Below are positions 1 through 64,000 of a stretch of 64,000 nt of DNA, piece after piece. Each line of letters opens with the position of its first letter. Within the stretch, counting starts at the first letter, position 1. The stretch spans positions 1,995,761-2,059,760 of the forward strand of contig RDEW01000003.1 of the NCBI GenBank assembly GCA_011109175.1. Reading direction: 5' to 3'. A model generated the notes under the pieces. It saw only the letters and a list, made by a program, of their open reading frames with translations. It searched no databases and had not been told where the DNA came from. This DNA is from Dicyema japonicum. Lineage: Eukaryota; Animalia; Dicyemida. Made by a program: the position numbers and the translations under genes.

Positions 1-1520
1 TTGCATATTTTCGTTCAAATTCGTTGCAGAAAGGTTAGATCCCCAAATATTACATGCGTATCCTATTGTAGCTTCGATGAACTGTTTGTATATGACATCC
101 AGATTACTCAGATTTTTTGTCTCTTAGGTTTCTCAAGAACGCCTTCAGGAAGTTGATTTTTTTCGTACAAGTCAATAACATATTTTCGACATGTTTCGTA
201 AAGGTTAAGAAGGTGTCAAAGGTAACTCCCAGGATTTTCTGGTATTTGTTTTGCGGGACAATCTTCCCATCCAGTGTGACGTCATTTGATACTTTCCTAG
301 TTTCTGTTTGTCGTGAATAATGTCAACACCGACTTCTCCGGGCTAGCAGTCAATTGATTTTCCCGAAGCCATAAATTAATTTATTCAGATTCGTTGCTTC
401 CACAATACTCAATCCCTCGAGGCAATGACTATATCACCAGCATACGTTAATAATATGTCATCGTCCCCCTGATGGAGTGGCAAGTCATTCATCATAACGT
501 TATACAAGAGGGGAGATAATGGGGAGCCCTGGGGAACGCCATTTGCTAATAGTCTCGATACGGAACATCGATTGCCATAGTGTACTCGTCCTCGTCGACC
601 ACTCAAGAAATTTCAACCACAATTTCAGGTTTGCGTCAATGTTCGACGAATATATTTTGTGCGTGATAATCTTCCTCGAAACCGAGTCAAAAGCCTTCTG
701 ATATCAATTGAGCATACAATCGTCTTTTTCTGTCCTGGTCTTTTGTTAAGGCCATCTGTTATGAACTTCTTTAATGTATTTAGGTGTGATAGTTGATCGT
801 CCCTCTTTAAAACCATGCTGAAATCTGGCATCCGGGAGGGAATGTCGTGTGAGTGTCATAACCATCCTTTCTAGGATTCTTGTCTGGACCACAAGAGCGA
901 AAAGGCCTGTAAGAAGCAGGGTCCTCCTTTGGTTCCCAGGCTTCAGTATTGGATGAATATTCAAAGTTTCCATATAGCGGGAATACAGTTGAAGTTGATT
1001 GAGTAGTTGAAGATGCATGTTAGTGCTGATATCCCACTGCCCATCTTTTTCAACAGAATAATTGGGATCCCGTCCGGTCCACAGGAATGTTGTTCTTTGT
1101 TCGAAATCTTCAAAGCGACATCTCCCGGTAGAACATACATTGTTAGATGCTTCCTTTTCTGTTTCGGATTTTTGTGTGGAGAAATATCCATCCTTTGGAA
1201 TGGTTTGTGGCTTATTCTAACACAATGTTTGATATATTTATTCAGATCCACCTCCTGTTTACGGTTTCCCTCGATATTGTTTTCAGCGTTTTTGCCATTT
1301 CGCAGGATCCTCCACATCTTGGTAAGTGAACTATTTTTTTCATAGCTCTAGAAATTCGGCTCAGTTTTGATTTTTGAAGAAGTTTTGTCTTTTCGTTGAT
1401 CTTCATGTTTAGTGCACGGATTCTGTTAGTATCATGTTTTCCGTATTGATTCTTTTTTAACGTAAAAAAATTGATAGTAATTAATTCGTTACTATTTATT
1501 ATTAATAGCAATCTCCGCGG
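1..1520 (-). mobile_element. Decayed APE-type non-LTR retrotransposon (LINE) ORF2, RT region
   Basis: Frameshifted ORFs give CGPDGIPIILLK, FQHGFKEGRST, SIDIRR and GVPQGSPLSPLLYNVMMNDLP...LLTYAGDIVI. Confidence 0.85.
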
Positions 1521-1559
1521 AACCAGAAAAGTTAACTAATTTGAGATTCCACTTTTGCC

Positions 1560-3580
1560 ATGCATCTCTGGATACGCGCTGTAAGTCGTTTCCATCCTTG
1601 GTAAAATGTGCTACTTCACCATAGGACCCGTTAAAATCAATTTTTATAAAATTTTAAAAAGATGACTTTTCACCTAAAGATGTCAATCAACTTTAAAAAA
1701 TAAAGTTCGAGTTGTACAACCGAAATCGAAGGCGAATGCCTATGTACTTTCGCCGCATCCAGATCGCCCACAATTTTTTGAAAGAAGCAACCGCCAGAAC
1801 TTTCCTGTGAATAACGTTCTCCGAGTCACCGAGGAGAGATCCTCCTTTCTTGCATGTTCTCCACTTTTCCTCGTTTCTCGTCGTGCAACCGGATATGCTA
1901 GTTCTTTCCGTTTTGTCCGGGTTTACTTCTGGGACCAGTCCTCTAACCCTTGAAGGATCACTTTTAGTATAGTTTCCAGCGAATCCATATCCCAGCAGAC
2001 TAAATCAATATAATCGGCGTAGATTACTTCCATCATGTTAGTGAAACAATTCTTTTCCCGGAGAAGTCTTAGAGCTGCCTCCAGGAATATTATGAATAGG
2101 ACCGGGATAACGAGTCTCTCTGTGGTGCGCCGATGTCGGTTTTAAATCTTGTTGAGTTGTAATTTCCCACACGCACTGATACCGATGTGTTGGAGAGTAA
2201 AAATCTGTTTGACTTGGGTTCAGGAACCCACTTACAGGGTCTGAGATACGATCCAGCATAACAAGAGAGTATTCTCCTTATCGTATTCATTAGTGTAATC
2301 GGGCGTAGACTGTTAGATTTCCTCTTTCCTTTCCAAGTTTCTGAATTGGGATCAAGGTGTCATTCCCTGCATCAAATGAACTGTGACATTGTTCAGGATT
2401 AACTCAGCCATCCTGTCTGGCGCGTATTTCAATAATTTTGCATTCACGTTGTCCGGTCCAGGGGCTCTGCAATTCTTGAGCTTACCCAAGGCTAAAACGA
2501 CTTCGTAATGCGTGATGTTTTGATTCAGGTCTCTGGGAATTCATTCGAACGGTTCCAAGTGTTCATTGAGATTTAGTCGTTTTTTGTAGAAAGCGGCAAT
2601 TTTATTTGCTCATTTTTGGCCGTTGATTATTACTTTTCCTGTGTCATCAAGAACTGTGATTATTTCCGATCTGGTATTGCGGGATAATTTTTTAACCGCA
2701 GCAAACATTTTTGCAACATGTTTGTACCGTTCGGCGTCTTTTGCCAAGTTATTCAGTGTATGCCGCACTAGTTCCCTCACTCTTCTCTTTATTTTGTATT
2801 TGAAACTGTTGCGTTCTCTTTTAAGAGAGTCAGTGAGGTTTGTCGAGTTTGAATACTCGATTGAGAGTAAGAGTTTTCTTTGGTTTTTCGACAGTTCTTC
2901 TATTTCTTTGTCAAATGTTCCTTTGAATCTCCTTGGGCGATTTCCCAGTACATCCCAGCAACATGCCTGACACTGATAGAAATATTCTTCCATAGCAGCC
3001 CGGGTGACATATTCGTGTCGACATCTTCCAACAGTTTCGATATTTTCTCGTCGTACTTTTTATGGGTATTGTCGGAAGTACATAGAGCCTCCACGGCTAA
3101 GGTCATGCTCCGCATACGAACTGCCAGTGCTTCGGAGATTCCAAGGCGTCGCTTTAGAATGAGACGTGCAACTAGTAGTCTATGATCACTTGAGGTCATC
3201 ATGCCACTGTACGTACGGGAGTCCGTGGGTAGCACCCTCTATGTTTGCCTGCATACTATATAGTCGATTTGGTTAAATATATTGACGCGATTTCCTTGGG
3301 AGTCTCTCCTCTGCCTTGTCCAAGTCTTAATATGTCACGCAGCATGTCGGAACGCCGTGTTACAAAGGAACAGTCCAAATGACTCGCAGAAGTGCATAAG
3401 GGCCTCCCCGGACAGATTTCTGTTACCTCGAGCGTGGCTGCCCGAGCAATTTTATTCGTTCCGTTTTTTTCCCACTTTGGAATTCCAGTCTCCCACTATA
3501 AAGAGCATATGATAGGGACGAGTAGAAATTGTCAAGTTCTCTGCGTTGGCGGATACCCTCACTGTGCCGGATAACACAAA
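1560..3580 (-). mobile_element. Decayed RTE-like LINE (APE end, start of RT, C-terminal remnant)
   Basis: NQIDYIVC...SDHRLLVARL (APE end, about 3170-3280) and KNCRAPGPDNVNAK (about 2440-2480). Many stops and frameshifts. Confidence 0.75.
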
Positions 3581-4379
3581 ACAATCTTTTCTCTAATTTT
3601 CACAATTATTGCCTTTACTGAAGCAATTAGGATATCTACATACAAAATCCCTTCATCTTCACAGTTCCTGAATAAATTCATTAAGCACGTGCAACATAAA
3701 TGTTCTCATATTTGAAATGAACGAAAGCAAGTTCTGTCCTTTAATGTTTAATTTCTTTATAGTGCCAGATTATCATTAGGAGATTGATCCAAGTAAATCA
3801 AGTCCAGTAATTATGCCTAGAACCTATGAACGTCAGGAGAATGAAGGATGCAACAAAGAATCGTTTTAGAAGATTTGTTTCCATTAATGTTATAATGGAC
3901 TCTATCTGCTAAAGAAAGGTTCCACGAACGTCTGATAAAAGAGATTCCAAAAACTGTAGAAATGTATTGATTTCTAATATGGATTGTTCTACTTAGACCA
4001 CAGACCATGCTGAACACATAGGAACGCTTATCACAAGGAGGGAAAGGATGAGAGAACGGAGCTGGCTTATTGATCACATTTCCTTACAATCGTCAGGAAA
4101 TGCGTTTTAAATTCTGAAAGCAGCCAGCCGTGAATAAAAGGAACTTGGAAACAAAATAATGTCCATTCCATTTAGAACAAAATATTTAAGAATTAGGTAA
4201 CACCAAAATTAGTGTAGCCCACAATAGTCGAAATTTAATTTTTGTTGTCAAAGCATCCAGTCCTAGATTACCGCGCATCCACACAAGAATGATATGGATC
4301 AAATAATCTTATCAACGTTATTAATCCACTAGTTCGTTTAGTTAAGTCATGTCCTACACTGTAGCAGACAAAAAAGAAA

Positions 4380-4452
4380 CGCCCTCGGCCGGATTCGAAC
4401 CAGCAACCTTGCGGTTAACAGCCGCACGCGCTAACCGTTGCGCCACGAAGGC
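4380..4452 (-). tRNA. trnN-GTT: tRNA-Asn (GTT)
   Basis: Reverse complement GCCTTCGTGGCGCAACGGTTAGCGCGTGCGGCT-GTT-AACCGCAAGGTTGCTGGTTCGAATCCGGCCGAGGGCG forms a complete cloverleaf with intact A and B boxes, followed by a T-rich tract. Confidence 0.96.
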
Positions 4453-4559
4453 TTTTTATATAGAAAATATTATTAGATAAATATTCCAATTATTATTAGT
4501 CCTGAGATGTCAATATACTTTCGTGTAGAAAATAGAATCACCTATGAGCTCGATTTAAA

Positions 4560-4810
4560 AATCACAACGTTTCCCCCGTGTTTAGACATGCAAAAGCGCT
4601 GGCTTCAAAGAAAGTTTCGAGCAACATTTTCTGTGTCAGATTTTCTCAGTCTCTCTCCAAGCATTGACAAGTACATCGTAAAGTTTGGATTTCCTTGAGC
4701 TCTGTCCAGCATTTCGTCAAGATCAACCTCGTTTGGACTTATATCCACTAATAATAAAGATAGGTTTCCCACTAAGGTCAATCTTTGAAATAATTCGAAT
4801 CTAGATACTT
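4560..4810 (-). pseudogene. Myosin regulatory light chain-like EF-hand fragment, 5' part disrupted near a SINE piece
   Basis: LDEMLDRAQGNPNFTMYLSMLGERLRKSDTENVARNF resembles MRLC LDEM..EAPGPINFTMFLTMFGEKL..TDPEDVIRNAF. No intact start was found. Confidence 0.5.
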
Positions 4811-4816
4811 TTGCTT

Positions 4817-4908
4817 TACGAGTGACTCCGTCATCAGTGAACATTGTTCTTTACTTAAATAAAAGTGTGTGCCCTGCCTGAGAGGAGCTATAGATAATAT
4901 GGGTCTGA
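4817..4908 (+). mobile_element. Internally deleted piece of tRNA-derived SINE family 1
   Basis: acgagtgactccgtcatcagtgaa and ttctttacttaaataaaagtgtgtgccctgcctg match the body and tail of the copy at 26402-26718. Confidence 0.75.
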
Positions 4909-5084
4909 GTATAAGTGCAGTTTGACAAGTTGTGGAGAATTGTAATACCAACACATTGTTGTGAGGAAGTACCAAATGGAGGAACAGGTTGGAACGGAAA
5001 AACAAAATATAGGATTATATTTATATTATGATTAAAGTTGTTATGATTACACATTCTGAGAGATCTTAGAGACCATTGCTTTAT

Positions 5085-5280
5085 TTCTGATTCAGTTGAT
5101 TATTCTTACCTTGTCGAATGGCTACACAGTCTGTGTATGCCTCTGTGGTGCATTGCTTTGTACTAGCTCTGGTGAATAGGTGGAGTATTCATTTGAACTA
5201 TAATAGGCAAAATCATGTTAAACTAAGAGGGGATCCTTCAGGGTGATAGTATGTCTCCGATACTCTCCGTTTGGAGTTCT
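5085..5280 (+). mobile_element. R4/Dong-like RT fragment, same family as 15423-16740
   Basis: Near-identical to the reverse complement of about 16260-16455 (DSVD.SYLVE.LHSLCMP; GILQGDSMSP). Confidence 0.8.
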
Positions 5281-5534
5281 TTGAGAGTATTGCAAGACTG
5301 CAATATATTTTTGGTTCGATCAACAAATATATGTCCACATTGTAGATCCAGAACATGTCAGTTAGCTACTCAGAGTGGGTCCATTCTCTACCACGACTAT
5401 GTGTGGAGAAAAAAAGTAGTTAGGAAAATTTCATTTTTAAGAAATGAAATAAATAATTGATTAGGTTGGCTAAAATTATAAAAATTATCAAATAAATGTA
5501 ACATTTTTGCTTATCTTATGAATTACTTGACCCT

Positions 5535-6613
5535 GACGGTAACATTTGCACGGGACTGTAGACATTAACGAAGCAACGAAGGATGTTCAGATCCACTTGA
5601 ACACTCTTGAAGAGTGGCTTGGAGCAAACCACCTATCCCCCTCTCCATCGAAACCCACCGTCACTGTATTCACGTCCAACTGCCGCCAACTAAATTTTCA
5701 ACCAATTTTAACAATTCATGGACAACCACTCACTGTTACGAAACATCCCAAAATACTTGGAGTTATTTATGACCAACTACTAACTTTCTCTAAACATGTG
5801 GAGGAACAATGTACAAAGGCCTCTCACAAGATCAACATACTTAAAGCTGTGTCAGGTCATTCCTTTGGCCAAAGCAAAGAAGCCCTAACCATCATAAACA
5901 ATTCATTCGAACAACTATTAACTATGCAAGTCCTTGCTGGTCAACCTCTCCCTCTCTTACTTCTATTGACAAACTACAAAAAGTACAAAACATCGCGCTC
6001 AGGATAATTACTGGATGTCTCAGATCAACTCCTGTCGATCATCTACATTGGGAGTCAAAGATCCTTCCAATTGGAGACCATCTGGAAATGAGAGCCCTGC
6101 AGTTCTTCTCTCAAGCCTACAGTCTAGAACATCCCTGCCACTCCCTATGCAAGCCGCAAAACAAAAGGAAAATTATTATGACAACCAGTGACCTGTCTCG
6201 GATGTTATCATCCATTCCTTCCATCCCCAATGACAGGAGTCGTCTGAAACAGATACACGATTTTGTTTCTACGAGAAGCATCCGAAGACTCGGAGACAAT
6301 AAAATATTACAGCGACCCCCTCCTCCAATAGACCAATTAGAATCCTCTCTTTCAAGGGACGTGCGAGTAAACCTGACTCGTGTACGATGTGGGCACCACC
6401 CATGTCTACCAACATGTGATGTACTCTGCCCCTTTGCAACCTCCACGTGCTGACAACAAATCACCTATTTCAATGTCATGAATTGGCACAACATTTCTCC
6501 ACAATACCGGAACTGACCGATCGATGAGAGCGACCAACATCTGCTGCGTACTACTTAATAGCTGCTGGCCTCCTACAAGTTAGTGAGGCTGGGGTTACTT
6601 AACTAACTAACTA
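5535..6613 (+). mobile_element. 5'-truncated LINE 3' end with GGGGTT+(AACT)n tail
   Basis: Post-RT motifs PKILGVIYDQLLTFSKHVEEQC, ITGCLRSTP..HLHWESKILPI, and RVRCGHHP..C. Ends ggctggggttacttaactaactaacta. Confidence 0.8.
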
Positions 6614-6614
6614 T

Positions 6615-7335
6615 AGTATATTCTGTTTTCTCGGTGTTAATTTTTAGGAATGATTTTACAATGTTTTGGCCAATTTGTCCAATATACCTTCTAATTAGTG
6701 GTCTGTTGCTGTGAGGTCTATGTCATCTGCGAAGATGACTTCCGTTATATGTCTGCGGATATTATTCCTGGCCTCTCGTAGGGTTGCCTCCAGATATGCG
6801 ATGAATAAGACCGAGGATAGGGCGTTTCCTTGGGGCGGTGCCCTTGTTTGTTCCAAATACTCTGGATTTCTGATTTTCGGGTTGGATAAATAGTTGAGTG
6901 GAGGAGAGTAGATAACGAATTATTCTGATGCAATCTTCCTCGAGTAGTGGTGTTAATATTTGTATCATCTTGACTCTGCTGATTGAGTCAAATTCCTTAG
7001 ATAGGTTGATTCCCATTATGTGGTACTTCTCTATATTTTTGGCATGAAGCACACATCCATCTGTGGCTCCAAACGGTATCGGAAGTTGATCTTCCAGAGA
7101 CAAACCCCCGATAAATCCACTAGTGGGCTTTTATTCTGTCCAGAGCAATTAGCGATAGAATTTTGCGCAGTGAGTTGAGTAGTATGATTGGTCTCAAGCT
7201 ATTTAGCTTTCCTTTTTCCTTCCCCGATTTATATAAGGGGATCAATCTTCCGATTCCGATGTTAATTCTGGAGTGTTCCTCAAAAGTTTTGTTCAGAATG
7301 TGAGTAATGAGTTTTTGAAACTCTTCAGAAGAATA
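6615..7335 (-). mobile_element. RTE-like RT fragment
   Basis: IMGINLSKEFDSISR, TNKGTAP..., IFADDIDL. Same family as 38400-39560. Confidence 0.75.
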
Positions 7336-7339
7336 TCTT

Positions 7340-7910
7340 GGGAGACGACGATGTTACTAAAGTCAATGCAGTCTCACTTGGAACAACAAATGGAAAAATT
7401 ACCTTTGTGAACGTTTATGTGCCTCCACTTGGTTCTTTTCCGAAGCACTACACTATGCCCAATTTATCTACTTTGGCATCCTTGAACGACGTGATCATTG
7501 GGGGATATCAACGCCAAACACCCTCTATGTTCTGAAATGCCTTACAGGCTTATGGAAGATCGAAAAGCATTCTGTTTTGAGCACTGTATATAAACAATTC
7601 ATTGAATCATGCATCTCTTATGCATGTGGTATATGGGGTCCACTCATTTCTTGGACGAATGTCTTGAAGATAGAGGCTAGTCGGAAAAGAGCCTCAAAAG
7701 TCACGGAACGCTGGATTTCTGGAGAGTTCCACCCACCATTGCCACTTGAAGTCTTGATACGAATGAACCATAGAACGCGCCGTCGTGACTGCGAAGTTCC
7801 AGTCACTCGACCGATACGTGCTTATGTGGGGTAGAGGGAGGAGCATCGGGCCAAGATGAAATTCCTGCTAGTGCGTGCTGGAGATTTTAACTCTGGGGTT
7901 AATAATAATA
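7340..7910 (+). mobile_element. Internally deleted LINE remnant (APE piece joined to 3' end) with GGGGTT(AAT)n tail
   Basis: ITFVNVYVPP...DVIIGG (APE) and VYKQFIESCISYACGIWG. Ends ctctggggttaataataata. Confidence 0.65.
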
Positions 7911-8813
7911 AGTTGCAATCGGGAAATTCACCACTGGAGTCTGCAAGGTCCCTATAAATATTTTACAAACTTTAAAACTTGAGCTAAGACAGCTATATTA
8001 GATCCTTAAATTTCAATCTTTAGTAAGATGAGGAGATCATTTTAATAACCCAGGATATCCACAAAATAGGTTTTATCCAGTTCTACCGGTTAGTGGGACA
8101 TATCTTTTCTCAGCATACTGTTTCTGTCGATTATCTGCCATTATGGGAACTCCTTCACTAAAGTAGGTAAAAGAGGGATCTTTTTGGATCCAGGCCAGTC
8201 ATTGAGCGGATGACGCTTCCAGGTGAAGAAGGCAAAGAGCAGAATGGTGTTCCTTAGAGGGCTATTATTAGATCATAGATACATAACTATTACCTTGAAT
8301 CATTAAGTCAACTAGGCATTACATGCAATACAAATATGCCAGTCTATTAAAAGGGCTGTAGCAATTTCAATTACGAAACCAATAATCGATGAGAATTTTA
8401 ACATTTTAATATCCGCTGACTCTATAGACTTTTGTCTGTCCACACATTAGTAGAGACTGAGTAAGATGAAATATTTATAATAAGGCATCGGATACTTACT
8501 AACAGTGACCATTGACCAATAATTAAAACCAAAACTTACACATCCGATGCTCAATTAGTCCTCCTACTCCACACACTAAATGAATAGATCGACCGATGTT
8601 ATCTAGAGAACCATGTCATTGGTTCTACCAGTCCAAGTTGACTGAAAAACCGATTGGTTATTAAAACTCTTTAGTTCACCCAATATAACCACGTTATTAT
8701 AAAAGAGAGCAAGCTTCGGACAATCATTAGAAGAGCCACTTAGATCTACCTCCTTCGATCAGCAATAATGTTCACAAAAAGGGAACTAAATAATATAAGG
8801 AATAAATTTCATT

Positions 8814-9453
8814 TTAAGGATCAAAGCTTTTGCTTATAAATAGATTTTTCTGTAGAACCCGGATTTCCTCATAAATGAGAATTGCTGGTCCCAGGAGAAG
8901 ATTCATGCGAGTCAACACATCATTCCGTTGCAGAAGGAAAAGAGCAAATCCATCAATTTCCTACTAAATGAATCAAACATTCCACATGGCCCAAAAATAT
9001 CTGAGATTCTTCAGGATACCCCAATCCCTTCACCCAATCGGCAACCTCGTGAGACGTCCACCTAACAAAGTCCACCACTTTGCCCCTTTTCTGGGGAAAT
9101 TCTCTATTGCAATCACGACAGGTCCAGGAAAAAGACTCGGAAGCTGTAGGATGTTCGTTAATGGAAGGATCGTTGCAGTCTGTGTGAAATGCAAGATCGC
9201 AGCGCATACAGACGGCGAGATCACTCTCAAACCCGTCCTGTCCACAAACTGCGCAGTTCTTGCAGTCTATGCAGAACCAATTTCCATTTTTTCCACATTT
9301 ATTGGGATTTGCTGGATAATTAAGGCAGTGAATGTGATCTAGATGATTTTAGAAGTAGGAATTACAAGAGTTTTTACAGTCGGAGCATTCAAGCATCACA
9401 TCGACGTAACCTGAAGTTTTACAATGTTTGCATGTGGATCGTTTTCTCCCCAT
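8814..9453 (-). CDS. Double PHD finger + SAM (Atherin/SAMD1-like) chromatin protein, about 197 aa, 2 introns (9339-9365, 8961-8985)
   Basis: Spliced: MGRKRSTCKHC...ECSDCKNSYHIHC...WFCIDCKNCAVC...VCMRCDLAFHTDC...WTCRDC, then SAM [50 protein letters not shown], ending TAA. Confidence 0.88.
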
Positions 9454-9929
9454 CTGATGATAATGTTGTATGCGGAAAAACAAATAAATATTAATTTTTT
9501 TATAATTATATTTAAATAATTTTTAATAAATACTGACCATGACTCCTCGTGCACTTCTCTGAAAGGGAGTTTATAATCGATTTACTTGATAACGCAGAAG
9601 GAAGAAGGGGTACGATGGAGGATCACAGATGTAAAATGGGGTTGCTAATTGATGGAATTGGATCATTTAGCTGTTTGATTATACTCTCGTTTTTATCGAT
9701 GACCCTGAGATTCTAATTACATTTATACGTATTCATGCAAATAAATGTTGTTTTCATGTGATTTAGCTGTCTCAATGTGTGATGATACCTGCTTTTAGGA
9801 CAACCCTCGACATCTGTTGAATATTCAAATCTGATTTAGGGTCAGTTGAAATAATGGTCCATAGCAAGTAAGATATTATAAAGAAAAAGCACTGTAAATT
9901 AAGTGATGGGGAAGTAATATGAAACGGTA

Positions 9930-12900
9930 GGGCATGCCAACCGACTTCTACCCCGACAGTCTCCTCAAAAAAAATCCGTAAACACCGGGTCATCTCTGAA
10001 GATATGAGTCAGATTCTTTAGTGCGATTTTTGAAATCTCGAATAAGATTTTCGATAGTTCTGCCAACCTTGCACATTTTTCCTTCCAACCATAGGGGAAT
10101 CGGCATACGAGGACTTATCCCGTAAGCAAGCTTTAGAGCCAAATTTCGCGTTTTCTCAAATTTCTTGAGGATAGTGTCTATCTTTTTCGAATCGTCCCAT
10201 CCTTCTAAACCGTACAACATTGCAGGTAGTATCGCAGTGTTGAAGATATAAACAATGGTCTCCGGCTCGAGCTTTAGTTTTCTAACGCAGTATATAGCGT
10301 TCGTAGCTTTTTTCTTTTGTATTTTAGCATGTTCCATAAAATTACCTCCCTCGTCAATTAGGAGGCCAAGGTATTTCATAGTCTTCTTCCGAGTATGTCT
10401 TGTAACAAGCTTTTTAGGTTAGCCATCCTCCTTCTAGTTATCCTCAGCATACCAGACTTATCATGTGCCACCGAAAGAAGTTTTCATTGCACCACACTTC
10501 AATCTGGTCCATGTACGTCTTCAATCGTTGCTCAGATACCAAAGGGGTTAAAGAAACATCATAGATTATGACGTCATCAGCGTATATCAAAATTTCTGTA
10601 CGTGGGTTTTCTGGGGAAGGCAATTCACTCATTACAATGTTAAATAATAGAGGACTGAGCAATGAACCCTGGGGTACACCTCTTCTCAACCAAATTTCAC
10701 GAGATTCATAGTTTAAAAAATTAACAATTGACCGTCTATCCGAGAGCAAACTTTGTATCCAAAAATAGCACATTTCGCAAGACAAATATAAAGACCAAGA
10801 TGCCACACACTGTCGAAGGCTTTGGATATATCAAGGCAGACTGCGGTCAAACACCTTCTGTACAAACAATCTCCACAAGACCGATCTTTTCGAAAACCCC
10901 ACTGATGGTCCTTTAGTATATCATTACGTTCTATATTTTCAGAAAGTCTGTTGAATAAAATTCTTTCCATAACTCTTGAGATCGTTGGTATAGCTTATGG
11001 GCCTATAACTGGTTGTTAAGTAGCCAGGTTTCCCACATTTACTTATCATCCTGACCTCCGTCAACTTCCAATGCAAAGGTATATGACCCAACCTGATACT
11101 GCATGTATAGAGACATCCCAGATATTCATAGAGTACCTTGGGTGCTTCCTTGAATAAACGAATAGCGATCTTGTCCTTTCCAGGAGCATTGTCCTTAGTG
11201 CATTTTACCGCATTTTCAACTTCCCCAGCATTTATAGGGCTGTGACGTAGGGGTAAAGAACTAACTACTTTTTCCAACTTTTCTTTTAGAGAACTGAGGG
11301 CCAAAGAAGACAGTCGCTCATCAGGGTTAACCTGTTGTATTTCCGAGAGTTCATCCCCAAAAAGGTTAGGAATTTCTTTTAAAGATACAGGAGACCCATC
11401 ATGTTTTTGCAACAGTGGAATTTCTTTTCTGGATTTACGTCCGGTCACTTTGTTATAGACTTTCCAAAAGTTTGGGTTTTTTCTATAAAATTCACTACAC
11501 TTAGCTATCCAAAATTTATTTTCCTTAACTTTTTCTAATCTGCGTATTTCTTGCGTGAGCCTACGGTCATGGGCATCAGGACATCGACGTAATTTGTTTT
11601 TCAAGCATCGTTTCCTTTTCAAAAGGACTATAACATTTTTTGGTGTCAAAAGAAAATTCTTGTTAACCGAATAAACTTTAGTCGCATATGTTTCAAGGTA
11701 CAATTTAAAAAAACAATTAGAGTCAATCGAACCCTCAAGATCAGACATGGAAGACTTCGAATTACAAAAATTCCCAAAACGTTATAAATATATAGTAATA
11801 CTTTTTCGGTAATAGTCCGAGTTTATACTTGTCAGATCTTAGCGTACTAGAGCAGGCTTGACCTCTAAAGGAGCTAGGTTGAGTTTATAAAGGATCGGTA
11901 GATGATCACTACCAATATCACCGAGCGTTATCGGTCGTTCCAAAAATTGATGAACAGATTCCGATATTAACGCCATTCCCAAATAATCCCAGCCACTTGG
12001 AGAATAGTGATTCGGAATCGAGGACATCACAACAGAAAACCCGGAAGACACGGACAAATCTTTCAAAAAAGGCCGTCTCTATTCGTCCCCAGACAACCAA
12101 ACGAGGTATCTTTGGAGTTTAAGTCCTCAAAAAGGATCGAGAACGGTGGATTTTCATTATGAAAAAAATTCTCGATAAGATAAGGATACGAAGATGATTT
12201 TTTAGAATACATTCCTTCAATTTTCATCCACATATTTTTCACCCGTACTTCCAGGGAAACAAACTCACACAATTCTTGGGACATGATCTTCAGGTTACGA
12301 ACCATCAGATTTAGTCTGTAGAACAAAGACGTACCCTTTCCTGCAACCGAGCCAGACTTCCATTTAATATCAAGAGAACAATATCCCTCAAGTTAAAAAT
12401 TATCCTCTCTCTTTAACTTCGTTTCATTAACAATTGATATATCAACGGGATCGGTGGATAACATGTGCACAATCTCAGAACGCCTTCTCTTTGAAGATCG
12501 GGCGTTTACCCCAATGATAGTAAGAACAGACTTCATGCTTGTAGAACCTTTGCCTCTCCAAAAACGAGGGCCAACAGGTTTCTGACATCAAATCCTTTTT
12601 CGGAACAAATATAAACTAGTTCGCCAACAGCATTTATCAATTCCAAGTCTGCAACTGGGCCTTCCACCAGAATAGGAGTACCGACAGTATTCCCTTTGTT
12701 CATGTAATAGGTAACAATGTTTGTATTGTCAGAGGTTCGGTCAGTCTATTTGGGTCGAAAAATCACATTTTATGGAGCGTGTAGATTTTCCCTAAACACT
12801 TTCAACAGCCTCAACTTTAACCCACTTAACTGGTCGAAACACCTTCTTAGTCTTGTCTTTTGTTCTTTCTTCAAAAACAGCCTTTGCTGAAGAACAACCA

Positions 12901-13060
12901 CCATAACAAGCCAAATGACCAACTGTCCCACAGTTAATGCACTTCCTTTCACTGCCCTTCGCCAAACAAGAGTTCATATTATGATCTCTACCACAAATTA
13001 AGCACCTTTCATTTTCCTTGCAGAAATTCGCAATAATGGTCCATCCAAACCAAACCAAAC
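9930..13060 (-). mobile_element. Nearly complete decayed Jockey/I-like LINE: ORF1 with CCHC knuckles, ORF2 APE-RT
   Basis: ORF1 CLICGRDHNMNSC and CINCGTVGHLACYGGC. ORF2 starts MKSVLTIIGVNARSS at 12536, then GSDHLPI, APGKDKI, SYRPIS, LDISKAFDSVWH, GVPQGSLLSPLLFNI, YADD, KYLG. Confidence 0.9.
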
Positions 13061-14569
13061 TTTATTCAAGCGAATTATAGGAGTTAATTAAGAGGTTTAT
13101 GCGAGTCCGCCTATGCGGCCTGGACTCTTCCGACGTACCTCATCTCCATTTTCTTTTTATCTTATCGATGGATCCCATCGATCCTCTTCTCCATATTCTG
13201 GTCTAGGCTGTTACACATCCTAATTTCATCTCCAGAACGTTGTAAGTACAAAGCCAGTAAGCCCATCTCCAGTTAGTTCTCACCTTGTAGGTCCTTTCCC
13301 CAGTATGTTCTTCCACAGTGGTCCCAAGCCTTCTTGTAAGGACCGATGATGCGGTTAACAAAGTCCCGTGTAGATCCGGATACGAATGTAGGGATCAATT
13401 GGTGTGGGTACTAGGTCCAACTTGGAAAATATCCGGAGACTTTGACCCTTTGGCTACTGCGTCCCTCAAAAGGTTCCTTAGTTTTTTGTAGAATATGTCA
13501 ATTCGGCCCGTAGTATGTTTCTCCACCTTGTAATATGTTCCTTCGTCTTGTAGAATAGGTTCATTCGACTTGTAATACGTTTCTTCGCCTTAAGGAGAAT
13601 CCCATGCAGTGCAATAGGTTCCTTCGTCTTGTAATATGGCCCATGTAATGTTGATCTTCGCCTTGAGAACATGAAAGTAGCACTAGTGGCACCACCTTTT
13701 TATCTCAGTACTCTTAACCATCTTCGAAGGGCCTGGACTCTTCAAATATTACTCTTTGTTGGTGTTCTGTTAGTTAGTATATAATAAACTTATAGCCAAG
13801 TATTGCCCTCAAAATCCATGTGTTCTGAATAATGTTAGGTGATCTGTTTTTAAGTTAAAAGCAGTTGATAAATAGTTGAGAATTTATGTACCTAATCCAT
13901 ATAATCGATATTAAAATTCATTTTATATGTTTTTTTCTGATTTAATTGAGGCTTGTTACTCGGACATGCCTTACTGTCTCTACTGTTGAATCTTACTCTA
14001 AAGTGGATGGAACATGGAGCTTTAACTAATTTCAAGTCTTTAAATTATGATAACAGCATAATTTGCTCCTAAGAACGATTTATTTTCCCCCGAGTCTGAT
14101 CTATTCTAGACCTTCACCTATTCTGGTCTTTAGTTTGAGATTTATTCCACATATGTTACAATTCCGAGTACGACTACTTTTACCAGTCATAGGATGATAA
14201 AGATACTTGACCAAAAAGTCACCAACTCAACTATCGAATTGCATCCTTTCCAGCATCACATCATCGTAGGAACTATTAGTAGCAATAGAGAAATCCCTAT
14301 TGGATGCGGGCTAGATATTGGGGGTCTCCTAAATTGGATGCACCCCATGACACCTCCAGGGAGATGAAGAAGGCAAAGAGCAGATCGGAATCCTCTGAGC
14401 AATTGGTAACGAGATTGGATTCAAAAGCACAGCTGACTGCGACGATAATAACGCTACATGGTTCTCGCCACCATAGTTGAACAGCCTCACAGGAAATCAT
14501 AAATTCACAAAAACACACGTGGGTTAGTATTAAATAAATATCCAATAAGCATTCAATTGAACATTAAAA

Positions 14570-15364
14570 CTAATTAGGAACATATCTTCTGACAAAATCT
14601 CCAATATCCCTCATTTCTTCAAAACAACTAGAATGCTCCATCCCCTTATATGTCTTCATATCCACATTCTCCAATTTTAGTTTGTCCACCATCACTTCTC
14701 TTCCCATTCTAGCAAGGCTTACGTTAACCAACGGATCAGCGTCCCCATGGCAAATCAAAATGGGACTCTTACTTCCCTCACCAAGAGAAATATCGCCCTT
14801 CAAAATCTCCTTGTGTAAGGGTAGCCACGTGCTCAGCGCCAGAACCCCACCCAACGGTTTTTTGTACGTGAGACCGGTCAATAACGCCACGGCTCCACCT
14901 TGAGAGAATCCACCTATGATTATCTGTCGGCTATCAATTCCCTCAGAAATTTGTTGATCAATCAACTTGCACACTAAAGATTTATTTATTACATTTACGG
15001 TTCGCCGACGCAGAATTAATTCCAGAAACGTCCTCCCGAGCTTGAATTCCGATGTCAAACAAGTCGAACCTATTTTATCAAAATATGCACATATTACCAG
15101 CTATTCATTCTAAATCCTCCATTTAATGAGACTGGTTGAACAGGACTGAAATGTTAAGAAATATTACGCGTGGGGGCATATTATTTCAAAATATGGCAAC
15201 TTAAGCCTTCCTATTTCTTCCACCCAGCCATGTCTGAAATTATTAAACATCTATAAACCCAGTATCTCCTAATCCGTGTAGGAATATTAACTAGTCTAAT
15301 TTAACTTAAATTATACAGATGCTGTCTTTTTTGCGGTCGCCTTCACCACTGCAGCGTTGCTCAT
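14570..15364 (-). CDS. Acyl-protein thioesterase / lysophospholipase (LYPLA1/2-like), 5 introns of 22-28 nt
   Basis: Spliced MSNAAVVKATAKKTAS|LIFLHGLGDTG|HGW...CPHA|PVQPVSLNGGFRMNSW|FDL...GGFSQGG...HGDADPLV...GMEHSS has the Ser-Asp-His triad. Introns 15291-15316, 15234-15258, 15146-15167, 15070-15097, 14974-14998. Confidence 0.95.
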
Positions 15365-15422
15365 CTAAAATTTAAATCTCAGAAATTTAAAAATATTATT
15401 AATTTTAAGACTAAGTAACACT

Positions 15423-16740
15423 TTATTTAACAAACAATAAAAAAGTTATCTTTTCCATCAAATTATTATATTGTAATTCGATCAACGCCTTCACATTTAC
15501 TAGCCCACCATCATCAACACCATACTTAGCAGACAAAAAAAATTTGATAGTGCCTAGGTGGGTTGCCCGTGTTTTCTCGGTCGTTATTATGGCGTGCTTC
15601 CTAGCAGACACACTTGACCCAGGTATCAGGGTGTCGTGCATTCGCATTAGGATACGCTCACTTAGTTGGACTACTCCACACAGTCCACGGCCGAATTTAT
15701 CACGGAGTAAATATAGTCTCTCCTTATTTGCTGCCAGCACATGGACATGGTTCTCTCTGAGTACTCCACGGATCATAACATCCATCTCATCATACTCTTT
15801 GGGCTCAAACTCCACAACACCTATGTAGTAGTTTAGCAGCGAGACAGCATACTCATTTAATGCTAGGAACAAATTCCTTGCATTTAGAGACGTCTTACAC
15901 AATAACGCTGCTCTTTTACGGATGCCTTCAGTAATTTGTCGCTTTGTCTCAGGCATTATAAGGGACTTTGGAGATTCGGTAACACCCAGATACTTATATC
16001 CTTCGTGTTCCTCTAGGACTCTTACTAACTCGCTACATACTTGCGTGTTAGTCGCAGACTTTGAATAATTCAAATCTAGCATACTCTCAAAGAATTCCCT
16101 GGCACAGACCCCTATGGAGTAGAGCTCCTCGGCTGTTCGAGCATACATCTTCAGGTCATCGATAAAAAGAAGGTGATTTGTACTGAAACAAACCCCTTCA
16201 CAATGAACTGGTATTTGCTCAAACCGGTCATTGAGGCGGCGACTCAATGGCTCCAAACAGAGAACAAAGAGTAGCGGAGACATGCTATCCCCCTGAAGGA
16301 TCCCCCTCTTGAGTTTTACCTCGCCTATCCGGTGCCTATTATAGTTCAGATGAATACTCCACCTATTCATCACAGCCACTACAAAGCTGATGAACCACAC
16401 AGGCATACACAGACTGTGTAGGCACTCGACAAGGTAAGAATGATCAACTGAATCGTAAGCCTTCTTCACATCCACCCACATAGACAAAAGTGAGTTTCCA
16501 TGAGACACAGAAAGGCATTTGATCTATAAAGTTCAATAAATGACGACGAATCCATTGAGGAAGTCTTCTTGCCAGGAAATCCTGCCCAGAAACTTTGAAA
16601 CTATGGTTAAAGCAAATGGGGCAATTTTCATGTTGATGATTTGTTCGCGTGAGCCCATTCCTTATCGCAAATGTGCCAGAACGTGGTCTGAACATCAGAA
16701 AAAGATGCGAAGACTACTGAGGAAGCTCGGGGTCATCTGA
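15423..16740 (-). mobile_element. R4/Dong-like non-LTR RT (361-aa ORF), 3'-truncated
   Basis: WVDVKKAYDSVDH, RGILQGDSMSPLLFVLC, TNHLLFIDDLK, YKYLG, ERLYLLRDKFGRGL. Confidence 0.88.
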
Positions 16741-16744
16741 ATTT

Positions 16745-17425
16745 GACGGTTGTGTCAGGCTCGTTTAATTCAACGGCTTGGTCCCTATATACCAAAATTA
16801 TCGAGCCAACCATCAGTTGTGGCACTATCTCCACCAGACTTGGACTGGTTATTTGCCGGATACATAAATGCCGGTGTGGCTCCACCGTCGATTGTTATGG
16901 ACACCATGCCCTCTCTTGTCGAAGAAGTGCAGGACGATTCCCAAGACACAAGGCGATCAACGGAATTGTCAAGCGAGCCCTGGAATCTGCGGGATACCCA
17001 GCCATACTAGACCTGTTGGCCTGGACAGAGGATACGGAAAACGTCTCGACGGGATCACAATTTTCCCATTTGAAGAGGGAAACATTTGGTCTGGGACGCT
17101 ACTTGTGTCGACACGCCTTGCCCGTCCAACATTGTCGGGAGCGCGGTAGACACACTGTATGCCGCAAAAAAAACGATGAGGGCAAAGAAGAAGAAATACG
17201 AAGCGCTACGCGACCGATTCTCGTTTTATCCGATTGTGGTCAAGACAACTGGAGGAATAAGTAGAGAATCGCTTCGCTTCCTAAAGAAACTTGGACGCTC
17301 AGCTACACTAAAAAGCCACGACGCACGTGAGACCCGGTGGCTTCTCCGTTGATCTCTGTTGCAATCGTGAGAGGCAACGCAACGTCGATAATGTCGGCGG
17401 GGTCCACTTTGGATGAATGACCGTG
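16745..17425 (+). mobile_element. CRE-like retrotransposon 3' end (zinc knuckle + restriction-like endonuclease)
   Basis: CRCG....GHHALSC...RH, RLDG, VWDATCVD, K.KKY, RETRWL...SVAIVRGNA across frameshifts. Confidence 0.8.
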
Positions 17426-17427
17426 TT

Positions 17428-17740
17428 AATTTTTAATTTATTAACCCCGGATACACCGAGAGAGAAGTTAAAGTAACAAACTAATTAAGTGTATCCAGTT
17501 TCCACTTCTACAGAAACAGAGTCCATCCGGAATCAACATAAAAGGTAAGACGTCCATTACATGCAGTTGTGGAAGCCCCTCCAGTGGAGTGGGGGAGAGC
17601 AAATGATCCTTTTTCATGCCGTCCTGGCACTTGGCGTCACCTAGACAGGTGGATCACATGACGCCAATAGGAAGAGAGAGGAGGAACAGACAAGCAAGCA
17701 GAAAACTTCAACCAATTAACCACGCAGCACAAGATGGCGC
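17428..17740 (-). mobile_element. SINE-like family 2 copy A (5' head + pseudoknot + LINE-derived tail)
   Basis: About 300 bp closely similar to 53686-53990. A-box-like TGGTTAATTGG near the 5' end; ends GGGGTT plus an AT tail. Confidence 0.8.
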
Positions 17741-18401
17741 TTAATTAATTATCTTAATTATTTCCATTAATTTTAATTATAATTGTGGCATTTGGATACA
17801 ACCTAGCCAGGTCAAACGTTGAGAGGAGAGGGGTCAAGACCACTATCGACTTTTAGGTGTTATGACAATAGAAATCCCGACCTTCGTGAGAAAGTCGAGT
17901 GGGTCATTCGTCCAACATGAAAAATCGTCCAAAAAACGAGCATACAGGGAATGCGTCAGTCCCTGAGAGAATCACCGTGTATTGTTGAAGTCGATAGTGA
18001 GAAAGGCTGGGAACCTGATTAAGTCTTTCTCATAGGAAGTGACCCGATCTATCAATTTCGTTTTTGCACTTCTACTGTAGACCTGACAAATTATACTTAA
18101 CGTCTATTCAAATCACTGACATTAGATCTCCTCCTCTTATAGGAGTTAACTGCCAGCCCATCCTTATCCCCTCTCTTCACGTCGGAATGAGTCACTTCTC
18201 TCTAGCATCCAATGGGATATCCTCACAATTAGCATATTCCGTTTCCACAATTTTTTTGAAGTGGAGATGAAATCTTGTGTTTCTATCGCTGAGTACAGAT
18301 CGAAAATACTTGAAAGGTTAGTTCACAATGCAATGGATAATGAGGTTAATCCAACTCTTTGTAATACGTGTCTTGCAGGAATTCTGAATGCCTCTGTCCC
18401 A

Positions 18402-18473
18402 CTTTGAATGACACCATTCTCATTTTGAATGATACTATTTTCATTTTGATTGGCACTGTTCTCATATTGAATG
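18402..18473. repeat. 21-bp degenerate tandem repeat, about 3.5 copies
   Basis: tttgaatgacaccattctcat/tttgaatgatactattttcat/tttgattggcactgttctcat; the minus strand reads ENSANQ-NENSIIQ-NENGVIQ. Confidence 0.7.
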
Positions 18474-18972
18474 AGAAATGGCATAGTTTACGACTATCGC
18501 CAGGGATAGCTCTAGATCCTTGAGGGATAAAGATGTTTTGAGAGTGCCTGAAAAAATATAGGTGCAAATGTCATCAATTGCAGACATATTCTTCTGTGAC
18601 TTTGATTGGCAATGGGACGAGCACCAAGCTACTGCTATTTACAAGACAAAATTAGTCATGAGACGGAGCTAATAATCAAACTTACTATAGATACTTACAC
18701 GTGATTGAGTTTTTCTAAACGCCTTGCATCGAAGCAATAAGATTCTTAGAGAATAGAAAAAAGGTTTATCTTACTCCGATTCTTGTGGAGACGTCTGTGG
18801 TGCTTCACCCCAGTAGTATGGAGATGATAAAACAATCAGACTACTTGCGAAACATGTAGTGAACCCAGATAGGCTATTCTAAAGCATTGGCCCCGCGATC
18901 GTAGCTCTCAACTGCCTGTTAAAATTTTGTTCTTAAAAACTGAATATTTCCACGGCCCTCAAAAAACCGAGA

Positions 18973-19039
18973 GTACAGGAAGCAGTTAATCAATTATAAT
19001 CCGACAAATCAATACAGGAAGCAGTTAATCAATTATAAT
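18973..19039. repeat. 27-bp direct repeat upstream of the RRM gene
   Basis: tacaggaagcagttaatcaattataat occurs at 18973 and 19013. Confidence 0.85.
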
Positions 19040-19108
19040 TATATGCCAGTAGTAGACGCAATTAACGTCAATTTTGGCATATAAATGAAATACCGCTAAT
19101 TTTGGCAA

Positions 19109-20101
19109 ATGACTAATAGTACTGTTCGCATTGAAAGACTTAATAAAGTTTACGGTAGAGAAGAGGTTGTCGAAACCCTCACCAGTTTTGGTCCCCTGTC
19201 ACTTTTAGAGGTAATTCTGATTACCTTATCTGTTCAGTTGATTGAGACGAGTAATGTGTACGCTTGGGACGCTACCTTTGAGAGACAAGAAGACGCCGTA
19301 AAATGCTGTGATAGCTTGAACGGATTTGAGGAAGATAATGTCCCAATGTATCCCCCTTTGAATCATTTCTAGAAAATGCACACTTTTCTCGTTGTCAGGA
19401 AGGACAGAGGGGAGTATTCAAGTCACAGGGTTTGTTTCCTGGACTGAGAACAGGCTTAGAAGAATATTCTCCAGATTCGGTGAGATTACTCACTGTGAGG
19501 TACAACGTCTTCTAATAACGTAGATTTCTTTTAAACGTGGGAAAAGTGTGGGGTTTCTAACATTCAAAGACCCAGGCTGCGCTGATTTTGCGGTTCAGAA
19601 GATGAACCGGGAAATTATTCAATCTGGGATGCTATTTGTTAGCCACTATGACACAAAAGACGAAGAAGCCAAGAACTCTTACGGAGCCACTGCATTGTAA
19701 AGAACTTTGACAGAGATATTCCTGAAGTTGAGTTCCTCAATCTTTTTGAATCGTTTGGAGTTGACAGTTACAAAGTATGCCCGCCACCAGGTGACCTAAA
19801 AGACGAAGAAGCCAAGAACTCTTACGGAGCCACTGTCATTGTAAAGAACTTTGACAGAGATATTCCTGAAGTTGAGTTTCTCAATCTTTTTGAATCGTTT
19901 GGAGAAGTTGACAGTTACAAAGTATGCCTGGTGTTGATTTGTAGATCGAAAACGGGGATCGGTTCGATTTGGCTATGTCCAATTTAAGGATTCTGAATGT
20001 GCAAAGAAGGCTTCGGATTATCTTCACAATTCCAATATCTTGGAGCCGACAAACATGGAAAGAAGTTGATCGTGTCCATGTTAAATACAGAAGATATATA
20101 A
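19109..20101 (+). CDS. Three-RRM RNA-binding protein; 4 introns, an internal duplication and apparent indels
   Basis: Introns 19211-19237, 19348-19372, 19500-19523, 19922-19944. Motifs RIFSRFGEI, KSVGFLTF, VIVKNFD...LFESFGEV, RFGYVQF. The last exon needs +1 nt in two homopolymer runs. Confidence 0.75.
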
Positions 20102-20190
20102 TTTCTCTATTTTCAAACAATTTTACATTTTTTTGTTAAAAAATAATTTGCATATTTATGCTTTAGCTACGACTAAAAGTGCTGAGTACT

Positions 20191-20473
20191 TTGTATGCGC
20201 AGTGTAACGAGTGTCGGGGAAATGGCCCTTAGTTAGAATCTCGCTGCTGTATATTCTGGCTGAAGGTTCCACTCATCTACTATGCTTGGATTGACAAGTG
20301 ACTTTTCATCAGTGAACATCTCATTGCTGGACAAGATCGTCTACAAAGAAATCACACCCATCAAAAAGAAAAAATGAAATGAAGAGTATTTCTTGTTTCT
20401 CCTTAGCGATTAGTTATAAAAATAAAATGTCTCCTGTCTGGAGGAGCGATAGTTAATTTGGCTCTTCGTGCAG
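20191..20473 (+). mobile_element. tRNA-derived SINE family 1, diverged copy with 17-bp TSD
   Basis: TSD taaaagtgctgagtact at 20174-20190 and 20474-20490. Body aligns to 26402-26718. Confidence 0.85.
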
Positions 20474-20762
20474 TAAAAGTGCTGAGTACTCTGATGGAAC
20501 ATCTAACATTTCTTGCGGTTGTGTCGTTTATTAGTTTGTTTACTAGGAAACGTTGTGGTTAGTGATATCTTTCGGGGCGGCACATATATGATCGATGCAT
20601 ATATGATCGTTCCGACTGCCCAAATGCCTACTATGCCAAACGAAGCTTTAAATTCTATGAGATAAAAGTTTGATGGCAGAGTACGAGGATGAAAGAAAAT
20701 AGTAAAATTTTTTTATCCGACAACTAAATTTTCCGATTGTCAAGTTGTACAATTTAAAGAAA

Positions 20763-20917
20763 AGTTCCGCAGTGAGAGTCCACTGATGTGCGAGTCACTC
20801 GTCAAGCCTTTTTAGCATCATAGATGCGTGGAACCTTCCACCAGGTGAACAGCAGCGAGAATCGAACCATTAACCTATGTCACTTAAGCCCGACACCTAA
20901 CAACTATGCCACCCGAC
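20763..20917 (-). mobile_element. tRNA-derived SINE family 1, 5' half
   Basis: Reverse complement has A-box TGGCATAGTTG and B-box GGTTCGATTC, then ctcgctgctgttcacctggtggaaggttccacgcatc, identical to the 26.4 kb copy. Confidence 0.85.
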
Positions 20918-20964
20918 TTTTAAAAATAAATTAAAATTAGTATAATTAATTTTTATTAATTGTT

Positions 20965-23400
20965 TAATTTTCGTTATCTTCACTAGTAATATTTTCAGGT
21001 TCTCCCATTTGTTGATTCTCACCTATATTTTCAATCCCTGTTCAGTGAAATCTTCTAAACCAGCATTTTCAAGTTCTATTTGCCATTGATGGGAATCTTT
21101 AACACTCTCTGGTATACTGTTATTTTCTGCGCTCAATTCAGAACTATTTTTTCTTAACTTTTCAAAGACCTTTGAGGTGCCATATTGAAATTCACGGTTT
21201 AATTTCCTTTTCAATGACTTTGCAATAACGTATTCAGTATTATTAATAATCTCATCTACAGTGATTTCTTCCTGATCAAATTGAGTCATAAACTTTGAAA
21301 GTTTGAACTATTTCTCTTTCCTACCAGTAATAGTGAACTTTACAGTTTTTAGATTTTTTTTTAATTTTGTGATCAAATTGGTGGAGGATTTATTCTTTAA
21401 TAATAAAAAAAAGTTTAAAGTTCTGTGATTAATTAACGAATTACAGTGAAGAGATGCAGAAAATAATGACCGTATGATTGAATCCAAATATAACTCTGAA
21501 ATCAAGCAGAGTACTATTTGAGGGGATTTGTGGAATGAAGGAGTCGTACATCTTCGCTTGACCGCGGAATGGACCGCAACCTTCGGACGGTGGGAAACTT
21601 TAATAAATTTTTTAAAAACTTTAAAAAATTGATAAATAGTGGGATATTCTGCACAATCAAGGAAAATATCAAAAATATTATTCCGGAAATGTCCGCATCG
21701 AAAAATTTTACTTTCGAATTATTCTCCGATAAAAATTTAGCTTCCAACTGCAATTATAAAAAAACTAACAAGTCCCAAAAAAAATATGATGATCAAAAAA
21801 GGTAATGTGAAGAAGCCTATTAATGGAACGAAAAATAAAATTAGCCTAAAGTAAATTCAACGAACAACCACGAGGTCGTCTGGATTTCTACCAAGAGGAC
21901 GATTTTATCTTTAGCATTTAAAAAAAGCTTAATTCCCGTACATTTACTTAAAACATGATTATTAATACTTTAGTATAATATATAAGCAGCCCTTCCCTAA
22001 GTATCCCCCCGATTGAATCAGTATCCATCTATAAAGATTCTTTCCTACAAAGTTTTCCCAACACTTTTTGTGAGCAATCAACTTACTTTAAGTTCCAGTT
22101 CACGTTGCACAGAAAGCATCAGAATGTACAGGTAAAAATAAAGTGAGAACCACTTGATCAGTATCATTCTACAGTGTCATTTCATGTGGAATACCTTGCA
22201 AGCTTTAAGCCGAATGACACAGAAGGAGTGTAGTTTTCCATCCATTCGAATAGATCAGATATAAAATCGAAAATAACTTCAAACGTGAATATAACGATTA
22301 AGGAGATGTATTGATAAAGGTAGTTGTCCTGAAATTACTTTTAATTTACTTTATTTTTTAGCGCAAAATTATTTGCATAATACAAGGAAACGATATTTCC
22401 TGCAAAAATAACGCAGAATGCAATATTTGTTAAGACCCTCTTAGGAATCAAAAATCGTTTATTCATCATGTTTTGTTCTTTAATGGACAGGTATGAAATT
22501 AATTCCTACTATAAATTATTATTAGTTACATTTAGATTACTGCACAGTTCTCTGCGATGTTTTAGAAAGTGTTTAGAAAAAATATATCTGAAAGCATATA
22601 CGGATGCGGAGCATGCAATATTTTTTTCCTCTTCAGTTTTAAATTCTACCTTTGAACTTTCCCGATTGTACAAACTTAATATTAAATATTATTTAAATAT
22701 TATTTATTATTTATTTATTATTTATTACATTTTTAATAAATATATTATCGAAATGACGAAATTCGATAATATTATTATAATATACATCATGTGATATTGC
22801 AGATTCCACAATGCTCTAGGATAACTCCCATAAAAAAGAATGGAGTTTTCTATAAACCCCTGGAATATAAATCATCAGTACATTTCCAGTGATTAAGTCA
22901 GGAAAAGAATACGTTCCCTCAGAGAACTTTAAGTTATGTATTATTATTGGAATTGCGAATAACGGAACACAGATGGTCAACGTAATAAAATTCAAAACGA
23001 AAATAATCCGCAGGAAACTGAAGTAAATCAACGGATCACATCCAAATGAAGCTACGATAAATAATTTAATAACTGAAAATATAATGGAGTAATCTGGATG
23101 AATGGTGTTCAATTTTGTTATTCCTCGTCAATTTTAATATATCTTTATTCACATAATTCGATTTTGAGGTTTTCAAACGATTTCCGAACCTTTCGTACAA
23201 CTCATCACTACAGATTACTATTAGGATCACCGGAGTTTAATTTTATCGGATAATTTCATAAATTCCTTTTTCAGAAGGTCATCCAGTTGCGATTTTTCCA
23301 TTATTGAATCTTGGAGGGACTTCCATATTTTCTGTTTTACATTATCCAAGTTGTAGTTCTCCATTAAGATTTTTATATTCTGTATTTTATTTGTATTTAT
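20965..23400 (-). pseudogene. Transmembrane channel-like (TMC family) gene with micro-introns, several frameshifts or stops
   Basis: FG...IYFSFLR..LN, DLITGN|GFIENSILFYGSY, CWENFVGKNLYR, LVEIQTTSWLILFFVPL, FPPSEGCGPFRGQAKMYD. No continuous frame could be built; ends are approximate. Confidence 0.8.
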
Positions 23401-24554
23401 ATCAGATCAGTTAATTTTCCTGGAATTTCATCGCATAGATGACATTTTTTTGTTAAGTCAGTGATCAATTTTTGTGAATATTTGATTCTAAGTGTGATAG
23501 ATCAACTACAAATCAAAAATTGCTGCGATCACAAACACCGTTCGAGTCTATTTACGACTTCTCCAGATTCACTAGACTTAAGCATGATTGGAAATTGCAG
23601 CATGTGCGAACAGATGACGATTTTCGAATGGTACCTCGATCAAGTTCTTCGACAGACGCTTCCGGGACCGTAGGATCGACAACTCTTCGTGGAGGTGAAT
23701 CAGTTAGTTATTGGAAACTGGGGTCACTTGATAGTTATAGTTTAACAGCTTCCTTTCTTATCGTCCCAGGGATTACTCAATGATAATTAAATTAAAACGC
23801 CATGACGTAATAATTTAGCTAACTCTCCAATTCACTTCCCGACTCCTCCTCTTAAAGGAGTTTCCGCCGTCCCCTCTCTCCAGGTTGAATCAGTCATTTC
23901 TCTTACAACATTCACAATTAACACTTGCCAGTCCCCAGAGGGTGCTATCCTTGTAGTGGTGACGAAGGTACAGATCCCTTGTCCTCTTTTATAACCTTGT
24001 TATTGGTAGGGCACAAGTGACTGTTAAACAGGTGATTTTGAAACCGCGGACATGGATCCGACATGCAGAAACTGCCAAGCTTGACGGATAAGTACCGGAG
24101 TTTTCCGTTTAAATCACCAAAAATAATGAAATTGGGAGGCATTTTAAAGACAGTCTTAATCTGGTCCTCACACAACCACATCTGCTTGGCATACATTCTC
24201 TAAATTTTAAGGGAAAACTAGGTAGTCTAACATGAATTATAATTAATTCTTAATGGGGGAGGATGAGGTACCACAAAAGACTGTTGCGAGACTTTTCCTC
24301 CAAAGATACTGGTGTCCGAACCTCGGTGCAAATCACTCCATAAAAGATGTCAATCAATAAACCTGTTAAACTCAGCACCAATCGTATCCCAACACTTCAT
24401 TTCGTTGAGAATCAAAACGTCCATCTCAACAGACTTCAGAAGTTCTTCCATAGACTCCTTCCTTGGGAGAGACCTACGTTACCAAATCCTTCCTATATCA
24501 ATGAGCTCTAGTGATGTAGTAATCCCTTAGCATATTATTAGGGTGATTTTTATT

Positions 24555-24722
24555 TTGACTCTATAAATGAATTCTTGAGTCGTCTAGGGAATCGGATCGC
24601 TAGACGAACAGAAGACCCTTGTGAGCACTGCTGGTTATTTGAGCGAATCTCGCTCGCTATCCTGAGAGGGAATAGCCACGCAGTCAGGGCAGCCGCTATA
24701 TAACCGTTACTCTTTTTTCTTA
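24555..24722 (+). mobile_element. CRE-like RLE 3' fragment
   Basis: EFLSRLGNRIARRTEDPCEHCWLFERISLAILRGNSHAVRAAAI* followed by a T tail. Same subfamily as 63415-63910. Confidence 0.8.
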
Positions 24723-25222
24723 AAAAAATTGAACTTTATAAATCGGAAATTTTTGACCTAAAAAACTGAGTTTAAAATTTCAAATTTTGACTTTTTTGAC
24801 TTTATGATAAATTTATCTGCAAAAACTTTTTTTAATATAAAAAACTAATCAAAATTCGAAAAAGATGGGGGACGTTAATTAGATTGTTAACTTTTCGTGT
24901 TGCACATGCTTTGTCATGATCTTAGCATCGCGTACGTGCCTATATAATAATAATCAAAATCTTAATTAAAGTAAAGAATAATGTAATTCGAAACATTTTC
25001 GGGTTTAAAATTTCTGTCTTTTTTTAAATAAAAAAAAAGTTAGCCGCAGAAGACAATGACGACAAAATACAGTCAACCCTCTCTATAGTGAACAAAATGT
25101 CCGCGTAAAAACACGATGTTCACTAATCTTCAATAGTGAAAAAAATAGAACAAGGAATCAAAAAACAATCAACGATAATAAAGTATTTACAAATATATTT
25201 ATTTTTTTATTGAAAAAATTTA

Positions 25223-25489
25223 TTAACGAAAGAAACAAATGTTAGTTGAAGAAGCCGGCTGCATGGATAGCGAACGAGTTCCCTCGGAGTATTGCCATTC
25301 CAACCTTTTGTCTTAACCATAACCCTTCTCGTTGATCCCTTTTCTTTCTGGCAAGCATTTTTCCGAGTTCGCGCAAAAACTCAGTCGTCATTGGACCTAA
25401 CGGCTCCCGATGACTCGGCCGCAACAGGAATAAATCTGTAGCGATCCCCGAAGGAAGAATATTTCTTGATTTTTAGGTTTTCCGCGGTC
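25223..25489 (-). mobile_element. CRE-like RLE 3' fragment, twin of 55752-56016
   Basis: EFLRELGKMLARKKRDQREGLWLRQKVGMAILRGNSFAIHAA*. Confidence 0.8.
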
Positions 25490-26401
25490 GAGAAAGATAA
25501 ATTAGATGTTTTTTATGTAATCGGATATTTTTTGTGAATGATGATAAAATTTTTTGTATTTAGTAAACTTTGTCTCTTCTTTCATAATTATTCTCAAGAA
25601 ACCATAATTCGAGCGCCTTGGTATATTCATTGACTTCATGTAGTGTGGGAACATGAATTTTTTCATCTTTCTCTTCAACTTTAAAAGTTATGTATGAAGT
25701 TTTTATCATCAATTTGATTATTTTCATGAATCATAAAATTTTTATTTTTTTCTTCTATTTCTGTCAGGTTCTGTATTATTTTCAAAAACTTTCTTGAAAC
25801 AATTTGTAATTGTCAATTCTGATATTTCGAGCCAAGCTTGATTATGATTATCAGGCAATTCAATAAAGTCAATTTCTTCAACGTAACTTTTTCGTGATCT
25901 ACAATGCCATCATTAGTATGAAATTCAATCAAGTGTGGAGTTGTCTATACTTGTCTTTGAATGATTTTATTATTCCCTGATCAAGGGGTTGTAATTTCGA
26001 TGTTGTATTTGGTGGATAAAAAAAGAGTTCGATATTGGTAAACTCTAAATCATGTGAGTGCATTATCAAGTAAAATTAGAATTTTTCTTTTGCAAAAATT
26101 ATTTTTTTGTTCAATTCTATAAGCCATTCTGAGAAAAGAGCATATGTCATCCATGCTTTTTTATTTATTCTACTTGTAAGCAACGTGGATATTTGGCTTT
26201 TCCAATAACAAATGTGTCAAGCTTTTCTCCCATCAACGCAAAACATAATTGTTACTCGTTCTTTTATCGCTTTATTCGAAAGATTTTTGTCTGAGTCAAA
26301 GCTTCTGTTCCATAAAAGTTTAAAAAACATTCCAGTTTCGTCCAAATTAAAAAATATTTTTGAAAAATATTGTTCCAATTTTATATTGAAACTTACTGTA
26401 A

Positions 26402-26718
26402 GGGGGCTTAGTGGTTAGGTGTCGGGCTTAAGTGGCCTAGGCTACGGGTTCGAATCTCGCTGCTGTTCACCTGGTGGAAGGTTCCACGCATCTACGATGC
26501 AGAAATGGTTTGACGAGTGACGCCGTCATCAGTGAATACTCGCTGCGGAACTGGATTGTCTAGAAAGGACACTCACACAAGAAAAAGAAAAAAGAAGTGA
26601 AGATCATTCCTTGGTTCTACGATTAGTTAAAATTAACTGTTCTTTACTCAAATAAAGTGTGTGTCCTGCCTATGCGGAGCTATAAAATATTATGGCTCTC
26701 GTGAAAAGGCTTTAAAAA
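26402..26718 (+). mobile_element. tRNA-derived SINE family 1, near full length, 13-bp TSD
   Basis: A-box GGCTTAGTGG, B-box GGTTCGAATC, A-rich end. TSD aaacttactgtaa at 26389-26401 and 26719-26731 interrupts the Tigger transposase. Confidence 0.92.
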
Positions 26719-27655
26719 AAACTTACTGTAAAGTTCTCAATCACTGAGGTTTCATCAAATCCATTTTCCCCACATAAAGGGAAGCAATGCAATATCGATT
26801 TTTATTTCAAGCCATCCATTTGATGCTTGAAATTTTTTAATATGGGAGACAGCCCACGTGGGTAAAAATAAAAATTTGATTTTTTAAAACTGTTTATTTA
26901 AACACTTTTCTTCTTACAAATGCAATAATAAACTACTTATTTCAAGTTTCCTAAGCACCTTAAATTAGTAATAAAAGTGTACCACAAAAAACTAAAAAGC
27001 ACGTGGTCAAAAAACTTTTTCAAAAGTGAAATATAATATAACTAAAATTCATTATAATTGTAAGTAATACTATGGCTACAGTCTGGTTACATTCGGTTAC
27101 TTCTAGAGGAAATTTTGGTCGAAAAATGTGGACCTTTTATTGGGGGTAACTGACAATTTCATTATTTAGAAAGATATCATCAGGGAGATAGTTGAGGTAT
27201 GCGTATATCACTCAGAAATTACGCTCTCCGTAACAAAATTTGAACAACCCTATTATAGAGAATCGAAAATTGTTAAAATGATCATCCAATAATTATTTCA
27301 GGAAGATTAGTATACTAATTTTCGCAAAGACCCCTCCCCATCTAAATCAAGAGACGGTTTTGTATGCAGCTAACATTTCTTTATCTAATGGTATGTAAGC
27401 GGTGAGGGAAACCTGTTTGTTAAAATGATCAATAAAATATGGCATTAAAGTAACATAGCGGACGATCTAGTCCGTCGGATCGGCTCAATGATCAAAAGGG
27501 TCACTTAAGATCCACCTTACACTTGAGGGCTACTCAGTAGCTATCTTCAGAGAGAACATCATGGCCATTCAAGCTCCCTAAATTAAGTGCTATTTTAACA
27601 TTTATTTAATTAAAAAAACTTATCATTAAAAATTACTAGATTCAAAAAACACTAT

Positions 27656-30594
27656 ACCCTCGCAAATTGACGAAAATTTGAAATTTTTATAAAAAAATTA
27701 ATATCAACTAAGGCTCATTTTTGCGAACTCAGTAATTTAAAAAATTTTAATGAATTTTTGGATAAATTCAAAAATAGACACGGATTCAGAATGCTCAAGT
27801 TACTGGAGAGTATTTCGGTTTACAATTCTTACAGAAAAATGAATTTTTTTTGGCCAGAAACTTGGGACAATTTTGTATATTGAATAACACTATAAACAAT
27901 ACAAGAACACCTACTCGAAAAGAAGACAAACCTACATCCCCTGACCTCTCCTTATGTTCCCCATCAATGTTTCCCCTCATCAACTGGACTTTAAAATATG
28001 AACTAAGAAGTGATCACAACCCTATTATGATGAAAATAAACACTGAAAAAAATTTATCAGACAGAATTCCACTTTTTTTAATTTTGAAAGCGCAGATTGG
28101 TCCAACTTCTCTAATTACATCGACACCAATATGGAAGTATTTTACACATTGGTATTCTCATCAATTGACCACATGATCAAAACTTTCACGGACATTATAC
28201 TCAAAGCAAGAAAACTATTTATTCCAATGCCATCAAACAAGGAATACCTATTATAATAGGCACACAAAAACACTTATCAGAGAAAGAAATAAATTAAAGA
28301 AGCAAAAGGAATTATCAAATGACGATTTCCAAAAAATGAAATCCTTGAATATACAAATTAAACAAGTTACCCAGTCTAGAATCAAGAAACGATGGACATC
28401 ACTTATTGATTCTCTATCGCCAAATACATCCGAGACGCTGGTATGGAGGAAAATTAAATATTTGAGACGTTGCAATGAAGGTTCTGAGAAAGTCCTCCAC
28501 GGACAGGGATGTAGCAACATCGATCCAAATATTTTAATGAAGCACTATGTCGCAATCAGCCATAAAAATTTCTCGAGGGAACACAGAGTCTACAAGAAGT
28601 TGTATCCATCATATGATTTGATTGTCTTTATTCCACAAGAAGTTCAAACCGCAATCATGGATGCCAAAAACTCCCGTTTCCGAGGTGCTGACAATGTCTC
28701 GATGATGGAACTGAAACACCTTGGTGAAAAAGCAACTAAATTCCTATCATACGTTTATCCTATATCTGTGAACAATAATATGATACCTTCTATATGGAAG
28801 AAATCCATAATTCTGCCAATTCAGAAGCCAAACAAACCTGCAAACGATCCCTCTGATCCCTCTTTTTATCGTCCAATTGCAATACTATGTGCAATGTCCC
28901 GAATTTTAGAAAAATTAATCTTAACACGAATCAAAAATATTGTACCAAATCGAGTATTCCAGCATGGATTCCGCGAAAATCATTCTACTACGACTCACTT
29001 AACAAAATTAACTCAATATATTTCTGATGGATTCTCTTATCCAAAACCACATAAAAGGACCACAATGGCTTCAATAGACTTGAAGAAAGCATTCGACTCC
29101 GTATCCCGGATCCTGCTTATAGAGAAAATTTCTAACACTCTTATAAATCCAAACATTAAAAGATGGCTGTCGAACTTTTTAAGTGGAAGAAGAGGACAAG
29201 TGATGTCAGACAACTGAAAATCTAAATCCTGTACACCAATGACCTTCCCACCAATGACGATCCCGATACATTAATACTCTCATACGCAGATGACATTGTT
29301 CTTTCAACGAGAGACTCTATGAGAAGGCAGGGATAAAACTTCAAAGTTATATTAGTATGTTGGAACATTGGCTCACATCAAGTCGACTGGAAGTTTCTAC
29401 AGGAAAGTCGTTTATAACAATATTCTCTACATATAGAAGATCATTATACTCTCCCAAAAATCAAATTGTTTGGATATGAAATTCCTATGAATAAGTCTCC
29501 AACAATACTAGGATTAAAGTTGGATACTCTCCTGACATTCGGCCAACATGTCAATGACGTTATTACCAAAGTCAGGAGGAGGACCAACATATTGAAAATT
29601 TTGTCCCGATCACCAATCGGGCACAACACCTTCTTACTACAGAAAATTTACAGACAATACATACTGCCAGTAATCGAATATGCATGTCCCTCCTGGAGCT
29701 CGATGATTTCTGAATCGTCGTATCAAATATTAGAAGCCGCACAACAAAAATAATAAGAAAACCGTGGATAACGTATTGAATGTTAAAGAACACCTAAGGT
29801 GGAGAGTGAAGTCATTTCTACAGTGGGCAATGAAAACCGGCTGTCCGCTTTCACTCTCTATATCTGACTATCTAGAAAATGCGGGAAATCTATGGAGAAT
29901 GAGACCGTCCCCGTTTCTACCAATTCTGTTGGATCTTCGAGGACCCCAAACGAGAGCCAGAACCCGGAAAACCGGGATCACTTAGTTTGTAGTTAACTTT
30001 TAACTTTTTCTAATCCGGTGATCTTGGGGTAAAAAAATGAATTTAAAGAATACGGTATTTATTACAAAAATGACTTGGGAAGACGAATCCGAAGAGACAG
30101 TCAGGAACTGTTCCAGGGTTTTAAATAACAAATAACGAAATTCTTGAAATTAATATTAATGATACAGCAATCAGAAGAACAGACATTTTCGATCCTCTCT
30201 TGAGGATTTTGTAAATATTGAATACACGGAAAATGAAACATTTATTGACAATGAAAATTCTTTAGAAGATTCAGAAAATAGTGAACAAGAATTTGAAAAA
30301 AATAAGACCTCTAGACAAAATGGATTTTCCAGATTTAACTGCAATAGAGTGAACTCTTAGCTAATGTTGAGAAGGAACATGAAGTTTCTCTAATTTCTTG
30401 AATAAAGTTTCTCTAGTAAGAAAAAACATTTAAGAATTACATTTTATTTTAATAAAACTTAAATACATTTTTTTGTTCTTTTAAGGCATTTCTAAAATAT
30501 TCTTTGTTCATTGTTTTTCAAAATTATTGAATTTATTTTTTTTCAAGTTGGCCACAAAATTATAAGGAACCAAAAATGCCCAATTTGCGAGGGT
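27656..30594. mobile_element. TIR-bounded DNA element of unassigned superfamily containing a LINE
   Basis: Perfect 14-bp inverted repeat accctcgcaaattg (27656) / caatttgcgagggt (30581-30594). Confidence 0.55.
27800..30037 (+). mobile_element. LINE ORF2 (APE end, RT, 3' UTR), decayed
   Basis: TSPDLSL, SDHNPI, YRPIAIL, FQHGFRENHST, IDLKKAFDSV, SYADD, ILGLKLD. Ends tcttggggtaaaaaaa. Confidence 0.88.
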
Positions 30595-30689
30595 CGAGTA
30601 TATCTCCAAATATATCTCCAATATCGTATAAAAACCATTTAATGCACCAAATGATTAGATATCAATTACTTTTACGGAGGTCGTAAGGT

Positions 30690-31990
30690 CAATGAACGAA
30701 CTAAAAAATGGTCGTTCCCCTAAACCCGAAAACATCAACCCAGAGTTCCAAAAATATGGACCACCTGTGCTAATTGATAGAATTACAACACTTCTCAATT
30801 CTATATTTGCCAGAAAGGAATACCTTTGCTTGGATCTGTATAACTAATCCCAATCCAGAAACAAACAAGCCAGCTGGCCCAGTGAAAACCTACACCCGAT
30901 AATCAATCCCAACACTCTACGTAAATCTTGACATTGGTTACACTGATTGAGTGGACGACTATCTCACACCAAGTCATAATGGATTCAAAACAGGGAGATC
31001 GACGAAAGATATAGTATCCTTATCTCCATAGTGCGTCGAGGTCTACTACTGAATATAGTGGAAGGATTTCTGGACTCTGACTCTGAAAATGATAAGTGTT
31101 CTCCTTTTAAACACGAAGTTATGAGTTCGAATTGGTAAAACTACGTCAATTCCTATATAATATGGGTATTCCTCAAGGGGACTCCCTCTCACCTTAGCTA
31201 TTTGTCATATTCTTGGAAACGGCGATACGTGATCTTCGAAGATTTTATGAAAGTAACATAGAAGAATCCATTTATACTGACGACGTCGACCTCATATCGA
31301 GAGATAGATCAGCCCTTATTCGCCTATTGGAAATAGCTCCCAATGAAGTCAAAAAATGGTACCTAACCATGAATGTTAGTAAAACAGAAATAGTGGACAT
31401 GGAAAAATACCAATAAGCTTGGATCCTTAATTGGAGACATAAGGACATTGTTCGAATAAAGACCCTCGCTACAGCTGCGTTGAACAAAGTTAAAAAGAAC
31501 TGGATTGACAGAAAACGATCAAATACATCATTCCAGCTAAGGCCCTTGTTAAACCTGTCCTATTATATAATTCATCAACGTGGACCATGTCCAAGGCTGA
31601 GGAACAGGGATAGATTCCTTTCATTGAAAGCAGGTGACAATGTTCAGATTCCAAGGAAAATAAACAAGAAAACTTTACATAATGTTTGCGCCTCTTGTCT
31701 CAAGATCACTGAGTGAGATGGAGACTATTCGGACATATACTGTGATTAAAAATGGATACCCCAGCTAATATAGCGATGGAGGAGTACTACGTTGAGACTT
31801 GATCATGTTTCTGTGAACGGCCGCGAATCGCACTACATGGTATACTCGATACTGATCTTAAGTATGCAAAAAGGACAATGTAATCGGAAAACATATGGAT
31901 GACTTGAGAGAGGTTGTAATCGGTAAGTGGAACCGCTTAGTTTGATAGTTTCACCCCTGCCTCAATAGAAAAGCGCCCACATACAGTTAG
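30690..31990 (+). mobile_element. Heavily decayed RTE-like RT
   Basis: GIPQGDSLSP, YTDDVDLIS, KLGSLIG, WRLFGHIL. Parallels 38400-39560. Confidence 0.75.
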
Positions 31991-33199
31991 TTAAAAGCTT
32001 CTCCGCGTAGCCCTAAAATGGTTTAGCTTGAGCCATGCTTTACAGCCATCCTCCTCGCCATCTTGTTTCTGGCCCTCAATACAGAGAGTAAAATAATTTA
32101 TCCATTTTTTCAATACTATTTTTTTAAATTAAATAGCATGTAAAAAACAAAAAACCCATTTTATTTATTAATTAAAAAAGCGTGCTCTTGAAGCTGCAGG
32201 CTTCCAGGCAGTACTGGAGCCCGTAGGAGTGGACCGCGGAGACGGGAAAAAACAGGATGAGTTAACTATCTCCGTTCACTGAGGGAAAATCGCTCGTATG
32301 GGACTGCACTGTTCTGGATTCTTTCTCGAACTCGATGATACTCAGCTTTATCCAAGCAGCGATAGTTCTGGCAATTTTTTCAAGTAATATCCGGAAACTG
32401 AATCAAATCCTAGTCTAGTCTCCATTTTTATTCTAGATGCTGTTCCGTATACAACTTTATACATCTTAGATGTTTCCCTTTCAGACATAGAGTTCCTCCT
32501 TGCTATCTTCAAATCTTTTTTGCTTCAAGGCACAAGAAAGCTTTGTGGCATGGTTTAAAAATGGCACGCTATAATTTAGAAAAGAATAATAAATAAAATT
32601 TTTATTTAATAGAAATGGCCCAATAAGCGGGGTTAATTATTTTTATTTATTATTATTATTTTATTGGTCGGAAATTAAATAACTATCATAAAATAAACTT
32701 ATTATTTTTAAAATTTATCCAAGCAGCCATGTGGAACAAAAATACCTCTCCTGCTGACGGAATCTACAACTTGTAGATGTGGTTCCGGATTTCATCACAT
32801 TTGCGAGGAAGATGGACACCTACTAAGCCTCTCACTGTTTCACGCAAAAGAAAATCGGTTGGCTAAGAAATTTCGGCTTTCTCTGCAAGGATCAAAGAAA
32901 GCATTTCCGTTCGGCAGCTGGAACGATGGAAACGCACAGGCTTTGGATGGCACGTTTGGTTGCGGGAACTGTGATCACCTAACTACTTGAAATTTCTATT
33001 GTGTTTTTTCGGTGATTCCGGAGTTAGTAAATAAAAAAAGTGTCACATATAGAGGGTGCCCTAAGACGGAGTTTTATTGGGGCGGGGTTGGACTGTATAA
33101 CTGTTACTTTAATAATAGATGAATAGATAATTCATGTTCGGTGGAAGGGATTATTAAATGAACATGCGATGTATCTTATTAGTTGACTCAGAGATGTTC

Positions 33200-33858
33200 A
33201 ATTCCCAACTAAATGGTTGGAAGGACTACGCCTGGAGGTATCACCTACAAAATAATTTGTGACTCTCTTTACATCTTGGTAGACCGTTAAATTATGCAGC
33301 AGTCTTACTACTAGCTGTATACAGAAACGTCTTTTGATTTAGATGGGAGGTTCTTCACATCTTGCATCATGCAGGAAACCTAAAACCACGACTCCCTTTA
33401 AAGAGCACACCAACCATTGATTGTCAAGGACTTACGTTCGCAAATATGTTGAGAACCGGGCACTTACGAAAATGAAAATGCTTTAGATAATCTCAAAACC
33501 CCTTGGGAGAAACACTGGGCCACTTTTCGCTGTATACCAGCATTGACCTACGCAAGTGAGTCGAGGTCAATGGCCATCTCCTGCTCTTCTTAAAACTGTC
33601 CGTAATTCAAGAAACTGTCAAAAGAGTCATTGCAGCAACTAAAAGAGTCATCGTCTGTCCCTCTGGAAGCAGTTTTGATTGGACGACAATGGAAGTTGGT
33701 GAGGGAAGCTACTAACAACCCCCTCTACAAAGCCATGACCAAATACTCAAGTTACGAGACAACTACATGTCTTCCAGGATTATCGCCCACTTACAATAGG
33801 ACCTCCCCCATGTCGGTCTGGGTACATTTAACCCGGTAATCCTGAGGTAATAATAATT
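33200..33858 (+). mobile_element. Decayed LINE 3' remnant
   Basis: PALTYAS, WKLVREA...LYKAM..Y. Ends ccggtaatcctgaggtaataataatt, like other LINE ends here. Confidence 0.45.
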
Positions 33859-34070
33859 AGGTGATTCGCCATCCTCATTTAATAAATTCACTAATTAGTT
33901 TCCTGGCTTTTTATATTCTTCCTGAATTTAATCAATATTCTACAGTGTTAGTTTGATGGGAGTTAAAAGCCCTCCCCCAACTTGAAGTCCCAGACCTTCC
34001 AAAGATCCCGTCATTGGGTCAGAGAAACTTCTAAGACATAAAAATTTAAAGAAATTTAAAATATAAAAAT

Positions 34071-35665
34071 TTAGAGTCTTTCAAAGGGGTTGCCAATGGA
34101 AGGAGGGTGAATGTCCTTAAAGAAGTCCCATATTAAAATAGTATCATCATGGGAGCAGGTCATAATTTTAAAATCATCAAACATTAGTCTGAACACTCTC
34201 CCTGTGTGTTCCTTCAGAGTCGACAAACAGTGATCCCGCTTATTCCAATCGGGAGACATCAGAGACTTGTAATCCCAAATTTTGATCCTCCTGCAAATTA
34301 ATCCAACAATATTACGAGTCGTAGGATCCACTCACAATGTAGTTCTGGTTGAATCGAATACACCTCACCAAGTCATCATGGCCTTGCAGAACTCTCAGGC
34401 ATATTCCCCCAACAATGTCCCACAGTCTGATGGTCTTGTCTGAACTCCCACTCGCCACAATATTCCTCCGTTGATGCAAGCAAGCTATCCCCCGTTTGTG
34501 TCCCTCCAAAGTATATTTCGCAGTAAACGTTTTCCTCGACCACACAATGATAGATCGGTCCCCGGAGGCCGTGACAATAAAAGACTCGTCAAAATCCACA
34601 ACATTCACTGCAGCATCGTGTCCGATCAGTTTGCACATCTCAACAAATCCCTCCCCCGGCTTGTGAGTCCACACAATCGCTGTGCTGTCCTTTGAACAAG
34701 TAACCAAGATTTCATGGTCAAATTTCAGGTACAAAACGGCCTGGGAGTGCCCGTCCAACACTTGTGTCTCTTCCCCACTGTTAATATCCCACACACTGCA
34801 GTCTATACAGTCAACTACCGAATGGTGTAGTCAGACGATCCGGTTATGAGCTTATTGTCGTCAAACTGAAGACACAGAACGGACCCAGAGTGCCCAGATA
34901 TCACCTTGCCGACACAGTTGCTCTTCAAATTCCAAAACTACCGTGAGGGAATACATACCTTCACCGTGTTGTCCCGATGACCGGAAACAATCTTGTTCTC
35001 GTCATATTGGAGACAGTAGACCCCGTTGGTCTGGTCAAACTGGAGTTTTCTGACATAACAGCGTCCAGATCGCCAGCGCTTTCTCAGTCTCTGGAAATAA
35101 TAAGCTTCAATCTCACGTAAATCTCCTTTTTAATGAATTGGTACATATTGTGGTAAAAATCCTTATTTTTGATATCCCTAACGTCAGGGATGTCAAAATA
35201 AATCATCCTAAAGTAAGTTGGGGACCAACCATCCACGTTTCTGAACAATTTCCCGCCAAACCGAACGCTGTGTCATTTTCTGTTCAATTATAAACTTCCA
35301 GCAGAGATGAATACGGACGATTGAAAACAAGGACCGGGAGGTGCTCTCAAGGCTAATTATTGATTTTTTGTCGAGGTAGCTGAGAATCCCTTGAACGAGT
35401 TGAGCGTGACCGGCCTCTGAAAGTAATAAAACGAAGGAACCGTGTAAGGCTTGGATGATGTTACAGAAAAGCAAAGGCTGAATGAACTGAAGAATGTCCC
35501 CCATTTGGTCGGTATCTAGTTTGTTTATTAGCTTACGGATTATCAGATTCTGAAAAGTCATACATTCATAGAAACTCTCTCCTCTTCGTTTAATAACTCA
35601 AAGTTTTGAAAAATTTCGTTGATTAGTTCGTAATTGCAGGAGTTTTTGCTAGCCATTTCAGTCAT
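34071..35665 (-). CDS. beta-TrCP / Slimb-like F-box WD40 protein, multiple micro-introns
   Basis: D-domain and F-box (IIQALH|EAGHAQLVQGILSYLD...WKFIIEQK...VWREIVQKRGW). WD repeats GVYCLQYDENKIVSG, GHSGSVLCLQFD, GHDAAVNVVDFD, GHKRGIACL, LVRCIRF, EHTGRVFRLMFDDF...SHDDTILIWDF. Confidence 0.95.
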
Positions 35666-36849
35666 TTTATTGTTGAAATTGACCCACAAAATGCAATAAA
35701 TTTAAATAATAATTTTCATATTAATTAATTATTTTTTCAAAATGAAAAAATTAATTTAAATAAATTTGAATTCGCAAACATAATTTTTTTCTTCTTCCTC
35801 CTCTCCTTTGTCGGTTTTGGATCACTTAGCTGAGAACTTTTATTTCCTTCTTTTTGACCCAGTAATCCCGTTGTAATATTAATTCTATATCTTTAATATT
35901 ATTTTATTCAATAGTAATTTAATTTTTCTAATTGATTTTCTGCCAAATTACGTTTTTGTCAATAAACCATTCAAAGTTGTTTTTATTATATTTTTCGCAT
36001 AGTGGCCATTCCGTTGGTGCCCACTACCTTCGACATTACTTAATAATTCTAGAATTAGCTTCCACGGCCACAAATAAAAGAGTTAGAATGTAGGTTTTTT
36101 TCTATCAATAAAACCACATTCTGTTATATTTTTTGCGGTATTTTAATGACAACAAAGGTTCAGAAATGAGAAAAAAATCCACGTTCGGGCATCCACCCTA
36201 ATAAAGGGAGATAGAGAGACATTTCACATACTTCATCTGTGAATACGAGATAGCCTATTCCACAGAAGATATGCTTATGGTACGAGCTTCCAACTTTTAT
36301 GTACAGTTTCAGACATATGATTTTCTGAGTTCTTTTGGCCATCCTATTGTTTTTCAAATTTCATGTCGTAGCATGGACTCCTCTGTGACCTTATCCTTCT
36401 TATATTTCATTTTGCTCTGCGATGTAAGAATCAGTTCTCTTCAAGAAGTTCGTCATCCCCTTCGTTAAAACTTATCCGATCGATCTTAGGATCTGGTTCA
36501 TGAGAGGTTGACGAAAAAAGAACGGTGTTAGAGCGAGTTCTAGTGCTGAGCGAATCACAATTCTTCAAAAACAAAGCGACGACCTGCATCGGATCCAGCC
36601 ATTTTAATCAAGAGAAATATTCAGTATTGTTTCTATGGGCTGCCTTAGAGTCCATGTTCGTGAGATATGGTGATGTCTGTAGAAAAAAGAGAACAAAATG
36701 TGAGATGTAAAAATAGTGCTGTATGCGAATCAAGAGTTGTTAGGTTAGACTAGAAAAGCTAGAAGGTGAATCAATAGGATACATGACTCAGGTAATTAAG
36801 ACAAGATACTTTGGGATCCCCAAGAACTGATGAACTGTTATATTTCAAG

Positions 36850-37215
36850 ATTGGACAGCATTATCTTTCACGCCTTGCTTCCCTATCGACGAAAAAAAGG
36901 GATGTTTGGTTCAGAGCTCTTTCATATGCCCCCTTGGGATGCTATTGGATGACGACCCCAAGGGAATAGTGGTCTGCGTCCCCTTCGGATTAGATGTGTG
37001 CATGGTCTGCCGCTGTCGATGCGGAAGGATCGTTGACTGAAAGGTTTTCACGTCCTAGAGGGACTCCAAGTCATAGAGTCATCAACGGAGTTATTGCGTG
37101 GGAACTGGAAGCAGCCGGATTCTCGGTTCAGTTGAAGCCTCTTGACAGATTTCAGTCAAAGAAAGACCTGACGAACCTCTTCCATGAAAAAGTGGTAGAT
37201 ACTTGACCTGGTACT
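36850..37215 (+). mobile_element. Very decayed CRE-like RLE fragment
   Basis: LGMLLDDD and HRVINGVIAWELEAAGFSVQLKP parallel RHKAINGIVKRALESAGYP at 16.9 kb. Confidence 0.5.
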
Positions 37216-37904
37216 CCACACTTAACTGAAAGATATGTTCACCTATCTGTTAACTGATGCGTTGATAATTAAATAAATTTTAAACTTAAAACCTTGAAAT
37301 ATCATTTGCCTCTTTGAAAATGGCAGAAATCTGTTTGGGACACCTACTCAGAATAATTTGGACGTTTCTATCTGCTTCCAGGCAAGTAGAGTATCACAAA
37401 AAGGAAGTACCGTAAATTTCGAAAGATCCTTTCGGTTTGGAGACGTCGGGAATCCATGGCCCACAACCGAACTACCTAGTCAGTCGGATTGATTCAATGA
37501 TCCAAATGGTCACAAGGATCAACACAAAATATGATGACTTCGAAAGCGTATCTCGATAGCAATCGTCTGAGGAGATATCCTGGCAATAAGATCGCTCGGG
37601 TCTATGATAACGAAAGCGAGTAATCAACGTCTGGAAACGGAGAGGCTGTTCCAATCGATTTCTAACAATTATCAAGAAAAACAACCACTCAATTATCTCT
37701 GCTGGAATACTTTGATTGTTTTGTTACGTATTAAGCAATTATTTCTGAAAAAATGATGATTATTAATTACTTATTATTAGGGCACACAAAGTCATATAAG
37801 TCATATCTTACTTTATTGGTCATATTAATGATTTTTATAAATATAATTATTATTTAATCTAATTTGTCTCCAATCGTCTTTAATTTGTTTCTGAATCATC
37901 TCTC

Positions 37905-38410
37905 CGTTCTGATGAATAATAATGACATGCTACTTTCCTATGCCGATGACATAGTTGTCGCATCTAGGGACGTATATGTCGAACATGCTAAAGAAAGACT
38001 ACAAGGGATATAAATAACATACATGGATAGTTGTGCGAAAATCGATTAAATGCATGTTCCGGAAAGTCAGCAGTCACTCTATTCACTAAGAATAGAAAAA
38101 TAGGAACGCAAACAATTGATGTCACGTTAAATGGAGTACCAATATCACAAAAGAAATCGAAGAAGATACTGGGTATAACTTTTGATACTTTGCTCGGCTT
38201 CTCGGCTCATATGGAATCCATCATAGCAACCTGTGCAAAAAAGATCAATTTTAAAGCCTTCCTTTGGAACTGTTAAAAAATTTATCCGCCAGGTACCGGG
38301 ACTCTCTACAAGCAGTATATCGAGCCAACAATAGGCTATGCATGTGCTGCTGGGGATCTAACTTGGCGGCAAGGAACCTAGTAAAAATTCAAGAGATCCA
38401 GTCAATAGCA
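37905..38410 (+). mobile_element. LINE RT fragment (family of 1-1520 and 27.8 kb)
   Basis: LLSYADDIVVASRD and KKILGITFDTLLGFSAH. Confidence 0.75.
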
Positions 38411-39560
38411 ATAAAGTTACTGGAAAAATATACGGATAAAGAAATTGCGAGATCCACAGCTGATGCGGTCTGGAGTCACAGATGGAGGTGTGCAACATAT
38501 CAAAGATACCGTAACGCCACCAATATTCTGGGAATTGACCTATCAAGAGCTTTTGATACGGTTAACAGGAACAAATTAATGGGGATACTGAGCGGATTTC
38601 TTGATGAGTCGAGTCTAAGGATGACCCGAATTCTACTTTCCAACACTGAGCTCCTCGTGAGAGTCGGAAATACCTATTCAAGAAAATTTGAATCAAACAC
38701 GGGCACTCCACAAGGAGACTCTTTTTCTCCCCTATTATTCACAATTTATTTGGAAGCCGCTATGAGGGAACTTAGACCGTTATACCAAGGAAAGACGGAA
38801 GAAGTGATCTACGCGGACGATGTAGACCTAATTTCTGAAGACAAAGAGGTCCTGGAACACCTATTAGAAAAAGCACCAGATGTACTAGGGAAATGGTTTT
38901 TTACTGTGAACAGAGAGAAAACAGAACTCACAGAGATAAGAAGGATGAGTAACGTCCTAGAAGAGAAGTGGCGACAAGTAAAGAAACTCGGTTCACTTAT
39001 GGGAGATAGCGAAGATATCTTACGTAGGAAAACTCTAGCCAATGCTGCGTTATATAAACTGAAAAATCTATGGCTCAATCAAAGAGGCATCGACACGAAA
39101 ATGAGAATCCTATTATACGACTCATTCATAAAACCCGTACTTTTATATAACGCTGGAACTTGGGCGACCTCATCAGCGGATATGGAAAGACTAGACTCGT
39201 TCCACAGAGGTCAGCTGAGAAAAATAACAGGAACTACTTGGCCTACGAGAATATCGAGGAATGCTTTATATAAGAGATGCAGCACTAGACCTATCAGTTT
39301 AGAAGTACTGGAATCCCGATGGAAGCTCTTCGGACACGTGCTGAGGATGGAATTAACATCCCCACCGAACATATCTATGGAAACATACTATGTTAGTCAA
39401 GAAGGCCGCTATCGTGGAAGACCTAGAACAACACTGCCAATAGTCTTACAAAAAGACCTGGTCAATATTAAAAAAATCTAAAAAATGCCGACGACCTGGA
39501 CAACATGAGAGCCTTGGCTAGGAACAGGGGAGCATGGAAAAGGATGACATCCAACCTTGT
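38400..39560 (+). mobile_element. RTE-like RT 3' half, largely intact frame (bulk of the 405-aa ORF)
   Basis: GIDLSRAFDTV, GTPQGDSFSPLLF, YADD, KKLGS, PVLLYNAGTW, RWKLFGHVLR, RGRPRTT. Confidence 0.92.
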
Positions 39561-40599
39561 TTCTCGTGAAGTGCTTAAATAATAATAATAAAGAAATTGC
39601 CCCCAGAACACACGAGTGTATCATAGAGGCAACTGGAGGTAATTTTAGAAGAGGAGGGAAAAAAGACCCCCATCCGTATAGAAAATGTGTGGGGTCACGG
39701 TCGGAGCATCGAGAAAAGATGGCCTCTAAATCCATCGGATTATGCAGACTTCGGTACCGAATTGAGTAAATGAAACCCAAATCGAACGGCCGCCCACTTT
39801 GTCCGACATGTTTCGGACGCGGATGCTTCTAGGATTCGTCCTCAGCAAAAACAACACGAAATTTCCGGTTTTACGAGCAATAATGTCTTCCTCAACAGCT
39901 GATTGTCCAGAACAATGTGCTACCTCAATTATTGAAAGTACACGCTTTAGACTCGGTCGTGTCCCCAGAGGTGAATGGGCTATTCTCTTGGAAGGGTTCA
40001 AGTCTAAGTTTGGAGAGGAAATAACAATGCCAAGTTCAGAAAACTGATATACGTCCAAAAACGCCAACAATTACCAAGCAATGAACATGATTCGAAGGGG
40101 ACCTCAGATTCTAAGCCTGATATGTCTTCACCGTCCCTGGATCCTTAATAAACGATCACTTATGGAACAGCTGATAATTGCCGAGCAAATTGAACAAAGC
40201 TCGAGACCCCGAACCAAAAAGATTCCTTATGTCAAGATTGACAAAAACTTACTGGGTTAAAAAAAAACTTCTATGGATCAAATTTCTACTCTTATTTATG
40301 CTGGTCAAGTTACATATCAGATTTTTTTATCAAATTTTATGGTTTTATTATCAAATGAATAAAAATTAAATTAAGGCATCTGAATGACCATGCTATTTCC
40401 CCTAACAATAGCCAACGAGATACGTTCTCGGAACCAACCAGTCTCTCGCGGTTCCTTGGTCACAGCTTGAATCATGGAGCCAATCTTACGAACCAACTCA
40501 TCTGCTTGGGGGCCAAGCATATCAGATTATTTCAGTGAAAAAAATGAGTCATCAAAATGGAAAGAGAAAAAATAGAAAAGTGGAAATCATCTCTTTTGC

Positions 40600-42055
40600 T
40601 AACTAAAAAGTTTTTTATGAAGACTTTGTCAACCGAGGAAAAACCTTTGGCTTGTCACACATCATCGTTAGTGGGATAAAAAAAAACCATGGTGAAAGAG
40701 AGCGAGGATTACTTTTACATTGAAGATAAAATTAAAATTCTCGAAAAGAAATTGTGTTTATCTGAATCCGCAAGAAATTTCGCCTTGATAATCATCGAAT
40801 TAAATCGAAGATCATTTTACAGAAACCTAACCCCTACGGCAAATAATGTCACTACGTCTATTGATAATGAAAAATGTGCAGACTTTTGAAAAGAATTATG
40901 GAAAAGGAGGAGTCTAAATTCGGAAAGTTTTAATATCGAAAAAAATGACTGGTGATGAAAATGTGTCTGTTAAAGTCTCGAAAAACGTGTTTGAACAAAC
41001 GATTCAATATTGGAAGGCCCTAGGTTGTGATGGGATCTACAATTTCTTCCAGAAATTTTTGCATCGTTGCATGAATTTATATATACTGGAATGTTTAGGA
41101 TTGTAAACGGAGAGTACGTCCCTGGAAACTGGTTTTTTACTGGAATTACGTACTTGATCCAAAATGCGAAGCCCCACAGTCGCCAAGGATCCCCTGTTAC
41201 ATGCATGTCGTCACTCTATAAACTTATGACAAAGTGTATCAATGCCAAGCTAGCGGATTACGTGGAAGCGTTTGGCCTTCTTTCTGAAAACCAGATGGGA
41301 ACAAGGAAGAGATGTCAGGATGCTAAAGAACAGGCATTAGTCAATAAATCAATAAAGTAAATGGAGGTGGACTATATGCTGCATGGATTGATGTCAAAAA
41401 AGCATCTGCTCGGTTGACCACAACTTTGTAATGGAAGTCCTTGAAAAATCCGGAATCCCCGAATGGAGTATTAAAGTTGTGAGATTACTGATTATGCATT
41501 GGAGAGTAAACTAATGTTGAATAATGAAAATATTCGTGATATTCAGACTGAAAGGGGAATTTTGCAGGGGGTGGTCTATCCCCCATGTTATTTGTCTTGT
41601 GCTTGACCCACTTAGCCGTTTATTGACATATAAGTATCCAAAAGTCTCCGTTTTACATGATGATCAGTCTGTCTCGTCATTCTCTCTAACCAAACTAACT
41701 AACTCCTTGATTCTGACTCGTTCCAGGGTTCTAGAACTTGTCCCCGGGGAAAGAATAGTGGATCCTATTGATGCCGGCCAGGCATTGGGCGTCTCCTCAG
41801 TAAGGTGGATCCAATGACGCCATCAAAGGGAGGGAAAATAATTATTGACATACTAGCCACATAGCACCACGTGGCCAAATTAAATGATGGATAATGTTAA
41901 TTTGTACTTCAGTGCTGTGGGTCTGGAAAGAATCTAGAAAAGTCCGCTACAAATATCTTGTTATCAAACGAAGCCAAGTTGTTAGAGGGAATGGATGGAT
42001 ATAAATACCTCGGTGTATTGGAAGGTCCTCCGACAAATTCAAAAGCCAGAAATGT
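40600..42055 (+). mobile_element. Decayed R4/Dong-like RT interrupted by a family 2 short element
   Basis: LGCDGIYNF, PVTCMSSLYKLMT, LSENQMG..K...AKEQALVN, AWIDVKKA, YKYLG. Confidence 0.75.
41684..41876 (-). mobile_element. Family 2-related short element copy C (same head and pseudoknot, different tail)
   Basis: Head gtggtgctatgtggcta matches copy B gtggtgctttgtggcta. Core at 41760-41821; tail ends in (TTAG)n-like repeats. Confidence 0.7.
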
Positions 42056-42143
42056 TAAATTTAATATACGTTATTAGGTCTTATCGGTCATATTTCGTCT
42101 GGCTAAGGTAACGAATCGGGATTGCCATATTGCCGCATTAAAA

Positions 42144-42290
42144 GAACTGGATCGTCTATAAAGGACATAAACCCAAGAAAATGAAAACAAAGAAGTGTAG
42201 AGCATTCCTCGATTAGCTACAATAACTATTATTTGCTTAAAATAAAGTGCGTGTTCTGCCTGCGGGAAGCGATAACAGATATGGTTAAGA
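42144..42290 (+). mobile_element. 3' half of SINE family 1, 5'-truncated
   Basis: gaactggatcgtctataaaggaca...aaataaagtgcgtgttctgcctg aligns to 26547-26700. Confidence 0.7.
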
Positions 42291-44554
42291 GAATGTAGTT
42301 TCTATCCATGAACACCTCTAGGCTATCCCAAATGCCAAGCCAAAGTCACAGCCAATAGGTGCTTGAGTCTGAACAGATTCGTGAAGCACAGTCAGTAGGG
42401 GCCGGTGATCAAATCATATATTGAAAAAAGGACAAGTAAAATGCCATTAAAAGATATCAAAAATACGAATTTAAAAGAGTTTTGTCCAGAATTTTTTTGA
42501 AACTTATTGAAATGTCATAGAACAACTATTTTAGTAAAAAAAAGTTGTACCACGTTAAGTAAAATGCTCGAAAAGGATTGAAACTTTAATGATAAAAATG
42601 TTAAAAATTATTTCAATAAATTTGATTAAAATTAATTTAAAAACATTAATTATCCGAAATTAATAAGTCATATTTGATTTTTGAAATCTTAGTTATATTT
42701 TTAAGGTCATAATTCAATCATTTTTAGGTCATATTTGTGGTGCCCTACTTACTACAATTTGTCAGTAGGGAAATTTTTTTATGGCAGCTAAATTTCAAAA
42801 ATGTCAGCTAAAATGGCATTTATGGCATCAAAAACAAATTATGACATTTAAAATCCACGTGGGGCCAAAGTTATCGTAGTTTTATGTGGCTACATGAATT
42901 GAAAATTATTTGTTTGATTCTTCTGTTCCTCCCCTTCCCTTTTGGCTTCAGGGAGCTTAAATCGTTCGCGTGCGTCATGTGGTTCACCATCTCTGGTGGC
43001 GTAAGATATAATCTCAAATTATATTCAAAAAGAACCATTAGTCAACAACTATCCAGAGGAGTTCCCCCTGGACGACACTTCCTTCAAGTCCTAACATGCG
43101 AAGACTGCTGAGGGAAGCCGGTATCACCTGAATTTTTTCATTCCTGCTATGACGGTGTTTTTCTGGTTCAATAAATTTAAATTTAAAAGTCAAAAATGGC
43201 ATGGATAACCTCTTAAAACATTTTTAATTAATTTTATATAATTTAACTCATTAATAAAAAATGACTGATTCCTGGTATTTTACTAAAACTCCTTGGACTA
43301 TTGCGATCGATGCAATCACAGTGATTTTTCACTATTCAATAACATGAATACAATTCCAACTATCTGGAAACTGTCCTATATACGCCAATCCTTAAGCCTA
43401 AGGACAATTCCTGCATCATTTCCACCAATCTCTTTACTATGCACCTTATCAAAGTTATTGGAAAATTGATTCTTAACCTTGTAACCTGTCCCTTCCTTTT
43501 TCGTCCTGACAACATAGATTCAGAAGGGGTCATTCAATTTCTACCCACCTAACTTCCCTCAACCAATTTATCATTGAAGGCTTTAACACAAGTAGGCGTC
43601 AAGCTCATCAGAGTTCCCATATCTCAAGGTCTTATATCTTCTTCCTGGAGGGACCTATGATCAAGATGAGCATAGATCAAGACAGCAACCACGTATTCCC
43701 AAAAAGGTCAGGCATGTGGAGGTAAATACTACTTAATTCTTATCTTTTTTGTAACTTCGTAAGAATAAAATTTTTGAGTTCACAAACTAACGAATGAACT
43801 GACGACGTGGCAAAATTCTGGCGTAGACGATTACCAACACCTCCACAAATTGGATGTTTTTCTTGTTCACCAATTTGAATTGATTTCTTATCGAGATCGG
43901 AGGGAGGGATCCATATCATTTGAGCTACCAACTTCATTTTCAATGTATTATTGCTTTATTCTTAGTTCCTTCCCCCATAACTTTGTATTGTAACAGCAAC
44001 AATTATGGAATCCTCTTACCTAACCGAATGGGAAGGAGAAGGTGAAATTACCGAATAACGTCCCCCGAAACAGGTGGCGAATTATAGCCAAGATTATCAT
44101 AATCAGATTTGGGCTGATTTAAACTGCTTACCAAGATTACTGGAGATTGCTGTAAGTAAGCACCCACAAAGTAGCCAAAAAGACCAGCAAATAAGCTCGT
44201 CGTTACAGGTTATGGATTCCTCGGGGATGACAGCCAATGAACCCTAAAGGAGATTTAGAGAGTATAAATAAACTCTAATCCTCGAGCAAAGAGGACGGTG
44301 ACGAAGAGTCCAGGAAACGTAAAGGAAGAATTCAGGCGTAATGACGTTTTTCGCATACTAAGTAGCCTTAACTACAAAAGTGGTGGAGAACAGCAGGTCC
44401 ACTAAACCAAGTTCGCACAATCTCAAGGTGCACCAAACTAAATGGAGAAAGCGTCCTTAGCTAAACTAGCGAATACTCACAAAATAAAGGCTAAACCAGC
44501 ATAAATCCTTATAAAGTGTAATAACTACTCCAGAAGATCAAATCTTCAGATGAA

Positions 44555-45809
44555 TTAGACCGCCCAAACGGCAAACCTACCTTCCACAGACATGGCGGCC
44601 ACCTTCTTCACATTATCACGAGATCCCTCAAACCATTTTATGTCTCTTAAACATCAACCAAATCCACAAACAGTATTGTATTCGAATGTACGGTTTTGGC
44701 TGTCACCACGTTATCCTCCTGGGCAGTTCTGTCCAAATTCTTGAACTTATTCATCGCTGACTGTTCGGACACGGCAACCGCCTTTGGTTTGTCCAAATCC
44801 GCCAATTTCTTCAGGTTTCCGTCACGGAATTCGTACTTTGATGGGACAAAATCAAACCCCTATGAATCACCAACTGGTCATACTCCCCCAACAATCTCTG
44901 TATTGCTGGTCCACATAATACATTTCAGTGGTAAACTGGTCAAACTGAGAGTTTTCACTCTAAAATGACCCACGTGGTTATACAGTGATTTGGTGGACAT
45001 CTCTATGACATTCAATGTCGCATCATGGGAACAGAAGGCCAGGAACATCCCAGATGGAGAGAACTTCACATCGTTAATGAACCCACAGTAGGGACTCTCC
45101 ACTTCCAGGTACATCTCCCCAAACTTTCCCTTCTCAGCCATCACTGACGAGGGGTCGAGTTCTTTCGTATAGGTGGAGAAGACTCTAAAGATGAAACGGA
45201 GAGGGAACCTCACATGGGAGTCCGTTGACCCACAAGCAAGCATGATCTCATCTGGATGCCAGTCCACACTAGGAATCAGGGAAACTGAGGACCAAGTAAT
45301 GGTAGACAGAATTGGCTTCTTTATTCGCTTCCCAGTGTACCAGTTGTCGACTTTTTGGTAAAAACAGACGGAGATGACCTTGTCACTGCACCCAACTCCC
45401 AATTTCTGGCCTTTTGGGGACACTGAGGCACAGCAGGCACTGTACTTGATCCCCAAAACCACCAATTGGGGTACCCACTTTCCGTTTTCAAGGGACCAAA
45501 CGAAAGCATTTCTATCCTGAAAGACATAGGGGATAATCCAAACTGATGAACAGGAGAGGAACTTCTCTTCATTGGGGTACCAGCTCAGTCTGGTTACTGT
45601 TTGGGTGTGCTGAAGCAGGGTCTCTGAATACTCCCACTTTTTGCCGTTGAGTTTATAGAGGCGAATTTCCTTGTTGCAGGGGGAGACAACGAGGACTAAA
45701 AAGTAATCAAGAAGATTAATAGGGTCAGGGGATTACACTCACTTGTTGAATTGTTGTTCAAGGCAAAGCAGGAAACACTAGTAACATCGAGTTGATAAAC
45801 CTCGCACAT
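44555..45809 (-). CDS. ARPC1: Arp2/3 complex subunit 1 (p41)
   Basis: MCEVYQLDVTSVSCFALN..., DRNAFVWSLENGKWVPQLVVL, DKVISVCFYQKVDNWYTGKRIKKPILSTIT, DWHPD..LACGSTD, FSPSG..LAFCSHD; ends EGRFAVWAV*. First intron is 47 nt, the others about 24-27 nt. Confidence 0.93.
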
Positions 45810-47404
45810 GATGAGATCTAAGTTAGGTTATTAAATTCAAACCACTAATATACCACAATTAATGTCTAATATGGAAATTTATTGAATTTTTGAATTTAAT
45901 TAATATTTTATTTAAATTGTAAAATAATTTTTATATTATAATTTATTATTAATTTTATCAAATATTTTGTTAAATATGCAAATGTAATTTCATTTCATTT
46001 AAAGTTAAATTATTTATTGAATTCGTTTTAATATTATTAATTTTAATTAAAAAATGATTTCACCACCGCACTTCTAGGCTGATAATCATAAATCTGGCCA
46101 CTTCTTTGTCTAAAAGGGCTAAAAATATTCTCTATAACTAATAATTACAAATATTCAACAGATTTAGTGAGAGGGGCTAAGAATTTCCACCTCAGATGAT
46201 ACATACGAATTTGTCGATCGTGCCAGTGAACTATTACAGGTCATTTATAACGATTAAAGAACATACGCATATGTTCAATTGCAGGCATTAAGAAACCACA
46301 GAGAATCTGAGAGTCTTTTGATGCCAGTGATGTTGTGTTATTGAACCTAAGATGAACGATATTCTCAAGGTTGTCAAGAAAGAGTGTATAAGTGAGGGAC
46401 ATGAGGATACGTAGATTTGTCAGAAAATCAATGCCAAGTAATATAAAAATATGAACAATAAGAGTTTTTAAAGAAAGTGACCTTAATAGGATTGTTTTAA
46501 TTAGATTAGTTAATTGGATTAAATAATTTAATAAATAATTTAATTAATTATGATATTGTTTAAAGCCATTCATTGAAGACATCAACTAGAACTACTTGTG
46601 GAGAAATATCTGAGGAGTACTCACACCCATCACTTGTACAAGCGCAACATTGGATTTGAAGACTTGTGGCAATCTCGTGAAATTTCCTGCTGTAAGAAAG
46701 CTTCACGAGCTGGCATTCTTTGAGGGGTCCGAGAAGACAGACATTATTGTTGTTTACAAAACAAAAACAAAGGAGGAGTTACTAGCTGCAGATGGATACC
46801 AAGTTATATCTTCGACTGGAGAGTGGGGACGCTAATTCAACGGTTTGCATCTTCGAGTTCGGAATTCGAGGATAGTTTTCGAATTTTTAGATTGAAGTGT
46901 TCTGCTCTGATGGGGGGATTTCAGTCGATGGACTGTTTTCAAAGAGTCTAGAGAAATGCACTGATGAGATCACAGATTTTTTTTCAGTATACAAAATAAT
47001 CAACTGTGATTGAAGATATTAACTCCAAAACAAGAGCTTTGGATGTGGGAAGACAAAACAAGATTAATGGTTATTAAAGACCCTATCTGACTAGAATGGA
47101 TTTTGCGTCTTAACGTCTGATGAGATCAGTCACTTCTCACCTTATAGAAGGGATAAAGTATGATTGTTTCGTGTTAATATGACGAGAGGTAGGAAACGAA
47201 AAGACCCTCAGGGGAGTTCATAGGTTACAATGTCACTTCGGGGAATTGAAATCAATACAGGATGTTCGTCGCCACTAGGTTGACTGACTTCCGAGATCTC
47301 TCTTGACGACGAGGGCCATCTACCAAAGAATTGTGGAAATAAAGGACAAGCGCACAAAACAAAAATAACAGAAAGAAGTCGCCTATGGTCAAAATTGCGA
47401 CGAT

Positions 47405-48210
47405 GACCCACTAGGCAACCATGGCTCTTTGAGCTTTTTATGTGGCTTTATCAAATATCACAAATGATTACTTACACCTCCAATAATACATTTTTTAAAT
47501 AGTGTTTTATGTATATTTTAGACTATATATAATTTAGATGCTATTTTATATTAAATTGTTATTTTTATTTAAATTATTACATATTTTTGCATATTTTAAT
47601 TTTAAAAATAAATTCTGTTTTTGGCTCTTTAATTATTCCTAAAAATAAGAAAATAAGTAAAAAAAAACGAATAGAAAACGTCTTTTTAACCTCAGTGGAC
47701 TGAGACTTTTGTCATATCTCCTCTGCCACGAAACATAAAACCATAACAAAAAGTTAAATAAAATTGAAAGTTCAATACTTAATTATTGGAGGCAGTCTCC
47801 CAGGGCTACTAATATTGAAGCTTCACCGTCAGTCATGAGATTGCAAAAATGGGAAAACATTCACAGATGGTTAATAAGTCAAATCCCGTTTTCTAAAATT
47901 GTCACAAGAACTATTCCAAAATTTTACGAATAAAACAGATATTTTAAATCAAATTAAAAATACACCGTATGAATTTGATCAAATCAAAACTAAGAGGTCA
48001 AATTACTGATACAAATTTGAAATCTTGCCTTGTTAAAATAACAAGTTACGACCGAGACATAACACTATTGGTGAAGGTAATTCAGGGTCAATTATCTCTT
48101 TAATTAGATTAAATATAATTTTTTATGTTTTAATATTTTAAAAAGTAGCTCTTCAATTTAATTGCCAAAAAAACCAAAATTGGCTCTTTGCTTAGGCGGA
48201 TAAATCCTGT
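47405..48210. mobile_element. Probable non-autonomous hAT/Charlie-like MITE
   Basis: Subterminal tggctctt motifs at about 47422, 47621 and 48181 resemble aagagcca after the CAGGGGTCGG end at 56131. Confidence 0.35.
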
Positions 48211-48289
48211 CGAAAAAAATATCCATCGGTAATACTCGGTGTCTACACGCAGATCGCAGTTCAGAAAATTAACTTGGTAACAAAGGAAT

Positions 48290-49060
48290 GCTCCAATGAC
48301 GTTCCTGTCCTTGACTACATAAAGATGAAGCTTTTTAAAGAAGGATCAGTGACTCTAATGAAAACCTTATATTTGATGCCAGTATTAAACTTGCATACAT
48401 CCTTTGCTGGTGAAAAAAACAGTTTCCACTAAGCGAAGAACTTTTTGTCGGGACGGAACTCATTTATTAAATATGGTAGATTTCTGTCAGAACTGGTGGA
48501 GCTGAAAAGAGGAGTCTTAAAGGATTTAGCGTTCAGCCCTTTACTACTCAACATCCTCATTGATGACATATTTCTACCGAGGACACCGAGAATGGAAATT
48601 CTTATCCATGCGGGTGATGTCCTGGTTTCAGATGCATCCTTGACCATCTCAGCTGATAAAATTAATGCTATAACTTTTGAAAATTCAAAGCAACGCGTTG
48701 TGGAACATAAAAGATGTCGTTAACTTACATTATCTTGGAAAGTTGATTGGAAAACAGAGGGTTTTATGAAATGTATCAAAATGAGAAGGCTTTCAAAGCA
48801 CTTCTCTGCATTCGGGGGTTGTGTGTGAGGAGAAATACCTCCCTCCTCATTTTTCGGGAGTGATACGGCCTACTTTACTTTATGAATGCGGGTGGTGGTT
48901 CTTTTCGTTGATAAAGGGAAGACCGAGAAAACTATAGAGATGCAACAAATAATTCTTAAGTGAGCAATAGAAGCTTCTTATACCGGATCGATAGTTTCAA
49001 GGGGAGATCAAAGATCCGGGACTCGTACGTAATACTGAGGCTTAATTAAAGGGAAGGGGG
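48290..49060 (+). mobile_element. Decayed LINE RT fragment
   Basis: RGVLKDLAFSPLLLNILIDD...EILIHAGDV parallels the 10.4-10.7 kb RT. Confidence 0.6.
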
Positions 49061-49089
49061 TTGAGGTGAAGTGTCCAAGCCCCAATATA

Positions 49090-49870
49090 TTTTAATTTTT
49101 AGTATAACTCAGGAAACACAGAGGAAGAAGGTAACGGTAACCAAACTAATGAAGTGACCCCAGTTCCCCTTATTACTCTCGCTATTTTCGTCATGTGCTC
49201 ATCGAGGGACACCATCGCTTCCTGGAAGTGTCTGTGCTTGTGTCTACACAGAAAGTCGATGGGAGACGGATGTCTGAGGGAAGGTAGTCTATTTTCAGAT
49301 CGCGCCACGGATGAGCATAGGGGATTCCCTTGTTCTAGGCAGAACTGAAGGAATCCGCAGCCAATCCTTCAAATTGACGGCTCTGACAGTACAATAATGA
49401 GAGTGGGATCTGTTCAACTCCTTAAAAACATAATTTTTGTTCAAGGAGTTGATTTTGTCCAAAGACAACGCTGAGAGTGGATACTTCCATGAAGCAGATG
49501 CATATTCTATAGGGGAACAACGGTTTGTCTGTATAATGTGCGTATGCAATCAATTTCCTTGAGGACATTCAACTTCTGGAGTCCATTCGTAAGGATTTGG
49601 TCGGCATGCTTTTTGAAGGTAATCAGGTCACCCCAAGGATTTTTTGGTTCTTTGAAACGGTTGTAGGTATATATCCCATGCGGACCTCGGGAACATCCTT
49701 GTAGCGGAGATCCGACGTGAATAGAGGGTATTTAGTTATTGATGATGACACAGACAGTTTCATAGTACAATCCAGCTACATTGGACAACCGCGACCGCCA
49801 TGGAGGGGAACTATTCCAAAGGCGACGATTGAATCATCTGCATAGCACACGAGTAGTGTGTTCTGGTCAT
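49090..49870 (-). mobile_element. Decayed LINE 3' fragment
   Basis: VCYADD, PKKSLG, KKHADQI...LNVLK, PIEYASASW. Confidence 0.55.
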
Positions 49871-50367
49871 TAATCTGCGGGACATCGTGAAGGAACAGAT
49901 TGAATAATCACTAGGAAAGAGTATAGCTCCATTTCGATCCTGACCTGCTGTTCGCCATGCATACTCTCCCGCACCGCCCGGAGAGGAAGCGGATGCTCCC
50001 AGAAATCCGACAGGTATATTTGATTCTGTAGAGAACTAAAATGTGAACCCAGACTGGAGGTGTCAGTTTTCTGGTCGTCAAGAAAGCACGATGGGCATAG
50101 TGGAGAGGGACAATTATTCAATCCTGCACAGATATGAATGAGGTTGCATTGTATCAACATATCCATAAAAAGAATATGACCAAAAAGCCACCAGCGAGAC
50201 TTTATCACTTCTTCCTTATCGGCCCACATTTACATAGTTTTATTTAATTTCTTTGACCAGTGGGCCACAAAAAATTTTAAATATTTTTATTCATTTATAA
50301 TATTTAATATATATTTGATTGATTTCGATTTTTAAATATCGTATATTAATTCTTGTGGTTCATTGAA

Positions 50368-51967
<1,600 letters not shown>

Positions 51968-53019
51968 TTATTTGATTCTTTAACTTAATTTATTATTTGT
52001 ATTTTTTACTTCTTTTTCCTTATTTTACTGATAATATTGGGGATAGTGCATCTGTAGTTTTGACGTTCAACGTCCTTGCCTGCAATAGGTCTCATCGAAG
52101 GATCTGTTATTGGGAACGTAAGTAACTCAAATTCTTCGATATTATTGACCATAGCGATCTTAGAAAGAGACTGTCTTGGCCGAAGATCTCAATCGTATCG
52201 AAATTGGAATCTGGTGGAGAGGCTGTAGTATTTTCTTATTTTAGAATTATCAATGCTCGTGCTGCCTCCCCAGCTTTCAACGCGAAGTTTGAAAATCTTG
52301 ACTGGGAAATGGTGTCTGTGTATGCCCCATCCCAAATCAGGCATTTCCATCATTACGATCCAGGCCTACAAGTTCCAAAGATGACGAGAATTTAGTCGCC
52401 CCAAGAGAGCGCTTCACGACTACGTTAATGATGGAATGCCTCAGGAACTTCCCACTGAGTCGGAAAGAAAGGGTAAAACCCTATGTGGTCCACGACAGAA
52501 GGTCGACATCCTGATCAAAAAAAAACCAATTGAAAAAAGAGCGTTATATAAGGTTTCCCGACCAATAGCGTCACTAAATTTTTAAGGGTATAACAACTTT
52601 TCTTTAATTTTTCTCATTTTCAGCCCCTTCCCTGGAGACATAGCTTTTTTCTATTTGCTAAATACAGTTTTCCATTTGCTCAATTGAGAAATGATGAGTA
52701 AGTAGTAATGGAAAATGGAGGTTTGCTATTTCAATCAATTATTTGATGTCCGTATAATGGCGAATATAAGCATTATCATAAAGATCGAGTTTTTAATTCC
52801 CTCTTCATAACAAAGATTTTTACAGATTACAGATGGTCTCTACAAGAATGTAGACATAAAATCCTGAAACAGCTCTTCCATGTCTTGTTTTTAAGATACT
52901 GAAAATCCGACCTCACTATGAGTCAAATCTGGATAAGACTGATTAGTCAAGTAGAATATTCCAATTAATTTTTAAATAATTTACTCTTTATTAAAAAATA
53001 CAAAAATCAATTAAAAAAT

Positions 53020-53140
53020 AATCCCCGCCGACATAGTCGACGTTGCGTTGGCTCTCACGATTGCAACAGAGATCATTAGAGAAGTCAAGGAGTCTCATGT
53101 TCGTCGTGACTTTATAGTGCAGCCAGGCGTCCCAGTTCCA
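53020..53140 (-). mobile_element. CRE-like RLE 3' fragment
   Basis: Matches 17290-17400 (ISVAIVR.NA). Confidence 0.7.
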
Positions 53141-53680
53141 ATAAATTAAATCTTAAATGAGACACAGAAATACACATACCTGTGTATTTATATACTTTAT
53201 AATAAAATTAAATGAACAAAAATTCCCTCCGATTCCTTTGCGCCTTCAACACTGGATTTCGTGAGTCGTATAGGGCAGCCATGCCCAAAGGGGAGCCACA
53301 GATAATTAGATTTAATAAAAAATTGGTGAAAATTAGTATATTATTTTATTTTTGAGTTCATGTTCGAAGTCTTCTCATCTCCCGTTTCTGAACTTTCGTT
53401 TAATAATAAAATTGTTTATATTTTTAATTAATTTTTTTTCCACGCTAGTATTCTTATATGATTTACTTTGTTGTTAACTTTTTATCACATAATCTTTGCT
53501 TTTTGGAAGAAAGATTACAAGCGATACAAAGGGGTGTCACTTGTAATGAAATTGAACCACATTTGGCTTCAGTAAAGCAGTATTAATTACAAAAATGAGG
53601 AATAGACTCGATGTTGTCAATAGAGGTGATCTACGCTTATCATGGTCAAATATTGAGCCGGATGTAACTAAGTTGGTAAT

Positions 53681-54032
53681 AATAATAACCCCGAATACAC
53701 CGAGAAAGAAGTTAAAGTAAACAACTGATTAAGTGTAACCAGTTTCCACTTGTACAGAAACAGAGTCCACCCTGAATCAACATAAAGGGTAAAAGGCGTC
53801 CATTCTTGCAGTTGTGTAAACCCCTCCAGTGGAGTGGGGGAGAGCAAGTGATCCTTCTTCGTGCCGGTATGGTATTGGGTGCCACCTAGACAGGTGGATC
53901 ACATGACGCAACTCTAATAGGACGAGAGATGAGGAACAGACGAACAACAAGAAACTTCAACCAATTAGCCACAAAGCACCACATGACGCGACGCGGCTTT
54001 TAATTTCGAATAAATCATTAATAAATGTCTAC
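53681..54032 (-). mobile_element. SINE-like family 2 copy B with 11-bp TSD
   Basis: TSD aagttggtaat at 53670-53680 and 54033-54043. A-box-like TGGCTAATTGG; ends GGGGTT(ATT)n. Confidence 0.88.
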
Positions 54033-54165
54033 AAGTTGGTAATGGTAAAATAAATTGTTTATGACGTTTTTTTCAATAATTTAATATGAATACTAACAAA
54101 TATTGTCTATACTTAGTAAATAGTTTTATTTTTGTTAAACTTAGGGAGCCACAAGATATAATATA

Positions 54166-56066
54166 CAGTAAACTTTCCAAAATTTGCCATTTTTGGGGCA
54201 AATTTCAGAATTTAATCAATAATTTTAAAATAGTTATTGGGTAACTTCTCATCGATGAAAATAACTAAATTTGATTTTATTACGAAAAAATCTATTTAAA
54301 AAATTATGGCTTCGATTCATAAAATTCAATTCCCATTTGCTTCTTTTTTATTTTCTAGTATTTGCATTAAATCTTCTAATGGATGTAATAAATACGACAT
54401 CCTCTTCGTTTTCAACGTTCTCAAGAGATCCTTTTCAATTTCGCTTAACTTGGATGCTATTTCATTCTTGTTTAGGGGTTTCACATCAGTAGTTTCTTCA
54501 TGGATGAGTGTCTCATTATCATCAATTAATGATGTTATTTCTTCTTCATTTATTGCATTTTTTCAGAATAATTTATAAACAAATTCATCGATTTTAATCG
54601 GATCGAGAATATCCGTATTAGATAATATTTCTTATGTTCACATTCACTAAAGGTGTGCTAATACCCGATTTTTTTAGAATTTGAAAACAATTTTTTGTTT
54701 TAGGGGATACATCTTCCCTGGCCATGTTTTCTTTTTCCAATAATCGAGTAAGATACTCCAATTTGTGTCTATTAAAGTGGACTTTGATTGTTTTAATAAT
54801 TCCCATATCCATTGGCTGAATTATTCATGTATTTTTATATTTTCCAAATTCGATGGCAAGCAATGAGAAGGACAATTATCTATAAGGAGCAAAGAAACAT
54901 CTTGGCATTTTTGATTTTCCAATCAATAGAGGCTTTAATTTATGATTTCCAGACATATTTGTGCACAACATCACAGATACTCTATATTTGAGGTTCTTGT
55001 ATCCTCCAAACGGAGTCTTGCAGATACTTCTGGTTGGAAAAAGCTTGTAAAAAAGTCCCAGTTTCATCCAGGTTGTAAATCTGATCGCAGATATATGACT
55101 TTGAAACTTCTTGAAATTCTTTGAGAAACCCTTTAATATCGACACTTTTCTCAGTGCACATTTGTCCATGTAATTTCCTCATCCGAAATCCATGCCTTTT
55201 CTTAAATTTGGATAAAAATCCATAAGAGTTTTTTAAATAGTCAAGAGAAAGTTGTTTAGCGAAGAATTCTGCTTTACTGGATATTAATGCATCGTTCAAC
55301 AATGCACCTTAAAATTTAAAAACATTAGGAATACCTTTTGCTTCCATCGAATCCATCCACTCAGCAAGCTTTTCATCAAGTTGCAAGAACTTTAATTTTT
55401 TGACTGTTTTTGTTGATGAATTTTTAGTTTTGAATTGTTCCAAAAATGACTCACGACTCTTTAAAATAGCGTTTACTGTCCTTCGGCAAATGTTCACTTT
55501 AAACAAAAAGGAAAATTTATCAACAATTCTTTGGCATGATAATAAGTTGTTGTCGTCCTTATAACGCAATATTTGCACTTTTTGTTCGATAATGAGTCTT
55601 GTATATCTACCACTAGAATCACAACGAGGCATGATACTCGAATAATGTTTTATTGTTTTAATTTTCAGTAATTTTTTTAATAACTTTAAAAAATTCTGGC
55701 AAATTTCGGAATTGGCAAATATCTACTAAATTTTTTTTAAATGACTATTATTTAACAAAAAAACAAATGTTAGTTGAGGAAGTCGGCTGCGTGTACCGAG
55801 AACGAGTTCTCTCGGAGTATGGCCATTCCAATCTTCTGTTTTAGCCATAACCCTTCTCGTTGATCCCTTTTTTTTCTGGTAAGCATTCCTCCAAGTTTGC
55901 GCAAGAACTCAGCCGTCATTGGACCAACTGCTCCCAATGACTCGGCGGCAACAGGAGTAAATTGGTAGCGGTCCCCGAGGCAGGAATATTTCTTGATTTT
56001 TAGGTTTTACGCGGTCCACTAAAATTAGAATATTTTTTTAAATGGCAAATTTAAGAGAGTTTACTG
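54166..56066 (-). mobile_element. pogo/Tigger transposon with both TIRs and TA TSD; transposase frameshifted and internally deleted
   Basis: TIRs cagtaaactttccaaaatttgccattt / aaatggcaaatttaagagagtttactg flanked by TA. RLIIEQKVQIL, LDEKLAEW, SYGFLSKFKKRHG, IYNLDETG, KPLLIGKSKMPRCF, QPMDMGIIK. Confidence 0.92.
55752..56016 (-). mobile_element. CRE-like RLE 3' fragment inside the Tigger element
   Basis: Close match over its full length to 25223-25489. Confidence 0.85.
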
Positions 56067-56284
56067 TATTTAAAAAAATGTAGAAAAGGGAGCCATGGAT
56101 TATATGATCGTGAGCATGCTTGGTCTAGGGCAGGGGTCGGTAACCTTATAAGTCAAAGAGCCAATATTTGGTTTTCTGGTAATTAAAAAAATTAAAGAGT
56201 CACTTTTTAAAATAATAAAAATTTTCATAGTCCAGATCGTCGCCAGGGAGCGAAATCTTCACCTGGTAAATGAGGTGCCTTTTG

Positions 56285-56388
56285 AATATTGGCCAGACAT
56301 CGGCGTCTCCCGAATGAGGTGGATCCAATGACGCCACAAGAGGGAAGGAAGAGAAATCTTCAATCAAATAGTCACGTGACATCTAGCC
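56285..56388 (-). mobile_element. Family 2-related short element copy D (head + pseudoknot)
   Basis: Head gtgactatttgattgaagatttct resembles gtggctaattggttgaagtttct. Core GGCGTCATTGGATCCACCTCATTCGGGAGACGCC. Confidence 0.65.
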
Positions 56389-56392
56389 TTAT

Positions 56393-56851
56393 CAAATTGT
56401 ATTTTTACAGTTAGTTATCATGACTGTTCTTGTGTGTGTAGAAGTTTATCGGCCACCTGATAGGTGTAAGTTGACGAGGCTGAGAAGAGAACAGAGCATT
56501 GGGGAAACCATTGGGCAGATAGCGGTAATGAGAGTAGGCAGACGTGGTAGTGGAACATGCAGTCAGCAAGAGAAGTTAGTAGATTGGTCTTTATCCAGGA
56601 CGGTATTTTCGTAGAGAAAATNTCAAATTGTATTTTTACAGTTAGTTATCATGACTGTTCTTGTGTGTGTAGAAGTTTATCGGCCACCTAATAGGTGTAA
56701 GTTGACGAGGCTGAGAAGAGAACAGAGCATTGGGGAAACCATTTGGCAGATATCGGTAATGAGAGTAGGCAGACGTGGTAGTGAAACATGCAGTCAGCAA
56801 GAGAAGTTAGTAGATTGGTCTTTATCCAGGACGGTATCTCTGTAGAGAAAA
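56393..56851. repeat. 231-bp tandem duplication joined by a single N (56622), probable scaffolding artefact
   Basis: The two copies differ at about 6 positions, with an N exactly at the junction. Confidence 0.85.
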
Positions 56852-57389
56852 TCTTCTTGCTTAGAAGTAATTTATTCGACATCGAAAGCCTCTTAGAGTA
56901 GGAAGATGGCTGATGGACGCTTGAATAAGTTGGTGAGGTCTCGGGGATTGCATTGATTTATTGTTAGAAATGACGTTTATTTGGTCTTTCGTCGCGCCTA
57001 GATCTGCTCAGTAATCTCGGAGGGAAATGAAGACCAAGATTTGAGGGATGTACTTGCTCGCGAATTTCGTAAAAGGATCATGTTAAATAAATTATTATTT
57101 ATTTACCCCCGCTCCCTTCGATTGAAAGAAACCGGCGGCTAACAAGAATGTTATAGACATCCGACAGGTATATTTATTTCTGTGCAGAACTCGGAGGTGG
57201 AATCGGACAAGAGAAGTGACCCATCTTCTGGTCGTCGTATATTAACTTAAGAACAACTTGCTCTGGAATTTTAGAAATTACATTGAAATCGATTGTTCAA
57301 ATGGAGAGAGCGGTTTCCGTCAAACCCTTTAACTGGAGACTTTTTGAAGATGTTTTCTGCATCTGAGTTATTAGTAGTCTTGATTTATC

Positions 57390-57589
57390 ACGGCCTACGT
57401 GAAAACCCGATAGACCAAAGAAAGACAGGAACTAGTAACCGATTTTCCCATAGGTCTTTTTGACGTGGAGGGTACAAATAGAAAGAAGACGGCCAACGTG
57501 AAAACCCGATAGACCAAAGAAAGACAGGAACTAGTAACCGATTTTCCCATAGGTCTTTTTGACGTGGAGGGTACAAATAGAAAGAAGAC
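57390..57589. repeat. 99-bp tandem duplication, 1 mismatch
   Basis: acggcc(t/a)acgtgaaaacccgatag...aaatagaaagaag at 57390 and 57489. Confidence 0.92.
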
Positions 57590-58904
57590 CCCTTGCAGTC
57601 GAGAAAATGGTCTTTTGTAGACCCAATTTTATAAAAGTATGATCAGAGATTTTTATGATGACCTTGTGAGATCAACTCGTACGCTACCTCGGAATATTGA
57701 TTGGGAGTCACTTATTTTCTGCAGAAACTTGTTAAGTAGTTTATTCATTCCGAGAATGTTGATCGATCTGTTGCATTTTCTTGTGGATATTTCCGGGGTA
57801 CCGCGATATTCTTTTTTGAAGATAGCTACAGTCAAGCCTGTTTGCTACGGAAGGGGCGAGGTTTGTTCCACATGAAGTTGCAAGGATGACTTTTTTCAAG
57901 GACACCTGAATTATTAACCCCAGACATACAATCTTTGGTAAGTCCTGTTTACTTGTGCCGACCAAATCCATCCTCAATAGTCCATTAATGCTTCCGAAGA
58001 GAGGTGGAGACGTCTTCTTTTTTCACTACACGTGCTACCCTCGAGGACATTACTTCATTTATAAGTGGAATATTTTTTCATAATGGTAATCTTCACAAGT
58101 GGAGTTGGGAGAAAATAGTAAGATCCCTTTCAACAACTGTATCGTGCCGTCACCTCGTGGATGAGATCTGTTTGACGAGAATCAACCATCGCTGAAAAGT
58201 CCATCTTTCAGATTCGAAACCACGACTGTCAGAACCGATTTCAAGCGACGAATAAATAAATTGGACGTTGTGATTGATTATAATTTTAAATATTGAAATA
58301 AACGGATCAATAATCCTGGTGTGCTAAAGTCTCTGACAATCTTCCCCTTTCTTGAGGTTAATGAAACACTCCAGACAACACAGAAGTGTGAGGAGAGGCG
58401 CATGCAATTAGACGATAACTTTAATCCTCTATCTTGTGTTCCTATGGTTATAATAATAGAAGATATCGACGCAGAACCCCTGCCAACAAAGCGATAAAAT
58501 ACTAGTCGCGAAGAATGAAGCGCGATACCTCAGTTCCCACGCATGACCTAATCTTCAGTGGTCGGCGATAATATGAAGGTGGTGAAACATCAGAAACTTA
58601 AGACTAAGAACCGCTGAAGAAGTTGTAGGCGACAGTTGATTTGGAAAAGGGCAATATAGAAAATTATATCTGCCATCAAATTTTTGGAAATATAACAGAA
58701 CATTTCCCGGTAAAGTAACACACACCCTTTCCAAGTATCACATCCTACCAAGTACCAATCACTGTGTCGCCAGTCTCTCCTAGGTTAGGTGGATCACCGA
58801 CACCTACCGGTGTTTTAGACAAGTTAATCAACTCTAAAGAATAAAATGGCTAATAACTGAGAAATTATTTTATAAGAGAAAAAGACAAAGCAAATAATTA
58901 AAAA

Positions 58905-60371
58905 TTATCTTTTCCTTTTAAGTTTAGCCTGTAATAAAGAATATAATAACCTCATAAGCACATTTAATTTCATTAAATGATGCAATTTCATCGTTTACTT
59001 CAGTAAAGAGAGCATCCAACAGTTCAGACTCATGTGCTTGATCAGACTCAATTTTCTGATATTTGCAATTCAACTTAAATAAGTTAAGTATCAACCTCCT
59101 TTTCCATCTTTTTAAGTTCAGCCTCTTTCTCGTTTATTTTATTAACAAACTGATTCCTTAGAGCAGACTCCTTAAACTGAATATCATTAAGTAATTCAGT
59201 CTTCTTTTGAACATAGATTTGATCAATACTGGGGTAATATTAAAATAAACCTAAGACTATTGTCAACCAAACAGCCAAACTCTTCAAGTTTCTGTCTTCT
59301 ATAGACCTCATATATTTCATCAGTAGTATCAATTAGTCTTTGCATGTTAGTCCTTATTATCGCCTCTCTCAAACGAATAAAGTCACTATGAGTCTCATTT
59401 TCCACTACAATTAAATCCATAATATACCCTGGACGACTCCCCAGGGATATTGTCGTCCATAAACCATCCTATGTCCTATTTTTACTTGTTTCTGACTGGC
59501 CACGACTGCAAATGGGACAAATGCCTACTATTAATAGTTAAATTACATTCATTATGATGGAGGTCTTGTCAGAGGAGGTGGCAAAATTAAATATGGGGAT
59601 TTTCGATAATTTGAGACTATTCAGAATCTAACCAATTACAAAATTGTAACTATCGATTTCAAATTCTGTAATTCTGTGCGAGTAAGTGAGTCACTCTTAG
59701 CAATAATCGGTATCAGATTAACCCTTGTTGCTAAATTACTCATAGCCGCTATATTGAACGAACCAAGTCGACTATATTATTATTGAAATATACTCTCTAG
59801 TATTTGGGGGTATAAAATATAGACAACAGTGGATTCTAGTGTCCCTGAATCCTTCATTAGGCCTATTCGTACTTAATTCTTCCTCCAAGTAACGATAATG
59901 TTGTTTGTCAATGAAAGTACAGACATTACTCCAACTATTAATAAATAATGATAAAACTCGTCAATCTCATTGCCTCTACCATAGTTTACAGTCTCACTTA
60001 CATTCAACTGCAGTTTAGTTCCCCCTTCATTAAGATCTACGAATGAAGTTGAATGTTACAATATGTTTTCTGAATGAATGAGTCATCACTGTTGGAGATG
60101 GTATTATCCAAACTCAGATTGAATAATGAACTAACCAACGTTGTTTTCCCCATTCCAACCTCACCTACCTTAGTATTTATTGACTAACCCACACACAAAA
60201 GGTTGAAGATGAATCCATTCCGAGATGGGTAGAGTATGTATTGGTCAGGGAAGTAAGAAAAACCAACAAATGACGAGGGTATCAATTCACGAATAGGACA
60301 CTTATATTATTATATACTAATACAGTCAATTCCGGAGAGCATTCGATAACATTATCCACAAATTCTGTCAT
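58905..60371 (-). CDS. Septin, SEPT6/8/11-group-like, with many 22-28 nt introns
   Basis: [20 protein letters not shown]|[58 protein letters not shown]|[14 protein letters not shown], and a C-terminal coiled coil ending KLKRKR*. Confidence 0.94.
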
Positions 60372-61103
60372 TGAATAACAACACAAGAATAGGGCGGGAA
60401 TGAATTTATTAATTATAACATTAAATAATTATTCATAATTTATTTTTATTTTATTTAATAAGGGGTAACAAGGGGTTAGTTATATTTTTATGAATAATTT
60501 ATTTCCCAGGTCCGTGAAGATCCCCAAGGCCATACACCCTGTCGCTGCGGATGACCTTTCCAATACGATCTAAGATCCCCACAGACGCACGCAATACAGG
60601 ACTGGGTGCGCCTACTCAGTTTTGCGTCTTCCACACTGGTACTTTATCGAGATGTTCACGGAAATGAGTCTCTCGCTACCATCATGAGGATCACATTTTC
60701 TTTTATGGGAGGAACCCTTATCTTCAGTGGTCCCACATATTTTAACTATATACGGGAAATACATACTCCTAACAAGGAATTTTAAGTGCTCAGTCTCAAG
60801 AGAACTGTTCGTTGGAAGTTAATCGAAGGTGGTACCCGCGCAGCCATCAGGGCACTTCGGACCGCGAAAACAGACCTTAGACACCTTTCCACGCTACGTG
60901 TGAATTTAATTTTAAAAAAAAGTTTTGAACAAATAAAAACATTTCTTTATAAGTGAGTGATTCATAACTTGGTTTGAAGTCAATTAGTTACTTGTTACAA
61001 ATGAAACACAAATGGTTAACATGTGATATCTAATTTAAGCTACTTATTACACGTTGGAATCTATTATTTCTTGTGGTGTTGTGCATGTACGCTTCCTTTA
61101 TAA

Positions 61104-61968
61104 CATTGTTTCTTAACCTTTTTTGACCGGGGACCACTTTAGTCTGTTGAATTTTTCTGGAGACCACATGTAACACAACAATGTAATAAAAAAAACTAAC
61201 AAAATTAAAAAATCATAATATTTAGAGTTAGTGTGATTTTTGATCCTGCTTTTCAGAAACTAGCTGTTCAATTTTTGGTACAATGTTGGTAGTGCCATTC
61301 TCATATCGTCTTCCACCTTAAGTCGGTTGCGAACTTTACTTTTCAGAATAACAAGACATTGCCATTTCACATAAATAAGTGGTTGGAAAGGGAATTATCA
61401 CTTCCTGTGCATTTTTACTTAAGATTGGATATTCATTAATAACAGAAATCCAGAATTCCATAATCGAAAGCGAATTAAATGTCAACTTGCAAAACTGCGA
61501 ATTTCGCAATGCAATCAACTGTTCTTGGAAATCAATTTTTTGGCCGTCGTAAATTAATTTATTGGTTTCCGGAATAAAAGGGTGTATTATCCAAGTCGCA
61601 ATTTCCTTATGTCTTTTTAATTGTGACGGCTTCAAAGAGTGTTTCCAATTGTGACGTCGAATACACTGCGCTTTATCGACGTTGTCAAATCCAGTATATT
61701 GGGTAAATCCATATTGGACATAAAAATCAATCCATTTGCGATTAACCATTACAATCAAATAACAAAAAAACACGTGGAATAAAATTAATTAAATATTCTA
61801 ATGCGAATAAATAAACCCACTTTATTAAACTAACAATAAAAAAGTTAATATATTTAATATTCAACAACCTTCCTCGCCTGCCTGTTAGCCAGCCTCCTCA
61901 AGCAGGTTCGATTCTGGTTGCTGAAACAACTCCGAGAGCGTCCCCAGGTACCACGTTAAGAAACACTG
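61104..61968 (-). mobile_element. Internally deleted Buster-type hAT element with TIRs and TSD
   Basis: TIRs cattgtttcttaac / gttaagaaacactg; TSD ctttataa / ctctatga. ORF fuses an N-terminal YVQYGFT..LKPSQLKRH to a dimerisation domain EFWISVINEYPIL...PFPTTYLCE. Confidence 0.92.
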
Positions 61969-62138
61969 CTCTATGATGAAAGCAGCGTCTCCCATGATGG
62001 TTCCTGCAGAAACAAATAAATTTAGTGCAAAGAGTATTTGTAATAAATTAAACACTGCTCTATGATGAAAGCAGCGTCTCCCATGATGGTTCCTGCAGAA
62101 ACAAATAAATTTAGTGCAAAGAGTATTTGTAATAAATT
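61961..62138. repeat. 89-bp perfect tandem duplication spanning the hAT right end
   Basis: aaacactgctctatgatgaaagcag...gtaataaatt at 61961 and 62050. Confidence 0.9.
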
Positions 62139-62469
62139 CAAAAACACGTGGTTTTGACTGACAGAATTAATGACGAAATAAATTATTCAATGATTTTAGA
62201 TCAAGGAGGGCATGTGCTTTAAAATGTATTCTCATCTTCGGAAGGAAGGAACATTTTGGAAAACTCCAAAATTGGAGATAAAACCTTAATGGCTATGAGA
62301 AATCCACGTGTCGATATTGATTGACTAAATGCAAAATAAGATGATTCGACATCTTCAAGAGATCGGTCCCTCAGAAAATTAAAATTTTAAAAAGAGTTAA
62401 AAAAAGAAGAGATTTATTGCAAAATAAATTAGTCATCAATTGTGCAAATTTTGAATTTCCAACATTACT

Positions 62470-62800
62470 CATCATAGATATCCACCAACCTCGAAGCATT
62501 TTCTTGAAAATATTCGAAAGTATAATAATTGTTTTCATATGGCATCGTTTGGAACAACAGACAATTTTATTTATAAGGGTTATATGCCCACATATAAGGT
62601 TCTTGGTCAAGTTTATCATAGGATGGGGTCACTACTCACAAATGCAGGGGAGCAACATAGCTTTTTACAAATATATTTTTTAGAAAGTTTTGAGGATCAG
62701 TCAACAAGAAGATTAAAACAGAACCACAATTACGTCAATCTATAATTAGCATGTTACAAAACATGTTACAAGAACATAATTCATATATTTTATCTTTTAG
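62470..62800 (+). mobile_element. Helitron RepHel N-terminal fragment
   Basis: SKHFLENIRKYNNCFHMASFG...YKVLGQVYHRMGSLL...FLQIYF...MLQEHNSY. Confidence 0.85.
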
Positions 62801-62809
62801 GTGGTTAAT

Positions 62810-63092
62810 TCTTGTTGTACATGTACGCTTCCTCTATAATAAAAGCAGCGTCTCCCATGGTGGTTCCTGCAAAAACAAATAAATGTAGTGCAAAGAGTAT
62901 CTGTAATAAATTCAAAAACACGTGGTTTTGACTGACAGAATTAATGACGAAATAAATTATTCCATGATTTGAGATCAAGGAGGGCATTTGCTTTAAAAAA
63001 TGTATTCTCATCTTCGGAAGGAAGGAACATCTTGGAAAAACTCCAAAATCGGAGATAAAGGTAAAGCGTTAATGGCTATGAGAAATCCACGT
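62810..63092. repeat. Uninterrupted copy of the roughly 290-bp dispersed repeat that hosts the hAT at 61104
   Basis: Aligns to 61079-61103 plus 62058-62308, with a single ctctataa site. Confidence 0.85.
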
Positions 63093-63414
63093 TGGTGTGT
63101 AGTATTAGAGGACACGTTGTATTGATTTCATTTGATCAGGTAATTTAATTTTTTGTTGTATATTTTCGAATTTGAATATAAATATGCAGAAATGTAATGT
63201 GGATGAACAATTTTAGTAGAACTCGTGAATTCCCTAAAACTGTTCAATATGCAGAAATATAGCCAAACGCGAAAATTAAAAAAATCGGCGCAAATAGTAT
63301 TTATAGTGAAATAGTCGATAATTTTCTAAATTTCCTAATTTGTAAATTTATAATTCTCATTTAGGAAGTATTTAATTTTTTTATTATCGAATCAGTAAAT
63401 TTAAACAATAGAAG

Positions 63415-63910
63415 TCAGGTAGTTGCCGCCCTCACTGCGTGGCTGTTCCCTCTCAAAATTGCGAGGGAAATTCGCTCAAATAGCCAGCGGCGTTCACGGA
63501 GATCTCCAGTGCATGAGGTGATCCGGTTTCCAAGACGTCCGAAAAACTCGAGTGTAGAGGGGGAGTAGGATCCGGAAGTCTCCATAGCAAGGGGAACAAA
63601 TTTGACATCATCGGGAAGGTCGACGTATTTAACGAGTTTGGCCTTCTCCGTCTTTACGGATGCTGAACAGGCCCTTGTAGCACTCCCGTGAAGATTTTTC
63701 TGGGCGAACGTGTCTGTACATGTCACATCCCAAACCAGTGGTTTCCCGGCCTCAAATGGAAATATGGTCATCCCGTCCGGCCATTTCCCGTCACTTCTGC
63801 ATAACCCGACCGGTTCAAGAATGGCCGAGTATCTAGCAGCATCCATAGCTCGCCTGACAATTTCATTCAGAGCCTTGTGCCTTGGGGATCTGCCAGCGCT
63901 CCTCCTGCAG
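63415..63910 (-). mobile_element. CRE-like retrotransposon RLE domain, intact frame
   Basis: LEPVGLCRSDGKWPDGMTIFPF..GKPLVWDVTCTD...K..KY...METSG...ERISLAILRGN. Confidence 0.88.
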
Positions 63911-64000
63911 TATTTAATTAGAATATTTAAAATTTTTATTTTTTAATATTTTAAATTATAGGGTCTTCCTAACATTAACGACATTTCGTCAATCACTAAC

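Follow-up and report, generated by a model that had tools for sequence, protein, structure and literature searches.

The best-known structured RNAs of non-LTR retrotransposons are the HDV-like ribozymes, which are thought to cut the element from co-transcripts and to help translation start, and for which a C-to-U change in J4/2 is the classical inactivating change. In the 7SL-derived SINEs another structured 5' module, the Alu domain, engages cellular or LINE machinery.

It is already known that HDV-like ribozymes occur in LINEs as well as in the short derivatives NARTc and SIDER (PMC4035085, PMC3774820). They cut just upstream of P1, and the genomic copies of R2 and L1Tc begin at this position (PMC4035085, PMC3774820). 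The L3 of HDV-like ribozymes has about 7-8 nt with a conserved U..G reverse wobble, P1.1, P3, and L3 make up the conserved core of the R2 ribozymes, and in Nasonia R2, where the G of L3 is lost, cleavage is abolished (PMC3774820). Modules of a different kind are found in the CORE, V, Deu, Ceph, and Meta SINEs, which are superfamilies with a highly conserved central domain (PMC4824008, PMC3531059).

What is new in the present case is an HDV-shaped, covarying knot whose core is reduced, residing inside abundant non-coding SINEs whose RNAs appear to have been copied uncut. The sequence under study is a stretch of 64,000 nucleotides from Dicyema japonicum (the window), together with the genome assembly that contains it (67.5 Mb in 377 contigs) and further genome sequence from 51 loci. 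Table 1 gives the positions of the features. The core at 17.6 kb has 62 bases and is read on the minus strand, which is the sense of the element; the sequence and helices that the initial annotation gave for it agree with the window letter for letter.

Table 1. Positions of the pseudoknot cores, their helices, and other features in the window
Feature	Position	Strand	Basis
Family A (subfamily A1-T) pseudoknot core	17604..17665	-	sequence; CM match 88 bits, E about 1e-26
P1 of this core, GGCGTCA/TGACGCC	17659-17665 with 17633-17639	-	sequence
P2 of this core, TGATCC/GGATCA	17651-17656 with 17604-17609	-	sequence
P3 of this core, CCT/AGG	17647-17649 with 17640-17642	-	sequence
P4 of this core, GTGCC/GGCAT	17626-17630 with 17616-17620	-	sequence
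L3 of this core	17643-17646	-	sequence
J4/2 of this core	17610-17615	-	sequence
Whole family A SINE-like copy, 313 bp, head slightly 5'-truncated	17428..17740	-	alignment of genomic copies
Second, older family A core, P1 and P4 partly decayed (element ~53665-53998)	53846..53913	-	CM E about 1e-20
Family B core (element ~41680-41885, roughly 200 bp)	41756..41824	-	CM E about 1e-21
Decayed family B copy, full length	56271..56338	-	CM E about 1e-13
Old worn B-like core	14289..14357	-	CM E = 3.5e-12 and 1.9e-8
Family D core (CM span 42969-43040; element ~42855-43185)	42972..43037	+	CM matches, sequence
P4 of the family D core	43005-43012 with 43018-43025	+	
ATG in J1/2 of the family D core	42977-42979	+	
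RVT_1 frame, LINE fragment	15426-16523	-	Pfam E = 6e-17
RVT_1 frame, LINE fragment	28177-29214	+	Pfam E = 3e-12
RVT_1 frame, LINE fragment	38255-39478	+	Pfam E = 1.5e-20
tRNA-Asn (GTT) gene	4380-4452	-	sole match of the window to Rfam at gathering score

The core at 17.6 kb is part of a repeat, family A, whose unit has a length of about 330 bp in this orientation when 16-30 genomic copies are aligned. The unit begins with a head containing CACGTGG- and ATGTGG-type motifs, and continues with a CT-rich spacer, the core, and a body, before it ends with TTAATAA and an A-rich tail. The copy at 17.6 kb is A-tailed with target-site duplications on both flanks, and many young copies of subfamily A1 have target-site duplications of 8-21 nt around the entire unit, head included. 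Similarity to tRNA, 7SL, or 5S RNA is absent from copies of family A, and of families B and D described below, in Rfam comparisons at E <= 10. Since it has an A-rich tail, target-site duplications, and no small-RNA similarity, family A is by all appearances a SINE-like, LINE-dependent repeat. Runs of four T occur inside its unit, and no partner LINE sharing its 3' tail is present in the 357 kb of sequence examined. Five of the 30 closest A copies (L012, L019, L021, L023, and L026, at about position 1700 of each locus) start at ATGTGGTG, about 13 nt further into the unit, and their target-site duplications directly abut this start; the head may thus have a second start site, or a point at which 5' truncation is favoured.

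At first look, there were at least 1235 genome candidates for the 91 bases around the 17.6-kb core, and at least 790 for family B. Exact matches to three core variants number 638 (A), 197 (B), and 181 (D) in the genome, compared with 0 for the reversed-pattern controls. When 200 kb of genome were sampled without regard to the repeat (contig C1; several stretches of N of 1-7.5 kb, in the loci L031, L034-L036, and L037 at 100-200 kb, are included in this length), they contained nine cores, from which a number of about 3000 core copies per genome is suggested. The module would, by these counts, be carried by families A, B, and D and by smaller SINE-like families in a few thousand copies in 67.5 Mb. 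The units are about 200-330 bp long across the families, and the open frames downstream of the cores reach at most about 70 aa, with the exception of one frame of 153-166 aa in locus L048.

The initial annotation had placed further copies of the core at four positions in the window. Those at 41760-41821, 53849-53909, and 56.3 kb are true relatives, recovered by a profile and by two covariance models (CM) at E values of 1e-13 to 1e-21, but the extent given for the 56.3-kb copy (56285-56335) must be revised, because this copy is full length and decayed rather than truncated: it has mutations in the 3' arm of P4 and in P2', and it lacks one base behind P1'. The 41.7-kb core has GGATCC/GGATCC as P2, TACTG as L3, and CAATA as J4/2. 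The fourth position, 58741..58804 (-), drops out as a family member, since this locus is a singleton in the genome where about 20 nt alone (GATCCACCT..AGG) resemble the core, and models built without it give E = 0.29 and 0.34 over these about 20 nt. A weak CM match at 35149-35208 proved to be unrelated sequence. Family D was absent from the initial list. It is a 330-bp repeat with a head and a spacer of the same kind as in A and B, and its core in the window has P1 GCGTCA/TGGCGT with a G.U first pair, P2 TGGTTC/GAACCA, P3 CCA/TGG, and J4/2 CAAAAA. The family D element in the window, on the plus strand, lies 1 kb from the 41.7-kb copy of family B. Its 55 genome relatives fall into three subfamilies, D1-D3.

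Outside the window, four copies of a larger local repeat are found on contig C112, 150-180 kb (L046:8987-9047, L047:3164-3212, L047:7319-7379, and L048:1476-1541). In this repeat an A-like core without P3 starts about 2 nt before P1, and in three of the four copies the 3' tail of family A follows the core immediately. The unrelated flank upstream is the same in all of them, which means that the four copies represent one locally amplified event. Directly 3' of P2' (e.g., at 17575-17600 on the minus strand and 43050-43075 on the plus strand) a further hairpin is possible in each family, although the sequences differ: CTCC..GGAG within a C-run/G-run in A, TCCCCGGGGA in B, and TCCAG..CTGGA in D. 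This hairpin may be a candidate fifth conserved helix.

To see how the fold varies, consider the three families A (17.6 and 53.8 kb), B (41.7 and 56.3 kb), and D (42972-43037), which have the helix order P1, P2, P3, P3', P1', P4, P4', P2' in common. The subfamily sequences are taken from genome-wide pattern matches, where each pattern has 0-17 matches to its reversed-pattern control, and the genome-wide subfamily variation is read by eye from the pattern matches listed. Family A has TGATCC/GGATCA as P2, family B has GGATCC/GGATCC, and family D has TGGTTC/GAACCA, where D2 shows GGACCA and a wobble; the first P2 pair thereby goes from T-A in A to G-C in B. The compensatory change in P2 proposed in the initial annotation is, in other words, seen between A and B and extended by D. 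The search pattern for family D placed no constraint on the five bases that follow the first G of P2', and yet the majority of its 55 matches have AACCA or GACCA there. The third pair of P3 is T-A in A and B, while it is G.T in D1, A-T in D2, and T-A in D3. P4 is GTGCC/GGCAC or GGCAT in A and ATGCC/GGCAT in B (for which GTGCC/GGCAC is also listed), and in family D it is GATATAG/CTATATC (D1), GATATAAT/ATTATATC (D2), or GATACA/TGTATC (D3).

The main count of pairs uses a model alignment that is not fitted to P2. In this alignment 84.8% of the cells pair, compared with 32-55% when the partners are slid. There are 33 cells with changes on both sides, compared with 16.3 +/- 3.8 in shuffles (0 of 500 reach 33), and 11 pairs with a double change, compared with 6.7 in shuffles (4/500). 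Double changes occur in four of the six pairs of P2 and in four of the five pairs of P4, and P3 also changes on both sides of pairs. A second alignment, fitted to P2, P3, and P4, has 86.4% of the cells paired and gives the same picture; over both alignments the slid partners reach 31-55%.

One may ask if the helices could be chance inverted repeats in a recently amplified repeat, with no selected structure. Since a small number of young subfamilies account for most copies, the number of independent events is modest, and the shuffle controls ignore relatedness. The slid-partner controls, however, keep relatedness and still drop to 32-55% paired, and three deeply diverged families with their subfamilies give at least seven independent double-side changes, while the sole fixed disruption is the terminal pair in family B. 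Chance is accordingly an extremely improbable account of the helices.

P1 behaves differently from P2 and P4, in that its changes are almost all one-sided (U-A to U.G and G-C to G.U) and always G.U-compatible. P1 is supported by conservation and wobble-compatible change, and not by covariation. The covariation in P1 that had been put forward earlier, with GTGTCG/CGACAC as the variant helix, rests on the locus at 58.7 kb, and since this locus is not a demonstrable member of the family, the compensatory evidence for P1 falls with it. The conservation of P1 could also be explained by a signal at the DNA level, and one may extend this argument to the whole core by assuming that internal promoter or factor-binding sites (half-CRE-like TGACGC arms and an ATG/Inr-like start region) are conserved and that the RNA fold is incidental. 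The P1 arms are indeed conserved in sequence in all families without any solid double change, D1 and related elements start 6-9 nt upstream of P1, which fits the position of an internal promoter, and Pr77 of L1Tc is promoter and ribozyme at the same time (PMC4035085). The double changes in P2, P3, and P4, on the other hand, keep pairing but alter sequence, to the point that P4 is wholly replaced between A/B and D, and the G.U pairs fit a single strand. A role at the DNA level may exist in addition, yet it leaves the covariation unexplained, and we find it quite unlikely that DNA signals account for the core.

The strand follows from the wobble pairs. About 10% of the cells are G.U pairs, which become A.C mismatches on the opposite strand, and because these pairs would mismatch on the other strand, the structure belongs to the sense strand of the element. 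The nested folding scores, with z = -2.3 and -1.8 for sense compared with -0.4 and -0.9 for antisense, agree weakly with this assignment. When only nested folding is allowed, either P1 or P2 is chosen, and the result, weakly better than for shuffles, decides nothing on the knot. The module is a pseudoknot on the sense strand, with helices that covary between families. The proposal of the initial annotation that non-autonomous families carry a pseudoknot with the HDV helix order is supported by the compensatory changes, and in families A and B about 90 nt separate the core from the 5' end.

J1/2 reads ATG in families A and D and ATT in family B. In A the ATG is immediately followed by TGA, while the frame from the ATG of J1/2 is open through the core in D1, D2, and D3, with mostly conservative changes. 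The open frame in D is what would be expected if the conservation were left over from protein coding, in the sense that the core would be the start of a LINE frame inherited by the SINE copies. In P4 of family D, however, there are paired synonymous changes, Tyr TAT/TAC with Leu TTA/TTG, and paired changes that are synonymous on both sides are the signature of an RNA structure over a coding sequence, rather than of a peptide. Furthermore, family A, with ATG-TGA, and family B, which has lost the ATG, both keep the helices by compensatory change, from which it follows that the fold is maintained where coding is lost. We therefore regard inherited coding as a very unlikely reason for the conservation of the core. 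The frames of A, B, and D have no NPGP motif of 2A type. No knot is found upstream of the three RT fragments in the window or of three LINE fragments in 200 kb of contig C1, and no LINE 5' end with the core occurs in the 357 kb examined. A B-type copy at L048:9283-9783 (-) has a 166-aa frame that runs from the ATG of the head through spacer and knot; this frame was rejected as a coding candidate, having no Pfam match and having genome matches mainly to residues 1-85, which are the SINE part.

In its dimensions the module is HDV-like, with 62-66 nt, a P1 of 6-7 bp, a J1/2 of 2 nt, a P2 of 6 bp, a P3 of 3 bp, a P4 of 5-8 bp, and an A-rich J4/2. The helix order is the same as in the HDV-like ribozymes of R2, RTE, L1Tc, NARTc, RIME, and SIDER, and the helix lengths are similar. 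The retroelement ribozymes and the present module also have in common that they occur in LINE-dependent elements, non-autonomous ones included, that J4/2 is A-rich and often starts with C, and that there is a start codon near the fold. Even the internal position has a parallel in SIDER2, where a second copy of the ribozyme is likewise internal (PMC4035085, PMC3774820).

The likeness does not extend to the catalytic centre. L3, which the initial annotation had called non-canonical, has 4-5 nt in every subfamily (GTCT, GTCTC, TACTG, TACTC, TTTC, TCTC, or TGTC). For P1.1, which would be two pairs between L3 and J1/4, several registers were compared by eye in the subfamily sequences, and there is no consistent register or covariation among these. 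J1/4 is CA or CG, and only B1 (TG/CA) and single decayed copies have an L3 complementary to it. The exchange between TG/CA and TC/GA that had been suggested for P1.1 comes from single decayed copies and is absent at the level of subfamilies; TC/GA stems from the single base missing from the decayed copy at 56.3 kb. Families A and B open P1 with a G-C pair, D1 and D3 with G.U, and D2 is mixed.

The remaining feature is the candidate catalytic C. There is a C at the border between P4 and J4/2 in most subfamilies, and this C is unpaired and starts J4/2 in B (CAAGA, TCAAAA), D2, and D3 (CAAAAA), while it is base-paired as the last pair of P4 in A1-C, A2, and D1; A and D1 have CGAA or CUAA at this border. 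The 17.6-kb core itself belongs to A1-T, in which a U stands in place of the candidate catalytic C. The U and C variants account for 16 and 14, respectively, of the 30 closest A copies. Since they are linked to two other diagnostic sites (p = 8e-7 and 1.5e-4), they are true subfamilies, and from this follows further that a source gene with the inactivating U has been as prolific as one with C, which would make the candidate catalytic C dispensable.

The HDV-type models of Rfam (HDV ribozyme, CPEB3, and drz) have no match at gathering score on the window, such models being insensitive to divergent members, and at E <= 10 the copies of A, B, and D likewise have no HDV-type match and only chance matches of snoRNA type. 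In short, the catalytic centre of the HDV-like ribozymes would seem, from the subfamily sequences, not to be kept in this module: L3 has 4-5 nt, P1.1 is missing, and the C is dispensable.

If the RNAs were cut at the site predicted from the HDV-like fold, just 5' of P1, before they are copied, the copies should begin there, as they do in R2 and L1Tc. The sequence upstream of P1 was sampled with genome-wide patterns in which the 13 bases upstream of P1 were left free. For the 638 genome matches to A cores, about 92 of the 100 listed keep TTCCTA(T/A)TAGAGTG directly before P1; for the 197 matches to B cores, about 93 of the 100 listed keep a CT-rich spacer ending with GATG; and for the 181 matches to D-type cores, about 85-90 of the 100 listed keep a short leader ending with CGT or CGTG. 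In D1 and two further small families there is only unrelated AT-rich flank beyond a leader of 6-9 nt, which puts the knot at the very 5' end of these elements, and the conserved leader of the D1 type would itself be removed by the predicted cut. Since the upstream bases are conserved and the target-site duplications enclose whole A units, the templates of essentially all copies were, to judge from the genomic copies, uncut at the predicted site.

The small families of this kind, of which there are at least two besides D1, have the leaders TTCTCGTG and GAAACGTG. About 10 of the 100 listed D-type rows are without recognisable leader. The public runs that hold the locus (2019) are DNA contigs, none of them recorded as RNA, and they show repeat-depth peaks and family variants but no 5' ends.

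Slow or regulated cleavage of other RNA molecules could be compatible with uncut templates, and some members could still cut because they have CAA right after P4 (B, D2, and D3) or a G.U first pair of P1 (D1 and D3). One may therefore consider the possibility that the module, in at least some subfamilies, is a working, divergent HDV-like ribozyme that cuts 5' of the first G of P1 and frees the body from the head or an upstream co-transcript. HDV helix order and dimensions with covariation, the C followed by AA that opens J4/2 in B, D2, and D3, the CGAA or CUAA that A and D1 have at the border of P4, and the G.U pair in D1 and D3 would all fit, as would the occurrence of such ribozymes in LINEs, NARTc, and SIDER (PMC4035085, PMC3774820). 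An L3 of 4-5 nt rather than about 7-8 nt, an inconsistent P1.1, the lack of HDV-type Rfam matches at E <= 10 among the copies, a U subfamily as prolific as the C subfamily, and copies that almost never start at the predicted cut all speak against cleavage, and we judge it unlikely. The first interpretation offered for this sequence, a self-cleaving ribozyme, thus gives way to the fallback that accompanied it, a non-catalytic pseudoknot, which is the better reading of a fold whose catalytic core is not kept and whose RNAs were uncut when copied.

We consider the most probable explanation, with a probability of roughly 0.55, to be that the module is a non-cleaving structural member of the HDV-ribozyme lineage, kept because the folded RNA is needed in cis. 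It would be the descendant of an HDV-like ribozyme and translation-start module of non-LTR retrotransposons, from which cleavage has been lost. The ATG of J1/2 would be a remnant of this origin, still opening a conserved frame in D, followed by TGA in A, and lost in B. Selection on the source genes would maintain the fold, given that a folded RNA is required in cis for propagation, and its likeliest role would be that of a recognition or ribonucleoprotein-assembly signal, by which the element mimics the 5' leader of its partner LINE. What the sequences show is the fold, its covariation, its strand, and the uncut state of the RNAs that were copied, while both the descent from a ribozyme-type LINE leader and the role in recognition are what we infer.

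A wider claim is either that an HDV-type knot, having lost its catalytic loop, is selected both in coding leaders and in SINEs as a recognition or translation-start signal, or that the module is a new catalytic HDV variant with an L3 of 4-5 nt and no P1.1; this we put forward as a doubtful, tentative proposal.

When the non-cleaving structural module is set beside the HDV-like ribozymes, the differences are that its L3 has 4-5 nt, that P1.1 is missing, that P1 starts with G-C in families A and B, and that the prolific A1-T has U; furthermore, its genomic copies retain conserved sequence in front of the expected cut, which in families A and B includes a head of about 90 nt. The Alu domain is likewise a folded RNA at or near the 5' end, kept by selection on source genes and unneeded for coding, but the element described here is without similarity to 7SL, tRNA, or 5S RNA, and has T4 runs inside its unit. 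With the CORE, V, Deu, Ceph, and Meta SINEs it shares that one module is conserved across families that are otherwise different, with a presumed role in propagation. In contrast to those central domains, to which we liken it by description, what defines the present module is a covarying pseudoknot rather than sequence identity; its sequence differs from one family to the next, and it is seen in one genome.

Thousands of non-coding elements that parasitize LINEs have here preserved the HDV architecture through compensatory evolution, without the catalytic loop and in RNAs that were uncut when copied. If the reading of a non-cleaving structural module is true, the retrotransposition machinery needs the fold itself and not cleavage, and the structural role of the HDV-type class of RNAs would be separated from its catalytic role. 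Families A and B and subfamilies D1-D3 would make up a natural series of covarying variants, with which the roles of fold and cleavage could be tested against each other.
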